A DNA stretch of 58,638 bases, counting the filler, from Fonticula-like sp. SCN 57-25 (lineage: Eukaryota): NCBI GenBank assembly GCA_001724245.1. It is 3 parts of 3 records of this genome, joined end to end, with 100 filler letters (N's around TTAATTAATTAA, not from the genome) between each part and the next. Parts side by side here need not be neighbours in the genome. Positions count along the whole stretch, not along the records: positions 38,761 to 58,638 come from MEDX01000107.1; 2 more parts are not named here. One strand, written 5' to 3'. Below the pieces are notes generated by a model. The model was not told the origin of the DNA. It was given only the letters and a program-made list of their open reading frames with translations, and did not search any database. Position numbers and translations under genes: made by a program. Below are positions 1 through 58,638 of the stretch, one piece after another. The number at the start of each line of letters is the position of its first letter. Within the stretch, counting starts at the first letter, position 1.

Positions 1-243
1 GACAAGCCTGCCATTCCTGTCAAGTTCAATATTCCGGAATCCGTAAATTCTTCTAACGACTGGACGGGGGTTTTTGATTTTTTGTCAGAAGAATCAGACC
101 CACAACACGCCTCGTCTGCAACCACTACGGGCGCGCCTTCATCGACCAAGCCGGGCAACAAGCACCCTATCGGGTATTGTTACTGACACTGCCCTGAGCG
201 TGTTCCTCAAGCGCCGCCTCCGGCATTTGATCGCCCCTTTTAG
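1..243 (+). CDS. possible 3' end of a gene entering from outside the window
   Basis: Frame 1 is open from base 1 (DKPAIPVKFNIPESVNSSNDWTGVFDFLSEES...) to about 186 and is followed by AT-rich UTR-like sequence. No family recognised; end uncertain. Confidence 0.25.
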
Positions 244-554
244 CTATTTTTAGGCCTCCAAAATATCGCCGTTATGTTTCAAAATTAGTTTTCCAACGCT
301 TTTGTAGCGACCAATGGTAACAGATTGACTCAATGTATTATGTACATCTACACGGCCCCGCTAGCGAGGAGCATTGGAAACAAAACACTGTACACAGCGG
401 CGATCGCTGCAACAAAGAAAGGCTACAGGTAAACGTAAACAGCTGCGGCAAAACACAGAATAATAAAGGTACTTTGCAACAATAAACGCAAAAATAGTGT
501 ACAGAATATAGTGTAAGCAAATCTCGCCATTGAATGTGCATGCTGCCGCAAGTT

Positions 555-1559
555 CTACGAGTCCGAGACCCTGAACGAGCGCAGCCGCTCGGTAAACTCC
601 CTATCGTCTTCGTCGTCCTCTTCCTCAAGCCTCATGTCGTGCCCCGAAAAACCGGCGAGCTGCCTGGCATCCTCCCGCTCCTTTGCCTGCGCAAACATTT
701 CCATGTAGTCGACGCCGCTCCTGCTGGCATCGACTGACCTGCTCAGCTGCCCCGACACGGCCGCCGCTGCCGCCGCCACTGCAGACGCGCTGCTGGTGTT
801 GGCAAAGCGAACCATGGACTCGTCGAACGGGATCAGGTGCGACACGTCGTTGCACGATCCGGCGCGGTTGCGCGTGGCGCCGAGGTAGGCCGGCTCGCGC
901 GAGCTGCATCGCTGATCCATGACGTTGGCGAGCCCGTTACGCCGCCCGCGGCGCGCGAGGTAGTCCTTGGCATCGACGGGGCCGTTCACGTCGTCGTCGC
1001 TCATGCGCGAGCTCGGCGAGTACGACGATGACGACGATGAGAGGTACGGCGCGGCGCCCGATGGCGATCCAGATACCGAAGATGAGGCAAAAGAGGTCGT
1101 GCGCTTCTTGCGGCGGCGGTCGGGAGACGCGTACGGGTGAAGCAAAAGGTGATTGTTGACAGACATGGAAGAGTTGGAAACGCTCATCGACACGGCGGGC
1201 GAGCGCGCGAGCATGCCGCCGATTCCGCCGCTGCTGGGGGAGCTCGCGGACGATGCCGCGCCGAGGCCCTCATCGGGCGAGGGGCTAAAATGAATAGACG
1301 TGCTCGAGCTTGGGCGCTCAGGCGTCACAGGGAGCGACACGGCGCCGAACGAAAACGAGGGTTCGGGCGAGCTAGACAGGGCAGCATGCAGCGTCGACGA
1401 CGGCGTCGACACCGATGAGACGAATGGCGAAGGAGAAACGGTAAAGCCAGAGACCATGGGATGACTAGTGGAGTAGTGGCGGCTGGCGATGGCGCCGGAA
1501 GACGTCAAGGCAGAGTCGGGGGCCGCCGCGCGGGGTGACGACCCACCTGCCCCGAACAT
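555..1559 (-). CDS. Ser-rich disordered protein with PKI-like pseudosubstrate motif
   Basis: Intronless GC-rich ORF (555..1628); first ATG at 1559 (MFGAGGSS). Contains DYLARRGRRNGL, RRRKKRTTSF and RNRAGS motifs. AT-rich 3' flank. Confidence 0.7.
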   Translation of the reverse strand: MFGAGGSSPRAAAPDSALTSSGAIASRHYSTSHPMVSGFTVSPSPFVSSVSTPSSTLHAALSSSPEPSFSFGAVSLPVTPERPSSSTSIHFSPSPDEGLGAASSASSPSSGGIGGMLARSPAVSMSVSNSSMSVNNHLLLHPYASPDRRRKKRTTSFASSSVSGSPSGAAPYLSSSSSSYSPSSRMSDDDVNGPVDAKDYLARRGRRNGLANVMDQRCSSREPAYLGATRNRAGSCNDVSHLIPFDESMVRFANTSSASAVAAAAAAVSGQLSRSVDASRSGVDYMEMFAQAKEREDARQLAGFSGHDMRLEEEDDEDDREFTERLRSFRVSDS

Positions 1560-1759
1560 CGGCCGGGTCACTGGCGAGCCAAGTGGGCTGCAAACCAAAA
1601 GAATAGGCGCGTCGCAATAAAGGTGCAAAAAAAGTCAGCAGGGGGCGAGTGGAGACAAGCAAGAATTGAAAAGAGCGGTCGAAAAGGGAGCCTGAAGAAA
1701 GGCCTTTGCAGATGGGACAAGCTGCGGGATGGCGACCGGCCCCCCCCTGACGATATGTT

Positions 1760-1865
1760 TGGCACGTGGCGCGTTCCCGCCACGTGTGTTAACGGCGTCA
1801 ATCATGGCGGTCACGTGACTAATAATGAGATTCGTCAAATTTGCCAATTTGATTCGTCCAATCAG
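1760..1865. promoter_or_regulatory. E-box cluster (3x CACGTG, including GTCACGTGAC) plus CCAAT boxes
   Basis: CACGTG at 1763, 1781 and 1812 (the last within GTCACGTGAC, 1810-1819); CCAAT at 1843 and 1858; about 200-300 nt upstream of ATG 1559. Confidence 0.5.
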
Positions 1866-2087
1866 GATCATTCAGGGGATGGGCGGGTGGTAAACGCAGG
1901 GTACACGCAGGGAATAATGCAAAACCAAGATGATCCACATATCAAAAGCGCCTTTTTCAAGTACAATTACGCAAATAAAGGACTATTGTTCCACTACTGA
2001 TGATTGTGATGTCGATTCCTTATAATACAAATCTTGCAATGTACAGATGCAAATAACCCATGCAGAAACAGATAATATATGTACACT

Positions 2088-5000
2088 TCAATCTTCTGGC
2101 AGCGACGCAAACACTCTTGCCTGCTGCCTCTCAAGCACCTCGCGCTGCAACTCGTCGGCAAACCTCTACATTGCCACGTGAGCAAAATACACATCTACCT
2201 TTTCGCGTACATTCTTTGCGGCATTGTCGCTGCACTCGATACTTCTAATCTCCTTTTGCGCGCCGCCGCGCACGACCGCGAGCACGCCCGGCTGCACCCT
2301 TAGCGTGTCCACGTCATCGAGCGGGATGTGCCACGTGATCTCAAGCGACGCGGCGTTGCACGCGATCAGGTTCCTAAAGATTACGTCAGCATTTAAACAC
2401 ACTGGCACAAAACGTACGTGGTCGTGAGGAGCAGGTAGGTCGTATAGTCGTCGCCGTTGAGCCGCGTCTTTGCTGCCGCTGCGCGCTCCGCCGCCTCCTG
2501 CATCGGTTTGCAGTTTGCAGTGGACAGCGCGAGCATGGCGACAAAGAGGTCTTCCTCAAAGGCGCGTCTTCCGGCCCTCCTGAGAATATCGCTCCCGACG
2601 GCGCTCGCCTTTTCGAACGGCTTGATGAGCCCGTCGCTCTGGATGAACCTCGGCAGCCGCTTTCGCGCGGGGAAAAAGTGCGCATCGAGCCCGAGCGAGC
2701 TGCTCGTGATCCCCTGGGCGATCTTTGATGTTCCATCGAGAACGCCAATGACGGGCTTGGTGACGACGCCCGCGATTCCCGTGCCGATCCCCTTGACAAA
2801 GCCCAGCGCGCCGCTCTCCCTGGCTCCCTGCGCGGGCTTTTGAAAGAGACCCGCAAGCCCAGCGCCGAACCCCTTGAGGACGGTCGTGGCGCCTGCAGCG
2901 ACGCCCGCCATGGTGCCCGCGGGCCGCTCGCGCTGCGCCTCGTGGCGCTCCGCCTTGTACTGCCGGTCAAAGGTCGCCTCGGCGAGCCCCTTGCTGACCG
3001 ACGACGTGATTTTGCTCACGCCGCCAAAGAGGCCCGCCACCGAGTTGCGCAGCAGCGACGCTGTTCCGCGGCCAAGGCCGCGCGCAAAGTCTTCGGGCGA
3101 GCGCACGAGACCAAGGTACGGCTCGTAGAAAAAGTCTTCCACGCCCGACGCGAGGTTGCTAAATAGCCCGACAGGGTTGCCGATCAGGTCGACCGCGCCA
3201 ACCACCTTGTGCACCTGCGTCAGCGCCTGCTGCGCATAGTGCCGGCCAATCAGCGCCTTGAGCGTCGACGCGTCCAGCGTGGCCAGCGAGAGCTCCAGCG
3301 CGTTCAGGCGCACGGGTGCATCGCGCACATTCCCGAGCGACATTGTCAGCGCCTCCACGAGCACGCGCACGGGCCGCGTTGTCGCCGACATCAGATAGTC
3401 GTCATCAGGGGCAGAGTCGGAAGAGGCCGACAGCGACCGCACGAGGCTGACGTTGACGCCGATTGGCTGGATCTGAAACACTTCGAGGTAGACGGCGACG
3501 GACGACCGCTCACCCTTGAACATGCGGCGCGGAACGGGCGGAACGCCGCTCGCGTCGAGCGCACCAGGCGCAAAGAGAGGGCTGCGCTCGAGCTGGCGTG
3601 CTGCGCTGGCTGACGATGGCGCGAGGCCGGTGGCAAAGCGGATCAGCTCACGGATCGTCGACTCTTCCACCTCGACGGATAGCTGCTGCACGAGCAGGCT
3701 GCAGTACCGCACGACGAGCACGCTGCCGGCGCCCGAGCGGCGCGCGGAAGTCGCGTCGGGCGCGCTCGCCGACGCCGCCATGGTCGCGGCGAGAATGGCG
3801 CTCATCTGGATGATGGGAGCGCCGAAACTGCGCTTGGCCTGCTCTGTGCGTGGCGGCGCGCGCGCAAGCAACACGGGGAACTCAAAGTTGGGCATCTGGT
3901 TGTCCACCTGAAGCTCTTGAAGGCTGACTTCGACGCTCTGTTGCGCCGCGCGCAGTTGCAGCGAAGCAGCGAGGCCCTGCAGGTTCAAGTACACGAGCTC
4001 GCGCGGCGCGGCAGACACGAGCGACACGCCAATCTCGGCCACGTTAAGCGACACATGGAACGACGGGCCGTCATCTACTTGTTCATCGACGGTGGCGTCG
4101 TCGTCGTCGTCGTCGCTGATGATTTCGGAACGCGCGCCGACGAGGCGCCTTAGTTGGAGAACACGAACGCCGTTGTCGGGGACGACAGCGAGCGCGAGAC
4201 CGCCGTGCGGAAAGGCAAATGGCTTGTGGTCGCCGAGGCGCGCGAGGTCGACGCGCCTACTGTGCTTCCCCACGTGGATAGTGATGCTGCGGTCGGCCGC
4301 GGATGGGAGGTCGAGCGCGAATGGAACGCACTGCCGGGGCTGCGCAAGGTACCGCGACGCGCCGGGAAGGGCATCCGCCGCTGTCTGCCCGAAACGAACG
4401 CCCGTCTCGCTCAGATTGTCGACGCGGAACGGCGCGCCGCGCGCCCACACGGTAAGGAGCACAAACAAAGTCGCGCCCTCGAGCGCGATGCGCGCGCGCA
4501 GCAGGACGCTACGGCTGCCGCCGGTTGTATCGGGGTCGGGTGTCCGAACAAACACGTCGCCGACGTCGTTGACGCCAAAGGGAACGGACCATGCGCCGCC
4601 GTCGCCACCCGCAAACACGCGGTGGAGCCGAACGCGCACGAGGCGCGACTTGGCGTCAAAGTGGAACGGCAGGCGCGCGTCATTGTCGACGAGCAGCGCC
4701 GCAGCAGTTTCGCTGTCGGCTGCGCGCACTTCCAGCGCGTACCCGGTGCGGTTGGCAATGACGAACCGCGGCGAAAAGGTAATGACCTTGCTGCAGAAGA
4801 AGCGACCGCTGCCGAGCCGCATGGCGACGCCGAGCTGAACGCCGCCGGCGCCGCTGACGCCCTTGAGCTGCGCCTCGCCGGTCGATCCCGCCGCGATGCC
4901 AAATCCGGCGCTGTACTGTGTCTGGCCGGACACGCGCACCGCCAGACGCGGCGCAACGCTGCTCGAGCGGAAGGAAAAGAGCTGCACGGCCGTCTGCGCG

Positions 5001-8000
5001 AGAACTTCATTGGTGCTCGCCGACCCCGCCGCGTCGTCCTCGCTCGCAACACTGAGCAGCGTCGATGCCGAAGCCGATGTTGTTGCAGAAGGACCCGAGC
5101 TGAGGCCGCCGGCCTGTCTGAACTGGAGCGGCAGCGCCGTCTTGTTGACGAGTACGATTGGGGCGTACACACCAATGACGCGGCTGGAGCGGTGCCCCGG
5201 CAGAACAGCGTTGTGCAGGTTGAGCCTCACTGTCTGGCGCGCTGCCGCCGGGGTGGTTTCGCTGTCGGACACGAGCTCGACTGCGCCGCCAAGCATGGCG
5301 AGCGACTGCCCCGCAAGTGTGATGCGCGCCATTTTGGCGCAGACGAGCCGCAAGGAAGGTACCTGGATGCTCAGCATCAGGCGTCGCGACACGTCGGCAT
5401 GGAAGAAGCAGCTCGACGCGCCCTCGAGCACCGTGTCGCTCTCAATAACAACGCCAAGGTCCGCGTCGACAATGCTCACAATAATATCGGCAGGCACGGC
5501 GTTGTCAATGCGGATCGGCGGTGACGCGCGGATCAAGAGGTTTGCGGGGAAGCCGCGGCTGATCGAAGCGGCGTCATGGTGCTGCCACACCACCTGCGTG
5601 TCAAGCTGCACGTAGAACGGCGCCTGCTGGGCCTGCTGCTGGGTCTGTTGCTGCTGCACAGGCTTGCAGATGGCGGCCGACGAGGCGTCCTGCCGCAGCA
5701 CCTCGGCGTTGAGCTGGTGCGTGCTATACGCAAACTCGCCGCCGTCGGGCGCCAGCTGCAGGTAGCACGCGCCCACCTTGGTAATCGCCATTGGGACGCT
5801 CCACGTGGCACCCGGTGCTGGAAAACGAGTCAGAACAGAGCCAATTCATTATTAAATGCGTACCGACAATAACAGCGGGGCCGGCGGACGACGCGTCCTC
5901 GTTGCGGATGCGCACCTTGAGCGGGCACGATAGACCATTGTGAAGTGCGGCCGACGACCGAAAAAGGACCGTTTTGACGCCGCGGCTGAAGCGGACCTCG
6001 CACACAAGGTACAGCGGCGCAGAGGCCGGCTGCTGCTCACCAACGACTGGTTCGAGGCGCATGAGGTGGAGCCCGACGCGGTCAACCGGGATGCCGCTGA
6101 CGGGCCGCACGCCGAGAGATTCTGCAAAGCGGACAGACATGCGCGGCGGCGGGACGGCGGCGGCCTTGTCGACGGCGCGCATCCACGTGCCTGGGTTCCA
6201 CTCGAGCGTCTCTCCGTCGCGGAGCACCCCCGAAAACTGCGCCTGGCGCGCCTCGCGCGTCACGTCGGCAACTTCTGACGTCCACAGGTCGAGGTCGCCG
6301 CCCGTCGCGTTCTTGAGCACGTACGGGTGGTAGTCTGCGCGCTGGTTCTTTGACGCCGCGGCCATCTTGTCGCGCTTGGCGGCCGCCGACAGCGCGAGGT
6401 CGCTCTTCCAGTCCTCGGCGACTTCGAGCAGCGTCCGCAGCATTGTGTGGCTCACGGTCACGTCAAGTGACGTTGGGATGCTCGCGACGAGCGAGATGCG
6501 GCGTCCGGCGGACGTATCTTCCTGCTCTTCCTTCTTTTGTTGCTTGTCATCGGCGCCCTTGCCGCTCAGGTGCACGTACAGCGTGCATGGCTCGACGACG
6601 GGCTCCCATGCCGACAGCTTGCTGTTGAAAAAGTCGGCGGAAAAGGTGAGCTGTGTCTTGGCTGACAGCGACTCGATGGACCAATCCGAAAGGTCAATGT
6701 CCATAGCGCGCAGCTGCGCCTCGAGCAGCGGGAGGTTGCTGCTGCCACAGTCGTTGATGACAGTTGCGCTCACGCCGCCAAACTGGACGTGCATCACTTC
6801 GCCGCGGAACTGCGACATGATCTCGTCGGCGACAGCGGCGGCGCGGCGGGCGCGCATGGGCGCCGCGACAAAGGTGGCAAAAACGTCGCCGTGAACGAGC
6901 GCGGTAAGCGGCGCGCGCTGCTGCTCGGTAGCCTGGCGGTGCTGGTATGCGCTCACCATCGCGAGCGCGTCCGTCGCCATCGAATGCGCCACGCGAATGT
7001 CAGAGTACGAGACGCGCACGCTAATCGGGTCGATGCGCAGCACCTGAGCTGAAGGGCTGCGCACCTCGCTCACGGGCCGCGCGGCCACCTGCGCGTTCGC
7101 CAATGTCAGCGAGCAGTCCAGCCGGAACGGGTCCAGGATAACAACGCGCTTGTTTTGCGCGTTCATGCGGCACACAAATGCAGTGATGCCGCCGACGCCC
7201 ACCGTCACTGCGGTCGACTGGCGCGCGGCAACCGCGACAAATACGCTCTGCACACTCACCACAATCGCCTCAGAGTCATACTGCGTAATGTCATGCGCGT
7301 ACGCCACGCGCATCTCGTCCATCTGAACATTCGCCGTCACTTGCTTCAGCTCCGCCACCGGCGCCGCGAGCGGCGACGCAGACGCGGGCGACAGGCGACC
7401 GACATCGGACGACAGCCGCCCGCGGCGAGCGACCGGCATGGACGCCGACGGCGGCGCATGCCTTACCACTGGTGTAGCTGCTGCGGGCGGCACGAGGCCA
7501 ACCAAAAGCGGCAGCAGGAGCTCGATGGCTTCGGCGAGCGGCGGGTAGATAAAGTCGTAGAGCGAGAGCGCGAGGTCGGTGCTCGCGACGACCGAGAGCG
7601 GCGGGACAGACACGTCCAGCGCGACGCTCCCCGACGGGAGGACCTTGACGCCAACGGTCAGCCGGCGGTCCGAGCCGTCGTCCGCGCTGCCAAACTGCAA
7701 GACCTCGCGGAAGATAACGTTTTGCTGCGACCGCGCCGGGTCCCACACGCTGAACGGGCGGCAGTCGCGAAGGGCAAGGCCGCTCGAGCGAAATGACACG
7801 TCAATGGCGCCGGTCGCCAGGCCGCGGACAGTGAGCACTGCCTCCTTGACAGAAAGGTCGATGAGAAGGTGCGCGCCGCCGCTTGCGGTCGTCGTCACGA
7901 GAAGCAACTTGCCGCCGGCGAGCTCAACATCAATGCCAAAGACGGGCACGAGCTGCTTGGCCTCTTGCACGGCGCGGAAAGCGTGCCGCGAATCGGAGCC

Positions 8001-11000
8001 GACAGACTCACCGCGCGGCCGCGGAACAACTACGCTCTGCTGCGAAGGCTGCTGAAGGAGTGGAAGAAGCGCGCCAATGTTTTGCGCCACCTGCACGAGC
8101 CGCGCGAGGAGGAACGCGTATTGCGCGTCGGTGACCGAAAAGGAAATGAGGCCGAGCTTGACCGACACGTTAATCTCGGGCGACAGCGGCGCGAAATAGG
8201 CGGCGCGAGGCGGTGACGCCGACGCGGTTGATGTAAACGATTGGCCGTGCATCCTAATCGGGCCGCTTGCGCTGCGCACACGCGTCGGCGTCGCCTGCAG
8301 TGCTTGTGTCACTCCACCGGCGGCCAGCTGCCTGTCGAGCGCAATGTGGATATCAAAGCGCTCCATGAGCGAGACAGAGGCGCCGCCGAGCTCCGTGTTC
8401 ATCTGGACGCCCTCGAGCGCGAGCGACATTGCGTCCGTAGTCGTGCGCGCGGTCGACTCGACAAAGCGGTTGGCAAATGTGAGGAGGCCGAGGTCGATGA
8501 CGAGGCGGTTCTGGCGCATGCGGTCATCGGGCAAAATAATGCGCGGCGCGTGCAGCTCAACATCAAAGAGCATCTTTGTAGCCTGGATCGACGAGCCAAC
8601 GTCCATGAGGTTGCGCTGCGCAGGCGCGGGACTTGGCGCCAAGTAGGGCGCGACGCTCTGCCCGACGGCCAGGCCTGCGTCGATCAGCGCGACGACGGCG
8701 TCCGAGATGTACACCACCTGGAGGCTGCCGAGGCGCACCTGCAGCTTGCCGTCGTGGCCTGGGTATGACGAGGCACTTCGCTGGTAAGTCGTCATACTCA
8801 CCGTGCACAGTGCTCCGTCCTTGTCAACATCGGACGAGATCATGTCGTCTGACCCTTGTGCAGAGTGTGCCACAAGCTGGATGCTGCCCACGTGCGCCTC
8901 GACCTCGAGGCGGTCGCGGTACTCGGACACGCCCACCGAGCACGAAGCCACAGACAGCGTAGCGATAGTGCCGGCCTCATCGGACGCGCGTGCCGCCCCG
9001 TCCGCATCCTTGGTGTGCGACATTGAGACGGAGATGCCGCCGATCGACGCCTCAAAGCCAAAGTTGACGAGGTCGGCGGCGCGCATCGCCCGAAGGTTCA
9101 TGATGACATTGTCGGTAAAGAGGGTTCGCGGGTGTGCGTCGACCAGTGACGGTAGCGGGTTCTCCAGGAACGTCTCCAGGATCATTGTCATGAGCGGGTT
9201 CAGCGTCAGCGGGTCGACCTGGATGTCGAGCGGCGCAAGGCGAAGGCTCACGCTGTTGAGCGTGCCGCGGTGAATGCTCCGCAGCTCGGGGTTTGACGGC
9301 TTGATGTCCTTGACAAGCAGCAGCATGGCCGAGTTTGGCCCGTGGCGCGCGTTCGCCCGCAGCATGTCGACAAGCGGCACGTCGCGCTGCACCACAATCT
9401 GCGGCCCTGTGCGGCTCTGCTGGTGCTTGCGTCCTGACTGACCCGAGCGCAGCATCGGCGCGCCGCCGGCGGTCACCTGAAGCTGCTGCACGGAGAGCGC
9501 AAAAGCGGTTTCGTAGAAGCGGTCGAGCAGCTGGATGCGCATCGACGACGCCGTGAGCGCCGCACTATCGCCGAGCGCCACCGTGGCGTCGTGGATGTGC
9601 AGGTAAAGCAACACAGTGACGCGGCGCCACCACGCGCGGCTCGACGCTTCTGAAGACGGTGCCGCCGACTGCCCAAACGAGGCGAGCGACGCGTGCGAAG
9701 ACGACCGCGACGGCGTGCGCAGCGAGGATCGCGAGCGGGCCAGGCCTTCGTCGCGCGAATCAGCATCCAGCTCGAGCGCGAGCAGATTGTCAAAGTCGTC
9801 GGTGTCACCGATGACGGCCGCGTACGCATGGTGCGTGATAATGTCGTCCTGCAGCGCCGTCTCCTCCTCGGCGTCGAGGTCGAGAACGTCGTCGGGCACG
9901 AAAAAGCTCGAAAGCGCGCCGTCAATCACGATCATGAGCTGCTTGAACGCGTCGGTCGTGACATTGATACCAAAGCGTAGGATCTCGCCGGTGCAGCAGA
10001 GCTGCGGTAGCTCGAGGGCGTCGGGCGCAAAGCACTGGTCGAGGAAAAGGTTGGCATCCGTCGGGCGCAGGATGTGGTACGGCGTGCCGCGCTCATCGCC
10101 CAGCGCGCTCCGGAGCGCCGGCAGCGCCGGGCCAACGACCACCTGCAGGGCGAGCAGCTTGAGCGACAGCCGGTCGTACACGACGCGCTGCAGCTCCTCA
10201 AGCTCATCGGGCGACAAACGGTGCTTTTGGCGAGCAAGGAGCTCGCGCTTCTTCTCGCGCTCGACAACGTCGCTGCCGATGATCACCTGGCCGAGGTCTA
10301 CCACGAGGAAAGCTGTGTTGCACGGCGACGGGACGACGATGACGGGCGCGCGCAGGTTGACGTGCAGCTCCATTGTTTTGTGCAGCCGCAAGTGGCGCTC
10401 GAGCTGCAGGCGCGTCTGCTCGCGCACCTTTTGGAGCGTCTGGCCGAGCATGCGCTGGAAAAGCGCCAGCGAGGACTCGTCGTCGGGCGGCGTCAAAAAG
10501 GCAATGAGGTGATCAACGGAGCGCTTCGAGTACGTCACTTCGAGCGGCGCCAGCTCCGCCTCGAGCAGCATGTCGGCGTGGCGGCTTGCGGGCGCCGAAT
10601 CAAATGTTAGATGAAAGAGAACCGGGTCGGCCGATTTGGTCACGCCGTCCGCCTTGGGCGCCAAAAAGACGCCATCCGCGCCGGTCAGCGAGAGCGAGCG
10701 CAGCGACGCCTCTACCTGTGATGCTACCGGGCGGTTCTTGACATCAACACGCATGCCCTTGAGGCCGAAAAACAGCACTGGGGTATCGGCCGACAAGAGC
10801 GAAACAGACAGCGTGTTGAGCGCAGCGCCGATTGAGAGCCACGTGTAGTCGTCGGGGAAACGCTGCTCCGCCTCGTCGTCCTCCTTCATGTCAATCACGC
10901 TAAACAGCGCGGAAAGGTCGCTCTCGTCAAGCTCGAGAAGAACGCTGTCGCGACCGGAAACATCCTGCACAGACGCCCCGGCAGCGGCACCGGCGCCCGT

Positions 11001-12517
11001 TGCGGCGGTCTTTTTGCGCCGCAGCTTGGCTAGAAAACCGCTCTGCTTCTTCTTGGGCGCTTCGATCGGCGTTGCTCCAGGTACCGATGCCACCGACGCG
11101 GTGCTGCGAGTCGACCCAGCTGCTGCCGGCGCGGGTTCCTTTTTGAGGCGCTTGAGGCGCTTGCGCTCTGCCTCGGCGAGCAGGCGGTAGAGACGCATGT
11201 CCTCGAAAGAGAGCTGCTTTTCGAGCATCGCGAGCTCGACCTTGGTCGTCGACGCCTTGTCCTTTAGGCGCTTGTTGTAGAGCACGATGTAGCGCTGCCG
11301 CTCATCGCGCCTTGCCTTGAAGAACGACCACGACCAGCGCCGGTTTCTGTCTTGGATGCGCGAGCGCACACAGGTGATGGCGAACCGCCACCACGCGCGC
11401 TTGTCCTTGGAAACGGAGACTGTTGGCCTGTACTGGCGGTAGGGCTCTGCGAGGATGAGACGCTGGAGCGCGCCCGACAGCATAATGAGATCGCAGTATT
11501 GCCGGCGGTCGAGCTCGATCTGCAGCGCCTCCATGATAATGTCGAGCTGCACCTTTGGTACGGCCTTGAGGATCTGCGAGCCCGAGTGGAGCCGCACTTT
11601 GCAGTCGATCGAGGCGGGCTTCACCACGTATTGATGCGTGACCTTGCAGCGGCCGTCCTGGTCGGGGATGCCGGCGAGCATTGCGCGGGCAAACTCGGCC
11701 TCGCCCAGGTGCGCGACAAAGTCGGGGTGGCGGTCAAAGTAGACGGACAATGACTCGACGCCAATGATCTTGTGGATAAAGTCGCCTGGCTTGCGCACAA
11801 AGCCCGGCGTCCAGTCGGCGTTGGTAGACTGCATCGACAGGCGGTGCAGCGTCAAGCCCATCGCAAACGGATGCGAGGGATCCGACGAGCTGTCTTCGTA
11901 GCGAATGTGAACATAGCCAACGTTAAGCTGCAGATTAGCAACGATCTTGGTAATCAGCTTTCGCGCAAAGACGTCGTCGCCAGAGTCGCCGCCAGACTTG
12001 CGATCCTTGGCGTTCTTGCGCTCGTCCTCAAACTCTTCCCAACGACGCTCCTTGTTGCGCTGCCGCCGCTCTTCTTCATATTCAGGATCATAACGCATCT
12101 GCGAACGCGGCACCGCCACGACGTAAAGATGGTCCGCGAGCACATGCACAGGCTCTGTCTTTAAATTCTTCCACGGGATCTTGAGCACAAGAGAGCCAAT
12201 ATACCCTGCGAAATGAATGAGCTAGATGCCGGCCATGACTAAACACGCACCTCGATGCACTTCAATGGGCAAATTGAGCCTTTTAAGCGCCTCTCGCCTC
12301 ACCTTGACATTTCGAAGTGTAACATCGCCTAAATGTCGGTCAGCACGCAAAGTGAGGGTAGCCTGGAGGCGCACCCTTCCAAAGCCCAAGGTCTAGTTGT
12401 TCCTTGTTCACTCCCTCAATAAAATCGCCAAGGTACCTAAAAATAATTGGTCAAACGCGCGCACTCACATACTCGGGCGTACTTGTTAAGAAGCGTGGTA
12501 ACTGCGGCTTCTAACAT
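2088..12517 (-). CDS. VPS13: VPS13-family bridge-like lipid transfer protein (multi-exon, about 3300 aa)
   Basis: Spliced N-terminus MLEAAVTTLLNKYLGDFIEGVNKEQLDLGLWKGDVTLRNVKVRREALKRLNLPIEVHRGYIGSLVLKIPW is a chorein-N domain. VAB/SHR-BD region contains KVITFSPRFVIANRT and WSVPFGV. C-terminal LQVDNQ and LIGNPVGLFSNLASGVEDFFYEPYLG...KGIGTGIAGVVTKPV motifs. Three short 5' introns, one near 5820-5864 and two 3' introns; TGA at 2088-2090. Confidence 0.97.
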
Positions 12518-12727
12518 TTCCCCGCCGCTGCCCGTCGGCCAGTGGTGTCGGGCAGGAACCGGCTTTGCATGCAAACAGGATCAGTTTGCCGATGAAGTGC
12601 CAATCGGAAAATTTGCAAATTTGAGATAGCCAATCACAGATTGTGTGAGATTGGCATTTTTTCCGTTCTTTCCAAGCGTGACTGGTCAACAAACGCTGCT
12701 GCGCCTTACCGATCCGCAGCATCGACA
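12518..12727. promoter_or_regulatory. bidirectional promoter with CCAAT boxes
   Basis: 210 nt between divergent ATGs (12517 on -, 12728 on +); CCAAT at 12600 and 12631, ATTGG at 12650. Confidence 0.55.
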
Positions 12728-14239
12728 ATGTCTCAGTTTAACTTTGACGATCTGGACGACGATGAGGACTTTGACATCCTCCCCGGAGGTCTTTCTGCTG
12801 CCGCACAGGCTCTTGCCGCCTCCAGCGCGCCCAAGCCGGCTGCCGTCGCCAAGCCCGTAGAAGCGCCCGCAGCCGCCGCTGCCGCCCCCAAGCCGAAGCC
12901 GACTGTTTCATTCAAAGAGCCCGACGCCATGCCGCCGCCAGAGACAAAGACGGCGGTGCCGCCGAGCCCAAAGTTTGCCAAGCCGCTTCCGACGCCGCCG
13001 ATGCACAAGGCGCCATCGACGGGCGGGCTACCTGTGCCGTCATCGGCGCCCGCGCCCGGGCTTCGTGTGAGCGTGGGCACGAGTTCCAGTGCGCCTCCAT
13101 CGGATCTCTTTATTTGTTTTAACCAAAAGCGATAGGTCGACTTACTGCTGACCCAAAGACGCCTACGCTCGCGTCGCCCGTAGTTGGACCGTCGCATGGT
13201 GCGCGACCGCCGATCTTTGTGCATCATTGCTAACGCTACCGGCAGGTCGCGATAAGGAGGAAAAGGAGCGCAAGGAGCGCGAGGAGAAGGAGCGCAAGGA
13301 GAAGGAGAAGGAGGCCAAGGAGCAGAAGGAGAAGGAAGCAAAGGAAGCCAAAGAGGCCAAGGAGAAGGAAGCAAAGGATGCAAAGGAGGCCAAGGAACGG
13401 GAGGCCAAGGAAGCAAAGGAGGCCAAGGAGCGGGAGGCAAAGGAAGCAAAGGAAAGGGAGAAGGAGGCAAAGGAGCAGAAGGAGAGGGAGGCAAAGGAGG
13501 CTAAGGAGAAGGAGAAGGAAAAGAGCGGTGGCTTTTGGAAGTTTGGCAGCAAGAAGCGCGAGTCGACGCGGGCAAAGGTCACCATTGGCAACCCAATGCA
13601 CTTTCAGCATATCAAGGGTGTTTCTGAAACCGGCAATGCTCGCCCCGAAGGCTTTGAAGGGTGCGTCATTGACTATATACTAGCTATTTTCTTTTTTTTT
13701 GCTCACCAGCCGGGCATGGATCTGTAGAATGCACCGCTCAGAGTCGTCAAACACGCTCCAGTCGACCGACACGGGGTCTTTTATCGGCGACGACCGCCAG
13801 AGCCTCAACGGCGAACCGTACGCGGTGTTGTGCGGCTTTTATATTTTGTGCTAATGCTGTTTGCGCCAGGTTTGCCGGGTCGCTCAACGTGCCGCTGCAG
13901 TCAATCGAGGAGCTTCAGGCGGGCGGGTACTTTTTCCGGCCGGGCAAGAGCGATGGCCGGCAGCTGTACATGTGCACCAGCGACGATCTCAGCCGCCTCA
14001 ACATGTACGCGTCGTACTATGACAAGAATGACTCGAAGCAGGTGCCAAAGGAGTTTGTTCTCGTCTCGGACATTACAGACGTAAAGCCGGGCGGGAGCGC
14101 CGACGCAAGGGCGCAGCTTGCGTTTACGATTACGGCGGGCGGGAGGGCATACGAATACGAGGCATTCACGCCAGAGGAGAGGGACGCGTGGTGCGGGCTT
14201 TTCAACGCGCTCCTTTCATTCAGTCGGGGGAAACCGTAG
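12728..14239 (+). CDS. Pro-rich / EK-repeat / CRIB-like / PH domain protein (multi-exon)
   Basis: Starts MSQFNFDDLDDDEDF, then a Pro-rich region, KEAKE repeats and VTIGNPMHFQHIKGV (CRIB-like). C-terminal PH-like domain (...LAFTITAGGRAYEYEAFTPEERDAWCGLFNALL). Four GT-AG introns are readable. Confidence 0.75.
13253..13525 (+). repeat. coding AAGGAG/GAGGCAAAG low-complexity repeat (EK/EAK charged helix)
   Basis: About 90 codons of KEKEAKEAKE-type repeats. Confidence 0.9.
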
Positions 14240-14486
14240 GCATCGATAGGTTCATTTTTTAAATTATATATGCAACATGGCTATGAATATATGCTATAGA
14301 ACAAATTTTACTGGACGCCTCACATGGCCACAACAGATGGTCTCGCTATTGGCGCGGGCTAAACACGACATTCGAAGGTCTGATCAAAGGGTGGAATCAA
14401 GGGCAGACTCCGTCCACAGTCGATTGTGTCACCATGGCTGTTTCCTGTCAGCAACTGGGCCGCCGCACCTACCTGGACTGCCCACC

Positions 14487-15911
14487 ATGGCGACTATCCG
14501 TGTTTCTTGGAAGTTAAATGGCAGTTTTGACGCTCATGTCTTTCCAATTGATAGTCTATGGACAGACGTCCGCGAGGAGATTCAATTGCGTGAGGGTGAA
14601 GGAAGGGCACTGGGAACCCGCGACATCCATGTGCGGAACGGCTTTTTTCGGGCGCGATTTGACCGTGGCTAACATTATTGGGTGCGGCTCATAGCTTGTG
14701 TTTCACACCACTGGCGAATTGGACGAAGATGTATCTCGTAAACCGGAGGTTGACTATTTGGAAGACATAGTCGACACTCTTCGTGCATCAAACACATCGA
14801 CGGCCATTCTCACGGTGACGATCCCGCCAATCTCGCGCCGCGCTTTACCGATCGTGGAAGCCCACCCCGGTACGTCCCTTGGGTGTTTTTTGTGGATGTT
14901 GACGTTAGGAACGTAGGGTTTCTCCCCTTTTGGCGATTCCTTGTCGGTACTCCGTTTTCCAAGGAGACAACTTACCTTCAAACGCCGCCCAGCGTCGAGG
15001 TGTTGGCTGATTACGGGCGAGACCTACTCATTCGTGAATGTTATTCCACTCTTCTTGGAATTATAACCGACGACGCGCTTGCCGGATATCACAACAGGCG
15101 GGCCTTTACGATTTTGGGTGACGGAAGCGTTGGCAAGTCGTTCTTCGCCGCCTACCTAATGTGGTATGCGGCTGCCAAAGGCATCAACGTGATTCATGAG
15201 CCTCCTGGTCTTTACAACTTGCGCTACTTTTTTTATTCGAATGGCGAGTTTTATGCGACTTTAGGCACGGCAATGTACTATCCGACAGAGGAGGATGGGC
15301 AAAACACATGGTACATAGTAGACGCCAACCAACCGAACTTTATAATTAGCTCCTGTGTCAACCGGACTATCCTCTTGACAGTGCCAAATGAGGAAGTATA
15401 CAAAGACTGGACTATACAGATGCGAGCGCGTGTCCGTTACATGCCCGCATGGTCGTACGAAGATTTGAGGTCCTATTGCCGCTCTGTGAAGACTGCGTCG
15501 TATGAGAAGCTTTGTTCCCGCTACGACTTTTGCGGCGGTGACGCGCGCAAGTTACTTGGGTTCCGAACCGACGACCAGATTAAGAGAGCGACAGAGCACG
15601 AAATTAGCAATATGCATCTTGATGGTGTTATCCCTGTACTCTGGTTCTCTCCGACTAAGCGTTACGACATACCCGGTTTCGTCACCGTCCCCTCCGATGA
15701 CTATCGGAGCGCTTCCTTTGATTTTGCTTCAAGGTATATACGCGAAAAGGTGGTTGAACAGTCTTACAGGACAGATCGAAAGAGAGTATTGGAAATTATA
15801 AGGGGGACAACATCGCCAATAAATCTGTTGAGACACAGTGTTGTGACAGGGCGGTGCGGCACTGTATATCTAGTGCTTGTTCGAGCCGCTGATGCTCATT
15901 TGTGTAAATAA
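14487..15911 (+). CDS. Crinkler/RHS-like (CR) effector: header domain plus P-loop NTPase, apparently lacking the C-terminal nuclease
   Basis: Header MATIRVSWKLNG...AILTVTIPP with two introns, then LLIRECYSTLLGII, Walker-A-like TILGDGSVGKSFFAAYLM, WYIVD, RTILLTVP..YKDW, RYMPAWSYEDL, RYDFCGGDAR and FASRYIREKV. This motif series is typical of CRN/RHS NTPase domains. Confidence 0.75.
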
Positions 15912-16795
15912 TACATACCAACCACCATATGAATACCCATGGAACGGTTGGAAATCTTTCTTATTATTATACAGAGAGAAAGAGCTACACGGAAAGTACA
16001 ATCTCAAACCAGTCGCAAGTTGGGTCGCGGCGCGCCGGATGGCCACGCCTTTGCAGGGGTGCAAAACGTAATGCGTCGGGATATTTATAGAAATGGCCCG
16101 AGCCGCCAATACGGTGCCGCGAAAGACCGCCTTTTCCATAACACACGGCAGCTCCTCGAGCGGGCCATAGCCGCCATACGTTGCGTAGCTTGAGCGTAAA
16201 AGGTGATATATCATCCGCTAGCAGCGGCAGCAAGGCAGAGCTGCGCCCAGACTGCTGAGACTGGTGGGCGCGCGGCGACAAGACATCATCCACGCTGGCT
16301 TGAAGGTGGAGCAGCAGCATGAGCTTCTGGCTGTCGACAAATGGATACACCTTGATCACCGAGGCTCGGGCCGAGGCACACCGACTTGAAGCTCACCATA
16401 GAGCAGCATGACAGAGCGGTGCGCGCGCCAGCAGCACCGCGTGGCCAGCACGATTCGCTGGTAAAATAAACGGTTTGAAGCAAATACCGACGACCTCGTG
16501 CAAATAGATTCAGTCGTTAACGACAGCGGGCAGCAACACCATCGCGATGAGACGATGATCTAGCCTCGGGTTAGAACAATACCAAACTGGCCATTTATAA
16601 AGCGCACAGTTACATATTTAAAAGAAACAAGGCTTCACGCGCCCACAGATCTTCAGTGAGCGGCAGCTTCAAGTGTACCGGGCTTCCCACAACATCGAGT
16701 CGTCGACGACGGCCAGCGATGGATTGTTTGCTTGCATCATCCCAGGATTCTACCCCAGATTACAGAACGCCGACGCCGACGGCTAGTAGGCTGCG

Positions 16796-17286
16796 ATGGA
16801 CCGAGTACCGCTGCTGTCGACGGCGAGCTACGCCCATGAGCGCGAGGGCGACCCAAGTGATCTGCTATGGGAGGAAGAGGAGCACCTCGGCGAGGATCCA
16901 AAGGTGGTGGTTACGCCGGTTCATGTGGACTTTACACTAGACAATCTAGGTGCGCATGCCGTGACTGTACCACTGTGACTGACTTAAGCCACGTAGCTGC
17001 ACAGCGTACCAACTGGGCGTGGACGCGCGGCTCGCTAACGCTAATTGGGCTTAGCTTGACGATCCTGAGCGAGAATTTTAATGCATCGACGGCGATGTAC
17101 GCCATGTTCTTCTTGGCGGTCGGGCTCGCCTTCTCGCTGATCGCCGTCGGGCGGTTCCTGATGACGTTTGGCGATCTGGAGATTGGCAAGTTTCGAGTAC
17201 GAAACCAGCTCGTTCTGGCGACAAGCATAATTGTATTTACGGGTCATGTTTTGGTACTATTATTCATGGTCACAACCAACTTTTAA
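16796..17286 (+). CDS. DUF202 (YidH/Vtc1-like) 3-TM membrane protein
   Basis: One intron (about 16950-16996) gives ...TLDNLAAQRTNWAWTRGSLTLIGLSL, matching the DUF202 LAxERTxLAWxRTxLxL consensus. Three hydrophobic helices. Confidence 0.75.
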
Positions 17287-18779
17287 GTGTTTCTCGTTTT
17301 GCATCTCGACCGCTTTGAGCATTTTTCGCTCTCGTGTATTTTTATCGGCTACGTCGCAGGTAGACAATTAGCAATGTTTTAATAAGATTTGACATTTAAT
17401 TTACTAGTAATTGAACTTTTTTTGTGGACTAGAGCGATAATTGCTGGCAGCATACATACATTCTATAGTTCATCTATTCGAGTGGCACGGAAGGCATCAC
17501 AAAGGAGAAACACTCCATACACAAAATGTATATATATCATACAAAGCGGCCTAATCGATAATATTGATACAAGAAAAAGTCCTATACAGAGGCATCGGGT
17601 CGCTGTGAAGCGCGCCCGAAAAATGTCACGCTTGACAGAGAGCGCGAGCTTGGAGATGAAAGGCGGCGCCTCAAATAACCATCCAAATTGCACCACAGCG
17701 CGCGCAAGCTAGCAAACATTGGTAACATTTAACCATGGTCATCGTCTCGGGCAAAGGGCGGACGCGGAGCCAAAGTCGGTGCCGAAGGATGCCATAGAAT
17801 CCAGCTCGACTCAAGGTCGTTGTAGCAGAGGCTGTCCAAATGAGTGGCCTATAGCACTGCAACAAACATTCGTAAGCTCGCGCATTCACGCAAAAAGGCA
17901 CGCACAACGTCATGGTCGACATTGTAGGATCTTCTTGAGCCATCCCCCCGTTCTCCTTGACGCGCAGCTGCTATGAATCGCGGATCATCGAACACTTGTG
18001 GTAAATCACCAAGCCGCCTAGCGAGATCGTGCCAACATCATACGAGGTCGCAGCGCTGGCGTAAATAAAAACCCGTTAGCCGCACGATTGAAATGCTTAA
18101 AGAAGCGTACGGCAGCGAATCGAGGCCCGGCGGCGCAGCATGCCACCTAAGACGCAATGCAGCAGCACAGCAAACTTATATCCGCTATCAATGCAAAAAG
18201 AACTCCAGCAAAAGGGGCATTGCACGCTCTCAAACAACTCCAAACGCGCGCAGGGCGTTGACGGGCGGGGCGGTGTTATGATGGCGCCGATGGCCGACTT
18301 GCCGCAACGCTCGCCTTCAACAAAGCCTGATTGACCCGTTCCTAAGAGTCAACAGAAACCTGCTTCCTTCGTGACCCTTTCTCCCCTGCAGCGCGCGTTT
18401 CGCAACACCAGACCGTTGCTCGCCGTCCGCCTTCCTCCACTTGTGTATGCTCGGCAGCAGGCTAGCAGCTTTACATCGAACGAAGAAGAGACGATAGGAA
18501 ACAGCCCCGTCATTCTAAAGGTTCGATCATATGTGACGGCTCATGAACACGTGTCCACAGACTCTGTCCTTGGCGCGCATATGGTCACCGTTACCACAAA
18601 GGCGTCATCTGGTCACCACGACCATGCGGCCCATGCCAGTGCGGTTGCAGTTTGCTGTGGTCCTGATGACCAAGGGGGCGGATTCCTCAACCAATCAAAA
18701 GCCAGTCACCAAACCGCAGCCATGTCACCAACGTCGTCGGCGTGTCGGCCTCGTCCTTTTTTCTTGTCCGCGAAGGGCC

Positions 18780-19324
18780 ATGGCGACCATATGTGTGAAA
18801 TGGAAGCTGAACGGAGCAGCCGATTGTCGTGATTTTCCAGCCGACTCGCTATGGGCGGATGTTCGCAATCAGATTCGTTTGCGTCGGCCTGATCCAAAGC
18901 CGAGAATCTGCGACATCCATGTGCGCAAAATTTCTTCGCCATGTGATTTCAATAACGGCTAACATTCTTGGGTGCGGCTTACAGCTGGTGATACACAGCA
19001 CTGGCGACTTTGACGAAGATGTCTCCGGCAAACTGGATGTGAACTATCTGCATCCCATAGTCGACACTCTTCGTGCTTCAAACACGTCGGAGGCTATACT
19101 CACGGTGACGATTTCGCAGCACCATTCGTCACCCGCGGAGGCCGATCCCGGTACTTACTTTTAACGATTTCTGTAGTTGCTGACATTTTGCTCATAGGAT
19201 TCCATGCCTTCTGGCAATTTCTTTGCGAGACTCCTTTTGTGGACACCACTACTCTCCTTCATACGCCAACCGGCGTTCAAGTACTGGGTCGGTGGGGGCG
19301 ATGTCGCCCTCCGGGTCGCGCAGC
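18780..19324 (+). CDS. second Crinkler/RHS-like paralog, 3' truncated at the segment end
   Basis: MATICVKWKLNG...DSLWADVR...DIH / LVIHSTGDFDEDVS...IVDTLRASNTSEAILTVTI / GFHAFWQFL is colinear with the 14487 gene and has the same two intron positions. Confidence 0.8.
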
Positions 19325-19424
19325 NNNNNNNNNNNNNNNNNNNNNNNNNNNNNNNNNNNNNNNNNNNNTTAATTAATTAANNNNNNNNNNNNNNNNNNNN
19401 NNNNNNNNNNNNNNNNNNNNNNNN
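19325..19424. other. artificial contig spacer
   Basis: N44-TTAATTAATTAA-N44; the 12-mer gives stops in all six frames. Confidence 0.98.
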
Positions 19425-21896
19425 GGGGTTACCGAGCGTCGTAAAGGTGCGCATTCGATGCTAGGAAGGAAGATGGGCTAACCACCTCGGGAAGGTTAAT
19501 GACGAGCATGTCATTACTTTTGACCCCGCGGACGAGCCCGGGCTGTCCCGCCACGGGGCCAAGGCGTCTCGCAAATGCAAGAACATCCAATACGCATTCG
19601 ATCGCGTCTTTGAAGAGTCGTCGACGCAGCTGGAGGTATACGAGCACACAACAAGGCCTCTGCTGGATGCGCTCCTTGACAGGGGGTTCAACTGCTCAGT
19701 TTTTGCATATGGCGTACGTTTTTTATCTTTACGCTCTTTTATCTAAACGCGAGCAGGCTACCGGAGCAGGCAAAACCCACACAATGATGGGTTACGCTGG
19801 CGAGCCCGGCGTGATGGTGCTCACAATGGACGAGCTTTTTAAGCGCATTGAGGCGTACAAGCTGGAGCGAACCATTGAGATCACGGTCAGTATGCTTGAG
19901 GTGTACAACGAGACCATTCGTGACGTCCTCGTCACTCCTGGAACCGCTTCGGCAGCCATCGAGGTCAGGGAAGACGCCAATGGGCAGATCGTGATGAATG
20001 GTCTGTCGGAGCACCGGCCAAAGTCGTCGGAGGACGTGCTTCAGCTGCTTGCAATCGGGAACAGGTGCGGGTCGTTTATTTTGCACTTTTCTCTAACTTT
20101 TGATTTCATAGCAACCGTACAGTGAACCCGACAGAGATGAATGCCGTTTCGTCTCGCTCGCATGCCGTGCTGCAGATCTACATTCGTCAAAAGATGCGCA
20201 ATGCAGGCGTTCGAGGGGAAGTGCAGTTTTCAAAGCTGAGCATGATTGATCTTGCCGGTTCTGAGCGTGCCTCCGCCACCAAGAACACGGGCGAGCGCCT
20301 TGTCGAAGGTGCCAACATCAACAAGTCTCTGCTCGCGCTCGGCAACTGCATCAATGCCCTTGGAGACAGGACAAAGGCCGCCGGTCACATTCCTTATCGC
20401 AACTCCAAGCTCACCCGCCTTCTCAAAGGTACGGCGCCGTATTTGTTTAGCATCGTGTTTATAACGCATTCCTCTAGATTCTCTCGGCGGCAACTGCAAA
20501 ACGGTTATGATTGCCAACTTGTCCCCATCTGCTATTTATTTCGAGGACACGCACAATTCGCTCAAGTATGCGAACCGCGCCAAGGAGATCAAGATGACAG
20601 TGCGCACTTTCCGGCTTGCTATGCGTTAAACTGACCTTGTCTTAATCAGGTTGAGAGGAATGTTGTGAGCGTGGAGTACCACGTTTCGCAGTACACAAAT
20701 ATTATCAAGGAGCTGCAGGCGCAGGTGCAGGAGCTGCGCGCTCAACTTACGAACGGCGGGGCGAGCGGCTCTCACGCGGCGCCGTCGAGCGGCTCCTCGC
20801 GCAATATTGCCATGTACCTTGCTGAGCTGGAGCGCTGCGTGTCGTATGTAACGATCAAAGGTCAGGGCTTTGCTAATGATGTGCCCCAGACAAAAAACCG
20901 TGCTGCGGAGCGGGCTTGCTACCTTGAACATGCATGTCAAGTACCAGAATTGGCTGGCGAGCATTGGATGCGGGGCGGCTGCTAGTGCTGGTACGCTCGC
21001 GACACAATGATAGAGGCAGGGATACTAACATCAAGTAGTTGATCATGACTATGCGTCAAATGCCAATGCCGAGATTGCTTCGCTGGACTCGAAATTGCAG
21101 CACATTGCCAAGGAAGGTACGAGGCATGGCTCTTTGGCAATACTGTTTTCTGACACACTGAATGCTAGCCGGCAGCGACCTTCCTGCCCATGAGAATGAT
21201 CGTCTCCACGAGCACGGCCGGAGGCTGACGGCGGAGCACGAGGTCCAGATCCGGTCTCACGAGCTCCAGCTTGCATACAGCCTGTTGGACAAGCAGGCGG
21301 TGATCTGCGCCTATTTGGCTACACAGACGCACTCCCTGCAGCAGTGTTTTACCAATGGCGTTCAGCCCACGTCCGCTGGTCTGCTCCCCCTCTCTGCCTT
21401 TGTTGCCCAGCAGCAGGACCTGCAGCAGCAAGACATCCACCAGCTGGCCGCCAGTCTCGCCGCCGCTTCGCAGATCCAGCCGGCGGCTACCGAGGCTGCA
21501 GAAAACCTAGATGTTAGCATGGAGATGACCCCACAGCGCGGGCCCAGCTCGCCTCTGCTGGACTCGCCGCCGGCAACTGTGAAGCGCACCGCCCCTACCC
21601 GAGCGTACAACCTTCGCAGTGGCGCGACGCACACACGGTCCGCCTTAACCCCCAAGAATACCAATAGTCAAAAGTACTTTCAGCAGTCGCCCAGTCTCAA
21701 GCGTCTTTCGTCTACAACCCAAAGTCGCCGCCAGTCTCTGATTCCGGTTCGCAAGAAGGAGGCTGTTCTCGCCGCTTCCCAGCAGAGCAGGTCGCGCCGC
21801 GTGTCAAATGCGCCGCAGCCCGTGAGCCGTATGTTGAGCGAGTCCTCTCGTAGGTCATCAATGATTCCGCAGCGTGTTCCTGTGAACCTCCGCTAG
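19425..21896 (+). CDS. kinesin-8 family motor (KIF18/KIF19/Kip3-like), 5' truncated
   Basis: [112 protein letters not shown] and [10 protein letters not shown], followed by a coiled coil and a basic tail. Confidence 0.93.
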
Positions 21897-22176
21897 TCGA
21901 CCATGTTTGTTTCTTGTATCGTTTATGTGAATATACCAATTATTTATCTGTAGTCCCTGTGCGACTTGCCTTGCATTCTTTATTGGACCTTGAACTTGGC
22001 GCGCTGTTCCTGCATTTATAATTACTCATGCGAATGCATCAAAGTACTCGCAAGTGAATAGAATGGATGGAGGATGAAAGTCTCCAAAAAGCTGACGACA
22101 TCCTGCGATTCTTTGAATATAAAGTTTGGGGTGGAATCCGGCATTCCTTGTGTGGTGGTGGCAATCGGCATTCAAG

Positions 22177-23952
<1,776 letters not shown>

Positions 23953-24099
23953 TTTCTCTCAATTTAAGAGGGGATACTATTCTGGCTGTACTTTTTTGAA
24001 TAGATGATGATTCGTTGTGTATTATTGAGTGAGTATGGCCCCTACACAGTAAAGCTGCGAGGAGTCGATTGCGCAAAGACCACCGGCACCGGGCGCTTG

Positions 24100-25858
24100 G
24101 TATCGGCCAAGTCTGCGTACAGAGAGCTGTTAGAATGGGCAAGTCGCAAACAGAAAGCAGCGCACAATTTACTCGCTGGTGTTTCGTCATTTGGGTTGCC
24201 TTGAAAGAAAGAACGCTCGACGGAACATTGGAGCGAGCAGCTGTGCGGTCAAGCGAGTCCAAAGCAACGACGCGAACACCAGCGCTAAGACAGATACAGT
24301 AAGAATCGATACAATACACACACGTTGGCATACCGCTTGCGCTCCTTTTCCAGCTTGCGCCGTTGCAAGCGCTTCAAGTTCCTGGCCTTGCGCGCTTCGG
24401 TGATTTCACGCGCAACACGGTCGCTCTCCGATTCCTGGTGACGCTTGGCAGCGTGGGCAGTCTGCAGCTGTTCCAATACATCCGACGGCAGGAGCGCAGC
24501 CGAGCGGCGCTGCTTGTCCTCCTTTTGGGAAATGTTGCGCTCTTCCATACGGCGGCGCTTTTCCTTTGCAGCAACCTTGAGCCTGAAAGCAAAAAGTAAG
24601 TAAAAGCTGGCCAATTCGCATGTACGTACGCGTCCGTGGCCTGGCGATAGCCGCTTTCCGCAACGGTTGCGGCCGCACGCGCCTGCACCTGGGACACGGC
24701 CTCGGGAGCATCGTCGTCAGAGTCGCTGTCCGCGCCCGACACAGCCGACAGCGTGGGGGCAGGGGAAGCAACAAGAGGCTTAGGAGAGGGCGCCGCTTGA
24801 AGAGGCGTCGACTTGCTGATCGGAGTAGACGACTTTGCTGGAGTGGACTTGACGGCCGACTGGGGGGCTGCTTTCTTTGATGACGACTCGGCCTTGGGAG
24901 TAGGCGCCTGCTTGGGGGTGGATACATCCTTGGGCGTTGCGCTTTGCTTCAAGGTGGGAACATCGGCCGGGGTGGACGGCTTCTTGCTGGGCGTCGCCTG
25001 CTTCGGGGTCGCCTGCTTCGGGGTCGCCTGCTTCGGGGTCGACTTGGCAAGCGAGGGAGAAGCGTGCTTAGGTGACGGCGCAACGAGATCCGCAGACTCG
25101 CTTGCTTCGTCAATGTTGCGTTTCCGGGAAGCAGATACTGGCGTCTTCTGGATTAACTCGTCGATCGGGCCCGAAAGATCGGCCGCGCTCTTGACCGCCG
25201 ATGCGTTCTTGCCAACGCGGCGCTTTTGCGAGGGCGTCGCCAAATGATCATCGGCCTCTGGCTCTGACTCTTCCGCAACAGCATCCAATACAGGGTTCAG
25301 CTCAGCCGCCGGCTTGCGGGCTCGCCCAATCCTCTTGACAGTGCCGGGTGTAGAGGTCAAAGAGCCATCGGCCGCGCGCCGGCGAGAGGAGCGGGTCGAC
25401 AAAGGATCGTCGGAATCAGATTCATTAACAGAAGAGCGCCGGGTCGAACGCGTCGCCGACTGCAGCGTCTCAGTGTCAGACTCAAAGCCGGTTAGCGTAA
25501 GAGGAGCTTCGACGGATGCCTTGGCGCGAGATCTCGTCACCCTTGACGAGGTCGAGGCGTCCGAATCAGACTCGTACGCCTGCGAGCTGGGCGGGGCTGT
25601 GGTTGCAGCGCGGCGCCGGGTCTGCCGCCCGCTAGGGGTCTGCGGCTCAGCATTGGCCTCGTGAGAAGCGCCTGCAGCGTCGTCCTGCGGTTCAACACTG
25701 GACGACCGTGTTTTGCGGGTAACTCGGCCGGGAGTACGAGTTTCTGTTGGCAGCGCAGCATCTGCCTTCTGGGATAGCCCCGCAAGACTAGTATATGGCA
25801 AAGAGTCCTCCGCATCGCTGCTGGCAGCCGATGACGCCAGCCTAGTTGACCTCCGCAT
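24100..25858 (-). CDS. NOL7/Bud21(Utp16)-like U3 snoRNP-associated protein with a long basic S/T-P-rich N-terminus
   Basis: SDSDDDAPEAVSQVQARAAA...KEKRRRMEERNISQK...LLPSDVLEQL resembles the Bud21/NOL7 signature. 3' exons and stop are uncertain (about 24020-24200). Confidence 0.6.
24985..25045 (-). repeat. 15-nt coding tandem repeat (TPKQA x3)
   Basis: CTTCGGGGTCGCCTG units encoding STPKQATPKQATPKQATP. Confidence 0.9.
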
Positions 25859-25978
25859 GGCAACGATCACCGTCTCCCACCTCGTGGCAAAGGGCAAACT
25901 ATGCAATACAACAACTAGTTTGCATCGATTCTGATTTTGAACTGATTCCATCTGATTCTTGGTTGTGCGGCGGGCGGC

Positions 25979-28900
25979 ATGCGCGCGCTCAGCGAGGCAG
26001 TGTCGCGCCTTGTCGAGCAAGACGCCAACGCACAGCACAAAGTATGTATCGTTTCACTTTTGCTTGTTCCATCTCTTTTCCGACGATTATTGATTAACGA
26101 ACTCGTTGTTTAGATCTTGACTGCGGAGGAATCGGCCGTTCTTACGCATCTGTCGTCGGTGCCGGAAACGTTTGCATCCTTCCTCAGCTTGCAGCATTTT
26201 GAGAACGAGTACGTTCATTTGCACACTTTTATGCATACATCGTTTCCACTGTTATTTCTCACTGCTGTTTTAGTGGCGTTTTGACGGTCGGCACGGTGCT
26301 GGCCAGCCGCCTTTTGATGCTGGTTCAGGAGCAATGCCTTGACAAGGTCTACCCAAGAGTCGTGGCTCCGCAGACCCCTGCCAGTGCGAGCGCCTCTAGT
26401 ACGAATAGCCCGAAAGCAGAGGAAGAGGAGGCTGGAGTGGAATCGCTGGCAGATGCCCTTTCTTTAATCTCGCAGCCTCTCACCGTTGCTTGGCTCGAAC
26501 AATACCTGTCATCCTTGAAAGGTACGCGAGGAATGCGACAGAGGTTGTGCTCACGCATGCGGCTCACTAGCTTTGTTCAACGAAAACACCCTGGAGGATA
26601 TGATATACACGATGGAAAGCGACGACCTCGATTGGCAGTCGCACCAGCGGGAGATGCGTGCCAATGCGGCAGGGGCTGCCCAGGATAGCAAGGCCGGCCG
26701 AGCCCCGCAACTGGCACGCCACACCGACGGCAAGGCGCAGCACTCTTTTAGTGCTCCAGCCACTGTTTCAAACGGACGCAGCCATATGAACTTGGTGCCG
26801 CCATCCGTCGGGCTTTGGCCCGAACTAGAGTCTGGCCAGTCTGTCTTGAGGCACCTCTGGTCTGCGGTGGACGCGGCAGTTCTCCGGGGCGAGTCAGTTT
26901 CTACGCACGAAGTGAAAGCGGTATGTTGCCGTTTTGTGTCTTTATTGCAACTCACGAGTCCCATTAGCTGCTTACTTCCCTCAAAACGACGGTGAAATCA
27001 AAGTGGGACGACCCCACACGCGTCAACCAAGGCGAGCTCTACGACCGTCTTGAATTTGTATGCTTTCATGCGATGTCATTTCTTTTGCTGACCCGTCTAT
27101 TTTAGGTTCTCAACAGTATTGTCAACTACAAGCGGTACTCGGAGCCATTTCTGAAGCCCGTTTCAAAGACGCGCTATCCTGACTATGTAAAGTATATCAC
27201 GCAGCCCATGGATATTAGCACGATGCAGGCCAAGGTACCGATACTGATATTCTTTGTTTTGGTGTCTAATGATTGATCTAGCTGCTGGCGCACGAGTACA
27301 AGAGCAAGGCGGATTTTGCGGCCGATCTTGACCTAATTTTTAACAACTGCCGACTTTACAACGGCAGCGATCCCACTCTTGACATTGTTCGGTATGTTTG
27401 CAGATATTGCTCCTTATGTTTTGCTGATCCATTTCTTTTCAGTGCCATGGAGGCGACGCAAAGAAAGGCCGAAATGCTGATGAAGCAGGTGCCCGATTTG
27501 CAAATTATCGAGAGGCCGGCGTCTGCCGTTCCACAAGAACCGAAGGGTGCGGGCAGCTTGGCGCAGTAAATGTCTCTAACACGCGTTCAGATGTGGACCA
27601 CGCCGACGCCATGCGCGAGTTGCACGAGTTTGAGGCCGGCATGGCGATGGTCCCCGGCTCGTTCTCGAGCACCGAGGGCGCTGCTGCTGATCCGGAAACC
27701 ACCGTGTCTGTTGAGCCGAGTGTGCCGGAAGGCACCGTGGCAGCCGATTCGTCCACCGAAGTTGTACAGGAAGATTTGGCGCCGCCGCCGTCGTTTCATC
27801 TTTCAAACGCGGGCGACCGCGACTTGTGCGTGCAAAACACTTTTTATCGCTCAGAAACGCGCGCTTTACGCCACGAGTATTATGTACGATTTTCTTTAAG
27901 TATTCTATGCCGGTTTTAACTTTGTTCAGTCTGCGCGGATTCAGCAGAGCATTCTCCCCTTTGGTGACCGAACGGCGCTGGTGAGATCGCCCGACCAGAT
28001 GGGCCAATACTACGACTGGGCCACGACGAGCCTGCGAATCCAGCGCCGCACGCCCGACAGGGACATGCTCGCATCGCTTGCCGTCTTTGATGGGCCAGTG
28101 AGCGTACCAAAGACCTGTACGCTGCTCACTATATGCATTGTCGCAATTTTTTACTCATCGGAATAGCAGCAAACCAACCTCGGTACTTTCCCGAGCTGTA
28201 CCCTCGCTCGCAGCTGCCGTACCTTCAAACGTCTCAGCCGTCCCACTCGTACGAATTCATTATTTTCTATATAGCGAGGCTCACTGAATGCGGCGCAGCT
28301 CGGAGCGGTTGATTGATGAATCGTCACTTAAACTGGACTCGAACAATATTGTGCTGAACACCGTCAGGACTATTCAACACGTGCGAGCTCTGCGGCCAGC
28401 GGTCCTCGAGCGGGAGGGCGTTGTTCGCACGGGGGTCCCAGCGGCACCCGAGAGCACACCTGCGCCCTCTGCGCCTCTGCATGCTGGCGAGCCGACCGTC
28501 GTTCGCGGTGCTCTGGATCGATCGGTTTCACGCCATGTTCTTTCGCAATCTGTTGCCGCGCTTGCTGCACACGCTGGCTATGATGGTGCGTTTTTGTCTC
28601 TGATGGTCGCGAGCCGGCAGCTAATGTGACATGCTAGTGATTGGGTCGTTCCCGTTGAACATGCTGGTGGATTTGGCGGAGGAGTTCTTTTCCAAAGCGG
28701 GCCGTGCTTTGCAGCTTTACAATGATACTTACGGCAAAACGATGAGCGGAATTGTACGCAGCACGAGAGGTATTTTTAGCGTATTAAACATGTGGTATAG
28801 GAAATGCTGGAGCACACTCTGAATGATCTTCAAGTAAGCACGCCCGATTTAAGCGACTACTTTTCGGAGGTACGACCGCGGCAGAAGGCGAGCGCAACAT

Positions 28901-29645
28901 TTACTAATTTGTGTCACCAGGGACTTGCAAGTTATCGCTTACGTCTGCTAAAGATCGAGCACGAGTTGAATTCGCGCCTCGACGCGACCGAAGCGGTACT
29001 TTTTTTCGTGCCATTGATTGCTCTGTTCCTCTGACGCGGTATTATAGGTCAACGAGCCGACCGACGAGGACGTTGCGTTTGTTTCGTACGCAACCGCAGC
29101 ATGACTAGCCTGTTGCTAAACTTTTTGTTTTCCCTTACAGCGGCAATTTTGGATGCCATACCGAGTTGAACTACCTCGGGCTTCGCGAGTCGCCTGCCGA
29201 CAACAAGCGCGTTCTTCCCGATGAGCTTTTGCTGCCAGAGTATTCTGCCAGCTATCGCTACCGCCAAAAGCGCGCTCGCCATGAAGAGTACGCAGTTTTC
29301 TACTGGGCTCCACTGGTAGCTCATACTTTGGTTTGCAGGGATAACTCTGTGTGGTGTGCCGCCATGGACACTCAGCTTGCGGTCAAGGATATGCACGCGC
29401 TCCCCGGTCTTGAACCGGCGCCTCCTATCGAGGTCGGCAATGTCATTGGGTTGATGCAGCCTTTGCTGACGTCAGCGGCGAGAGCGACATCGGGGACCAT
29501 CACGGAGGACGACGAATTGACACCCGTGCAAAAGCTCGAACGCAAGCGCGAGCGCGATACAGAAGCTGAGCTTAGAAAGGCGTCGCTGGCGACAAGGGCT
29601 ACATTGCTTGTACGGCCGCCCGCTCCGCCAGAAGCCGCCGCATGA
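25979..29645 (+). CDS. SPT7: SAGA subunit Spt7 (bromodomain + histone fold), many short introns
   Basis: SKWDDPTRVNQGELYDRLE..VLNSIVNYKRYSEPFLKPVSKTRYPDY...PMDISTMQAK..YKSKADFAADLDLIFNNCRLYN matches the fungal Spt7 bromodomain. Histone fold LSQSVAALAAHAGYD...LVDLAEEFFSKAGRAL, then GNFG...NYLGLRE. Confidence 0.88.
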
Positions 29646-29770
29646 TTTCTCGTGTAAAGTAAAGTATTGTCTACTATTGTGTACTAATCGCAACCTGCCA
29701 AATAAATAACATGTATTGCTAAAAGGTGTATTGTGTGCATTGCGAGTAAAAGTAACATGTCGAGCATTCT

Positions 29771-32700
29771 TCAAGGTTGCCTGGGTACTACCAGATTGTC
29801 ACTATCCATCTCTACATCACCGTCATCTTGATATGCGGTTGGACCCGTGTTCTGCGCGCTACTGGGATCCTGCTCGTTCACCGGTGGCGTATAGGGAGGC
29901 GGCGCGTCATAACCGCTAGTTGATGCGTCGCCTTGCTCGTTCTCAAAAGGGACCGTGTCAGGGTTGCCCTTCACATCGTGAGCATACAAATTCGCCGCAT
30001 AGGCACCCTGCTGCTGCTGCTGCTGCTGATGCGTATGTGTGGCATGCTGCTGCTGCTGCTGCTGATACATATGATCAGCAGATTGCTGTTGCATACCAGC
30101 AGGTACTTGTCCAGGAGCAGCATTGTATGGGTACGCCTGAAAAACTCCATCGGCACTCGATCCTTGCGCAAGAGCAGCATAGGGCACTTGCTGTTGATGA
30201 GCACCAGCAGCGCTCTGTCCTTGTCCACGAGGAGCATTCAGCACGTTTTGCTGTTGCACACCAGCCGGTCCTTGTCCATGAGCAGCATTCGGTACGCTAT
30301 GCTGATGGACACCAGAAGTACTCGGTCCTTGCCCAGGAGCAGCAGTGGACACGTGCTGCTGAACACGAGCATGGCTCTGTCCTTGTACAAAAGCTCCATT
30401 GTGCCCATAGTGTTGCACGCCAGCATGGCCCTGCCCTTGCACAGGGGCAGCATTTGGCACGTGTGGCTGATGCATACCAACAGCGCTCGGTCCTTGCGGC
30501 GGGGGGGCATTGTGTGGATACTGCTGGTTCACACCAGCCGGTCCTTGTCCAGGAGCAGCAATATGTGAGTACTGCTGATGATGCATACCTGCCCGTCCTT
30601 GTGTAGGATCAGCATTGTACGGGTGCTTTTGATCAAAACCAACATGTCCCGGTCCTTGGCCAGCAGCCACATTCTGCACATGCGGCTGTTGCACGCCGGC
30701 CGGTCCTTGTCCAGAAGCAGCATTCGGCACGACCTGCTGTTGCACAGGAACATCGCGCACTTGCGAACGCACGTCACTCGACAAGGCATGCGTCGCATGC
30801 GCTGCCGGTTCCCTCGCTGGAACTTGCCCCCTTTCACCAACTGCCTCGTTGCCTCGGGGCTCTCCCTTGTATCTGAGGTACATCACAACCGGGATGTGAT
30901 CTGACGGGTGATGGGGGCTAGGGATGACTTTAACAGGCTGGTTGTTATTGAGGTAGTCAATTCCGTAGTTGAGTGGCACCGGCGAATAGTCATCCTTGGC
31001 AACAAAGGCAAATGCATCCTTGGAGAAGAAAAAGTGATCCACAGCGCGAGAAATCTCATGCGTGCGGAAAGTCGGAAAGTTATAGGTACACGCGGCAAAC
31101 TCGCCCTGGTAATCTTTAAGGAAGTCAACAACGGGAGAGTCTACATCGTCATTAAAGTCGCCGCAAATAATCAGCGGGAGCCCGGGGTACAGTTGATGAA
31201 TCTTTTCAAGCGGTGGTTAGAATACCGAAACATGAACAGAGAAAGCGTACAGTGGAAAGCGCCTGGTGCATATCCTTTTTGCGCTCCTGCAGCATTGTAG
31301 GATCTCCAACCAAATGAACAGCGAGAAGACCTGTTTCAAACTTCATCTTTTTGCTGCGAAGAATCATAAACATGCTCTCCTTGTTATCTTGGAAACTGGA
31401 AGGAATCATCATGTGATCCCTGTTGTCAGTCGGCACAACACTAAATTATCTCACGGTAAGAAGGCGTATCTACCACAGCAGATAATAAACGCACCTCCAG
31501 TCGCGCTTCTTGGTCAATACTGCAATAGTGGAGGTTCCCATCGACAACATCACCGTCAGCTGGTACTCGGCAAGTTCGCCCTTATCAGAAGTAGCCATGC
31601 GAAGTAGGTTGAAAAAGTTTGGCTGCACCTCCTACTCACGCTATTAGAGGCGGCAACGATCTAAACCGGCACGCACCTGCAAGGCAATAATGGAGGAATC
31701 AAGACAGGCAAGTTGCTTGATAAGAAGATTATGGCGAAACTGTGCTTTGCCAAAAGTGGCATCGGCAGCATATGGCGCAAACTGCATTGTGACGAATGAT
31801 TGGCCGAGCACATTGTAGCTGGCCACCGAGAAAATATCTATCATCGAGGTTAGAATGACGTAAACGCAGTGACGTAATCGCACCATCGGCCAGAAGCATG
31901 CGGCTGCGCACGCTCCAGAAATGCGGATTCCCTTGAGGGGCAGCCGGCCTGGGCTGCGCGTGATTGGCGTGAGGGGTAGCCTGGCCGGCGGGCGCGCCCG
32001 AATACGCTGGGGACCCATATGCTTGAATAATGTCAACAAAAACCGTGTCAAACATGATATCGCACCTTGCGTGGACGGGTGGTGCGGGGCAGTCGTGTTC
32101 CCAGACGTTGCACTCGCGCGAGGTTGCTCTTGCCTGACGGGCGCGCTTGAGTGCGATTGGGTTCCGGGTGCTTGAAGAATGTTAACACAAAAGCCGTTTC
32201 AAATGGAGTATCGTACCTGTCGTTGGCGGGCGCTGTGTAGTGGTGGGCTGTTGGGCTGCCGACACGTGGCGATCTACGCTGTTGCTACCGCCGGCTGTCT
32301 GCGGGTGGGGCGAAGAGGAGCGGCCATTCTGGAAATTATTTGATCCACCGTATCCTCCTCCAATGGACGAGCTAACAAGTGGCGATCCTCTTGGTGCTGG
32401 GTCTGCAGACAAAAGTTGGACTGCAGAGGTATGAGAGGCGCGCAAAACGCAGAATAGGGCTGCGTACACTGCGGGTACTTCTTGTTGTTCACATCAATGG
32501 CGCGCCGAACATGATCCAAAAGAGCATGGCCTTGTGGAGGCGAAATGAGAATAAAGTTGGAAAGCGATGCAGAATATTCCATGTACTGGTAGATTTGGTT
32601 GATGACATGCACGCAGTAGTCCTCTTTGCTGACAGTGTTGTTCGCCACTCCCATGAATGGAATGGCGAGCGACTTGACTTCAGACTGGTCTGCAAGCATA

Positions 32701-33123
32701 AGCATTGTTTTCAAGGTGTCTCGAAACTTCTCAACGTCCTTTGTGGTCCAACGTTGTCCGGCAGAAGTGGGGATCGGTGGAAGCGTGACGAAAAGAAAGT
32801 TCTTGTATTGATCAGCAGTTGCCTGATCGTTCTTCACAAAGTCGTCCTTTACATATTCCATATGAGCTAAAACAGCACTCACGTTAAAGAGCAGAACATC
32901 ATAACCTCAATGCGTACGGTACACCTTACGCAGAGCGCTCACCAAACCACCGCCCAGGGGTCGCTTATCAAACCTTGGCACTGCTACCGCGTCGGCCTCG
33001 AGAGACTCGATCCCCGCGGTTGTCCCTTTAGCAAAGTCAGTCTCCGCAAAGCCGCGCAGGTGACAGGCCCGTACATGTCACTTTGAACCTGCCGTCCACG
33101 CTCGCAAAGACCGTGTCCCCCAT
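29771..33123 (-). CDS. Macro-domain + EEP (CCR4/nocturnin/Angel-like) phosphoesterase + Q/H/G-rich repeat fusion protein
   Basis: Spliced reading MGDTVFAS...GIESLEADAVAVP...LGGGLVSAL...LMLADQSEVKSLAIPFMG (Macro-like), a linker joined by frame-compatible phase-1 introns, then FSVASYNVL, IIALQE, AVHL, LIICGDFND, VDHFFFS and HPSDHIPV (the complete EEP motif set), then repeats. Confidence 0.82.
30005..30760 (-). repeat. degenerate 57-66 nt coding tandem repeats (NAAPGQGPAGVQQQH-like, about 11 units) and polyQ
   Basis: Recurrent ...GTCCTTGTCCAGGAGCAGCA... units on the + strand; CTG runs at 30008-30065. Confidence 0.9.
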
Positions 33124-33408
33124 GGTGGCAGCGAGCAGCTGCAAAGTCTGACGGGCAGACGGCAGGCAGACAACTCCTTATGCTTACCACAGCGTACGCA
33201 ACTTTAGTTTGCAGTTTGCAACTACTGTGATAAATCGACCATTTCTTTCGGCGCTGCCCTTGTCGAACAACACAGCAGCGGTTCAAACCTGGTTCAAGCT
33301 ACGCCCGCAGGAGGCAGGAGTGTTGTAGTAGCTGGCAGGCCAGAGCGCCAGTGAGCGTACTGGTACAATACACGGAGGGGGCGTCCCTTTCTGAGCCATC
33401 TACGAAAG

Positions 33409-36400
33409 ATGCTGCTTCGTCGGGTCGCGCTAGGGTCGGCCCTGGTGGTGGCCTTGTCGCTATGGTTTCCATTGGTCTTGGCGGTATTGCTGGCCATCTT
33501 GGCAGTGGTCGCGCTTGTTGCGGGCGGTATGATAGCCGCCGTGGTAAGAGCGAGGGAAAAGGCGGGGCTTCCCTTTGTGCGCGTTATCCGGCCGTTGTCA
33601 CTCGTACGAGAGTGGTCGACGGTCGAGTCGGCAAGGCGGTTGGAGGCCATGGAGCATCCTAAGCGGGCCGTTGTGGAAACGATGTCGATCGGTGCTCAGT
33701 AAGCCCCTTTTCACTTTTAGTAGAGTAAGCGTTCTAACGTTTATTTGTGTCGTAGGATCGAAGAGGCGTTTTCACTTGTTATTCGCGATTACATCAAGTC
33801 GTGGTACATGACGTCGATCTCAACAGAGGAAATTGTGGTGCACACCTTGGAGTCCCATCTGCGCGACTCGCTGGTTGAGATCAAGGATCGCGCAGTGAAT
33901 GTTGACCTTGTTTCGGTCATGGTTAAGAAGTTGGGTGCGTTGGGCCAATACTCTTTCGCTTGCGTACTCATGGCGTGGCGTGCTTGCAGTCCCTGTCTAC
34001 ACGTATCACATGGCGCAGCACCGGATCGCATACTCTGAAGTGCGGAAGCAGTTTATGAAGAAAGCCAATGCAAAGGTGGACCTGACAGAGTCCGAGGAGC
34101 TGGACCGCCTGCTGGCATCGCACTACCGCAAGGGCCAGGTACGTTCCGCACGTCTCGATGACGCCCGGCTAACGACGACACGCAGCTGCACCGCGCTCTC
34201 TCCAAGAACGGCGACGTCGAGAGCGAGTTTGCGTATTTGCGCATGGTGGTGGACCTATTTTTGCCGCTTATCTTGCATCCTTCCACGCTAAAGAGCGATG
34301 GTCACCGCCTTGTCGTGCGAGAGATCGTGGCCTGCAAAATTGTACGCCCGCAGCCCTCTCGCAGCGAACGCGTTTGCTGACCGCTATATTTTTAGCTTCA
34401 CCCAATTCTCGAGATGATCTCGGACCCCGATTATATCAACCAGAACATCGAGTATTTTGTGCGTATCCGCCTTGATTTCCCAGGACGCGACTAACATTTG
34501 GTATGTGCGGTAGGCGGGCAAGCAACTGGACGAGCAGTGCGTCTTTTTCCTCGTTTTGTGTTTGTATGTCATACTAATTATCATTAATTAGGCGCGTCGT
34601 CCGAACCTTCCGCGAGACGCTGGATAAAATGTTTAGCACCGGCATGTCGCTGCAAGCAGAGCCGCGCTCCGATCGCTCCGAAACAAAGCTCGAGTCCCGT
34701 GCCGACGCCAAGGAAAAGTCAGCAGCGTCAAAGGACGCATCCTCGGCACCCCGCACGTTCGACGACTTTCTTCGACTTATCAACGAGTGTAACACTGTCG
34801 TGGATGCCAAGCGCATCCGCCACCAAATTCTGGCCGAGTATAGCAAGAAGGAAGGGCAAATTCGTACGGCTTTCCAGTTCTTTGCTACGGTCGACTAATG
34901 CATATGTTGATAGGCGGAAAGAAAGACAACGAGCTTGTTAGTGGAACGCGCGTGGGCGAGTTCAAGCGGTACCTTAACCGCCTCGCGCTTGCCAGGAAAA
35001 AGTGCGAGCGCAAGATCAAGGAGCTCGGCGGGTCATATCACGCGGTGCGCAGTGGCTGTGGCGTATGCGGCGTTGCTTACTTTTGATCAATATAGGACGC
35101 GCATTCTATGAACCTCAAGACGGTCGCCGACGAGCACATGAAGCGCACGGGTGAAATGACCTTAAGAAAGGTTCTCCGGTCGCACTCTGCACTCTTTTAC
35201 TTTATGGAGTTTGTTGAGCGCACGGGTGAAATGAACGTCCTTCAATTCATGCTGACGGTCGACAGGTACGCCTTCCTTTTCCTAGTTTCTTTAGTTCGTT
35301 TTGTGGTTGCTGAACAGGGTGCGCAGCTTCCGTACCACGGTCTCGAACGAGACGGCGCAGATGCGCGACGACATGAGGGCGGTCATTGGCCAGTACCTGC
35401 TGCCGTCTTCTCCGGAGCGCGTCGACATCTCGGTACGCGCTTCTCTGTTAAACTTTGTCATGCTCATCTCCTTTACGTACAGCCTGAAACCCTGGAGGCA
35501 GTTGTTGCGTTCCACTCTAACCAAAACGAGGACTTTGCAGGGTACGCGTGCTTACCTCGTATATAGCTCTGCGCTAACACCCGCTCAGCCTATTTCGTGC
35601 TTATGACGAGGTGTATGCGCGCATGGAGAGGGGCCTTTTCTCCTCTTTCCTCAGCTCCGATCTCTTTTACCGCTACGCCTCGGACCCGGCTGCCCAGGCC
35701 GAGCTTGCGTTCGAGAACGAGGCATCGGAGCCCGTGGCCATCCCGCAGGCGTCACAGTCGCAAGTTCTTGCGTCGTCCATGTCCGAGTCTATTCTCGGCA
35801 CGTCGTACTCGGCCTCGCACGACTTTGAGACCAGCCCGATCCGATCCCCAGAATCGAGCGCCTCCCATTTTGCGTCGAGCATCGACCAGCAGGAGGGCCA
35901 CGCGCTGCGGCACACGTACTCTGACCACGCGCTGTCGACAAAGAGTGTAAAGTCGGACGACGACGAGGAGGACGAAGAGGACGAGGGCATTGCGCCGACG
36001 CGGCGGCTCCAGGCCGAGTCGCTAGAGAATAGCGCGACCGTCGCTGCCGTTGAGTCTGCCTTGCAAAACATTCTGCAGTCGAGGGACTCGCCCGCGTTGG
36101 ACGATGGCTTGACGGAAGGTCGCGAGCGCAGAGCAAGCATGTTTGCGTACGACCATGTCGAGCAGGAGACGGACGAGGTGCGCTATTTGTGTCTGTTTGA
36201 GTTGTATTTTAACATGGGTTTTCGTAGCCGGCGGCCGAGATTGATCGATCCCCCGGCGACCTCCTCTCCACCAATGATCTGCTGTCCGACATTAAGGAGA
36301 GCATCGACAGCATCATGCAAAAAGAGGCCATCGTTGACGCGCTCATGATGCGCGAGAAGAAGAGCAGGCGCGCCGACAAGGAGGAACAGCTGCGCGTGCT

Positions 36401-37786
36401 GCGCCTTTCAAAGGCCCAGCTGCAGCAGGAGCTGCGCGAGTTGTTGTTTAAGCGAAGCAAGTTTGAGACGCAGCAGGATAAGGACGTGATCGTCCCGGGG
36501 GCGTGGAATGTATATATTTCGTCCTCGACGACTGGGTTTGACGAGAGCAATAACGCGTTTGCGCTGTACCTTATTGAGGTGCATCGCGCGGATCCCGACA
36601 ACCCGTCCGGTTGGGTCGTGGCGCACAGGTTCGTTTTCTTGTATGGTTTTGGCCGGCAAGGTACTGACCTCGAGTAGATACCGGGAGTTTAGCGACTTGC
36701 ACGCCAAGCTCAAGGCGCGTTACCCTGCTTCCATCGGATCCCTGGAGCTTCCTCGAAAGCAGGCGTTCAACAAGCTCTTTAAAATGCGCACGGATTTCGT
36801 CGAGGAGCGTCGGTTAGGGCTGCAGACGTACCTGCAGACGCTCATGAGCAACGCCGAGTGTTGCCGCAGCCCCGAGCTGCGCGATTTCCTGTGCCAGCGT
36901 CCCACTCCGCAGACCAACTTTCAGCGCGAGTTTGGCGACATTACACAGGCGAGCTCTCACAGCTCTGATAGGCACGCGCGCCATATATTATATTTGGCTC
37001 TCTAACCACAAATTCTTTAGTTTCTTCCCGAAATCGTTCAAGAAAATGTCTGCTGCCGTGGACACGCTCGTCAAGCCGTTCTCTGGAGTTTTGGATGATG
37101 TGTTTTCTGGTCACGACAAGACAAAGGACTCGAGCGAAGTGGCAGCTGTGCCCACGTACGTGCCACCGCCAATCCCGCAGGCTGCATCATCGACGTCAGA
37201 CCCCTACGACCTCGATGAGCGCGACGAGATGTACGGCGCGCAGGGGCTCAAGGTCGACGGCTTTACCTCGATTGCCGAGCCGCTTATGAACCTTATTTTG
37301 GAATTATTCGAGATGAAGGAGCGCAGCAGCTACTTGAGGCGCCAAGCAGTACTTTTGATCCTTCAGCAGATTTTGGGTGGAACCATCGAGAGGTATGGGG
37401 CAATCTTAGGCGTGGCGCGTGTTCTCACCGAGGTTGGGCATTTTAGGAAAGTGACGGAGAATATTCTGTGGCTTGTCAAGGAAGATATGGTCGCGTGGTA
37501 TGTTTCGCGGTTCATTTCCACGTGGTGGCCCGGCGGCGAGCTTGTGATGTCATGGCCGCCCCGCTCAATGGAGCAGCGCGAGCAGACTAAGAAGCAGGCG
37601 AAATCCAAGCTGCTGGCCGCATTGCCTGATGCATTTATGAGTATGATTGGCCACGAAAACACGCGGCGCGGTGGCGTGCGCCTTTTTGATGCGTTCCAGT
37701 CACCCCTTTTGAACAAGCACCTCATGTACACGCTATTCGACGAAATTATCCTTTCGATATTCCCTGAGCTGCAAGACCAGCTATAG
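33409..37786 (+). CDS. MDM1: Mdm1/SNX13-14-19-25 family sorting nexin (TM-PXA-RGS-PX-Nexin_C)
   Basis: N-terminal TM hairpin; PXA (LVIRDYIKSWY, VREIVACKI..PILEMISDPDYINQ); RGS (LRKVLRSHSALFYFMEFVE); PX (WVVAHRYREFSDLHAKLK, FVEERRLGLQTYLQ); Nexin_C (WWPGG, FDAFQSPLLNKHLMYTLFDEIILSIFPEL). Confidence 0.92.
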
Positions 37787-37959
37787 TCTTGCGTGCTGCC
37801 TTTCTGCGTTGTAGTTCCATACCTGTACTTTACCCGTATACCATATATCTCCATGGCACCCGTACCCCAAACTTTGTGTTGTCCAGTGATCGATCAAGGA
37901 TTGCAACGGGCATTCTTTATTAAATAATTCAGAGTAGATCGATATGTGTCGACGGCAGC

Positions 37960-38660
37960 TTAGAGCTTGCTCGAAATGGTGGCCGGCTCGCAGATCGCCT
38001 GCATGTCGTGAAGGGCACCACGAATGGCCTTGGTCATGTCGGCCGACTTGGCCCACGAGCGCAGGTTGGCGACGTTGTAGTTGAGGTAGTTCTTGTTGAT
38101 CATGTACGCGATGCCAAAGCCATCCGGAACAACCTAAAAGGCGCTGCTGTCAGCACCGAGCTATAAATTGGCTAGAGTAGCGCACCTCGCCCCAGCCGTA
38201 ACCCTCAAAGTACTCGCTGCTCAGCTGCGAGGTGGAGAGGTTCCAGCGCGAGCTGCGCGCAAAGAGGGGGTCCTTGAAGAAAGCGTGGTTCTCACCCGCG
38301 TTCTGGAGAAGACGCAGACCTGCAACCGTCGTTGAGCAAAACTCTTTGCGCCACTGCCAGCGTCGTACCCATCAGGTGGCGGTCGCAGCCGTTGGCGTTG
38401 ACGGCCTCGGTCATGTACTTGACGTGGGCGTCGCAGGCCTCGCGGAGGAGCTTGAGGCGCTGCGCGGGCTATGGAAAATCAGGTGAGCCTTAGAAGATTA
38501 GGTCAAAGCGGCATACCGTCGCGGCGGGGTCCTGCATGGACTTGACCCACGCGACCGACTCGTTCGAGACCGTACGCACGACCTCGGTACGACCGGCGGC
38601 GTACTTGCGGGTCTGCGCCGACTCGTAGGTGGAGCGGCACACACCAAAGACGCGGTAGTA
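37960..38660 (-). CDS. CAT2: carnitine O-acetyltransferase C-terminal part (5' truncated) with PTS1
   Basis: STYESAQTRKYAAGRTEVVRTVS, GCDRHLMGLRL and LSTSQLSSEYFEGYGWGEVVPDGFGIAYMI; ends ...ISSKL* (peroxisomal PTS1). Confidence 0.92.
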
Positions 38661-38760
38661 NNNNNNNNNNNNNNNNNNNNNNNNNNNNNNNNNNNNNNNN
38701 NNNNTTAATTAATTAANNNNNNNNNNNNNNNNNNNNNNNNNNNNNNNNNNNNNNNNNNNN
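38661..38760. other. artificial contig spacer
   Basis: N44-TTAATTAATTAA-N44. Confidence 0.98.
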
Positions 38761-39797
38761 AAGACGCCCATGTCCCTTGCCCGTGCGAGCTCGGCGACGA
38801 CCGCGCCATTCTCAGAGTGTGCCCGCCGCCCAATGGACGCCGCGGCGCGGCCGGCGAGCGCCATGCACGGCACGTCGCCCGACATGAGCACGCCTTCAAG
38901 CGCCTCGCGAGCGCGCTTGGCGCCGCCGAGGCGCGCTGACACGACGTCCCCGAGCGCGGCGACCGAGTTGAGGTGCGTCTGACGCGCAACGGCCACGTCG
39001 GCGTGAAGGCGCTCCCGCCGCTCGCCGAGCCGCGCTGCAAGGTCGTCAAAGTAGCGGTCAATTTGGCCGTTCATTTCGCGCGCAAGGTTCTCTACGAGAA
39101 CGGCGTGATCGCGAACGACGTGAAGCTTTTCGGCGTGCTGCAAAGCGACGTGGCTCGCCTCCTTGGCGGCGCCGCGGAGGGCGGCGGCGGAGACGGCGAG
39201 CGTGTCGGACAGCGAGCGGCGGTCGTGCGACGCGTGAAGAGAGCTCGAGATGCACTCGGAGCAAAGGGGGACATTGCACATGGCACACATTGCATCAATA
39301 GGCAGGTGGTGATGCGCGCACCTCGACGACTGAAACGGGGCGGCGTCACCAGCCGGGGGAGGGAGCGCGGCGACGGGCTCGCGCATGTGGTGGCGCGAAC
39401 CGCGCGCGCGGCCGTGTGCAGCGTCATGGATGGAGCATAGCAAAAGACGACAGTCGGCGCAGTGCGAGACGGCGCGGGCATCCTCGGCGACGCCATCGGC
39501 GCACACGTCGCAGCTCAGGTACCCGTCGCCATCGGGGCGGCGGCGATCCCACAGCGAAAGCTCTGCAAGGTGATCCGCAAGCGCGAGAGAAGCACTGTCA
39601 ACAGGCAGCGGCAATGCCACCGACCCGCGGCACACGGGGCAGCTGCCACACCGGAGCGAGCACTGCGTACACACCGTGTGGCCGCACCCAAGCTGACGAG
39701 GGATGCGGCCGTCCGAGCCGCTATCAAACGAAACGCCGCATAAGGCGCAGCTGCAAAAGGCCTCCACGAGGCTCGACACCCACGCAGCAGACACCAT
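38761..39797 (-). CDS. TRIM/RBCC E3 ligase (RING, B-box1, B-box2, coiled coil), 3' truncated
   Basis: C3HC4 RING CALC...PRQLGCGHTVCTQC...CPVC; B-box1 CDVC...HCADCRLLLCSIHDAAH; B-box2 CAHH...CAMCNVPLCSEC...HASH; BBC-like coiled coil (QIDRYFDDLAARLGERRERL). Confidence 0.9.
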
Positions 39798-40018
39798 CGC
39801 CAGACTGTCGTAAGGAGGCGGGCCGCGACGACGAAAACGCCGTGTTGACAGGGGACGCCGCCATTCCTGGCGGCAGCATTTACTGGAGGGGCATTGTGCA
39901 AACTGGCATGCAATGTGCAAACTCTGGTGCAAAGTATACCTCCCGCGTGTCAGCAGCAGCTGAGCAGCAGGGCGGATCCCACAGCGACGAGCCGCGCCGG
40001 TGCGATCACATTTGCAGT

Positions 40019-40607
40019 ATGGGCAAGGTAAAGGCTTCGTCGCACCGCGGACGCGCCAAACCGTATAATCCCGATCGCGATGGGCCGATCATCCCCCGCG
40101 TCCCGCAGCCGACGAAGCGGGAGCGGCAGCGGGTGCAGCGCGACCTCTGGGCCGAACGTGCGCCCTTGCTGTTGCCTTTCGTTTCTTTGTGNGTAGATGT
40201 TGAGCAGTCGGGCGAGGTGCAGGCGCGCACGCGCGAGGCGGTGTCTGCGACATCCAAGAAGGGCGAGGCCATCCGCCTCGGTGACTTTAGCGCGATGACC
40301 GACACGCTCGAGGACGCGCTCGAGATGATGTCGAGCGAAGGCGGCGTGGCGCGCGGACAAAAGGCGCCGCTGACGCAGGAGCAGGTTGCTCACAAGAGGA
40401 CAGCGTCGCGAAAGGGCCGCAAGAAGAACACGTGCGCAGCGACTCTTTTTTTTTTGGCCATATTTTGCTAACACTTGCCTCGCGTGACATAGCCAAAAGG
40501 AGCTCTTGCAGTTCAAGAACGTTTTGCGCAATGCCACGTTCCAGCAGAACCCGGTCAACGCCATCTCCCGCCACCTGGCCAACGCGGTTGCCGCCAACCA
40601 CATTTAG
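40019..40607 (+). CDS. SLX9: ribosome biogenesis factor Slx9/FAM207A
   Basis: MGKVK...TKRERQRVQRDLW...LGDFSAMTDTL...ELLQFKNVLRNATFQQNPVNAISRHL; two introns. Confidence 0.8.
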
Positions 40608-40934
40608 GACCGAGTGCCCTCGTTTTTGATGTACATATTCTTCTACCGCTGCTGATACAGTTTCCCGCAGCATTATCAATTTTTGGATATTTTTACCCAC
40701 TGCCTCCTTGCCCTGAATGTCTGTGTCCACTCATGCATCGCTGGTGTACATACCAATTGCGAACGATGCACGATACGGGTGCCACGAAACAGCTGATACA
40801 GATCACAAATCAAAAACATAACAATACAAATAGAAGGCTTTGTGTTGTGTAATTCCGCCGCATCCTTCCATTGCGCACACGCGCGCGAATATTACGACCT
40901 ATGCCCAAGTCGTACGACGCCTTTTGACCCGCTG

Positions 40935-40965
40935 TGACGCCGCATGACGTCACCCATCACGTGTC
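40935..40965. promoter_or_regulatory. CRE (TGACGTCA) plus E-box upstream of MBF1
   Basis: TGACGTCA at 40945-40952 and CACGTG at 40958-40963, about 200 nt before ATG 41160. Confidence 0.45.
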
Positions 40966-41159
40966 GGATTTAAACCGACGCGATTCCTTCTGGATTTCTC
41001 GCTTTTGTCCCGTCAACAGCCCGTTTCTCCGCTGGTCACTTGATTAGCAACCCTCTTCTCTTCCGTCCCCCCCACCTGTACGCCCTTGCGCCCTTTGCAG
41101 TTGCTCTTTGTCGGCTTCTGTTCAGTTTATAGTTGCTCATTGAATTTGCGCAGCTAATC

Positions 41160-41750
41160 ATGTCTGACTGGGATTCTGTTACCTACATTCGCAAGACCCC
41201 GCAGGGTGGCGCTGGCGCGTCGCGCAGCACTGCTGCCGTCAACGCCGCGCGCCGCTCGGGCGCCGAGGTTACGACCGAGAAGAAGTGTACGTTGAGCTTT
41301 GTCTTCTTTTGCGGCCCCGCTGACGTGGGCCTCTTTCCTTTGTCCAGATGGTGCTGCCAGCAACAAGCATGCCGGCTCGTCCCTCAATGCCGCCAAGCTC
41401 GACCGCGAAACCGAGGAGCTTTCCCGTTCGTCTCTCTTTCCGCATTGTCCTCTCGTTTGTTATTCTAACTGCGACCATTTTGCTGCTTAGACTCGACTGT
41501 CGGCATGGACACTGGCAAGATCATCCAGGCCGCTCGCCTTGAGAAGAAGCTGACGCAGAAGGAGCTTGCGCAAAAGATCAACGAGCTCGCCACGGTCGTC
41601 TCCGAGTACGAGACGGGCCGCGCCCTCCCCAACCAGAACATTCTCGCCAAGATGGAGCGCGTGCTCGGTGTCCGCCTCCGCGGCGCCAAGAAGGGCGAGA
41701 AGTTTGGGCCGCCGAACAAGGACAAGGATGCCGCCTCGGCCTCCAAGTAA
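41160..41750 (+). CDS. MBF1: multiprotein bridging factor 1 (EDF1)
   Basis: MSDWDSVTYIRK...AVNAARRSG...AAKLDRETEEL; HTH IIQAARLEKKLTQKELAQKINE...YETGRALPNQNILAKMERVLGVRLRG; two introns. Confidence 0.97.
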
Positions 41751-42020
41751 ATGTGATTGCAATGAGCGGGAACCGGTATGAATAGGAGAGAGAACGGACG
41801 AAGGCTGTAGCTGAATAGGAGGCGCGTTTGGAGAGACTGTGAAAAAATGTGTGGTTGGCGTTGCAATTCGGCCCGCTTGGCGGTCGAGTGCGATTGTCGA
41901 TTTTGATAAGCGATTCTTAATATATTGAATACTGTTACGTGTCATTGTAAGCCAGATGACATTCACTCCGTTAAACGGCCGAACGTCACCTAGATACACA
42001 CCTATAATTCATTATGTCGT

Positions 42021-42733
42021 CTACTTTGGCGGGGTGGGCATGAAGGCGCTAAACATGTCGCCTCCCTGCTTCTTGACGCCTAGCAACTTTTGGAGCAGCG
42101 GCCTGATAGCAATGGAGCACAGCGCATAGAAAAAGTACGCGGAGGCTTCCGTAAAGTCGGTGCCGGGGAGGTTCCTGTGGGAGATGGGGGTGATGAAGCC
42201 GAACGGCTCAAAGGGCAGCTTGGCGACAACGACGCCATCAAGCCTGGAAAAAAGAAAGGGAGGCGTAAGCAAAATATAAAGCAGTGTAAAAGCCACGTAG
42301 CGTACTGTGAGCTGAGAAGGCTGAAGCAGCCGATCATGACAAACATGACGACAAAGGTCGACTTGAACTGAAGGGAGGCCAGCTGCTGCTGGTACTGCTT
42401 AACCTGCTCCTCGGCGCGATCCGTCTTCTTGTCCTTCTTGCCAGAGGCAGCGGCGGCGGCGGCAGTCGTCACAACAGCATCCTTCTTCTTCTCAACTGCG
42501 GCGAGTGTCAGGACACGACACGCGCGCGCGGCACTGACGTACTCTTCTTATTGGCAGCATCGATGTTGCGCGTAAGATCCTTGTACTGATCCGTGCGGTA
42601 AACGAGCGCCCACGAAATGGCTGGTAAACAAGACAGTTTAGAGACCATATGAGTGAAAAAGGATAGTACCTTCAGAGAGAACACCCGCAAAGAGCGAGAT
42701 GCCCACCACCGTGGCGATGTCCGTCACCGCCAT
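42021..42733 (-). CDS. TMCO1: TMCO1 (Oxa1-superfamily ER membrane protein, GEL complex)
   Basis: ISLFAGVLSEAISWALVYRTDQYK...; DGVVVAKLPFEPFGFITPISHRNLPGTDFTEASAYFFYALCSIAIRPLLQKLLG; three introns. Confidence 0.95.
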
Positions 42734-42750
42734 GTCAGAATCGCTGATCG

Positions 42751-42770
42751 TGACGTCACGAATGACGTCA
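42751..42770. promoter_or_regulatory. tandem CRE palindromes
   Basis: TGACGTCA at 42751-42758 and 42763-42770, immediately upstream of the TMCO1 ATG. Confidence 0.5.
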
Positions 42771-43212
42771 GGATTAATAGAGGTGAGATCGTGTGCAGAC
42801 TGGCTGTGAGCAACGCTCAAGAAACAATGTAAGTATGAATGCAGGGCTCCTTTGTCGGCTAGTGGGTGTGGAACTGTAACAGAGGCGCGCAGCAGTCGAT
42901 TCCGGCGAGAGGACTTTTCTTCGACAAAACGAATTGATATCCCTGGTCTGGTTCGTATGAGGTCTTGTGGGTACTGCCCCTGCCCCCCATAGGCAAAAAA
43001 ATTTTTTTTCAACATTGACGTGTGAATTTAATGCACTGGCTGTTATTTTGCTTTACAAACCGGCCATTAAAACTTGAGCATTCGCAGTTACTCACAGGCG
43101 CCCATGCATTATATTTCACCTAATACGAATAGTCGACCAATCATCAACGAGTATTCCGCTCTGCATCCAATCAAACATCGCCAGCTTTCCTCGACCCGGC
43201 AGATCTGGCGCC

Positions 43213-44217
43213 ATGCTTCAGGAGGTTGCCTGGACGGGGCTGTGGATCCTGCTTGCAGGCGGCACGTCCTTTTTCAAGAATGAAGGGATTCTGTCCGCAG
43301 TCATCTCTGTCTTGAGCTTTGCCGCCACGGACGTCTTTTGGCGCGTACTGCGGGGCAGCCGATCTGTCACCGAGCGCGCGGTACGCTCGCTGCCGTCGCT
43401 GTTCCGGGCATTGTGATTGACGCGTGGTAGACCAAGCTTGTTCCCCCGCTCCTCTGGGCGGCGACGATGTACAACTTTGGCAATGAATCGCTCATCTCGT
43501 ACGGCGTCCGCGCTCTGCAGCTTTGCGGGATCGTGACGTCGCTCGCTGCCGGCGCCGGGTGGGCCATGGCCATTTCGCGAGTCGCCGTCGGCGTGGAGCA
43601 GATCTTTGAGAGCGTCGAAGACGGGCGGCGCGCAAAGGTCTTTGTTGGTATTGGCGCGGGCGTCCTTACTATTGCGGCGGCAATTCTGTTCTTTATTTCC
43701 TTTGGCGCGATGGACGACCCGATGTGCGCACATTTCCCGCGCTTTTTGCCTTTTCCTATGCTGCATGCTGATCTTGCGCCACAGCACCTTTACGATTGTG
43801 GCGGGCGCGGTTGTGCTTCAGTGCGCGCACGTCCTCATGTCGGACGCCGGCAGCATTCTGGACGCGGCGCTTTACGCGGCGATCGCCGCCGCCGAGCTTG
43901 CCTGCACGCCTCTTCCGGCCGTCGGAGGCGCCATCAAGGCAGTCGGTCTGCTGTGGCTGGGCGCGTTTGAGACCGGGTGGCCGGTATTTGATAATGGATT
44001 CCTGCCGGCGTCGCTGGCGGTTGCGCTGCTCACGACGGGCGCCTCGGCGTCAGGGTACGTGCCCGACATGGAAGGCAACGTGCAGCACGCGACGGCCGCG
44101 CTCGCGTGCACCGCCGTCTACTTTCTGTTCATCCGCGCGAGGGCGGCAGGGCCCTTTGATAGAGTCCCGAGGACAATACGCGACATGATCAGCGTTGGAA
44201 GAAGCGACGACGACTGA
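43213..44217 (+). CDS. uncharacterised multi-pass membrane protein
   Basis: Three exons joined by GT-AG introns (about 43381-43430 and 43723-43784); many hydrophobic segments; no family recognised. Confidence 0.65.
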
Positions 44218-44527
44218 CGCGCGACAACGGGCAGATTGGCATTCAAGTTTTGCATCCTGACGGCGCGATAATGTATAAAGTAGAATGGAAAGAGGCGAAT
44301 AAGAACAGAGTAATATATATTATGGATAGAGCAAAAGAAAGAAATTTGAATTGGTGCGTTGCATTCTAAACCTATTTTCGTTTTGGTTCCCAATACTCTA
44401 CGAAAGAAAAACAAAAGTGAAAGGCCAAGGCCGCTCGAGCCTTCCTCGATTGGTCACATTATACTGAAAAGCGATTGCTGCTTGCGTTTAGCTGGGTTCA
44501 TACGGGTACAAAGAATGTGTTGGCAAA

Positions 44528-45850
44528 TCACTCGCTCTGTGTCGTAGCGATGCGCCTCTTAAAGGAGAGCACGACGTCGCCCTGGAGCGACTTCATAATG
44601 TCGACGGCCGCCTGGGACCCGAGGCCGCCCATGTTTGTTCCGTTGACGCTGCTGATAATGTCGCCCTCGCGGACGTTCTTCTCAGCGGCGAGGCCCGTCT
44701 TGTGGACGCCAGTGACGACGATTCCGCCGGCGCGGCTGACCGAGATGTCCAGACCGATGACGGTGCCGGGCAGCTTGGTGAGGGAGACGTCAAAGGTCTC
44801 AAACTCCTGGGGCGTGGCGGGCTCGTTGGCGGCGGCCGGGGCGGGCGTCTCCGTCGGCGGGTCGTCGAGCGTCGTGGCGCGGTGCAAAACCTTCATCCAC
44901 ATCTGCATGTCCTCGAGGTTGCTCGCAACAAAGTAGTACGGGCGCTGCGTCGTGTGGTACGCCATGAACGAGAACTGGCGACCAGTCACCTTCTCGGCAT
45001 TCATGATGCGGTACGACGGGAGGTAGATGACGCCCTTGCAGCGCGCGCTCTGCGGCGCCGAAAAGTAGTACAGGTAGCGGTCCTGCAGCACAAAGTAGCG
45101 TTTCCTGTACGTCTTCACAAGGCCGCCCTGCTTGTCAAGGTAGCCGCGGTGCGTCACATTCGACAGCGAGTCGGCGCAGAGATCCGGGGGCTCAAGCTTG
45201 CCGTTCGAGGCGCGGGGGTACAGCTGAATGGCGACGCTCGCCGAGGCAGTGCTCATCGTGCGCGTAGCCTTGGGCTTGACGGGCGTCGCGGAATCCGTCT
45301 TGAGGGCCTCCGTCTCGGTCTTGGTCTCGGTCTTGGCGGCCTCAGTGGCCTCGGGCTTGGCCTCAGCCTGGGGCTCAGGCTTGGCCTCAGTGGCCTCAGG
45401 CTTAGCTTCCGTCTTGGCCTCGGGCTTGGCCTCGGCCGTTTCTACCGCCGCGGCCGAGATCACGTTGGACATGGACGACTTCTTGGCGAGCTTCTCCTTG
45501 CGCGTAAACTCCTCGCCGTTGCCGTCGGTGGCCGACGTCGGCGTGCCGGTCTCGAGACCCTTCTTCTCCTTGGCGGCCGAGATCGCGCCGGAAAGGTTCG
45601 CCTCAAAGCGCGTCGCAGTGTCGCGGTCGTCGTCGGCCGCGGCACGGTTCGTCGCCTTGATCGCCTCGGCAATGCGCTTGCGGGGGCTCTTGCGAATGTC
45701 GAGCTCTGAAAGGGTATCCCACTTCATCTTGAGGAGCGCAGCAAGATCAATGTTCGCGGCGGCAAACACGCTCGCGGCAGAGGCGAGGTCCTGGCGCTCA
45801 AGGATCGCCGTCAGGACGGGATCGCCGCCGGTGGAGGACGTAGAAGGCAT
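44528..45850 (-). CDS. SAM-PH-PDZ scaffold protein (CNK/IPCEF-like PH)
   Basis: Intronless. SAM (LTAILERQDLASAASVFAAANIDLAALLKM...RKRIAEAIK); PH (GYLDKQGGLVKTYRKRYFVL...GVIYLPSY...YYFVASNLEDMQMWMKVL); PDZ (GLDIS...GGIVVTGVHKTGLAAEKNVREGDIISSVNG). Confidence 0.88.
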   Translation of the reverse strand: MPSTSSTGGDPVLTAILERQDLASAASVFAAANIDLAALLKMKWDTLSELDIRKSPRKRIAEAIKATNRAAADDDRDTATRFEANLSGAISAAKEKKGLETGTPTSATDGNGEEFTRKEKLAKKSSMSNVISAAAVETAEAKPEAKTEAKPEATEAKPEPQAEAKPEATEAAKTETKTETEALKTDSATPVKPKATRTMSTASASVAIQLYPRASNGKLEPPDLCADSLSNVTHRGYLDKQGGLVKTYRKRYFVLQDRYLYYFSAPQSARCKGVIYLPSYRIMNAEKVTGRQFSFMAYHTTQRPYYFVASNLEDMQMWMKVLHRATTLDDPPTETPAPAAANEPATPQEFETFDVSLTKLPGTVIGLDISVSRAGGIVVTGVHKTGLAAEKNVREGDIISSVNGTNMGGLGSQAAVDIMKSLQGDVVLSFKRRIATTQSE

Positions 45851-46659
45851 CGTGGTCGCCAGATTCGCTACCAAAGAAAAATGCGCAAATGGAAAAGGAC
45901 GGCTAAAGCAACCCTTCTTCACCTACAAAGTAAAACAAACGGACGCCTAAAGACGACCGCAAAAAAAGCCCAGAGGAAAGGGCTGCGCAAAAGGCTAGAC
46001 TCGCTCGCTAGAGAAAGAAGGAAGAAAAAAAGCGACCGACCGTCAGCTTCAGCCAAGGAGGATGACGGGCAAAACTCCTGAAAAAAGGAGGCGGCAAACG
46101 GAAAACACGAAAACAAAATTTGATACCAAATAAAAGATGCGCTCCACGATAACAAGCACCACTCGACAATACGACACGCTGCCTTTTCCCCGCGCAGCAA
46201 TCGTTTTGTATACTATTATCCAATCTTCCTGCGTGCGCGTACCAAAGCCGACGGGCCTGAGTCACACTGGCTACGATTTCCTTTTTTGGATAAAATATCT
46301 TTTTATGGAACCATCAAGCATGGCCCGATAAGTCTGAAGCAAAGATAAGGCTCTTGTTGCGCGATACAGCCGCCCACAGCACCGTGCTTGCCGGCGCGTC
46401 TGCCCGGTTAATTATTCGTTTAGGCGCAGTGCACTTAAGGTCGCAAGAACAGCTCTTCAGCCGCAGCCGTAGTGCACTCTTGTTGTAGTGCCCTTTCCTC
46501 TGACGTGTTTGGGCGGATTGATCAAAGTGCAAACTAGTTTGCAGTGTGCGTGTGTTGTAACTCTCGCCGCCAGCGTTTCGCTGATCGGATCCCCCTAAAA
46601 CACACGCGAGCGCGCGCTTCACCGTACCTCCGTGGACAGGGAGTTGTAAAGCCGCCTCT

Positions 46660-49197
46660 ATGAACTTTGTTGACGAAGTTCTCGACGCGAGCGAGTCGCT
46701 CACGCAAGAGTGGCAACGCTCGTTCTCTTCGGTACGTCTTTCTCCCTCCTTTTGTCAAGGTGCCCTTTGCTCATTTTGCGCGATCCCCCGCTGCGCAGCT
46801 GCTCGAGTATGAGGCGCTTGAGCACCGTCCTCTGCTGTCGCTCCGCTCGGATATTGTTAAATTCCTGCGTCTCGTCGAGTCTGGCGGAGTGCGCAAGGGC
46901 GATGCCGAGGCCGAGCGTCTCTGCGCTTCGATTCGGGATGGCCTTGCAGCCCAGCATCCACTTCAAGATCAGCGCCTTTTTAATGTTCGCCGCACGTACG
47001 CCGCGCTTGATCGCCAAATGAACCGCATCGAGTCGTCGATGCGCCTCGTGAACGAATCCTTCATCGTGGACGACGAGATCGATGCCGCCGAGCAGCAGCT
47101 CCTCGAGGATGCCGCGCTCGCCGCGCTCGTCTCCGCGGGCGGCTCCACCAAGGGGTCCTCCTTTGGCATTGGCAACGGCAGCCCCGGCAAACGCAGCAGC
47201 GGGCAGCAGTCGACAAAGACCGTCGTCAGCGGCGGATCGCTCGGCCGTGTCGGCCAGGGCGCTGTAAGCTCGTCCTCGCAGAGCGCCCTTCAGAGGAAGA
47301 AGGTGTCTGGGCAGGTTGCGGGCGGCGCCCAGAGCTCGGCGAGTGCGGCGGCGGCGGCAGCTGCAGCGGCGGCGCAAAAGAAGCGCCCAAAGGGAATGTC
47401 GCGGCTCGAGGCGCTCATCGTGCGTCCCTTTTGTCTTTTACTCACGCACCTGTACGCTCTTCTGATGCTTTATTTGTCTAGAGCCAGGAGCTTCCTATCT
47501 ACCGCGGCAAGGGCCCGTGCCCCCCGCTGTGCGGCCCGACGCCCGCTGCGGCCAACTACACGATGAAGAAGGGCGACAATGTTGCAGCGCGGACGTCCAA
47601 GCAGCGCGACCAGAACGAGTGGATTCTCGCCGCGATTGTGCGCCACATCCCGCAGCGGAACCGCTACGAGGTGGAGGACGTGGAGGAGGACGAGTCGGGC
47701 GCCGGACCCGCCGACGGCCAGCGGAAAAAGTACATCCTCCCGCAAGATGCGCTCATCCCGCTGCCAAAGTCTCTCCCGGACCCGTCCAAGAAGGTGCGAC
47801 GCGCCATTCTTTATGCTTTGCTTTAATTCTCACCGCAATTGTGCTTGTTTTCCCATTTTCAGCTCGAGTTTGCTGCCGACAAGCGCGTTCTTGCTCTGTA
47901 CCCCGGCACGACGTGCTTCTACGAGGCGACTGTGATTGCGCCGCCGTCGCGCCGCCGCAAGGAGAACGACTATCTCGTGCAGTTCCAGGACGACGAGGAG
48001 AGCGACATGCCGCACAAGCCCGTGCCGCAGGTGTTTGTCCTCAACGTGCCCGATGAGACGTTTGTTCCGCCGGGCGGCGACGCGAACGCTTCCGCGGCTT
48101 CTTCCTCGTCGGCCAGCGCTGCGGCTGCTGCTGCTGCGGCGGCGGCGGCGGCGTCAGATGTGAACGCGACGGCGCCGTTCCCGTCGGTGAAGCCGACCAC
48201 CCCCGCGGCGCGCGGCGACGACGAGGGCGAGGAGGAGGAGGAGCCCGAAGAGGAGGAGGCGGAGATTGAGCCCGAGGAGGCGGAAGAGGAGCCCGAAGAG
48301 GCGACCGCCGCGGAGAACGAGGAAGAGGAAGAGCAGGAGGAAGAGGAAGAAGAGGAAGAGCGCCCCGCAAAGAAGGCGGCGGCCGGCATGATGATGTCGC
48401 CGTCGCGGCGCATGTCGATGGACGGCCGCCGCTCGCTACAGGCCGACGACGCGGAGGAGAGGCGCAAGGCGCGGCAGCGCGACGATGAGGACGAGGAGGA
48501 AGAGGAGGAAGACGAAGAGGAAGACGATGACGAGGATGAGGAGGACGGCGACGGCGAGTATGAAGGTGCCGGGTCGAAGCGGCGCTCGAGGGGCGGGCGC
48601 GGCGGCGCGGCGCGCGGAAAGCGCGCCCGCCTTTCGTCGTCGCGCGGCGGCAATGCATCGGCCGCGGCGCCGTCGGCGGACTCGTCGGACTGGCCGGCGG
48701 GCGGCTCGCCCGTGCCGTTCCCCGCTATCGCTCGGCGCGACGGCGGCGACGACGACGAAGATGAAGACGATATGGCCGCCACAGACGATGAGGACAAGCG
48801 CGACGCTGAAAAGGCCGACGACGATGGCGACGAGGCCGGCGAGGATGATGAGGCGGGCAGCGTCGAGGTGGAGGACGAGGAGGATGACGAGGAGGAGGAG
48901 GGCGAAGAGGCGCGCGAGGAGGCCGCCGCGCAGCAGGAGAAGGACGACGAGGCGGCGGCGATGATGGCGTCGTTTGCGGCGGGCGTGTCGGGCCACCAGC
49001 AGCAGCAGCAGCGGGATGCTGAGGAAAATGAAAATGAGGAGGACGACGAGGAGGAGGGTATGGGGGGAGACGAGGAGGATGAGGATATCGACGACAGCGT
49101 ACGGGATAAGAGCAATGCCGGCGCGACCGACGATGAAGACGGCGAAGAGGACCGGCGCGCAAAGAACGACGCGGACGCAATGGACGTCGATTCATAG
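46660..49197 (+). CDS. SGF29: SGF29 tandem-Tudor protein with ING-like N-terminal domain and very long acidic tail
   Basis: LPIYRG..CPPLCG, KGDNVAA, EWILA, YEVEDVEE and VLALYPGTTCFYEATV...DYLVQFQDD are SGF29 signatures. Exon 1 (46660-46731) and exon 2 encode an ING-like helical N-terminus. Three introns. Confidence 0.9.
48210..49197 (+). repeat. GAG/GAC/GAA-rich coding low-complexity region (D/E tail)
   Basis: About 330 codons dominated by Asp/Glu. Confidence 0.9.
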
Positions 49198-49347
49198 TTG
49201 ATATCAGCTTTTCGTTTCTTTCCCTTTCTTTGCTTCAATTGTATCATTTATCCTTTGGCCAATATTACTTTATTTTGCAGAAACAGAAGATTATAGTACA
49301 GCAATAATGATAATAGTACATCTAGGCGCAGCGCTTGTCGCGTGCAT

Positions 49348-49944
49348 TCATTTGTCTTGACTCTTGCCATTGATCCTGCCAGCGGCATCCTGCTGATCTT
49401 TGGCCATCTTGTCCTCGTCATCGTCATCGTCATCGTCGTCGTCGTCGTCGTCGTCTGAACCACTCTCGCTGTCCACGTCGCCGCCGCCCTCTGCCAACAG
49501 TTGCTTCTTTCGTTGACGCTGTTTTACCTTGCTCTTCCGCTTCTGAACCTTTGTGTCTCGCTTTGCCGCCTTGCTCAGCGAGCCATTGACAAGCTCATCG
49601 AGCCGTTCCACGAGGATCTTGCGCGCAATGCTCCTATTGCGAGCTAGAAAACGAGTTTTCTGGCACTGAAAGAAAGAAAAAATATCAAAACAGTCGTCAT
49701 ATCGTTAGTCGCGCTACTCGAGCCTCTTTATTTGGCGCACCTTGACGACGATGCCCGTGGGTGTGTGCTTGAGAACGACGCAGTTTGACGTCTTGTTGAT
49801 CTTTTGGCCGCCATTGCCAAAGCCCTTTACGAACGATTCTATTAAGTCCGCGTCGTTGAGCACAATCTTGGTTGGCCGTGGCGCTGCCTTTGCTCCCACG
49901 GCGAGCGCGCGCACCGCCGGCCAGACCCCCCTTAGCCGCAACAT
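49348..49944 (-). CDS. MTRFR: mitochondrial peptide release/rescue factor C12orf65/MTRFR (RF-1 domain)
   Basis: Basic presequence, then DLIESFVKGFGNGGQKINKTSNCVVLKHTPTGIVVK/CQKTRFLARNRSIARKIL (GGQ motif); one intron; poly-Asp tail. Confidence 0.92.
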
Positions 49945-50043
49945 CGTGCAGGGCCGCACCGCCCACCGGCCACTTTGGCGTGTCAGCAAACGATTTGCGC
50001 AGTCAGCACAAAGATTCACGTGTACCCAGCGTGTACCGCCAGC

Positions 50044-51371
50044 ATGGAGTCGCAGCTCGAAGAGGTGGTGCCGTTCCTGGAGGATGGCCGCGCGAATGTG
50101 CGGTTTACTGCGCTTGAGGTTTTGCTTTCTGTTTCGTCCAGCGCAGAGTTTATGACGTTTCTTCGCTCTCGCCCGACCCTAATTGATCGCCTTGTGGAGC
50201 TTGTTTCTGACGAGACTGTTGTTGCCGAGAGCGCCATCAAGCTGCTTGTCAATGCCAGCGGCGATCCCTTGGTGCAGCGCCGGCTGGACACTGAAAAGGC
50301 GCTTGCGAACGTGTTTCGCGTTGTCGTCAATCCCTCTGCGGGCCACGCCGACTTTGCCGCGATGCTCCTTTCGAATGTAACTCGCCTCGAGAGCGCGTGC
50401 GGCCGCCTGGCGCAGCTGGAGGACCCCACGTGGCGTGGGTCCCGCGTGCTGCGCCTCGTGAGCCTCCTGGACGCGGCGGAAAACACGCGGCGCTGCGAGC
50501 TGCACCACGTGGCGAGCGTCGTGGCGAACGTGACGCGCGTGCCCGAAGTGCGCGCGGTCCTTCTCGCCGGCGACGGCGCCACCGAGCGCCTCGCCATGCT
50601 CGCTAGGCAGGCAGGCCACGATGACGTCACGCGCAGGCTTGGTGCCCTTGCAGCCATAAAGTACGTTCCTATTTGAGGCAGTATTGGTGGGACGTGGAAA
50701 GTGAACTACGCGGCAACGATGGCGGTGCTGCCTGGCTGATAAACAAGGCCATGTGGAGCGCTGCTTTACGGGTGGTGGCTATTTTTTTATTTATGTTTTT
50801 GGCTTGACGCTAACGGCTACGTTGCAGGCACTGCTCCTTTGAGGTTGAGCGCCACGAGGCGATTTTGAATGAGAACACTGGCGTCGTCAAGGCGCTGCTG
50901 ACGCTCATCGCGACACCGAGCGACTTTATCGACGAAGAGGTGCGTTGCTATTGGCTAATATATTGATTTTACAATGCTGATTGGTGGAACAGGAGCGGAT
51001 AGCTGCGCCGGCGTACCTCACGGGGCTCGCGAGCGACAAGAAGCGCGACTCGGACGAGCGCGTTCGTCTGCTTGTCGTCGAGGCGCTTGTGCTTCTTTGC
51101 GGGACGCGCGCGGGTCGCGACCTGATGCGCAAGCTGCAGCTGGTGCGGACACATTGCCCCATATGTGAACGGTGAAATGCTGACACTTTGATAGTACGCG
51201 GTCGTGCGCCAGATGCACTTGGACGAGGAGAGCGAGGCGGTGCAGGCCGCCCTCGAGGAGATGGTCAACCTGCTCGTGCGCGACGAGACGGCCGAGGGCG
51301 CTGCCGAGGAGGACAAGGTGACCGAGATCGTCGACCAGTCGCACCTGGAGGAGGGGATTTCATTCGCCTAA
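50044..51371 (+). CDS. HGH1: Hgh1 (eEF2 chaperone, DUF383/384)
   Basis: LEEVVPFL...VRFTALE, LLVNASGD, AAMLLSNVTR, LHHVASVVANVT, RRLGALAAIK.CSFE, DKKRDSDERVRLLVVEALVLLCGTRAGRDLMR and YAVVRQMHL...VNLLVRDE. Confidence 0.92.
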
Positions 51372-51561
51372 GACAATTAGTTCACGCACTGTAACAATAC
51401 ACTGAGCAAAGTATGCGAAAATAGCATGGAACACTATATCAAAGCGCAAATCTTTCTTCTTTGCCTTGTTTGCGATGAGCCCATACTAGAAATGAGAAAT
51501 ATTATTACTGTATTCTATTATTCATGAGGTATATAATTGATCCATTATCTGTACAGGTGTT

Positions 51562-54460
51562 TTACATTTCAGAAACCAGAATTGACGTGATGGCGAGCGC
51601 GGCCGCCGCGACGGCATAAAAGAGCACGTACGGCACGACGACTGCTCTGCCGACCATAAACACGGCAATCGCCTGGACGACCCTCACGAGCACTGCGCCC
51701 GTCCCCTTTCCGCTGCTTCCTTTACCCACGCGCGTGAGCGCCATCGCCGACGCGACAAGCGCAATGAACGGCGCGAGCGCCAGCGGATCGCGGTCGTGCG
51801 GCGCAAACGCGTTCATCAGCGCTCCCACGTTGGATGAAAGCCAAGTGGACTCGCCAGCATGCCACGGCCACTCGTGCGGGAGCATCCAAAGCGGCCATTC
51901 GTCGTCGAGCGGGCGCGCTGAGCGGAACCACCCGGCCGACAGCGGCGCCGTCCCAATCAGCATCAGCGCCAAAACCACAAGCAGACCCACGTGAACACGG
52001 TGCGCCTGCGCGTGCGCATCCCCTCTAAATACCCACGTGGCAACTGCCGAACGAACGCATGTCACAAGGTGCACGAGCACGACGAGCCCAAAGGCCACAT
52101 GGTACGGCACTGCAACAGCGACTGCCGCGAGCGCCGCAGCGACAGCTACAGCAACAGAGGCTGGACCGACGCCGCTCGCTCCCGCTTCGTCCGTTCCTTC
52201 ATCGGTCGACCGCCTGCCGCGCTTGATGAGAACGAGGGCGTACGCGGGCGCCGCGAGCACGAGCACGACAAGCTCAATGAGAACGCTGACAATGAGAAGA
52301 ACGCCGATGGCAAGAAGGAGAAGCACAGGGAGAAGGAGGACCGTCTCGTCGCGGCCGAGGAGCACCTGGTACCGCCACGCTTGCAGCGCTTCGGGCAGAA
52401 CGGCGTGCGTCTGCAGCGCGCAGAGCGCCGCGGCGGCGAGCGCAAAGAGAGGCGCGCGGCGGAGTATGTCGCGCGCCACTACGGCGCGGAACGACGGCAC
52501 GTCGCGGTTGCGCACGCGCCACCGCAGCTGGTACCCGACGACGCCGACGGCAAGCGACAGCGGCAGAACAATGATCGCCAGTGCGTAGCGGCGCGCCACT
52601 TGCGCAAGCGTGTTGAACGCGTCGATGTGCACGTCCAGCTGCGGCGCAGTGGTGCAGAACGGATCGCGCAGTAGTGTCACGAGAACGTACGGCGCGCCGC
52701 CCTCGAGGTCCCCGTAAAGGTATCCGTGCGGCGCATTGACGCCGTGAGGAACAATCGGCACCGGCGCATCAAAGCGGCCGTTCACTTTGACCTCCTCAAA
52801 CGCCGACACGGAGCGCTGCAGCACCAGCGGCGCGCACTGCGGGTCGTCGCGCACCACCAGCGCGCCCCCTACGAGCGAGCTGCCAAGGGGCGCGGGAAGA
52901 CGCCACGTCTGGGCGAGGCGGCCGCGCGCCGCCGGCAGCGCCACGGACGACACCCAGAGCGACCACGGCGACGCGAGCGGTACTTCAATAGGCGCCTCGT
53001 CATCGGCGCTGCCGCGCTCAACCACCAGGGAGCAGCGGGGAGGAACCTCAATCACAATAAACGGCTCGGGGGTCGAGACCTCGAGCAGCACGGCGAGCGA
53101 ACCGTCCGACGGGTGCGGAAGCGGCATAAGCGCCGCCGACACACCTGTGACGTCGTCCGGTGACCGCCCAGCCCACACGCTCAGCAGAGGCGTCGGTGTA
53201 CCACGTGGACCGCGGGCGTACGCGCGTACTGCGCCGCCGCCCGGTCCGAGCGAGACAACCATGTGGATGGGCGCGCTGTCAGGGGCCGTCGCGCGGTGCG
53301 GCACCGCGTCGGCGGCCGCGAGATCGGCGTCGTCGCGAGCGCCGCTCGGCGGGCGCTGCGCGTCGGCGGTGGCGGTCGGGCCAACGAGCGTCTCAGAGAG
53401 CGCCTCGAGGCGCTCGCTTAGCGGGAGAAGCGACGGGCCAAAGCCTTGCGCACGCAGAGCGCGAAGGACAGAATACACCGCCTGGCGGCACCACAGCACG
53501 CTCTGATGGTCAGCCCCAGTCCAGCACTGCGACAGAGCGGACGCAAAGGTCGTGAAGCAGTGCGAGCGAGGGCACACGAGCGACATGTCGCAAAGGTCGC
53601 TGTTGACAATAACGTCACGTGTGCCGCCCGCAATGGAGACAACAGAAACGTCCGACAAAAGCGCGCCTATAATTCATACACAGTTGGGTCGCGTGAGCGG
53701 AGAAATACAAAACGGGAAGCGAGCGCACTGTCGTTGTGGGCGCCAAAGAGGCGGTCGTGCCAAAAGGCGTTGACGGCGGTGTAAACGCTGCGGGCGGGTC
53801 AGTTAACGTATAGAACAAGGTGCGATCGCACTTGAAAAGCGGCCACTCAATGTTGTATGGTGGGGCAGCGTGCGGCGTGGCCAATGTAAAGATTGAGCGA
53901 ACAGATCCCGGCCTGTAGTTTGGCAGCGTGAACATGGCGCGGGCGATCACGCCGCCCATCGAGTGACCTATTATGACCACATGTTCCGCGTGCGGATAGC
54001 GCTCAAGCAGCAGCGCGACGGCGTCGTTGGCAAACTCGGCCTGCTCCATGAGACTCACGCCATAGAGCCCGGTGAACTCTTCATAGGCATCGACAGTGTA
54101 AAAGTCGAGCGCGGCAACGCCCTCGGCCCGCGCAGCCTCTGCCGCAAGCGAACGAACCTGCCGCGGGCTTCCGGCCGACCCAGGAATGAACAAAACGGGA
54201 AACCGCTCCCGCGGGCCGGGATGAACGCCACGCTCGGTGTAGCGGTACATGGCGTACTTGCTGCCGAAGCGCGACGCACCGACGGCCACCGTCGAGTAGG
54301 ACGGCTGCATAAATGTCATCTGGCACAGCGAAACTTCCTTGTCTATCGTCAGCTTCCACATCATCGCCGACAAAATTGCTGCGGTGGCGAGCGCCAGCGC
54401 TATCGCCGGAGTCGCCCGCAGAACTCGCCGCAGCACACCTCCACCGCCCTCCTGCGGCAT
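51562..54460 (-). CDS. BST1: GPI inositol-deacylase (PGAP1/Bst1)
   Basis: N-terminal TM, CQMTFMQPSY, PVLFIPGSAGSPRQVRSLA, IIGHSMGGVIAR (GxSxG lipase motif), TLATPH, SIAGGTRD, WTGADHQSVLWC and a C-terminal multi-TM region; two introns. Confidence 0.95.
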
Positions 54461-54928
54461 CGCTGACACGGTTTCCCTCCAAAAGGATCGGGAGATAAAA
54501 AAGTGACACCCCGGTTGGGACCAAGCAAGTGGCTTATAGCGTAGTCTTTATGTACAACAAAAACAAAAGACTACTTCGTCTCCGCGACCTCGCCCTTCAA
54601 CGTGACAAGTGTTTTGTGCCTTTGCTGGAAGAGAGCGTGTCAACGTTTGGTATGGTCTCGGTATCGGTATTGACTACTATGGTCCATACCACGACCCACT
54701 CCGGGCAATTTTTGAATGTGGATTTCTAGGAATGTGCAAACTGATCTGTAGTTTGCTTTGCTTGCGCCGAGGTGCGGGGAGACGCAAAAAGAAAGGGCCG
54801 ACGTGGACGGAAAACCTGTCAATTTTATTGGCACTCGAGCGACGTTTTCCGTTGTGTTTTGCTTTTTCTTTGTATTTTTTGTGTACTATCCATTGTATTG
54901 TTCATAGTGTATTGAGTGGAGTGATTTA

Positions 54929-55597
54929 ATGTCGCCTGAGCCGTCCATGCATCGAGCGGCAAGCGACGGTGATTTGGCCCGGGCGGCCACTGATCCCGAC
55001 GGCCGTCCGCTGACGCCGCGAGTGCAGACGCCGTTGAAGCAGCTTCTTTTCCGCCGTCTTATCCCATCCAAGACGCACTGGAAGTCTGACGACGAGGCTG
55101 CCGAATGCTTCAACCTCAATTGTCGCAAGCCCTTCACCATGTTTGATCGGCGCCATCACTGCCGTCGTTGCGGCAACATTTTCTGCAGCTCCTGCTGCAA
55201 GGATCAGCTCCGTCTTTCGCAGGACGCTCAGCCGATTGACGACGGTGTCCCCTGCCGCGTCTGCCACTTTTGCTTCAATGAGCACTTGAATCGGCCCGCC
55301 GAGACGACCGACTCGATCGTGACTGCGCCACCGCTTGATCAGCTCTTTGTTCGCCGCCCTTCGGTGGATCTCATGGCGACGACAGGCAAGGATGGGAGCA
55401 ACACAAGCATGGCCGGTTCGGAGGGCAGCACCCCGTCGTCCGTCGGAAGCGACTATGCGCGCGACGACAACACTGTCACGTTCTTTGCTGAGCGCCGACG
55501 CACGGCCCAGTTCAGGGACCAGCGACATAACGGAGGAAGGCGCCCGTCATTGGTCGCCGCTATGCTCGATGACAACCATAGCTGGAGCACATTCTAA
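54929..55597 (+). CDS. PIB2: Pib2-like FYVE protein
   Basis: PSKTHWKSDD, FYVE RRHHCRRCGNIFC...RVCHFC, and C-terminal tail HSWSTF resembling the Pib2 WxWSxF tail motif. Confidence 0.72.
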   Translation: MSPEPSMHRAASDGDLARAATDPDGRPLTPRVQTPLKQLLFRRLIPSKTHWKSDDEAAECFNLNCRKPFTMFDRRHHCRRCGNIFCSSCCKDQLRLSQDAQPIDDGVPCRVCHFCFNEHLNRPAETTDSIVTAPPLDQLFVRRPSVDLMATTGKDGSNTSMAGSEGSTPSSVGSDYARDDNTVTFFAERRRTAQFRDQRHNGGRRPSLVAAMLDDNHSWSTF

Positions 55598-55669
55598 TCA
55601 TGTTGTTGCTCTATTACGTATCACCTTTTTTCCATTTTGAAGCATATTGTACGTTTCTATTTTGTACTT

Positions 55670-56272
55670 TTATATAAGCGAATACCATACTCCTCTGATA
55701 CCCGAATTGTACGCATTGTCCCACGCCGCCTCGATGTCGTCCTCGCCACCATGCGATGTACGTGCGCTGCTGCTTGCACTCGCAACAATGCCAAGTGAGC
55801 TCTTGCCCTGCTCGACGTCGGCAAGAGTTTCATCGGCAATGCTTGCGCTGCAACAAAAAACGGCGTAGGCAACATGCACTGTAAAGGCAGCGAGAAGGGC
55901 GACAAGCGACGCGAGGGAAAGCAGAGGTTGCAAGCACGCGGTGCACAGGGAGAGCACCGCCAGCCAAAATGCCGTCGAGCTCAGAAAGATGATCGCCAAA
56001 AGGCAGGCGCGCGATCGGCAAAGCGCAGTATAATGAATGTGAGCAGCAGGTGGGACTGCCTCTTTCGTGTCCTTACCCAGGCGGGAGAGCTGCCTGAGTG
56101 CGCCATATGTGTAGGTTTCGTTGACGGCTGCGTGCAGGAAGAGGATGACGGCGAGGGAGCCGGTCACGAAAGCATAGGCAAAGTATTGCGTCGAAAAAGC
56201 GGCGTCTGAGGAAAGCGAGGAACATTGCAGAAAGGACTGCGCCGCGTCTTGAAAGGCGCGCGTCAGCTCCAT
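55670..56272 (-). CDS. small uncharacterised membrane protein (about 3 TM)
   Basis: 200-aa ATG-initiated ORF with hydrophobic segments and AT-rich flanks. Confidence 0.6.
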   Translation of the reverse strand: MELTRAFQDAAQSFLQCSSLSSDAAFSTQYFAYAFVTGSLAVILFLHAAVNETYTYGALRQLSRLGKDTKEAVPPAAHIHYTALCRSRACLLAIIFLSSTAFWLAVLSLCTACLQPLLSLASLVALLAAFTVHVAYAVFCCSASIADETLADVEQGKSSLGIVASASSSARTSHGGEDDIEAAWDNAYNSGIRGVWYSLI

Positions 56273-56763
56273 GGCGGATCTCGATGGCGTCGGCGATCGA
56301 CAGACTGCCTCGACATGTACTCCCTACATTTTGATTGGTCGAGAGAAGAGTGACCAAAAAATGACATCACACTATGAAAAAATCTTTGAACTGCCTCGGA
56401 TTCCATGCAACCTCCAAATTGCATTATTCTGAAACACAGGAAAAACGCAGAAAAGTGTAATAGGCTCTCATTGCATGACTGCTGCTTGATGATCCTGCAT
56501 GCATCATGCAGGGTACCCATTAATGCAATATTTGTTTGCAGTATAGATTCCAATCGACATTGCATAATGCAGTAATTCTTAGAAATATTTTTTAATAGTG
56601 AGACTTGCCAGCAACGCATACTTAGCACAATAGCACAATGAAATGACATCAATCGTCGATGTGACATTCGCTTTGTGTTGCACAACGTTAGTTGAGCAGT
56701 AGAAGGAATCAAGCACGGTATATTAACCTATACTACAACGCTCAAAGAATGCCAGCTGTGCGG

Positions 56764-57456
56764 TTAGGCCCGCTCAGCCAACAGTTCCCAGAAAGAAAAG
56801 ACAACAGCCAATGCGGCCGTTGCGTAGAACCGCTGGATCGGGACCTGACTGTAAACGCCCTCAAACATTTCCTCGTTCAGGTAGTACACGACGCTCCTGC
56901 TGACAGCAAATGTGAGCACGCCCGTTGCAGTGCTGTGCGTGTCGCTGGAGGCAAAGAGGGCAAGCAGGAAGGGAAGGACGACAAGATAGAGGCCCCACTG
57001 CTTGATCTCTGCGCTAAAGAAAGGCGTGGCCTCGAGGTTGAACTCAAAGGCGGCCAGCTCGTACAACACAGCAACGGCCACAATCCACGAAGCGCGAACA
57101 ATGCGATTGCTGCGCTTGCCTTCGCTAACCTGCGTCGATTGCACGTAGGTGGGCGCCTGGGGCGAAGCAGCCGCGGGCGACGCAACTGCTGGCGAGCGGC
57201 GGGCGGAAGGCTGCTCATCTTCCTTGATGCGGGAAGGCGTCGGGGTCACCGGTGTATCGCCCTCAGACGAAGCCGGAAGATCGCTGCTGGTGACCGTGTT
57301 ACCAGTCATAAGAACATCGAGGATCACGCGCTCCAAACGATCCTGCATATCGGACCGGCGGCCTTCGGCGGGGATCCCGTACGCCTGGCACAGCTCAGTA
57401 AGCTCGTCCTTGCGCATGCGGCCAAGCTGGGCCTTGTTCGGGGTGGGGGGAGCCAT
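56764..57456 (-). CDS. SAP-domain protein with about four C-terminal TM helices
   Basis: LGRMRKDELTELCQAYGIPAEGRRSDMQDRL fits the SAP consensus, followed by an S/TP-rich linker and four hydrophobic segments. Confidence 0.78.
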   Translation of the reverse strand: MAPPTPNKAQLGRMRKDELTELCQAYGIPAEGRRSDMQDRLERVILDVLMTGNTVTSSDLPASSEGDTPVTPTPSRIKEDEQPSARRSPAVASPAAASPQAPTYVQSTQVSEGKRSNRIVRASWIVAVAVLYELAAFEFNLEATPFFSAEIKQWGLYLVVLPFLLALFASSDTHSTATGVLTFAVSRSVVYYLNEEMFEGVYSQVPIQRFYATAALAVVFSFWELLAERA

Positions 57457-57665
57457 GACGACAAAGCACTAGCCCAACAGACAGCGAATAAGCAAGCGCA
57501 CAGACCGAATGCGTGCGCGGCATACCGTAAACTGCGACCTTGAAGGTTGTGGAGTTGGTTGGGTGGTTTTGTTAGCCCCGTTGCGGTTGCTATTATTATA
57601 ACGGTCGATGGGCGATACGTCATTGGTGACGTCACTTTCCCGCCTTTTTTGAATCGGTGTGTGAG

Positions 57666-58475
57666 ATGTCGACCAGCGGAGATGCGGTCGTGGCGGAAGC
57701 CCGACGGCTGATGGGGCAAGTCGAGACCGTCAGTACAGTAGAAGAGTTGGACGCTTTAGAAGATCTGGTGACCGTGCTGTCCGGAAAACTGTCGAGCATT
57801 GCTGCCACGCTTCCTTCGTATGATCTCCGAACTGCGCTCTTGCAGATCCGTCAGGCCAGCGACGCGTGCACGGCTCGGCGCGAACAGCTTACTCCTCGTT
57901 TAAAATTCAAGTTTTCTTCTCGGCGACCAATTGACAGTATGGATAGGCCGGCTGCAAGTGGTGAACAAGCGCCGGACATGGTGAAAGAGCGCACAGCTGA
58001 ACCGTCTGCAGCCTCGCACCATTTTTCACTGCAGAACGTCACCGGTGAGACGTTGTCACTGCAGACGGGAGGCCGTCCCGTGCTGCTGTCGCAACTATCA
58101 AACTGCACGATTACGGTTGACGAGTCTGTTCCGCTTGCCACGCTATCCGAACTCAAAGGATGCACCATTCGACTCAGCGCCGTTTGCGCTGCTCTCTTTG
58201 TATCGCAGTGCTCCGATTGTGTCATAGAAGCGTCCTGTCGTCAGCTCCGTGTGCACACGACGCACGATACGAGGTTTAGCTTGTGGGTGAGTTCGACACC
58301 GATCATCGAGGACTCGAATGGGCTACTATTTTCGCAGCGCGATCCGCATAACCGCACGTTCGATTCATCGAGCCTGAATGAGGTTCAAGTAGAGAATCAG
58401 TGGGACCGCGTCCAAGACTTTTCATGGTTGAGGAAAGACCGGCCCTCCTCCAACTGGTCGACCACCACTGTATAG
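57666..58475 (+). CDS. TBCC: tubulin-folding cofactor C
   Basis: LPSYDLR, LTPRLKFKFS; C-CAP/TBCC beta-helix SCRQLRVHTTHDTRFSLWVSSTPIIEDS; NQWDRVQDFSWLR...SSNW. Confidence 0.95.
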   Translation: MSTSGDAVVAEARRLMGQVETVSTVEELDALEDLVTVLSGKLSSIAATLPSYDLRTALLQIRQASDACTARREQLTPRLKFKFSSRRPIDSMDRPAASGEQAPDMVKERTAEPSAASHHFSLQNVTGETLSLQTGGRPVLLSQLSNCTITVDESVPLATLSELKGCTIRLSAVCAALFVSQCSDCVIEASCRQLRVHTTHDTRFSLWVSSTPIIEDSNGLLFSQRDPHNRTFDSSSLNEVQVENQWDRVQDFSWLRKDRPSSNWSTTTV

Positions 58476-58638
58476 TATTGTATATTTGCCGTTGTTCCGT
58501 TATAATATTGTCTCAGGTGGTGTGGCGATGCTTCATATATAAGTCAATCTTAAATTCTACATTTAACTGTATAATATAGGGGCCAAAGCCTTTACTATGC
58601 GTTTTTTTACAACTCGTGCAACAATCCTCAGTTACCAG

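Follow-up and report, generated by a model that had tools for sequence, protein, structure and literature searches.

The window, by which we mean the whole 58,638-nucleotide stretch of Fonticula-like sp. SCN 57-25 DNA analyzed here, contains a split coding sequence at positions 29771 to 33123 of the minus strand, the strand on which all features described below lie unless noted. It comprises 10 exons and 9 introns, and a coordinate join of the exons gave 2922 nt, a multiple of 3, encoding 973 amino acids followed by a single, terminal stop (TGA, 29773 to 29771). Exons 1 to 5 are at 33123 to 33075, 33025 to 32918, 32866 to 32468, 32420 to 32217, and 32170 to 32066, and exons 6 to 10 are at 32021 to 31884, 31837 to 31677, 31631 to 31495, 31440 to 31251, and 31201 to 29771. 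The start codon at 33123 lies in gccaccATGG, with an in-frame stop 18 codons upstream. The gene is bounded by a PXA/Nexin_C sorting-nexin gene, which diverges from approximately position 33355 on the plus strand, and, on its other side, by a plus-strand ORF that ends at 29645. We consider it probable that this is one nuclear gene with very short introns, encoding a four-part modular enzyme of 973 residues: a macro fold, a linker, an EEP phosphoesterase domain, and a Q/A/G/P/H tail.

The nine introns, in order, are 49, 51, 47, 46, 44, 46, 45, 54, and 49 nt long. All nine donors read GT(A/G)CG, and all nine acceptors are AG, with AAG ends in four of the nine. Intron 1 (33026 to 33074; 49 nt, GTACGG..AAAG), if unspliced, brings the frame to a stop after 28 codons; intron 2 (32867 to 32917) is a 51-nt GTACGC..TTAG intron. 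When a strict intron signature (GTRCG..YTRAY..YAG) was counted window-wide, 46 instances were found, versus 11.7 ± 4.1 (maximum, 27) in 100 block shuffles, and the lengths of these introns peaked at 47 nt; just three of the nine introns of the present gene carry the strict form. An earlier note, made from the sequence alone, had reported that the ORF track shows only fragments, as is the case, and had joined them in frame by canonical short introns; that join holds as one 973-codon frame across nine introns of 44 to 54 nt, and every motif quoted in the note is present in the spliced exons. The splice pattern and joined frame exceed chance.

The EEP domain (30866 to 31837; residues ~337 to 609, ~273 residues) spans exons 7, 8, and 9 and the first part of exon 10, and it is interrupted by introns 7 (31632 to 31676; 45 nt), 8 (31441 to 31494; 54 nt), and 9 (31202 to 31250; 49 nt). 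Intron 7 splits the catalytic LQE motif between Q and E, and because intron 9 shifts the frame, the domain is complete only after splicing. Exon 10 alone matched Pfam PF03372 (Exo_endo_phos) at an E value of 3.6e-8 and 33.9 bits, above the cut-off of 24.5, while the N-terminal half (exons 7 to 9 read through their introns) had no Pfam or PDB match by itself. The spliced E7/E8, E8/E9, and E9/E10 junctions rebuild a domain that can be aligned over its full length with EEPs lacking introns: against a 278-aa intronless EEP, SYN, LQEV, VHL, IICGDFNDD, and PSDH align over 280 columns, and the domain spans positions 3 to 245 of a 249-position profile of its relatives (33.1 bits). The nearest detectable relatives are stand-alone metagenome EEPs of 249 to 278 aa (the L001 ORF, P0006, and P0009 to P0011), which share 23% identity over the end-to-end alignment and an identical IICGDFNDD block; unlike the present protein, they are single-domain proteins from an AT-rich contig, without introns, macro domain, linker, or tail. 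The complete catalytic set read earlier from the sequence was upheld by these alignments to the intronless EEP and the profile, with the N, E, H, D-x-N, D, and D-H motifs in place as SYN, LQE, VHL, GDFN, VDH, and SDH (located as SYN, ALQE, AVHL, ICGDFN, AVDH, and PSDH).

In a PDB search with the C-terminal EEP half, PDE12 was the top match (E = 4.5e-5; ~25 to 30% similarity over ~100 residues), with the GDFN and PSDH blocks aligned. The CCR4 clade supplied 10 of the 12 matches at E ≤ 1; PDE12 alone was significant, and the direct matches to nocturnin and ANGEL2 were marginal (E = 0.11 to 0.42). With the profile of the nearest relatives, all 11 PDB matches were CCR4, PDE12, nocturnin, CNOT6, CNOT6L, or ANGEL2, and yeast CCR4 was matched at 2e-13. 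In language-model (ESM) feature comparisons, PF03372 was present in 28 of 30 matches. CCR4, CNOT6, and CNOT6L have the same motif set (SYN, LQE, HL, GDFN, D, and SDH). These results suggest that the domain belongs to the CCR4/PDE12/nocturnin/ANGEL clade, the clade that it would thus share with nocturnin and ANGEL2, and that it is a Mg2+-dependent phosphodiesterase with intact catalytic motifs.

The N-terminal 186 residues appear to form a very divergent Macro-like domain. Exon 1 (33075 to 33123; residues 1 to 17) probably supplies its first strand; exon 2 (32918 to 33025; residues 17 to 53) carries the Macro motifs GIESLEADAVAVP and GGGLVSAL; and exon 3 (32468 to 32866; residues 53 to 186) encodes the C-terminal two thirds, including FLFVTLPP, LADQSEVKSLAIPFMG, and KSLAIPFMGVANN. 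PF01661 (Macro) was the sole Pfam family listed, below cut-off (E = 0.09; 13.1 to 13.2 bits versus a gathering threshold of 22). NF001666, "ADP-ribose-binding protein," was the sole NCBIfam match, at 18.6 bits (E = 0.0014) with exon 3 alone and 20.9 bits (E = 2.7e-4) with exon 2 added, against an equivalog cut-off of 246. When exon 3 was searched against the PDB with phmmer, eight of nine matches were macro chains; with exon 2 included, seven of eight were, headed by macroH2A1.1 (E = 0.014), and exon 2 was colinear with macroH2A1.1 residues 25 to 56. In this alignment "EADAVAVP..GGGLVSAL" pairs with "DSDAVVHP..IGGEVGSTL" of macroH2A1.1, colinear with the C-terminal block. By ESM features, ThsA_Macro clusters were nearest (0.93), with 176 of 256 features common to both and 16 of 30 matches in the ThsA_Macro set; all of the top 10 Pfam-annotated matches have a common family or clan. 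For residues 17 to 186, the best matches by both sequence and Foldseek were macroH2A1.1, PARP14 macro 2, and PARP9 macro 2. The DAV..GG and S(L/I)A(I/F)P blocks of such reader-type domains are colinear with these residues, at 11 to 24% identity over ~90 residues, which is below family thresholds, and loop 2 has diverged here; the protein context of the macroH2A1.1, PARP14, and PARP9 domains also differs from that of the present protein. By sequence, its closest type appears to be that of macroH2A1.1 and PARP14-macro2.

Structure predictions were made for exon 3 alone or for an exon 2-intron-exon 3 read-through that includes 18 intron-encoded residues; the first strands lie outside exon 3. The AlphaFold2 model of exon 3 had a pLDDT of 67 and a pTM of 0.62. 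Foldseek matched it to macroH2A1.1 (E = 4.4e-4; probability, 1.00), with four matches at E ≤ 1e-3, a result not fully independent of the sequence matches because Foldseek scores amino acid identity beside shape. Among the Foldseek matches listed, all were macro-domain chains to rank 44, and one further entry was a Toxoplasma gondii mitoribosomal protein. When the same model was compared with 48,161 chains by VIA-align, seven of the top eight were macro domains (Z = 7.4 to 8.3), with MACROD1 (Z = 8.3) and MACROD2 (Z = 8.0) first; unrelated alpha/beta folds reached a Z of 7.3, and by the tool's own warning a Z below 8 may reflect merely a common arrangement. The read-through model was poor (pLDDT, 51.6; Foldseek E values of ~0.1 only), and its top four VIA-align matches among the 48,161 chains were all macro domains (Z = 5.1 to 5.9). 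The models point to a macro-like fold. The divergent Macro-like N terminus proposed in the earlier note remains below the Pfam threshold and is backed by the NCBIfam and PDB matches, the language-model features, and the fold searches.

ADP-ribose signals are read and erased mainly by macro domains. The Asp of "EADAV" and the GGG loop align with ligand-contact positions of macroH2A1.1, and in the alignment with that protein the adenine-contact Asp and the Gly-rich phosphate loop 1 occur in the right order and spacing. The usual phosphate loop 2 has a G-x-G, of the type S-I-A-F-P-x-I-(S/G)-x-G; here it reads "KSLAIPFMGVANN," versus "KSIAFPSIGSGRN" in macroH2A1.1, and since only one Gly of the G-x-G is retained (PFMGVANN), ADP-ribose binding may be lost. 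MacroD hydrolases carry a catalytic Asn in an N-A-A-N motif. In the register of the macroH2A1.1 alignment these positions read V-P-R-F, and the MacroD-type Asn is absent. Hydrolysis, one of the two activities raised in the earlier note, therefore appears unlikely for residues 1 to 186; binding is the likelier of the two, and the ADP-ribose sensing proposed in that note is putative.

An unlikely alternative, though one with evidence on its side, is that the fusion is real and the macro fold degenerate, serving without ADP-ribose binding as a protein- or nucleic-acid-binding or structural module in what would be a CCR4/nocturnin-like phosphoesterase, particular to its lineage, with elaborated ends. 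To our knowledge, ADP-ribose binding has been lost from macroH2A2 and GDAP2-type macro domains, and the Foldseek matches to the exon 3 model include macroH2A2 (6fy5; E = 1e-3). The subthreshold Macro similarity, the partly kept loop 2, and a lack of relatives suggestive of fast evolution are also as this alternative would have it. It is opposed by the alignment of the "EADAV" Asp and the GGG loop with the macroH2A1.1 ligand-contact positions, and by the nearest language-model clusters, which are ADP-ribose-binding macro domains of ThsA; binding by the ThsA macro domain is stated in PMC11204291.

We regard as improbable a second alternative, in which the macro domain would also be an enzyme, either a de-MARylase or a MacroD/Poa1-like phosphatase for ADP-ribose-1''-phosphate, and would process by-products of tRNA splicing or NAD metabolism in sequence with the EEP domain. 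Such a series would suit the clade, in which nocturnin acts on NADP(H) 2'-phosphate and ANGEL2 acts on 2',3'-cyclic phosphate; in addition, the NCBIfam match is to a PRK00431-type family. The lead of MACROD1 and MACROD2 by structure alone also favors it, but the VIA-align Z scores of the different macro classes lie within 1 of each other. The V-P-R-F in place of N-A-A-N argues against a hydrolase, as do the best sequence matches, which are of reader type (macroH2A1.1, PARP14 MD2, and PARP9 MD2). A preprint (bioRxiv 10.64898/2026.08.12.744356) describes PARP9 MD2 as a reader without hydrolytic activity.

The tail (residues 613 to 973; ~360 aa) is 17% Q, 14% A, 12% G, 11% P, 9% V, 7% H, 6% S, and 5% N and is not N-rich; alone, it matched no Pfam family. 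The prion-like character and condensate formation proposed in the earlier note are conjectural for a tail of this composition. Its tandem units (30053 to 30745; TRF period, 51 to 57 nt) number ~12, are 17 to 19 aa long, and have the form ..QQ.HVPNAAPGQGPAGV.., in agreement with the repeat tail of about 11 Q/H/G repeats reported previously (by count, there are 12 "..QG.." units). A poly-Q/H stretch of CAG/CAT runs lies at 30008 to 30092 (TRF periods of 3 and 36). PPxY motifs bind WW domains, and a PPxY-type motif, PPPY, was read from the sequence at 29891 to 29902, in the acidic C-terminal end.

Searches for relatives were conducted with the Macro and EEP parts. In an exhaustive phmmer search of 1.84 billion representative proteins, the Macro part had two matches and no relative. 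One match, P0001, is the window's own read-through ORF, of the type in which intron 3 is retained; the other, P0002, an 886-aa repeat protein (25% identity, five stretches, E = 1.2e-7), was rejected, its score being taken as repeat-inflated. A word-indexed search with the Macro exon among longer proteins gave 90 candidates, none of them related; a metagenome scan with the Macro part matched 81 pattern stretches and yielded no relatives; and neither PHROGs nor PADLOC contained a match to it. For the EEP domain, a near-length search returned solely the window's own ORF P0004, and a metagenome scan returned three distant loci (L001 to L003), the last with 52% identity over 28 residues; closer inspection covered all of L001 and positions 1500 to 5500 of L002. 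A profile search for longer EEP proteins produced 1624 matches; the best 120 were all single-domain proteins of 234 to 356 aa, and none of these 120 carried PF01661, a weak test for fused forms because bacterial PF19580 proteins dominated the matches. Full-text literature searches turned up no paper on a Macro fusion with EEP, CCR4, or PDE12, and a term look-up in PMC4245714 and PMC9503650 gave no mention of EEP or CCR4. The author of the earlier note knew of no described protein with this architecture, in agreement with these literature and database searches: we could not find this new combination of known parts described, and the fusion is known so far from one genome only.

The substrates trimmed by CCR4/PDE12/nocturnin/ANGEL enzymes are RNA 3' ends or the phosphates of adenine nucleotides. 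In CCR4, an N-terminal leucine-rich repeat (LRR) binds CAF1 and tethers CCR4 to CAF1/NOT. The present protein has a CCR4-like layout, with an N-terminal targeting-type module followed by the EEP domain; unlike CCR4, it has a macro-like domain in the place of the LRR, and its EEP domain is compact. No LRR family was detected by Pfam in any exon translation. PDE12 has its own N-terminal domain and mitochondrial targeting, neither of which has a counterpart here. A working mechanism would be one in which an N-terminal accessory module sets the nuclease's site of action, with the macro domain taking the role of the LRR. The ligand of the macro domain would carry ADP-ribose: it would be a protein or nucleic acid with mono- or poly-ADP-ribosylation, or else a free nucleotide derived from ADP-ribose. 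Docking on it would recruit or activate the EEP domain, which would then break a phosphoester bond, either at the 3' end of an RNA or within an adenine nucleotide. The tail would provide multivalent protein contacts. We infer the ADP-ribose binding, the substrate, and the coupling between the two domains from the parts of the protein. If natural, such a fusion would give direct genetic evidence that ADP-ribose signaling can be wired to an RNA-end or nucleotide phosphodiesterase, and it would offer a single polypeptide for testing that coupling; the weight of the finding is limited because the protein is a one-genome orphan and the search of 1.84 billion proteins detected no relative of its macro part.

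A bolder reading, to which we give little credence, is drawn by analogy with Thoeris, where TM-macro ThsA effectors likewise couple a macro domain to an effector module. Here the macro domain would be a ligand sensor: ADPR, an IAD-like dinucleotide, or PAR made in infection or stress would oligomerize or unlock the protein and switch on a PDE12/CCR4-like phosphodiesterase that would destroy RNA 3' ends or 2'-5'-linked messengers, with the Q-rich repeats driving assembly. ThsA TM-macro proteins differ from the present one in being bacterial and in having a transmembrane effector; the Macro-like domain matched neither a PADLOC model nor Pfam PF20016. If true, this reading would define a eukaryotic ADP-ribose-gated nuclease/phosphodiesterase effector of innate immunity or stress, of a type not yet described.

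Between the two domains, exons 4 to 6 with introns 4 and 5 (31884 to 32420; residues 186 to 335) encode an S/A/P/G/Q-rich linker (15% S, 14% A, 14% P, and 10% G) of ~150 residues that is probably disordered. By frame logic, we infer a single transcript across all 10 exons. One public sequencing run, of unstated kind, matched 0.24 of the stretch's words and was DNA-like: its nine short contigs (151 nt) followed the genome colinearly through the introns, without joints. That the Macro and EEP halves are separate transcripts, or that intron 3 (32421 to 32467; 47 nt) is normally retained, is very improbable: retention does leave an open, P0001-like frame to a stop at 32276 to 32274, for a Macro-only product ending at 32274, and an internal Met directly precedes the EEP domain (..SRMLLAD), but the 447 nt of exons 4 to 6 are free of stops solely when read in the spliced frame, across three introns of compatible phase, as are just 2.7% of 20,000 shuffles, and the halves leave no space for a promoter or terminator between them in a window of tightly packed genes. 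The linker also contains a tandem duplication, in which intron 4 plus exon 5 aligns with intron 5 plus the start of exon 6, and both duplicated intron-exon units retain splice signals and frame, which likewise argues against separate halves.

The minus-strand ORF track (stop to stop) across positions 29771 to 33123 of this eukaryotic nuclear window contains only fragments. These are joined by nine GT..AG introns (49, 51, 47, 46, 44, 46, 45, 54, and 49 nt) into a spliced frame of 2,922 nt, which runs from an ATG at 33123 (minus strand; context gccaccATGG, preceded 18 codons upstream by a stop in the same frame) to its one stop at 29773 to 29771 and encodes 973 aa. All nine donors read GT[AG]CG. 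The window has 46 matches (31 plus strand and 15 minus strand) to a strict intron signature made up of GTRCG, a branch site of the form YTRAY, and YAG, versus 11.7 ± 4.1 (maximum, 27) in 100 block shuffles; across both strands, the matched introns clustered at 44 to 55 nt, with a peak at 47. Only three of the nine introns of the Macro+EEP gene conform to this strict signature; AAG is the 3' end of four, and the branch site is off-consensus in two. Thus, the coordinates, motifs, and splice logic of the earlier note were correct.

Very short introns with a GT[AG]CG donor form a sharply delimited class throughout the window; a strict-pattern intron at 5863 links two large VPS13 ORFs (2393 to 5845 and 5724 to 12221). 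Just 5' of the start codon of the Macro+EEP gene lies an extra GTACGC donor (33197, minus strand), with acceptors at 33148 or 33139 on the same strand, which probably marks a 5'-UTR intron. This intron adds no coding exon, because a stop interrupts the upstream frame three codons 5' of the donor.

The EEP domain is recognized from exon 10 alone, which passed the Pfam cutoff for PF03372 (33.9 bits versus 24.5; E = 3.6e-8), aligned with PDE12 over the GDFN and PSDH blocks (E = 4.5e-5), and matched PDE12, ANGEL2, CNOT6L, nocturnin, or CCR4 in 10 of 12 PDB matches at E ≤ 1. The N-terminal half of the domain, with introns read through, had no Pfam or PDB match. When spliced, residues 339 to 605 give an end-to-end alignment with a 278-aa EEP that is encoded without introns on metagenome contig L001 (23% identity over 280 columns), with five blocks paired (this EEP first: SYN/SYN, IIALQEV/IVCLQEV, AVHL/NVHL, IICGDFNDD/IICGDFNDD, and PSDHIP/PSDHLP). 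The same residues span positions 3 to 245 of the 249-position profile of a group of stand-alone EEP proteins (33.1 bits). The end-to-end alignment and profile coverage show that the EEP domain is complete with every catalytic motif, as had been read from the sequence earlier. All 11 PDB matches of the stand-alone profile were CCR4 (2e-13), PDE12, nocturnin, CNOT6, CNOT6L, or ANGEL2, and the domain is very probably a member of the CCR4-like clade. CCR4 proper has an N-terminal LRR; this protein has none and is therefore a different enzyme from CCR4 itself.

The nearest relative of the domain, at 622 to 1458 (plus strand) of L001, is a stand-alone CCR4-like EEP of 249 aa when counted from a conserved Met. 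Its gene is flanked by two ORFs on this AT-rich 2.3-kb contig, and its kin in the protein collection are four proteins (P0006 and P0009 to P0011) with 74 to 100% identity.

By sequence alone, the Macro identity of the N-terminal domain lies at the edge of detection. The sole Pfam family listed was PF01661 (Macro), at E = 0.09 and 13 bits, below the 22-bit cutoff. The sole NCBIfam family listed was NF001666 ("ADP-ribose-binding protein"), with an E value of 0.0014 for exon 3 that fell to 2.7e-4 once exon 2 had been added by read-through of the in-frame intron (X at the stop). In phmmer searches of the PDB, macro domain chains made up eight of nine matches in one search and seven of eight in another, with macroH2A1.1 as the best match (E = 0.014). 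In the same alignment, exon 2 (TAGIESLEADAVAVPRFDKRPLGGGLVSALRK) falls opposite the ligand-contact stretch near the N terminus of macroH2A1.1 and is colinear with KSLAIPFMG, the C-terminal block. In a comparison of language-model features, the clusters closest to exon 3 were ThsA_Macro (0.93, with 176 features shared; 16 of 30 matches), and a PF01661 cluster stood at 0.89. Among 1.84 billion representatives, no relative of the Macro part was found at E ≤ 0.001 beyond the window's own ORF and one repeat-inflated match. The latter, P0002 (886 aa, highly repetitive), matched the Macro exon at E = 1.2e-7 via five repeat stretches at 25% identity, a score judged to be inflated by the repeats.

The fold was first assessed on an AlphaFold model built from exon 3 by itself, as a single sequence (pLDDT, 67; pTM, 0.62). 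Foldseek gave four PDB matches at E ≤ 1e-3, led by macroH2A1.1 (E = 4.4e-4; probability, 1.00; TM, 0.44 to 0.58 over ∼92 of 132 residues), and virtually all rows listed were macro domains. VIA-align, a scan of 48,161 chains independent of Foldseek, placed macro domains in seven of the top eight places (Z of 8.3 for MACROD1, 8.0 for MACROD2, 7.7 for PARP14 MD2, and 7.6 for both GDAP2 and PARP9 MD2); unrelated alpha/beta folds came next at Z 7.3, so the VIA Z score alone is not decisive. The ranking was the same with a poorer read-through model (exon 2-intron-exon 3; pLDDT, 51.6), for which the top 4 of 48,161 chains were all macro domains (Z, 5.1 to 5.9). A macro fold is thus likely, as judged from models of exon 3 alone and of the read-through. 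The divergent Macro-like domain of the earlier note is supported by the family, macroH2A1.1, and fold matches together.

Sequence favors the macroH2A/PARP14-MD2 reader type, and by structure scores the reader type ties with the MacroD type. Binding of ADP-ribose is plausible rather than proven, because loop 2 of the domain keeps only one glycine; a degenerate macro fold that does not bind is an unlikely reading. Less likely again is a catalytic macro domain acting in series with the EEP: MacroD hydrolases carry N-A-A-N, and this protein has V-P-R-F in its place, which makes hydrolysis by the macro domain unlikely.

The linker (residues 187 to 334) contains 15% S, 14% A, 14% P, and 10% G. The tail (residues 613 to 973; 17% Q, 14% A, 12% G, 11% P, 9% V, 7% H, and 5% N) has ∼12 units of 17 to 19 aa (TRF period, 51 to 57 nt), in keeping with the ∼11 Q/H/G repeats counted before; after these units come a poly-Q/H run and then an acidic C-terminal end with a PPPY motif (29891 to 29902, minus strand). 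No Pfam family matched the tail. The terms "prion-like" and "condensate-forming" are conjecture, because asparagine is scarce. PPxY-type motifs are docking sites for WW domains or NEDD4-type ligases, and PPPY could serve as such a site. Two long plus-strand ORFs (228 and 214 aa; 29920 to 30606) lie antisense to the repeats; the absence of stop codons from several frames of the repeats accounts for them, and most likely neither is a gene.

Enzymes of the CCR4-like clade share a generic catalytic EEP, the address of which is set by an accessory module at the N terminus, such as the LRR of CCR4. We propose that the Macro-like domain would be the address module of this EEP. Docking of the macro domain on an ADP-ribose-bearing target or ligand would localize or gate a Mg2+-dependent phosphodiesterase, the substrate of which may be RNA 3' ends (poly(A), 2',3'-cyclic phosphate, or 2'-5' links) or a phosphate of an adenine nucleotide; the role of the tail and the PPxY motif would be to provide further, multivalent contacts. 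The boldest reading, an effector of immunity or stress that is gated by a ligand as in ThsA, is improbable.

Macro and EEP are both well-known families, and what seems new, on weak architecture tests, is their combination. Nothing relevant to it was found in full-text literature, the main text of two surveys of ADP-ribose systems (PMC4245714 and PMC9503650) mentions neither EEP nor CCR4, and PF01661 was present in 0 of the best 120 of 1,624 EEP relatives. The wiring of Macro to EEP is intriguing, with its weight limited to that of a single-genome orphan gene.

From the frame, a duplication, and tight gene bounds, we infer a single transcript across the Macro and EEP halves. Two transcripts are very improbable: retention of intron 3 would yield a Macro-only product, and P0001 in the protein database is a prokaryote-style gene call of this kind, but exons 4 to 6 (447 nt between the domains) are open in the spliced frame only, and require three phase-compatible introns, and their shuffled versions were stop-free in just 2.7% of 20,000 trials. 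The same rival is opposed by a tandem duplication (31915 to 32216, minus strand) of intron 4 plus exon 5 versus intron 5 plus the start of exon 6, with a mean column identity of 78% over 158 columns; an exon was copied along with its intron, and each copy has retained its donor, branch site, acceptor, and reading frame. The gene is also tightly bounded, with the start of a divergent gene ∼230 nt upstream and the end of a convergent ORF ∼125 nt downstream.

The window neighbors encode VPS13, a PXA/Nexin_C sorting nexin, a B-box protein, SGF29, PGAP1, and TBCC. The divergent gene (33355 to 37786, plus strand) encodes an SNX13/Mdm1-type sorting nexin, given its hydrophobic N terminus, PXA (E = 2e-11), and Nexin_C (E = 7e-25); a short bidirectional promoter region would be common to it and the Macro+EEP gene.

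The only public sequencing run covering part of the stretch (X1) consists of 151-nt contigs that are colinear with introns, and it therefore behaves as DNA. Between 31379 and 31810, its contigs differ from the window by clustered changes (three in intron 8; five in exon 8, four of them at adjacent bases; and two in exon 7); two are read as synonymous and three as residue changing. A 7-nt insertion is present in the 5' leader (33174 to 33178). Because other X1 contigs are identical to the window, these differences probably represent a second allele or strain.

Follow-up and report, generated by a model that had tools for sequence, protein, structure and literature searches.

HAT/HDAC complexes reach H3K4-methylated promoters by two standard routes, ING proteins and SGF29, which use different docking parts and different readers. 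ING proteins (ING1-5 and yeast Yng1, Yng2 and Pho23; PF12998; PDB 4AFL for ING4 and 8COK for ING3) dock into MYST acetyltransferase or Sin3-Rpd3 complexes, and their PHD fingers read H3K4me3. SGF29 (human SGF29/CCDC101, yeast Sgf29; PDB 3ME9, 3MEA and 3MP1) reads H3K4me2/3 for the SAGA/ATAC acetyltransferase module. It is described as a subunit of the Gcn5-Ada2-Ada3 module that binds Ada3 (PMC7528701).

The gene described here lies in a 58,638-nucleotide stretch of DNA (the window). It is best explained, with moderate confidence, as a single gene encoding a nuclear reader of histone marks that belongs to a hybrid family, in which a diverged ING-type N-terminus would be joined to an SGF29 tandem Tudor that replaces the ING PHD finger. 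Like SGF29, its product has a helical N-terminus ahead of a tandem Tudor with a preceding PPLCG motif and a conserved aromatic cage. Unlike SGF29, it has an N-terminus outside the ordinary family, a long linker and a 378-residue acidic tail, and it reaches a predicted 779 residues where most relatives have about 260-330. With ING proteins the window protein shares a helical domain of ~110 residues that begins at the first residues and shows collinear weak matches to PF12998, a profile-profile match to ING-N (found for its clade), and a predicted H3K4me3 reader at the C-terminal side. It differs from them in that its ING domain falls below Pfam's cut-off and the PHD finger is missing.

Gene structure

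The gene occupies positions 46660-49197 on the forward strand and comprises four exons and three introns, with the following features:

46660..46731 (+), exon 1: 24 codons, opening with the first ATG; start of ING-like helix 1, with a degenerate ING N-terminal motif
46732..46798, intron 1: 67 nt, GTACGT...CAG, phase 0
46799..47119 (+), exon 2, first part: remainder of the ING-like helical part (protein residues 25-~131)
47120..47419 (+), exon 2, second part: Gly/Ser/Ala-rich linker, then basic KKRPK, then a short pre-Tudor motif
47420..47481, intron 2: 62 nt, GTGCGT...TAG, phase 0
47482..47793 (+), exon 3: pre-Tudor PPLCG motif and first Tudor
47794..47862, intron 3: 69 nt, GTGCGA...CAG, phase 0
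47863..48060 (+), exon 4, first part: second Tudor, with the predicted methyl-lysine cage Y348, Y355, F376, D378
48061..49197 (+), exon 4, remainder: 378-residue Glu/Asp/Ala-rich tail and stop codon

Translation of the joined segments 46660-46731, 46799-47419, 47482-47793 and 47863-49197 gives an open frame, the 779-residue product of which runs from the helical N-terminus through a low-complexity linker and the SGF29 tandem Tudor to the acidic tail. All three introns read as GT..AG at their splice sites, and all are in phase 0. An in-frame stop is found upstream of exon 1 at 46582-46584, the GT donor of this exon is at 46732, and without removal of intron 1 the frame terminates at 46812. The position of intron 1 is common to the window gene, its metagenome relative L004 and a further relative, L001, while that of intron 2 is also found in L004. 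The exons of L004 and L001 are 96-98% identical in protein and their introns have diverged. The intron-free relative P0004 is continuous across the junctions of exons 2-3 and 3-4, P0008 is continuous across the exon 3-4 junction (intron 3), and exon 3 as a query retrieved 180 relatives at E <= 1e-3. The window thus carries a genuine gene from a microbial eukaryote. The introns originally predicted at 46732-46798 and about 47420-47481 have the same coordinates in this model, and the peptides quoted with that prediction are all present in the spliced protein. The gene had been given a span of 46660..48060; the open frame continues for 1137 bases beyond this, to the stop codon at 49195-49197, and the third intron had not been named.

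It is very improbable that the locus holds two genes or transcripts, one for a small helical protein and the other for a Tudor protein starting downstream. A single open exon holds the ING-like part, the linker that continues its frame and the conserved pre-Tudor motif, and the short motif that closes this exon, just ahead of the Tudor exon, is kept in P0003, P0004 and L004. Exon 3 starts right after a stop, and no Met occurs in it ahead of the one 28 codons in, which is within the conserved region. Furthermore, L004 and L001 repeat the order and the introns, and relatives have contiguous proteins with both domains.

Within this one gene, the 378-residue tail is probably coding, as suggested by its base composition. 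Its frame is open as far as the stop codon, its GC content by codon position (0.79-0.81, 0.44-0.49 and 0.80-0.81) resembles that of the other exons, and the sequence becomes AT-rich immediately beyond the stop. Other frames are open across the tail too, because the sequence is of low complexity. No Pfam family was found in the tail by Pfam scan, and it is missing from relatives; L004 ends 4 codons beyond the Tudor. If translated, the acidic tail may contact basic histone surfaces.

The SGF29 tandem Tudor

Both halves of the tandem Tudor exceed the gathering score of PF07039 (SGF29_Tudor; 23.8 bits) in the Pfam scan. Exon 3 matches profile positions 1-69 (E 3.6e-13, 50.1 bits) and exon 4 matches positions 74-132 (E 5.2e-16, 59.3 bits). 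In the PDB, the two halves match human SGF29 (3me9) with E-values of 1.5e-13 and 2.2e-8, respectively. The residues that form the H3K4me3 cage of human SGF29 are given as Tyr238, Tyr245 and Phe264 (PMC10889360), and they align with Y348, Y355 and F376 of the window protein, so that the predicted cage is conserved. By profile and alignment, the domain is an SGF29 tandem Tudor with an intact predicted cage, as had been proposed for this locus. As in the human and yeast proteins, the second Tudor would bind H3K4me2/3 and the first would bind the N-terminus of H3.

The N-terminus compared with ordinary SGF29 N-termini

A tandem Tudor of this kind could also belong to an ordinary SGF29 orthologue, the N-terminal coiled coil of which has drifted and still binds Ada3 in a SAGA/ADA-type module. 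The ING likeness would then be a by-product of helical hairpins that are alike in length and composition. This is unlikely. An iterated profile of ordinary SGF29 N-termini recruits 48 of the 54 other N-termini and no decoys and spans Discoba, Metazoa and fungi, yet the window clade scores below the decoys on it. The window N-terminus obtains 1.0 bit, L004 2.9 and L001 1.8, and two further ING-like relatives, P0077 and P0014, obtain 1.3 and 4.7, all of them under the best decoy (9.0 bits). With hhalign, the window sequence against ordinary SGF29-N gives 1.0%. As measured by these profiles, the window N-terminus is outside the ordinary SGF29 N-terminal family.

The N-terminus compared with the ING domain

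Exon 2 of the window gene alone matches PF12998 with an E-value of 0.055 and 14.5 bits, below the gathering score of 23.9 bits, and exon residues 16-82 align with positions 38-100 of the 102 in the profile. Exon 1 alone (24 aa) has no Pfam match. In L004, exon 1 matches profile positions 2-25 (E 0.3, 12.1 bits) and exon 2 matches positions 22-78 (E 0.15, 13.0 bits), and the two pieces are collinear. The PF12998 matches therefore occur in the right order in three exon pieces (window exon 2 and L004 exons 1 and 2), which argues against an ordinary orthologue. For the L004 pieces no family except ING is listed, and for window exon 2 the other listed Pfam family is one low-complexity match only. 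The N-terminus does not score simply as a generic coiled coil, since ING is essentially the sole Pfam family matched, albeit below the cut-off. In favour of the ordinary orthologue, helical N-termini draw many weak Pfam matches, and weak ING matches are found in the ordinary SGF29s P0119 (E 0.061) and P0064 (E 0.52).

The connection between the window protein and ING-N runs through L004. The spliced window N-terminus matches that of L004 over 112 residues (21.6 bits, E 3.5e-6), with window residues 3-114 aligned to L004 residues 7-114 and the best decoy at 9.4 bits. In hhalign comparisons with ING-N, L004 alone gives 36.9% (score 28.2, 94 collinear columns), which is above all 48 ordinary SGF29 N-termini compared singly (maximum score 21.7, median 14.2) and speaks against a drifted SGF29 coiled coil. 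Against 12 ING-N domains from haptophytes, the window sequence together with L004 and L001 reaches 60.7% (score 32.0, 93 collinear columns), where the controls give 0.2-1.9%. The window N-terminus alone gives 0.6% (score 15.0), within the background of ordinary SGF29 N-termini, as an ordinary orthologue would. The N-termini of the window protein and L004 are homologous along their whole length, and in profile comparison the N-terminus of L004 matches ING-N; the ING character of the window N-terminus is thus real but indirect. The ING-type N-terminus of the original prediction stands to this extent: the exon 2 match and the link to L004 speak for it, while the score lies below Pfam's cut-off and the window sequence alone is at background.

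With an HMM of haptophyte ING-N domains, the window N-terminus is absent from the best 40 matches and L004 scores 14.7 bits, under one reversed decoy at 16.1 bits, so that this HMM is not discriminating on single N-termini. P0014 alone gives 2.6% against the haptophyte ING-N profile, which is therefore narrow. With the ING region of P0077 as a word-index query, P0077 itself was the sole match. All the ING comparisons use Pfam's model and the haptophyte hybrids, and the profiles exclude MAFFT alignments of the separate exon pieces, which were misaligned. Against PDB sequences, phmmer with the N-terminal part of exon 2 returned nothing at E-values up to 10. The AF2 model of this part is all-helical, with a mean pLDDT of 68; a Foldseek search of the PDB with this model had no match at E <= 0.001 and retrieved generic helical proteins, with no ING chain among the matches listed. 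The ESM Atlas was uninformative, with TPR-like and unnamed bacterial clusters only (0.80-0.82). A Pfam scan of all four translated exons at E-values up to 10 found no PHD finger, which bears out its predicted absence.

Relatives with the hybrid architecture

Relatives of the window protein carry a much clearer ING domain. P0077, which is grouped with the haptophyte hybrids, matches PF12998 with 32.5 bits, and its best PDB match other than SGF29 is to the N-terminal domain of ING4 (4afl; E 0.023, full length). P0014, which is sister to the window clade in the Tudor tree (SH-aLRT 90), scores 23.6 bits (E 7.8e-5), essentially at Pfam's ING cut-off, a further point against an ordinary orthologue. 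Of 19 proteins related to P0077 and P0014, 15 carry both PF07039 and PF12998 above the Pfam thresholds, including those of the haptophytes Chrysochromulina tobinii (Ctob_008309, P0170), C. parva (P0155) and Chrysotila carterae (P0154). The haptophyte hybrids, which are annotated merely as hypothetical or "SGF29 C-terminal domain-containing" proteins, have the same order of parts as the window protein, namely ING-N, a low-complexity linker and an SGF29 tandem Tudor. They differ in that their ING domain is plain where that of the window protein is worn, the acidic tail is missing, and their Tudors form a separate clade. The window protein itself carries PF07039, and its assignment to ING-N passes through L004 and P0014. 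No description of an ING-N + SGF29-Tudor hybrid was found in the literature surveyed, part of which consisted of titles and abstract openings.

The Tudor tree puts the window clade next to fungal SGF29s whose N-termini are ordinary (support 86), a placement that an ordinary orthologue would predict, and the haptophyte Tudors are found in a separate starred clade (97). The unconstrained tree thus parts the window clade from the haptophyte members, while a single clade of all 25 ING-side rows is not rejected by the AU test (p 0.51).

This AU result is also consistent with deep homology, in which every SGF29 N-terminus would derive from an ING-type hairpin, and the window clade, P0014 and the haptophytes would have retained the ancestral look. 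An ING-N + SGF29-Tudor protein would then be an ancient reader subunit that existed before haptophytes, stramenopiles and the fungal-animal lineage diverged, and the ordinary SGF29 N-terminus would be derived. We consider this improbable, both as an account of SGF29 N-termini in general and as an account of the hybrid's age. The hybrid does occur in far-apart lineages (haptophytes and the window clade), the ING-like group and ordinary SGF29-N align helix to helix and collinearly in a global hhalign, at only 20%, and two ordinary SGF29s give the weak ING matches noted above. Against this, ordinary SGF29-N compared with ING-N reaches 7.8%, and the reversed control does as well (9.0%); no ING match at E <= 1 is found in 78 of 80 N-termini (P0077 and P0014 excluded); and the ING-like N-termini are at decoy level on the ordinary SGF29-N profile. 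Of the two origins put forward in the original prediction, an ING ancestry for the SGF29 coiled coil is therefore not supported by these comparisons. The other, a chimera, is supported by the low score of the window N-terminus on the SGF29-N profile (1.0 bit against 9.0 for the decoy), by the score of L004 on ING-N (28.2 against a maximum of 21.7) and by the haptophyte proteins that pass Pfam's thresholds.

Proposed function and significance

In the favoured hybrid reading, the N-terminal helical hairpin would pack into the helical bundle of a chromatin-modifying complex, and this docking would bring the enzyme to H3K4-methylated promoters. The preferred partner is an ING-type scaffold, either Eaf6 with an Enhancer-of-polycomb/BRPF-like MYST acetyltransferase core or, less likely, Sin3-Rpd3L; taken together, these have roughly an even chance of being the complex served. 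Ada3 of a SAGA-type module is the next candidate, and a less probable one.

A conserved natural hybrid of an ING docking part and an SGF29 reader would show that the halves of these two proteins are interchangeable modules. It raises the question of which complex is served, and whether both standard proteins are still present. If the ancient-subunit interpretation were true, the H3K4me3-reader subunits of SAGA-type and MYST-type complexes would share one origin, and this lineage would keep the intermediate. The ING part of the window protein appears to have decayed below database thresholds, and the hybrid family is therefore probably under-counted. The window gene would add a lineage far from the haptophytes and so widen the known range of the hybrid.

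Gene structure and genomic context

The window is ordinary eukaryotic nuclear DNA and also contains genes for VPS13, PGAP1, TBCC and a sorting nexin, together with a piece of a kinesin gene. The VPS13 gene (2396–12221, − strand) is very large: two long open frames, one of 2165 codons and one of 1150, encode its VPS13_N, VPS13_M, VAB and C-terminal domains. The gene for a GPI inositol-deacylase of PGAP1 type (51565–54547, − strand) is likewise divided over two long open frames. The sole domain recognised in an open frame of 459 codons (38712–40088, − strand), which adjoins a run of N, is a B-box zinc finger (PF00643, 9.4e-6). The N runs (19325–19368, 19381–19424, 38661–38704 and 38717–38760) are masked or gap-like pairs of 44 N with 12 bases between, within the filler joining the records; a single N is found at position 40192.

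The putative hybrid gene is a single spliced gene on the + strand, and translation of its joined exons gives an open 779-residue protein:

46660–46731, + strand, exon 1
46799–47419, + strand, exon 2
47482–47793, + strand, exon 3
47863–49197, + strand, exon 4

All the peptides quoted in the original prediction are present in this spliced product. The three introns (67, 62 and 69 nt) are each GT..AG and phase 0, with a G+C content (0.43–0.57) lower than that of exon third codon positions (0.69–0.87). Exon 1 is required for the start codon, because in the frame of exon 2 no Met precedes the helical domain. The unspliced frame of exon 1 reaches a stop at 46812, and that of exon 3 begins immediately after a stop.

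A metagenome scan returned seven loci (L001–L007). L003 has the L004 sequence (99.98% identity), L002 and L001 are 96% and 85.5% identical to L004, and L005–L007 come from a distant AT-rich organism. The exon order and intron positions of the window gene are repeated in L004 and L001, whose N-terminal exons share 96–98% protein identity and whose introns differ by substitutions and indels. Among protein relatives found with the Tudor exon, the intron-free P0004 (290 residues) is continuous across the exon 2–3 and 3–4 junctions, and P0008 across the latter. The helical domain, the linker and a conserved pre-Tudor motif all lie in one window exon, so the two halves are hardly separate genes. That shared exon and the matching exon order of the relatives argue against a separate N-terminal transcript unit, which would have refuted the original prediction.

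The Tudor half and the acidic tail

The SGF29 tandem Tudor and its cage residues, as first proposed, are well supported by sequence comparison. Both exon halves exceed the Pfam cut-off of 23.8 bits for the SGF29 family PF07039 (3.6e-13, profile 1–69; 5.2e-16, profile 74–132) and match the human SGF29 structure 3me9 in the PDB (1.5e-13 and 2.2e-8). The aromatic residues of human SGF29 are given as Tyr238, Tyr245 and Phe264 (PMC10889360), and align with Y348, Y355 and F376 of the window protein; Asp266 aligns with D378, and Asp194/Asp196 with D297/E299. Within the Gcn5-Ada2-Ada3 module, SGF29 is the subunit that reads H3K4me3 (review PMC7528701).

After the second Tudor, the frame remains open for 378 codons (48061–49197, + strand; Glu 85, Ala 67, Asp 58). 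This acidic tail, which matches no Pfam family, is taken as probably coding because its GC by codon position resembles that of the other exons and the sequence directly past the stop is AT-rich; other reading frames are also open in it owing to low-complexity sequence. Three close relatives (L004, P0002 and P0004) lack the tail, L004 ending four codons past its Tudor.

The N-terminal half compared with that of ordinary SGF29

A phmmer search with exon 3 against 1.84 billion representatives gave 180 matches at E ≤ 1e-3, the best 150 of which were used. N-termini of at least 94 residues were kept from proteins starting with Met, and ten (P0004, P0019, P0024, P0027, P0028, P0050, P0108, P0130, P0137 and P0140) were left out as low-complexity, read-through or not SGF29. 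An SGF29 N-terminal profile iterated from P0016 (inclusion E ≤ 1e-3) collected 48 of 54 N-termini from these best 150 of 180 matches, including tick, vertebrate-like, fungal, ichthyosporean and Pharyngomonas proteins, and none of 236 reversed or shuffled decoys. The window N-terminus scored 1.0 bits, that of L004 2.9, L001 1.8, the haptophyte-type hybrid P0077 1.3 and P0014 4.7, against 9.0 for the best decoy. By this comparison, the N-terminal half of the window protein is not an ordinary SGF29 N-terminus.

L007 (3391–3657, + strand), with L005 and L006, represents an ordinary kind of SGF29 gene from an AT-rich environmental eukaryote; its N-terminal exon has the usual SGF29 coiled-coil pattern, and its Tudor exons are split by several very short AT-rich introns. 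The SGF29s of Balamuthia mandrillaris (P0015, 445 aa) and Didymoeca costata (P0063, 436 aa) have long extra pre-Tudor regions. That of P0015 is very acidic, and its source name, death-domain-associated protein 6-like, looks like naming from low-complexity similarity.

The N-terminal half compared with ING

Direct evidence for an ING N-terminal domain (PF12998) in the window itself is weak. Exon 2 alone reaches E 0.055 and 14.5 bits (cut-off 23.9; profile 38–100 of 102), the sole other family listed being a low-complexity match, and exon 1 alone has no Pfam match. Indirect evidence, drawn from relatives, is stronger. Exons 1 and 2 of L004 match PF12998 (E 0.3, profile 2–25; E 0.15, profile 22–78) collinearly with the splice, with no other family listed for either. 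Residues 3–114 of the spliced window N-terminus align with L004 7–114 (21.6 bits, E 3.5e-6; best of 236 decoys 9.4). A Pfam scan of 84 matches of at least 200 residues found ING in four: P0077, above the cut-off (32.5 bits, E 1.3e-7, residues 32–134; Tudor at 301–437), P0014, essentially at it (23.6 bits, E 7.8e-5), and, weakly, P0119 (E 0.061) and P0064 (E 0.52); the other 80 had no ING match. Beyond SGF29, P0077 has its top PDB match in the N-terminal domain of ING4 (4afl, E 0.023, query 27–132 against chain 5–104), followed by ING3 8cok (E 1).

With hhalign, an alignment of the window, L004 and L001 matched 12 haptophyte ING N-terminal domains at 60.7% (score 32.0, 93 collinear columns), against 0.2% for the reversed haptophyte profile, 1.0% for ordinary SGF29 N-termini and 1.9% for these reversed. 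This signal is carried by L004 and L001, since L004 alone gave 36.9% (score 28.2, 94 columns) and the window alone 0.6%; the latter's score of 15.0 lies within the background of 48 ordinary SGF29 N-termini tested singly (median 14.2, maximum 21.7). P0014 alone gave 2.6% against the narrow haptophyte profile. With a plain haptophyte ING HMM, L004 (14.7 bits) ranked below one decoy (16.1), and the best 40 matches did not include the window N-terminus. The ING-type N-terminus of the original prediction finds its stronger support through L004, P0014 and the three-sequence alignment, and weak support in the window sequence itself. Transitively, through L004 and P0014, the window N-terminus is probably a strongly diverged ING-type domain.

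The further suggestion that the SGF29 N-terminal coiled coil itself descends from ING gained no signal from these profiles: ordinary SGF29 N-termini matched haptophyte ING at 7.8% (score 18.5), against 9.0% and 8.9% for reversed controls. The ING-like group matched the ordinary SGF29 profile at 20–28%, in a collinear global alignment of low probability. Deep homology between the two short helical hairpins is conceivable, though unlikely.

Hybrids in other lineages

A search with P0077 and P0014 returned 19 proteins, 15 with precomputed PF07039 and PF12998, including Chrysochromulina tobinii Ctob_008309, C. parva and Chrysotila carterae. The ING motifs are plain in the haptophyte hybrids. Public entries name the hybrids only as hypothetical or 'SGF29 C-terminal domain-containing', and no paper describing the architecture was found among the titles and abstract openings returned by literature searches. 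The architecture is already in public protein sets, and the window extends it to a distant lineage in which the ING part has probably decayed.

A quick IQ-TREE tree was built from 92 Tudor rows, after dropping rows not covering query positions 35–150 and read-through fragments (P0001, P0002, P0003, P0006, P0007 and P0010). The window, P0004 and L004 form a group sister to P0014 (SH-aLRT 90), adjoining fungal SGF29s of Tieghemiomyces, Neoconidiobolus, Cunninghamella, Rhizophlyctis and Cladochytrium (support 86, not starred), and the haptophyte hybrids branch elsewhere, as a starred clade (97). A tree with all 25 ING-side rows as one clade has a log-likelihood 0.15 higher and is not rejected (p-AU 0.51), so a single origin and several origins of the hybrid are both possible.

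Possible role of the hybrid protein

The Tudors would bind the K4-methylated H3 tail, while the N-terminal hairpin would pack into the helical bundle of a chromatin-modifying complex. A basic stretch, KKRPK, probably serves as a signal for nuclear import, and the acidic tail may contact histones. ING proteins partner with Eaf6 and an EPc/BRPF-like MYST acetyltransferase core, or with Sin3-Rpd3L. Docking onto Ada3 of a SAGA-type module is a possible alternative for the hybrid, though ranked lower. An ING-type scaffold, of either kind, is favoured because docking specificity would sit in the N-terminus, which appears ING-type rather than SGF29-type, and has perhaps an even chance of being the partner.
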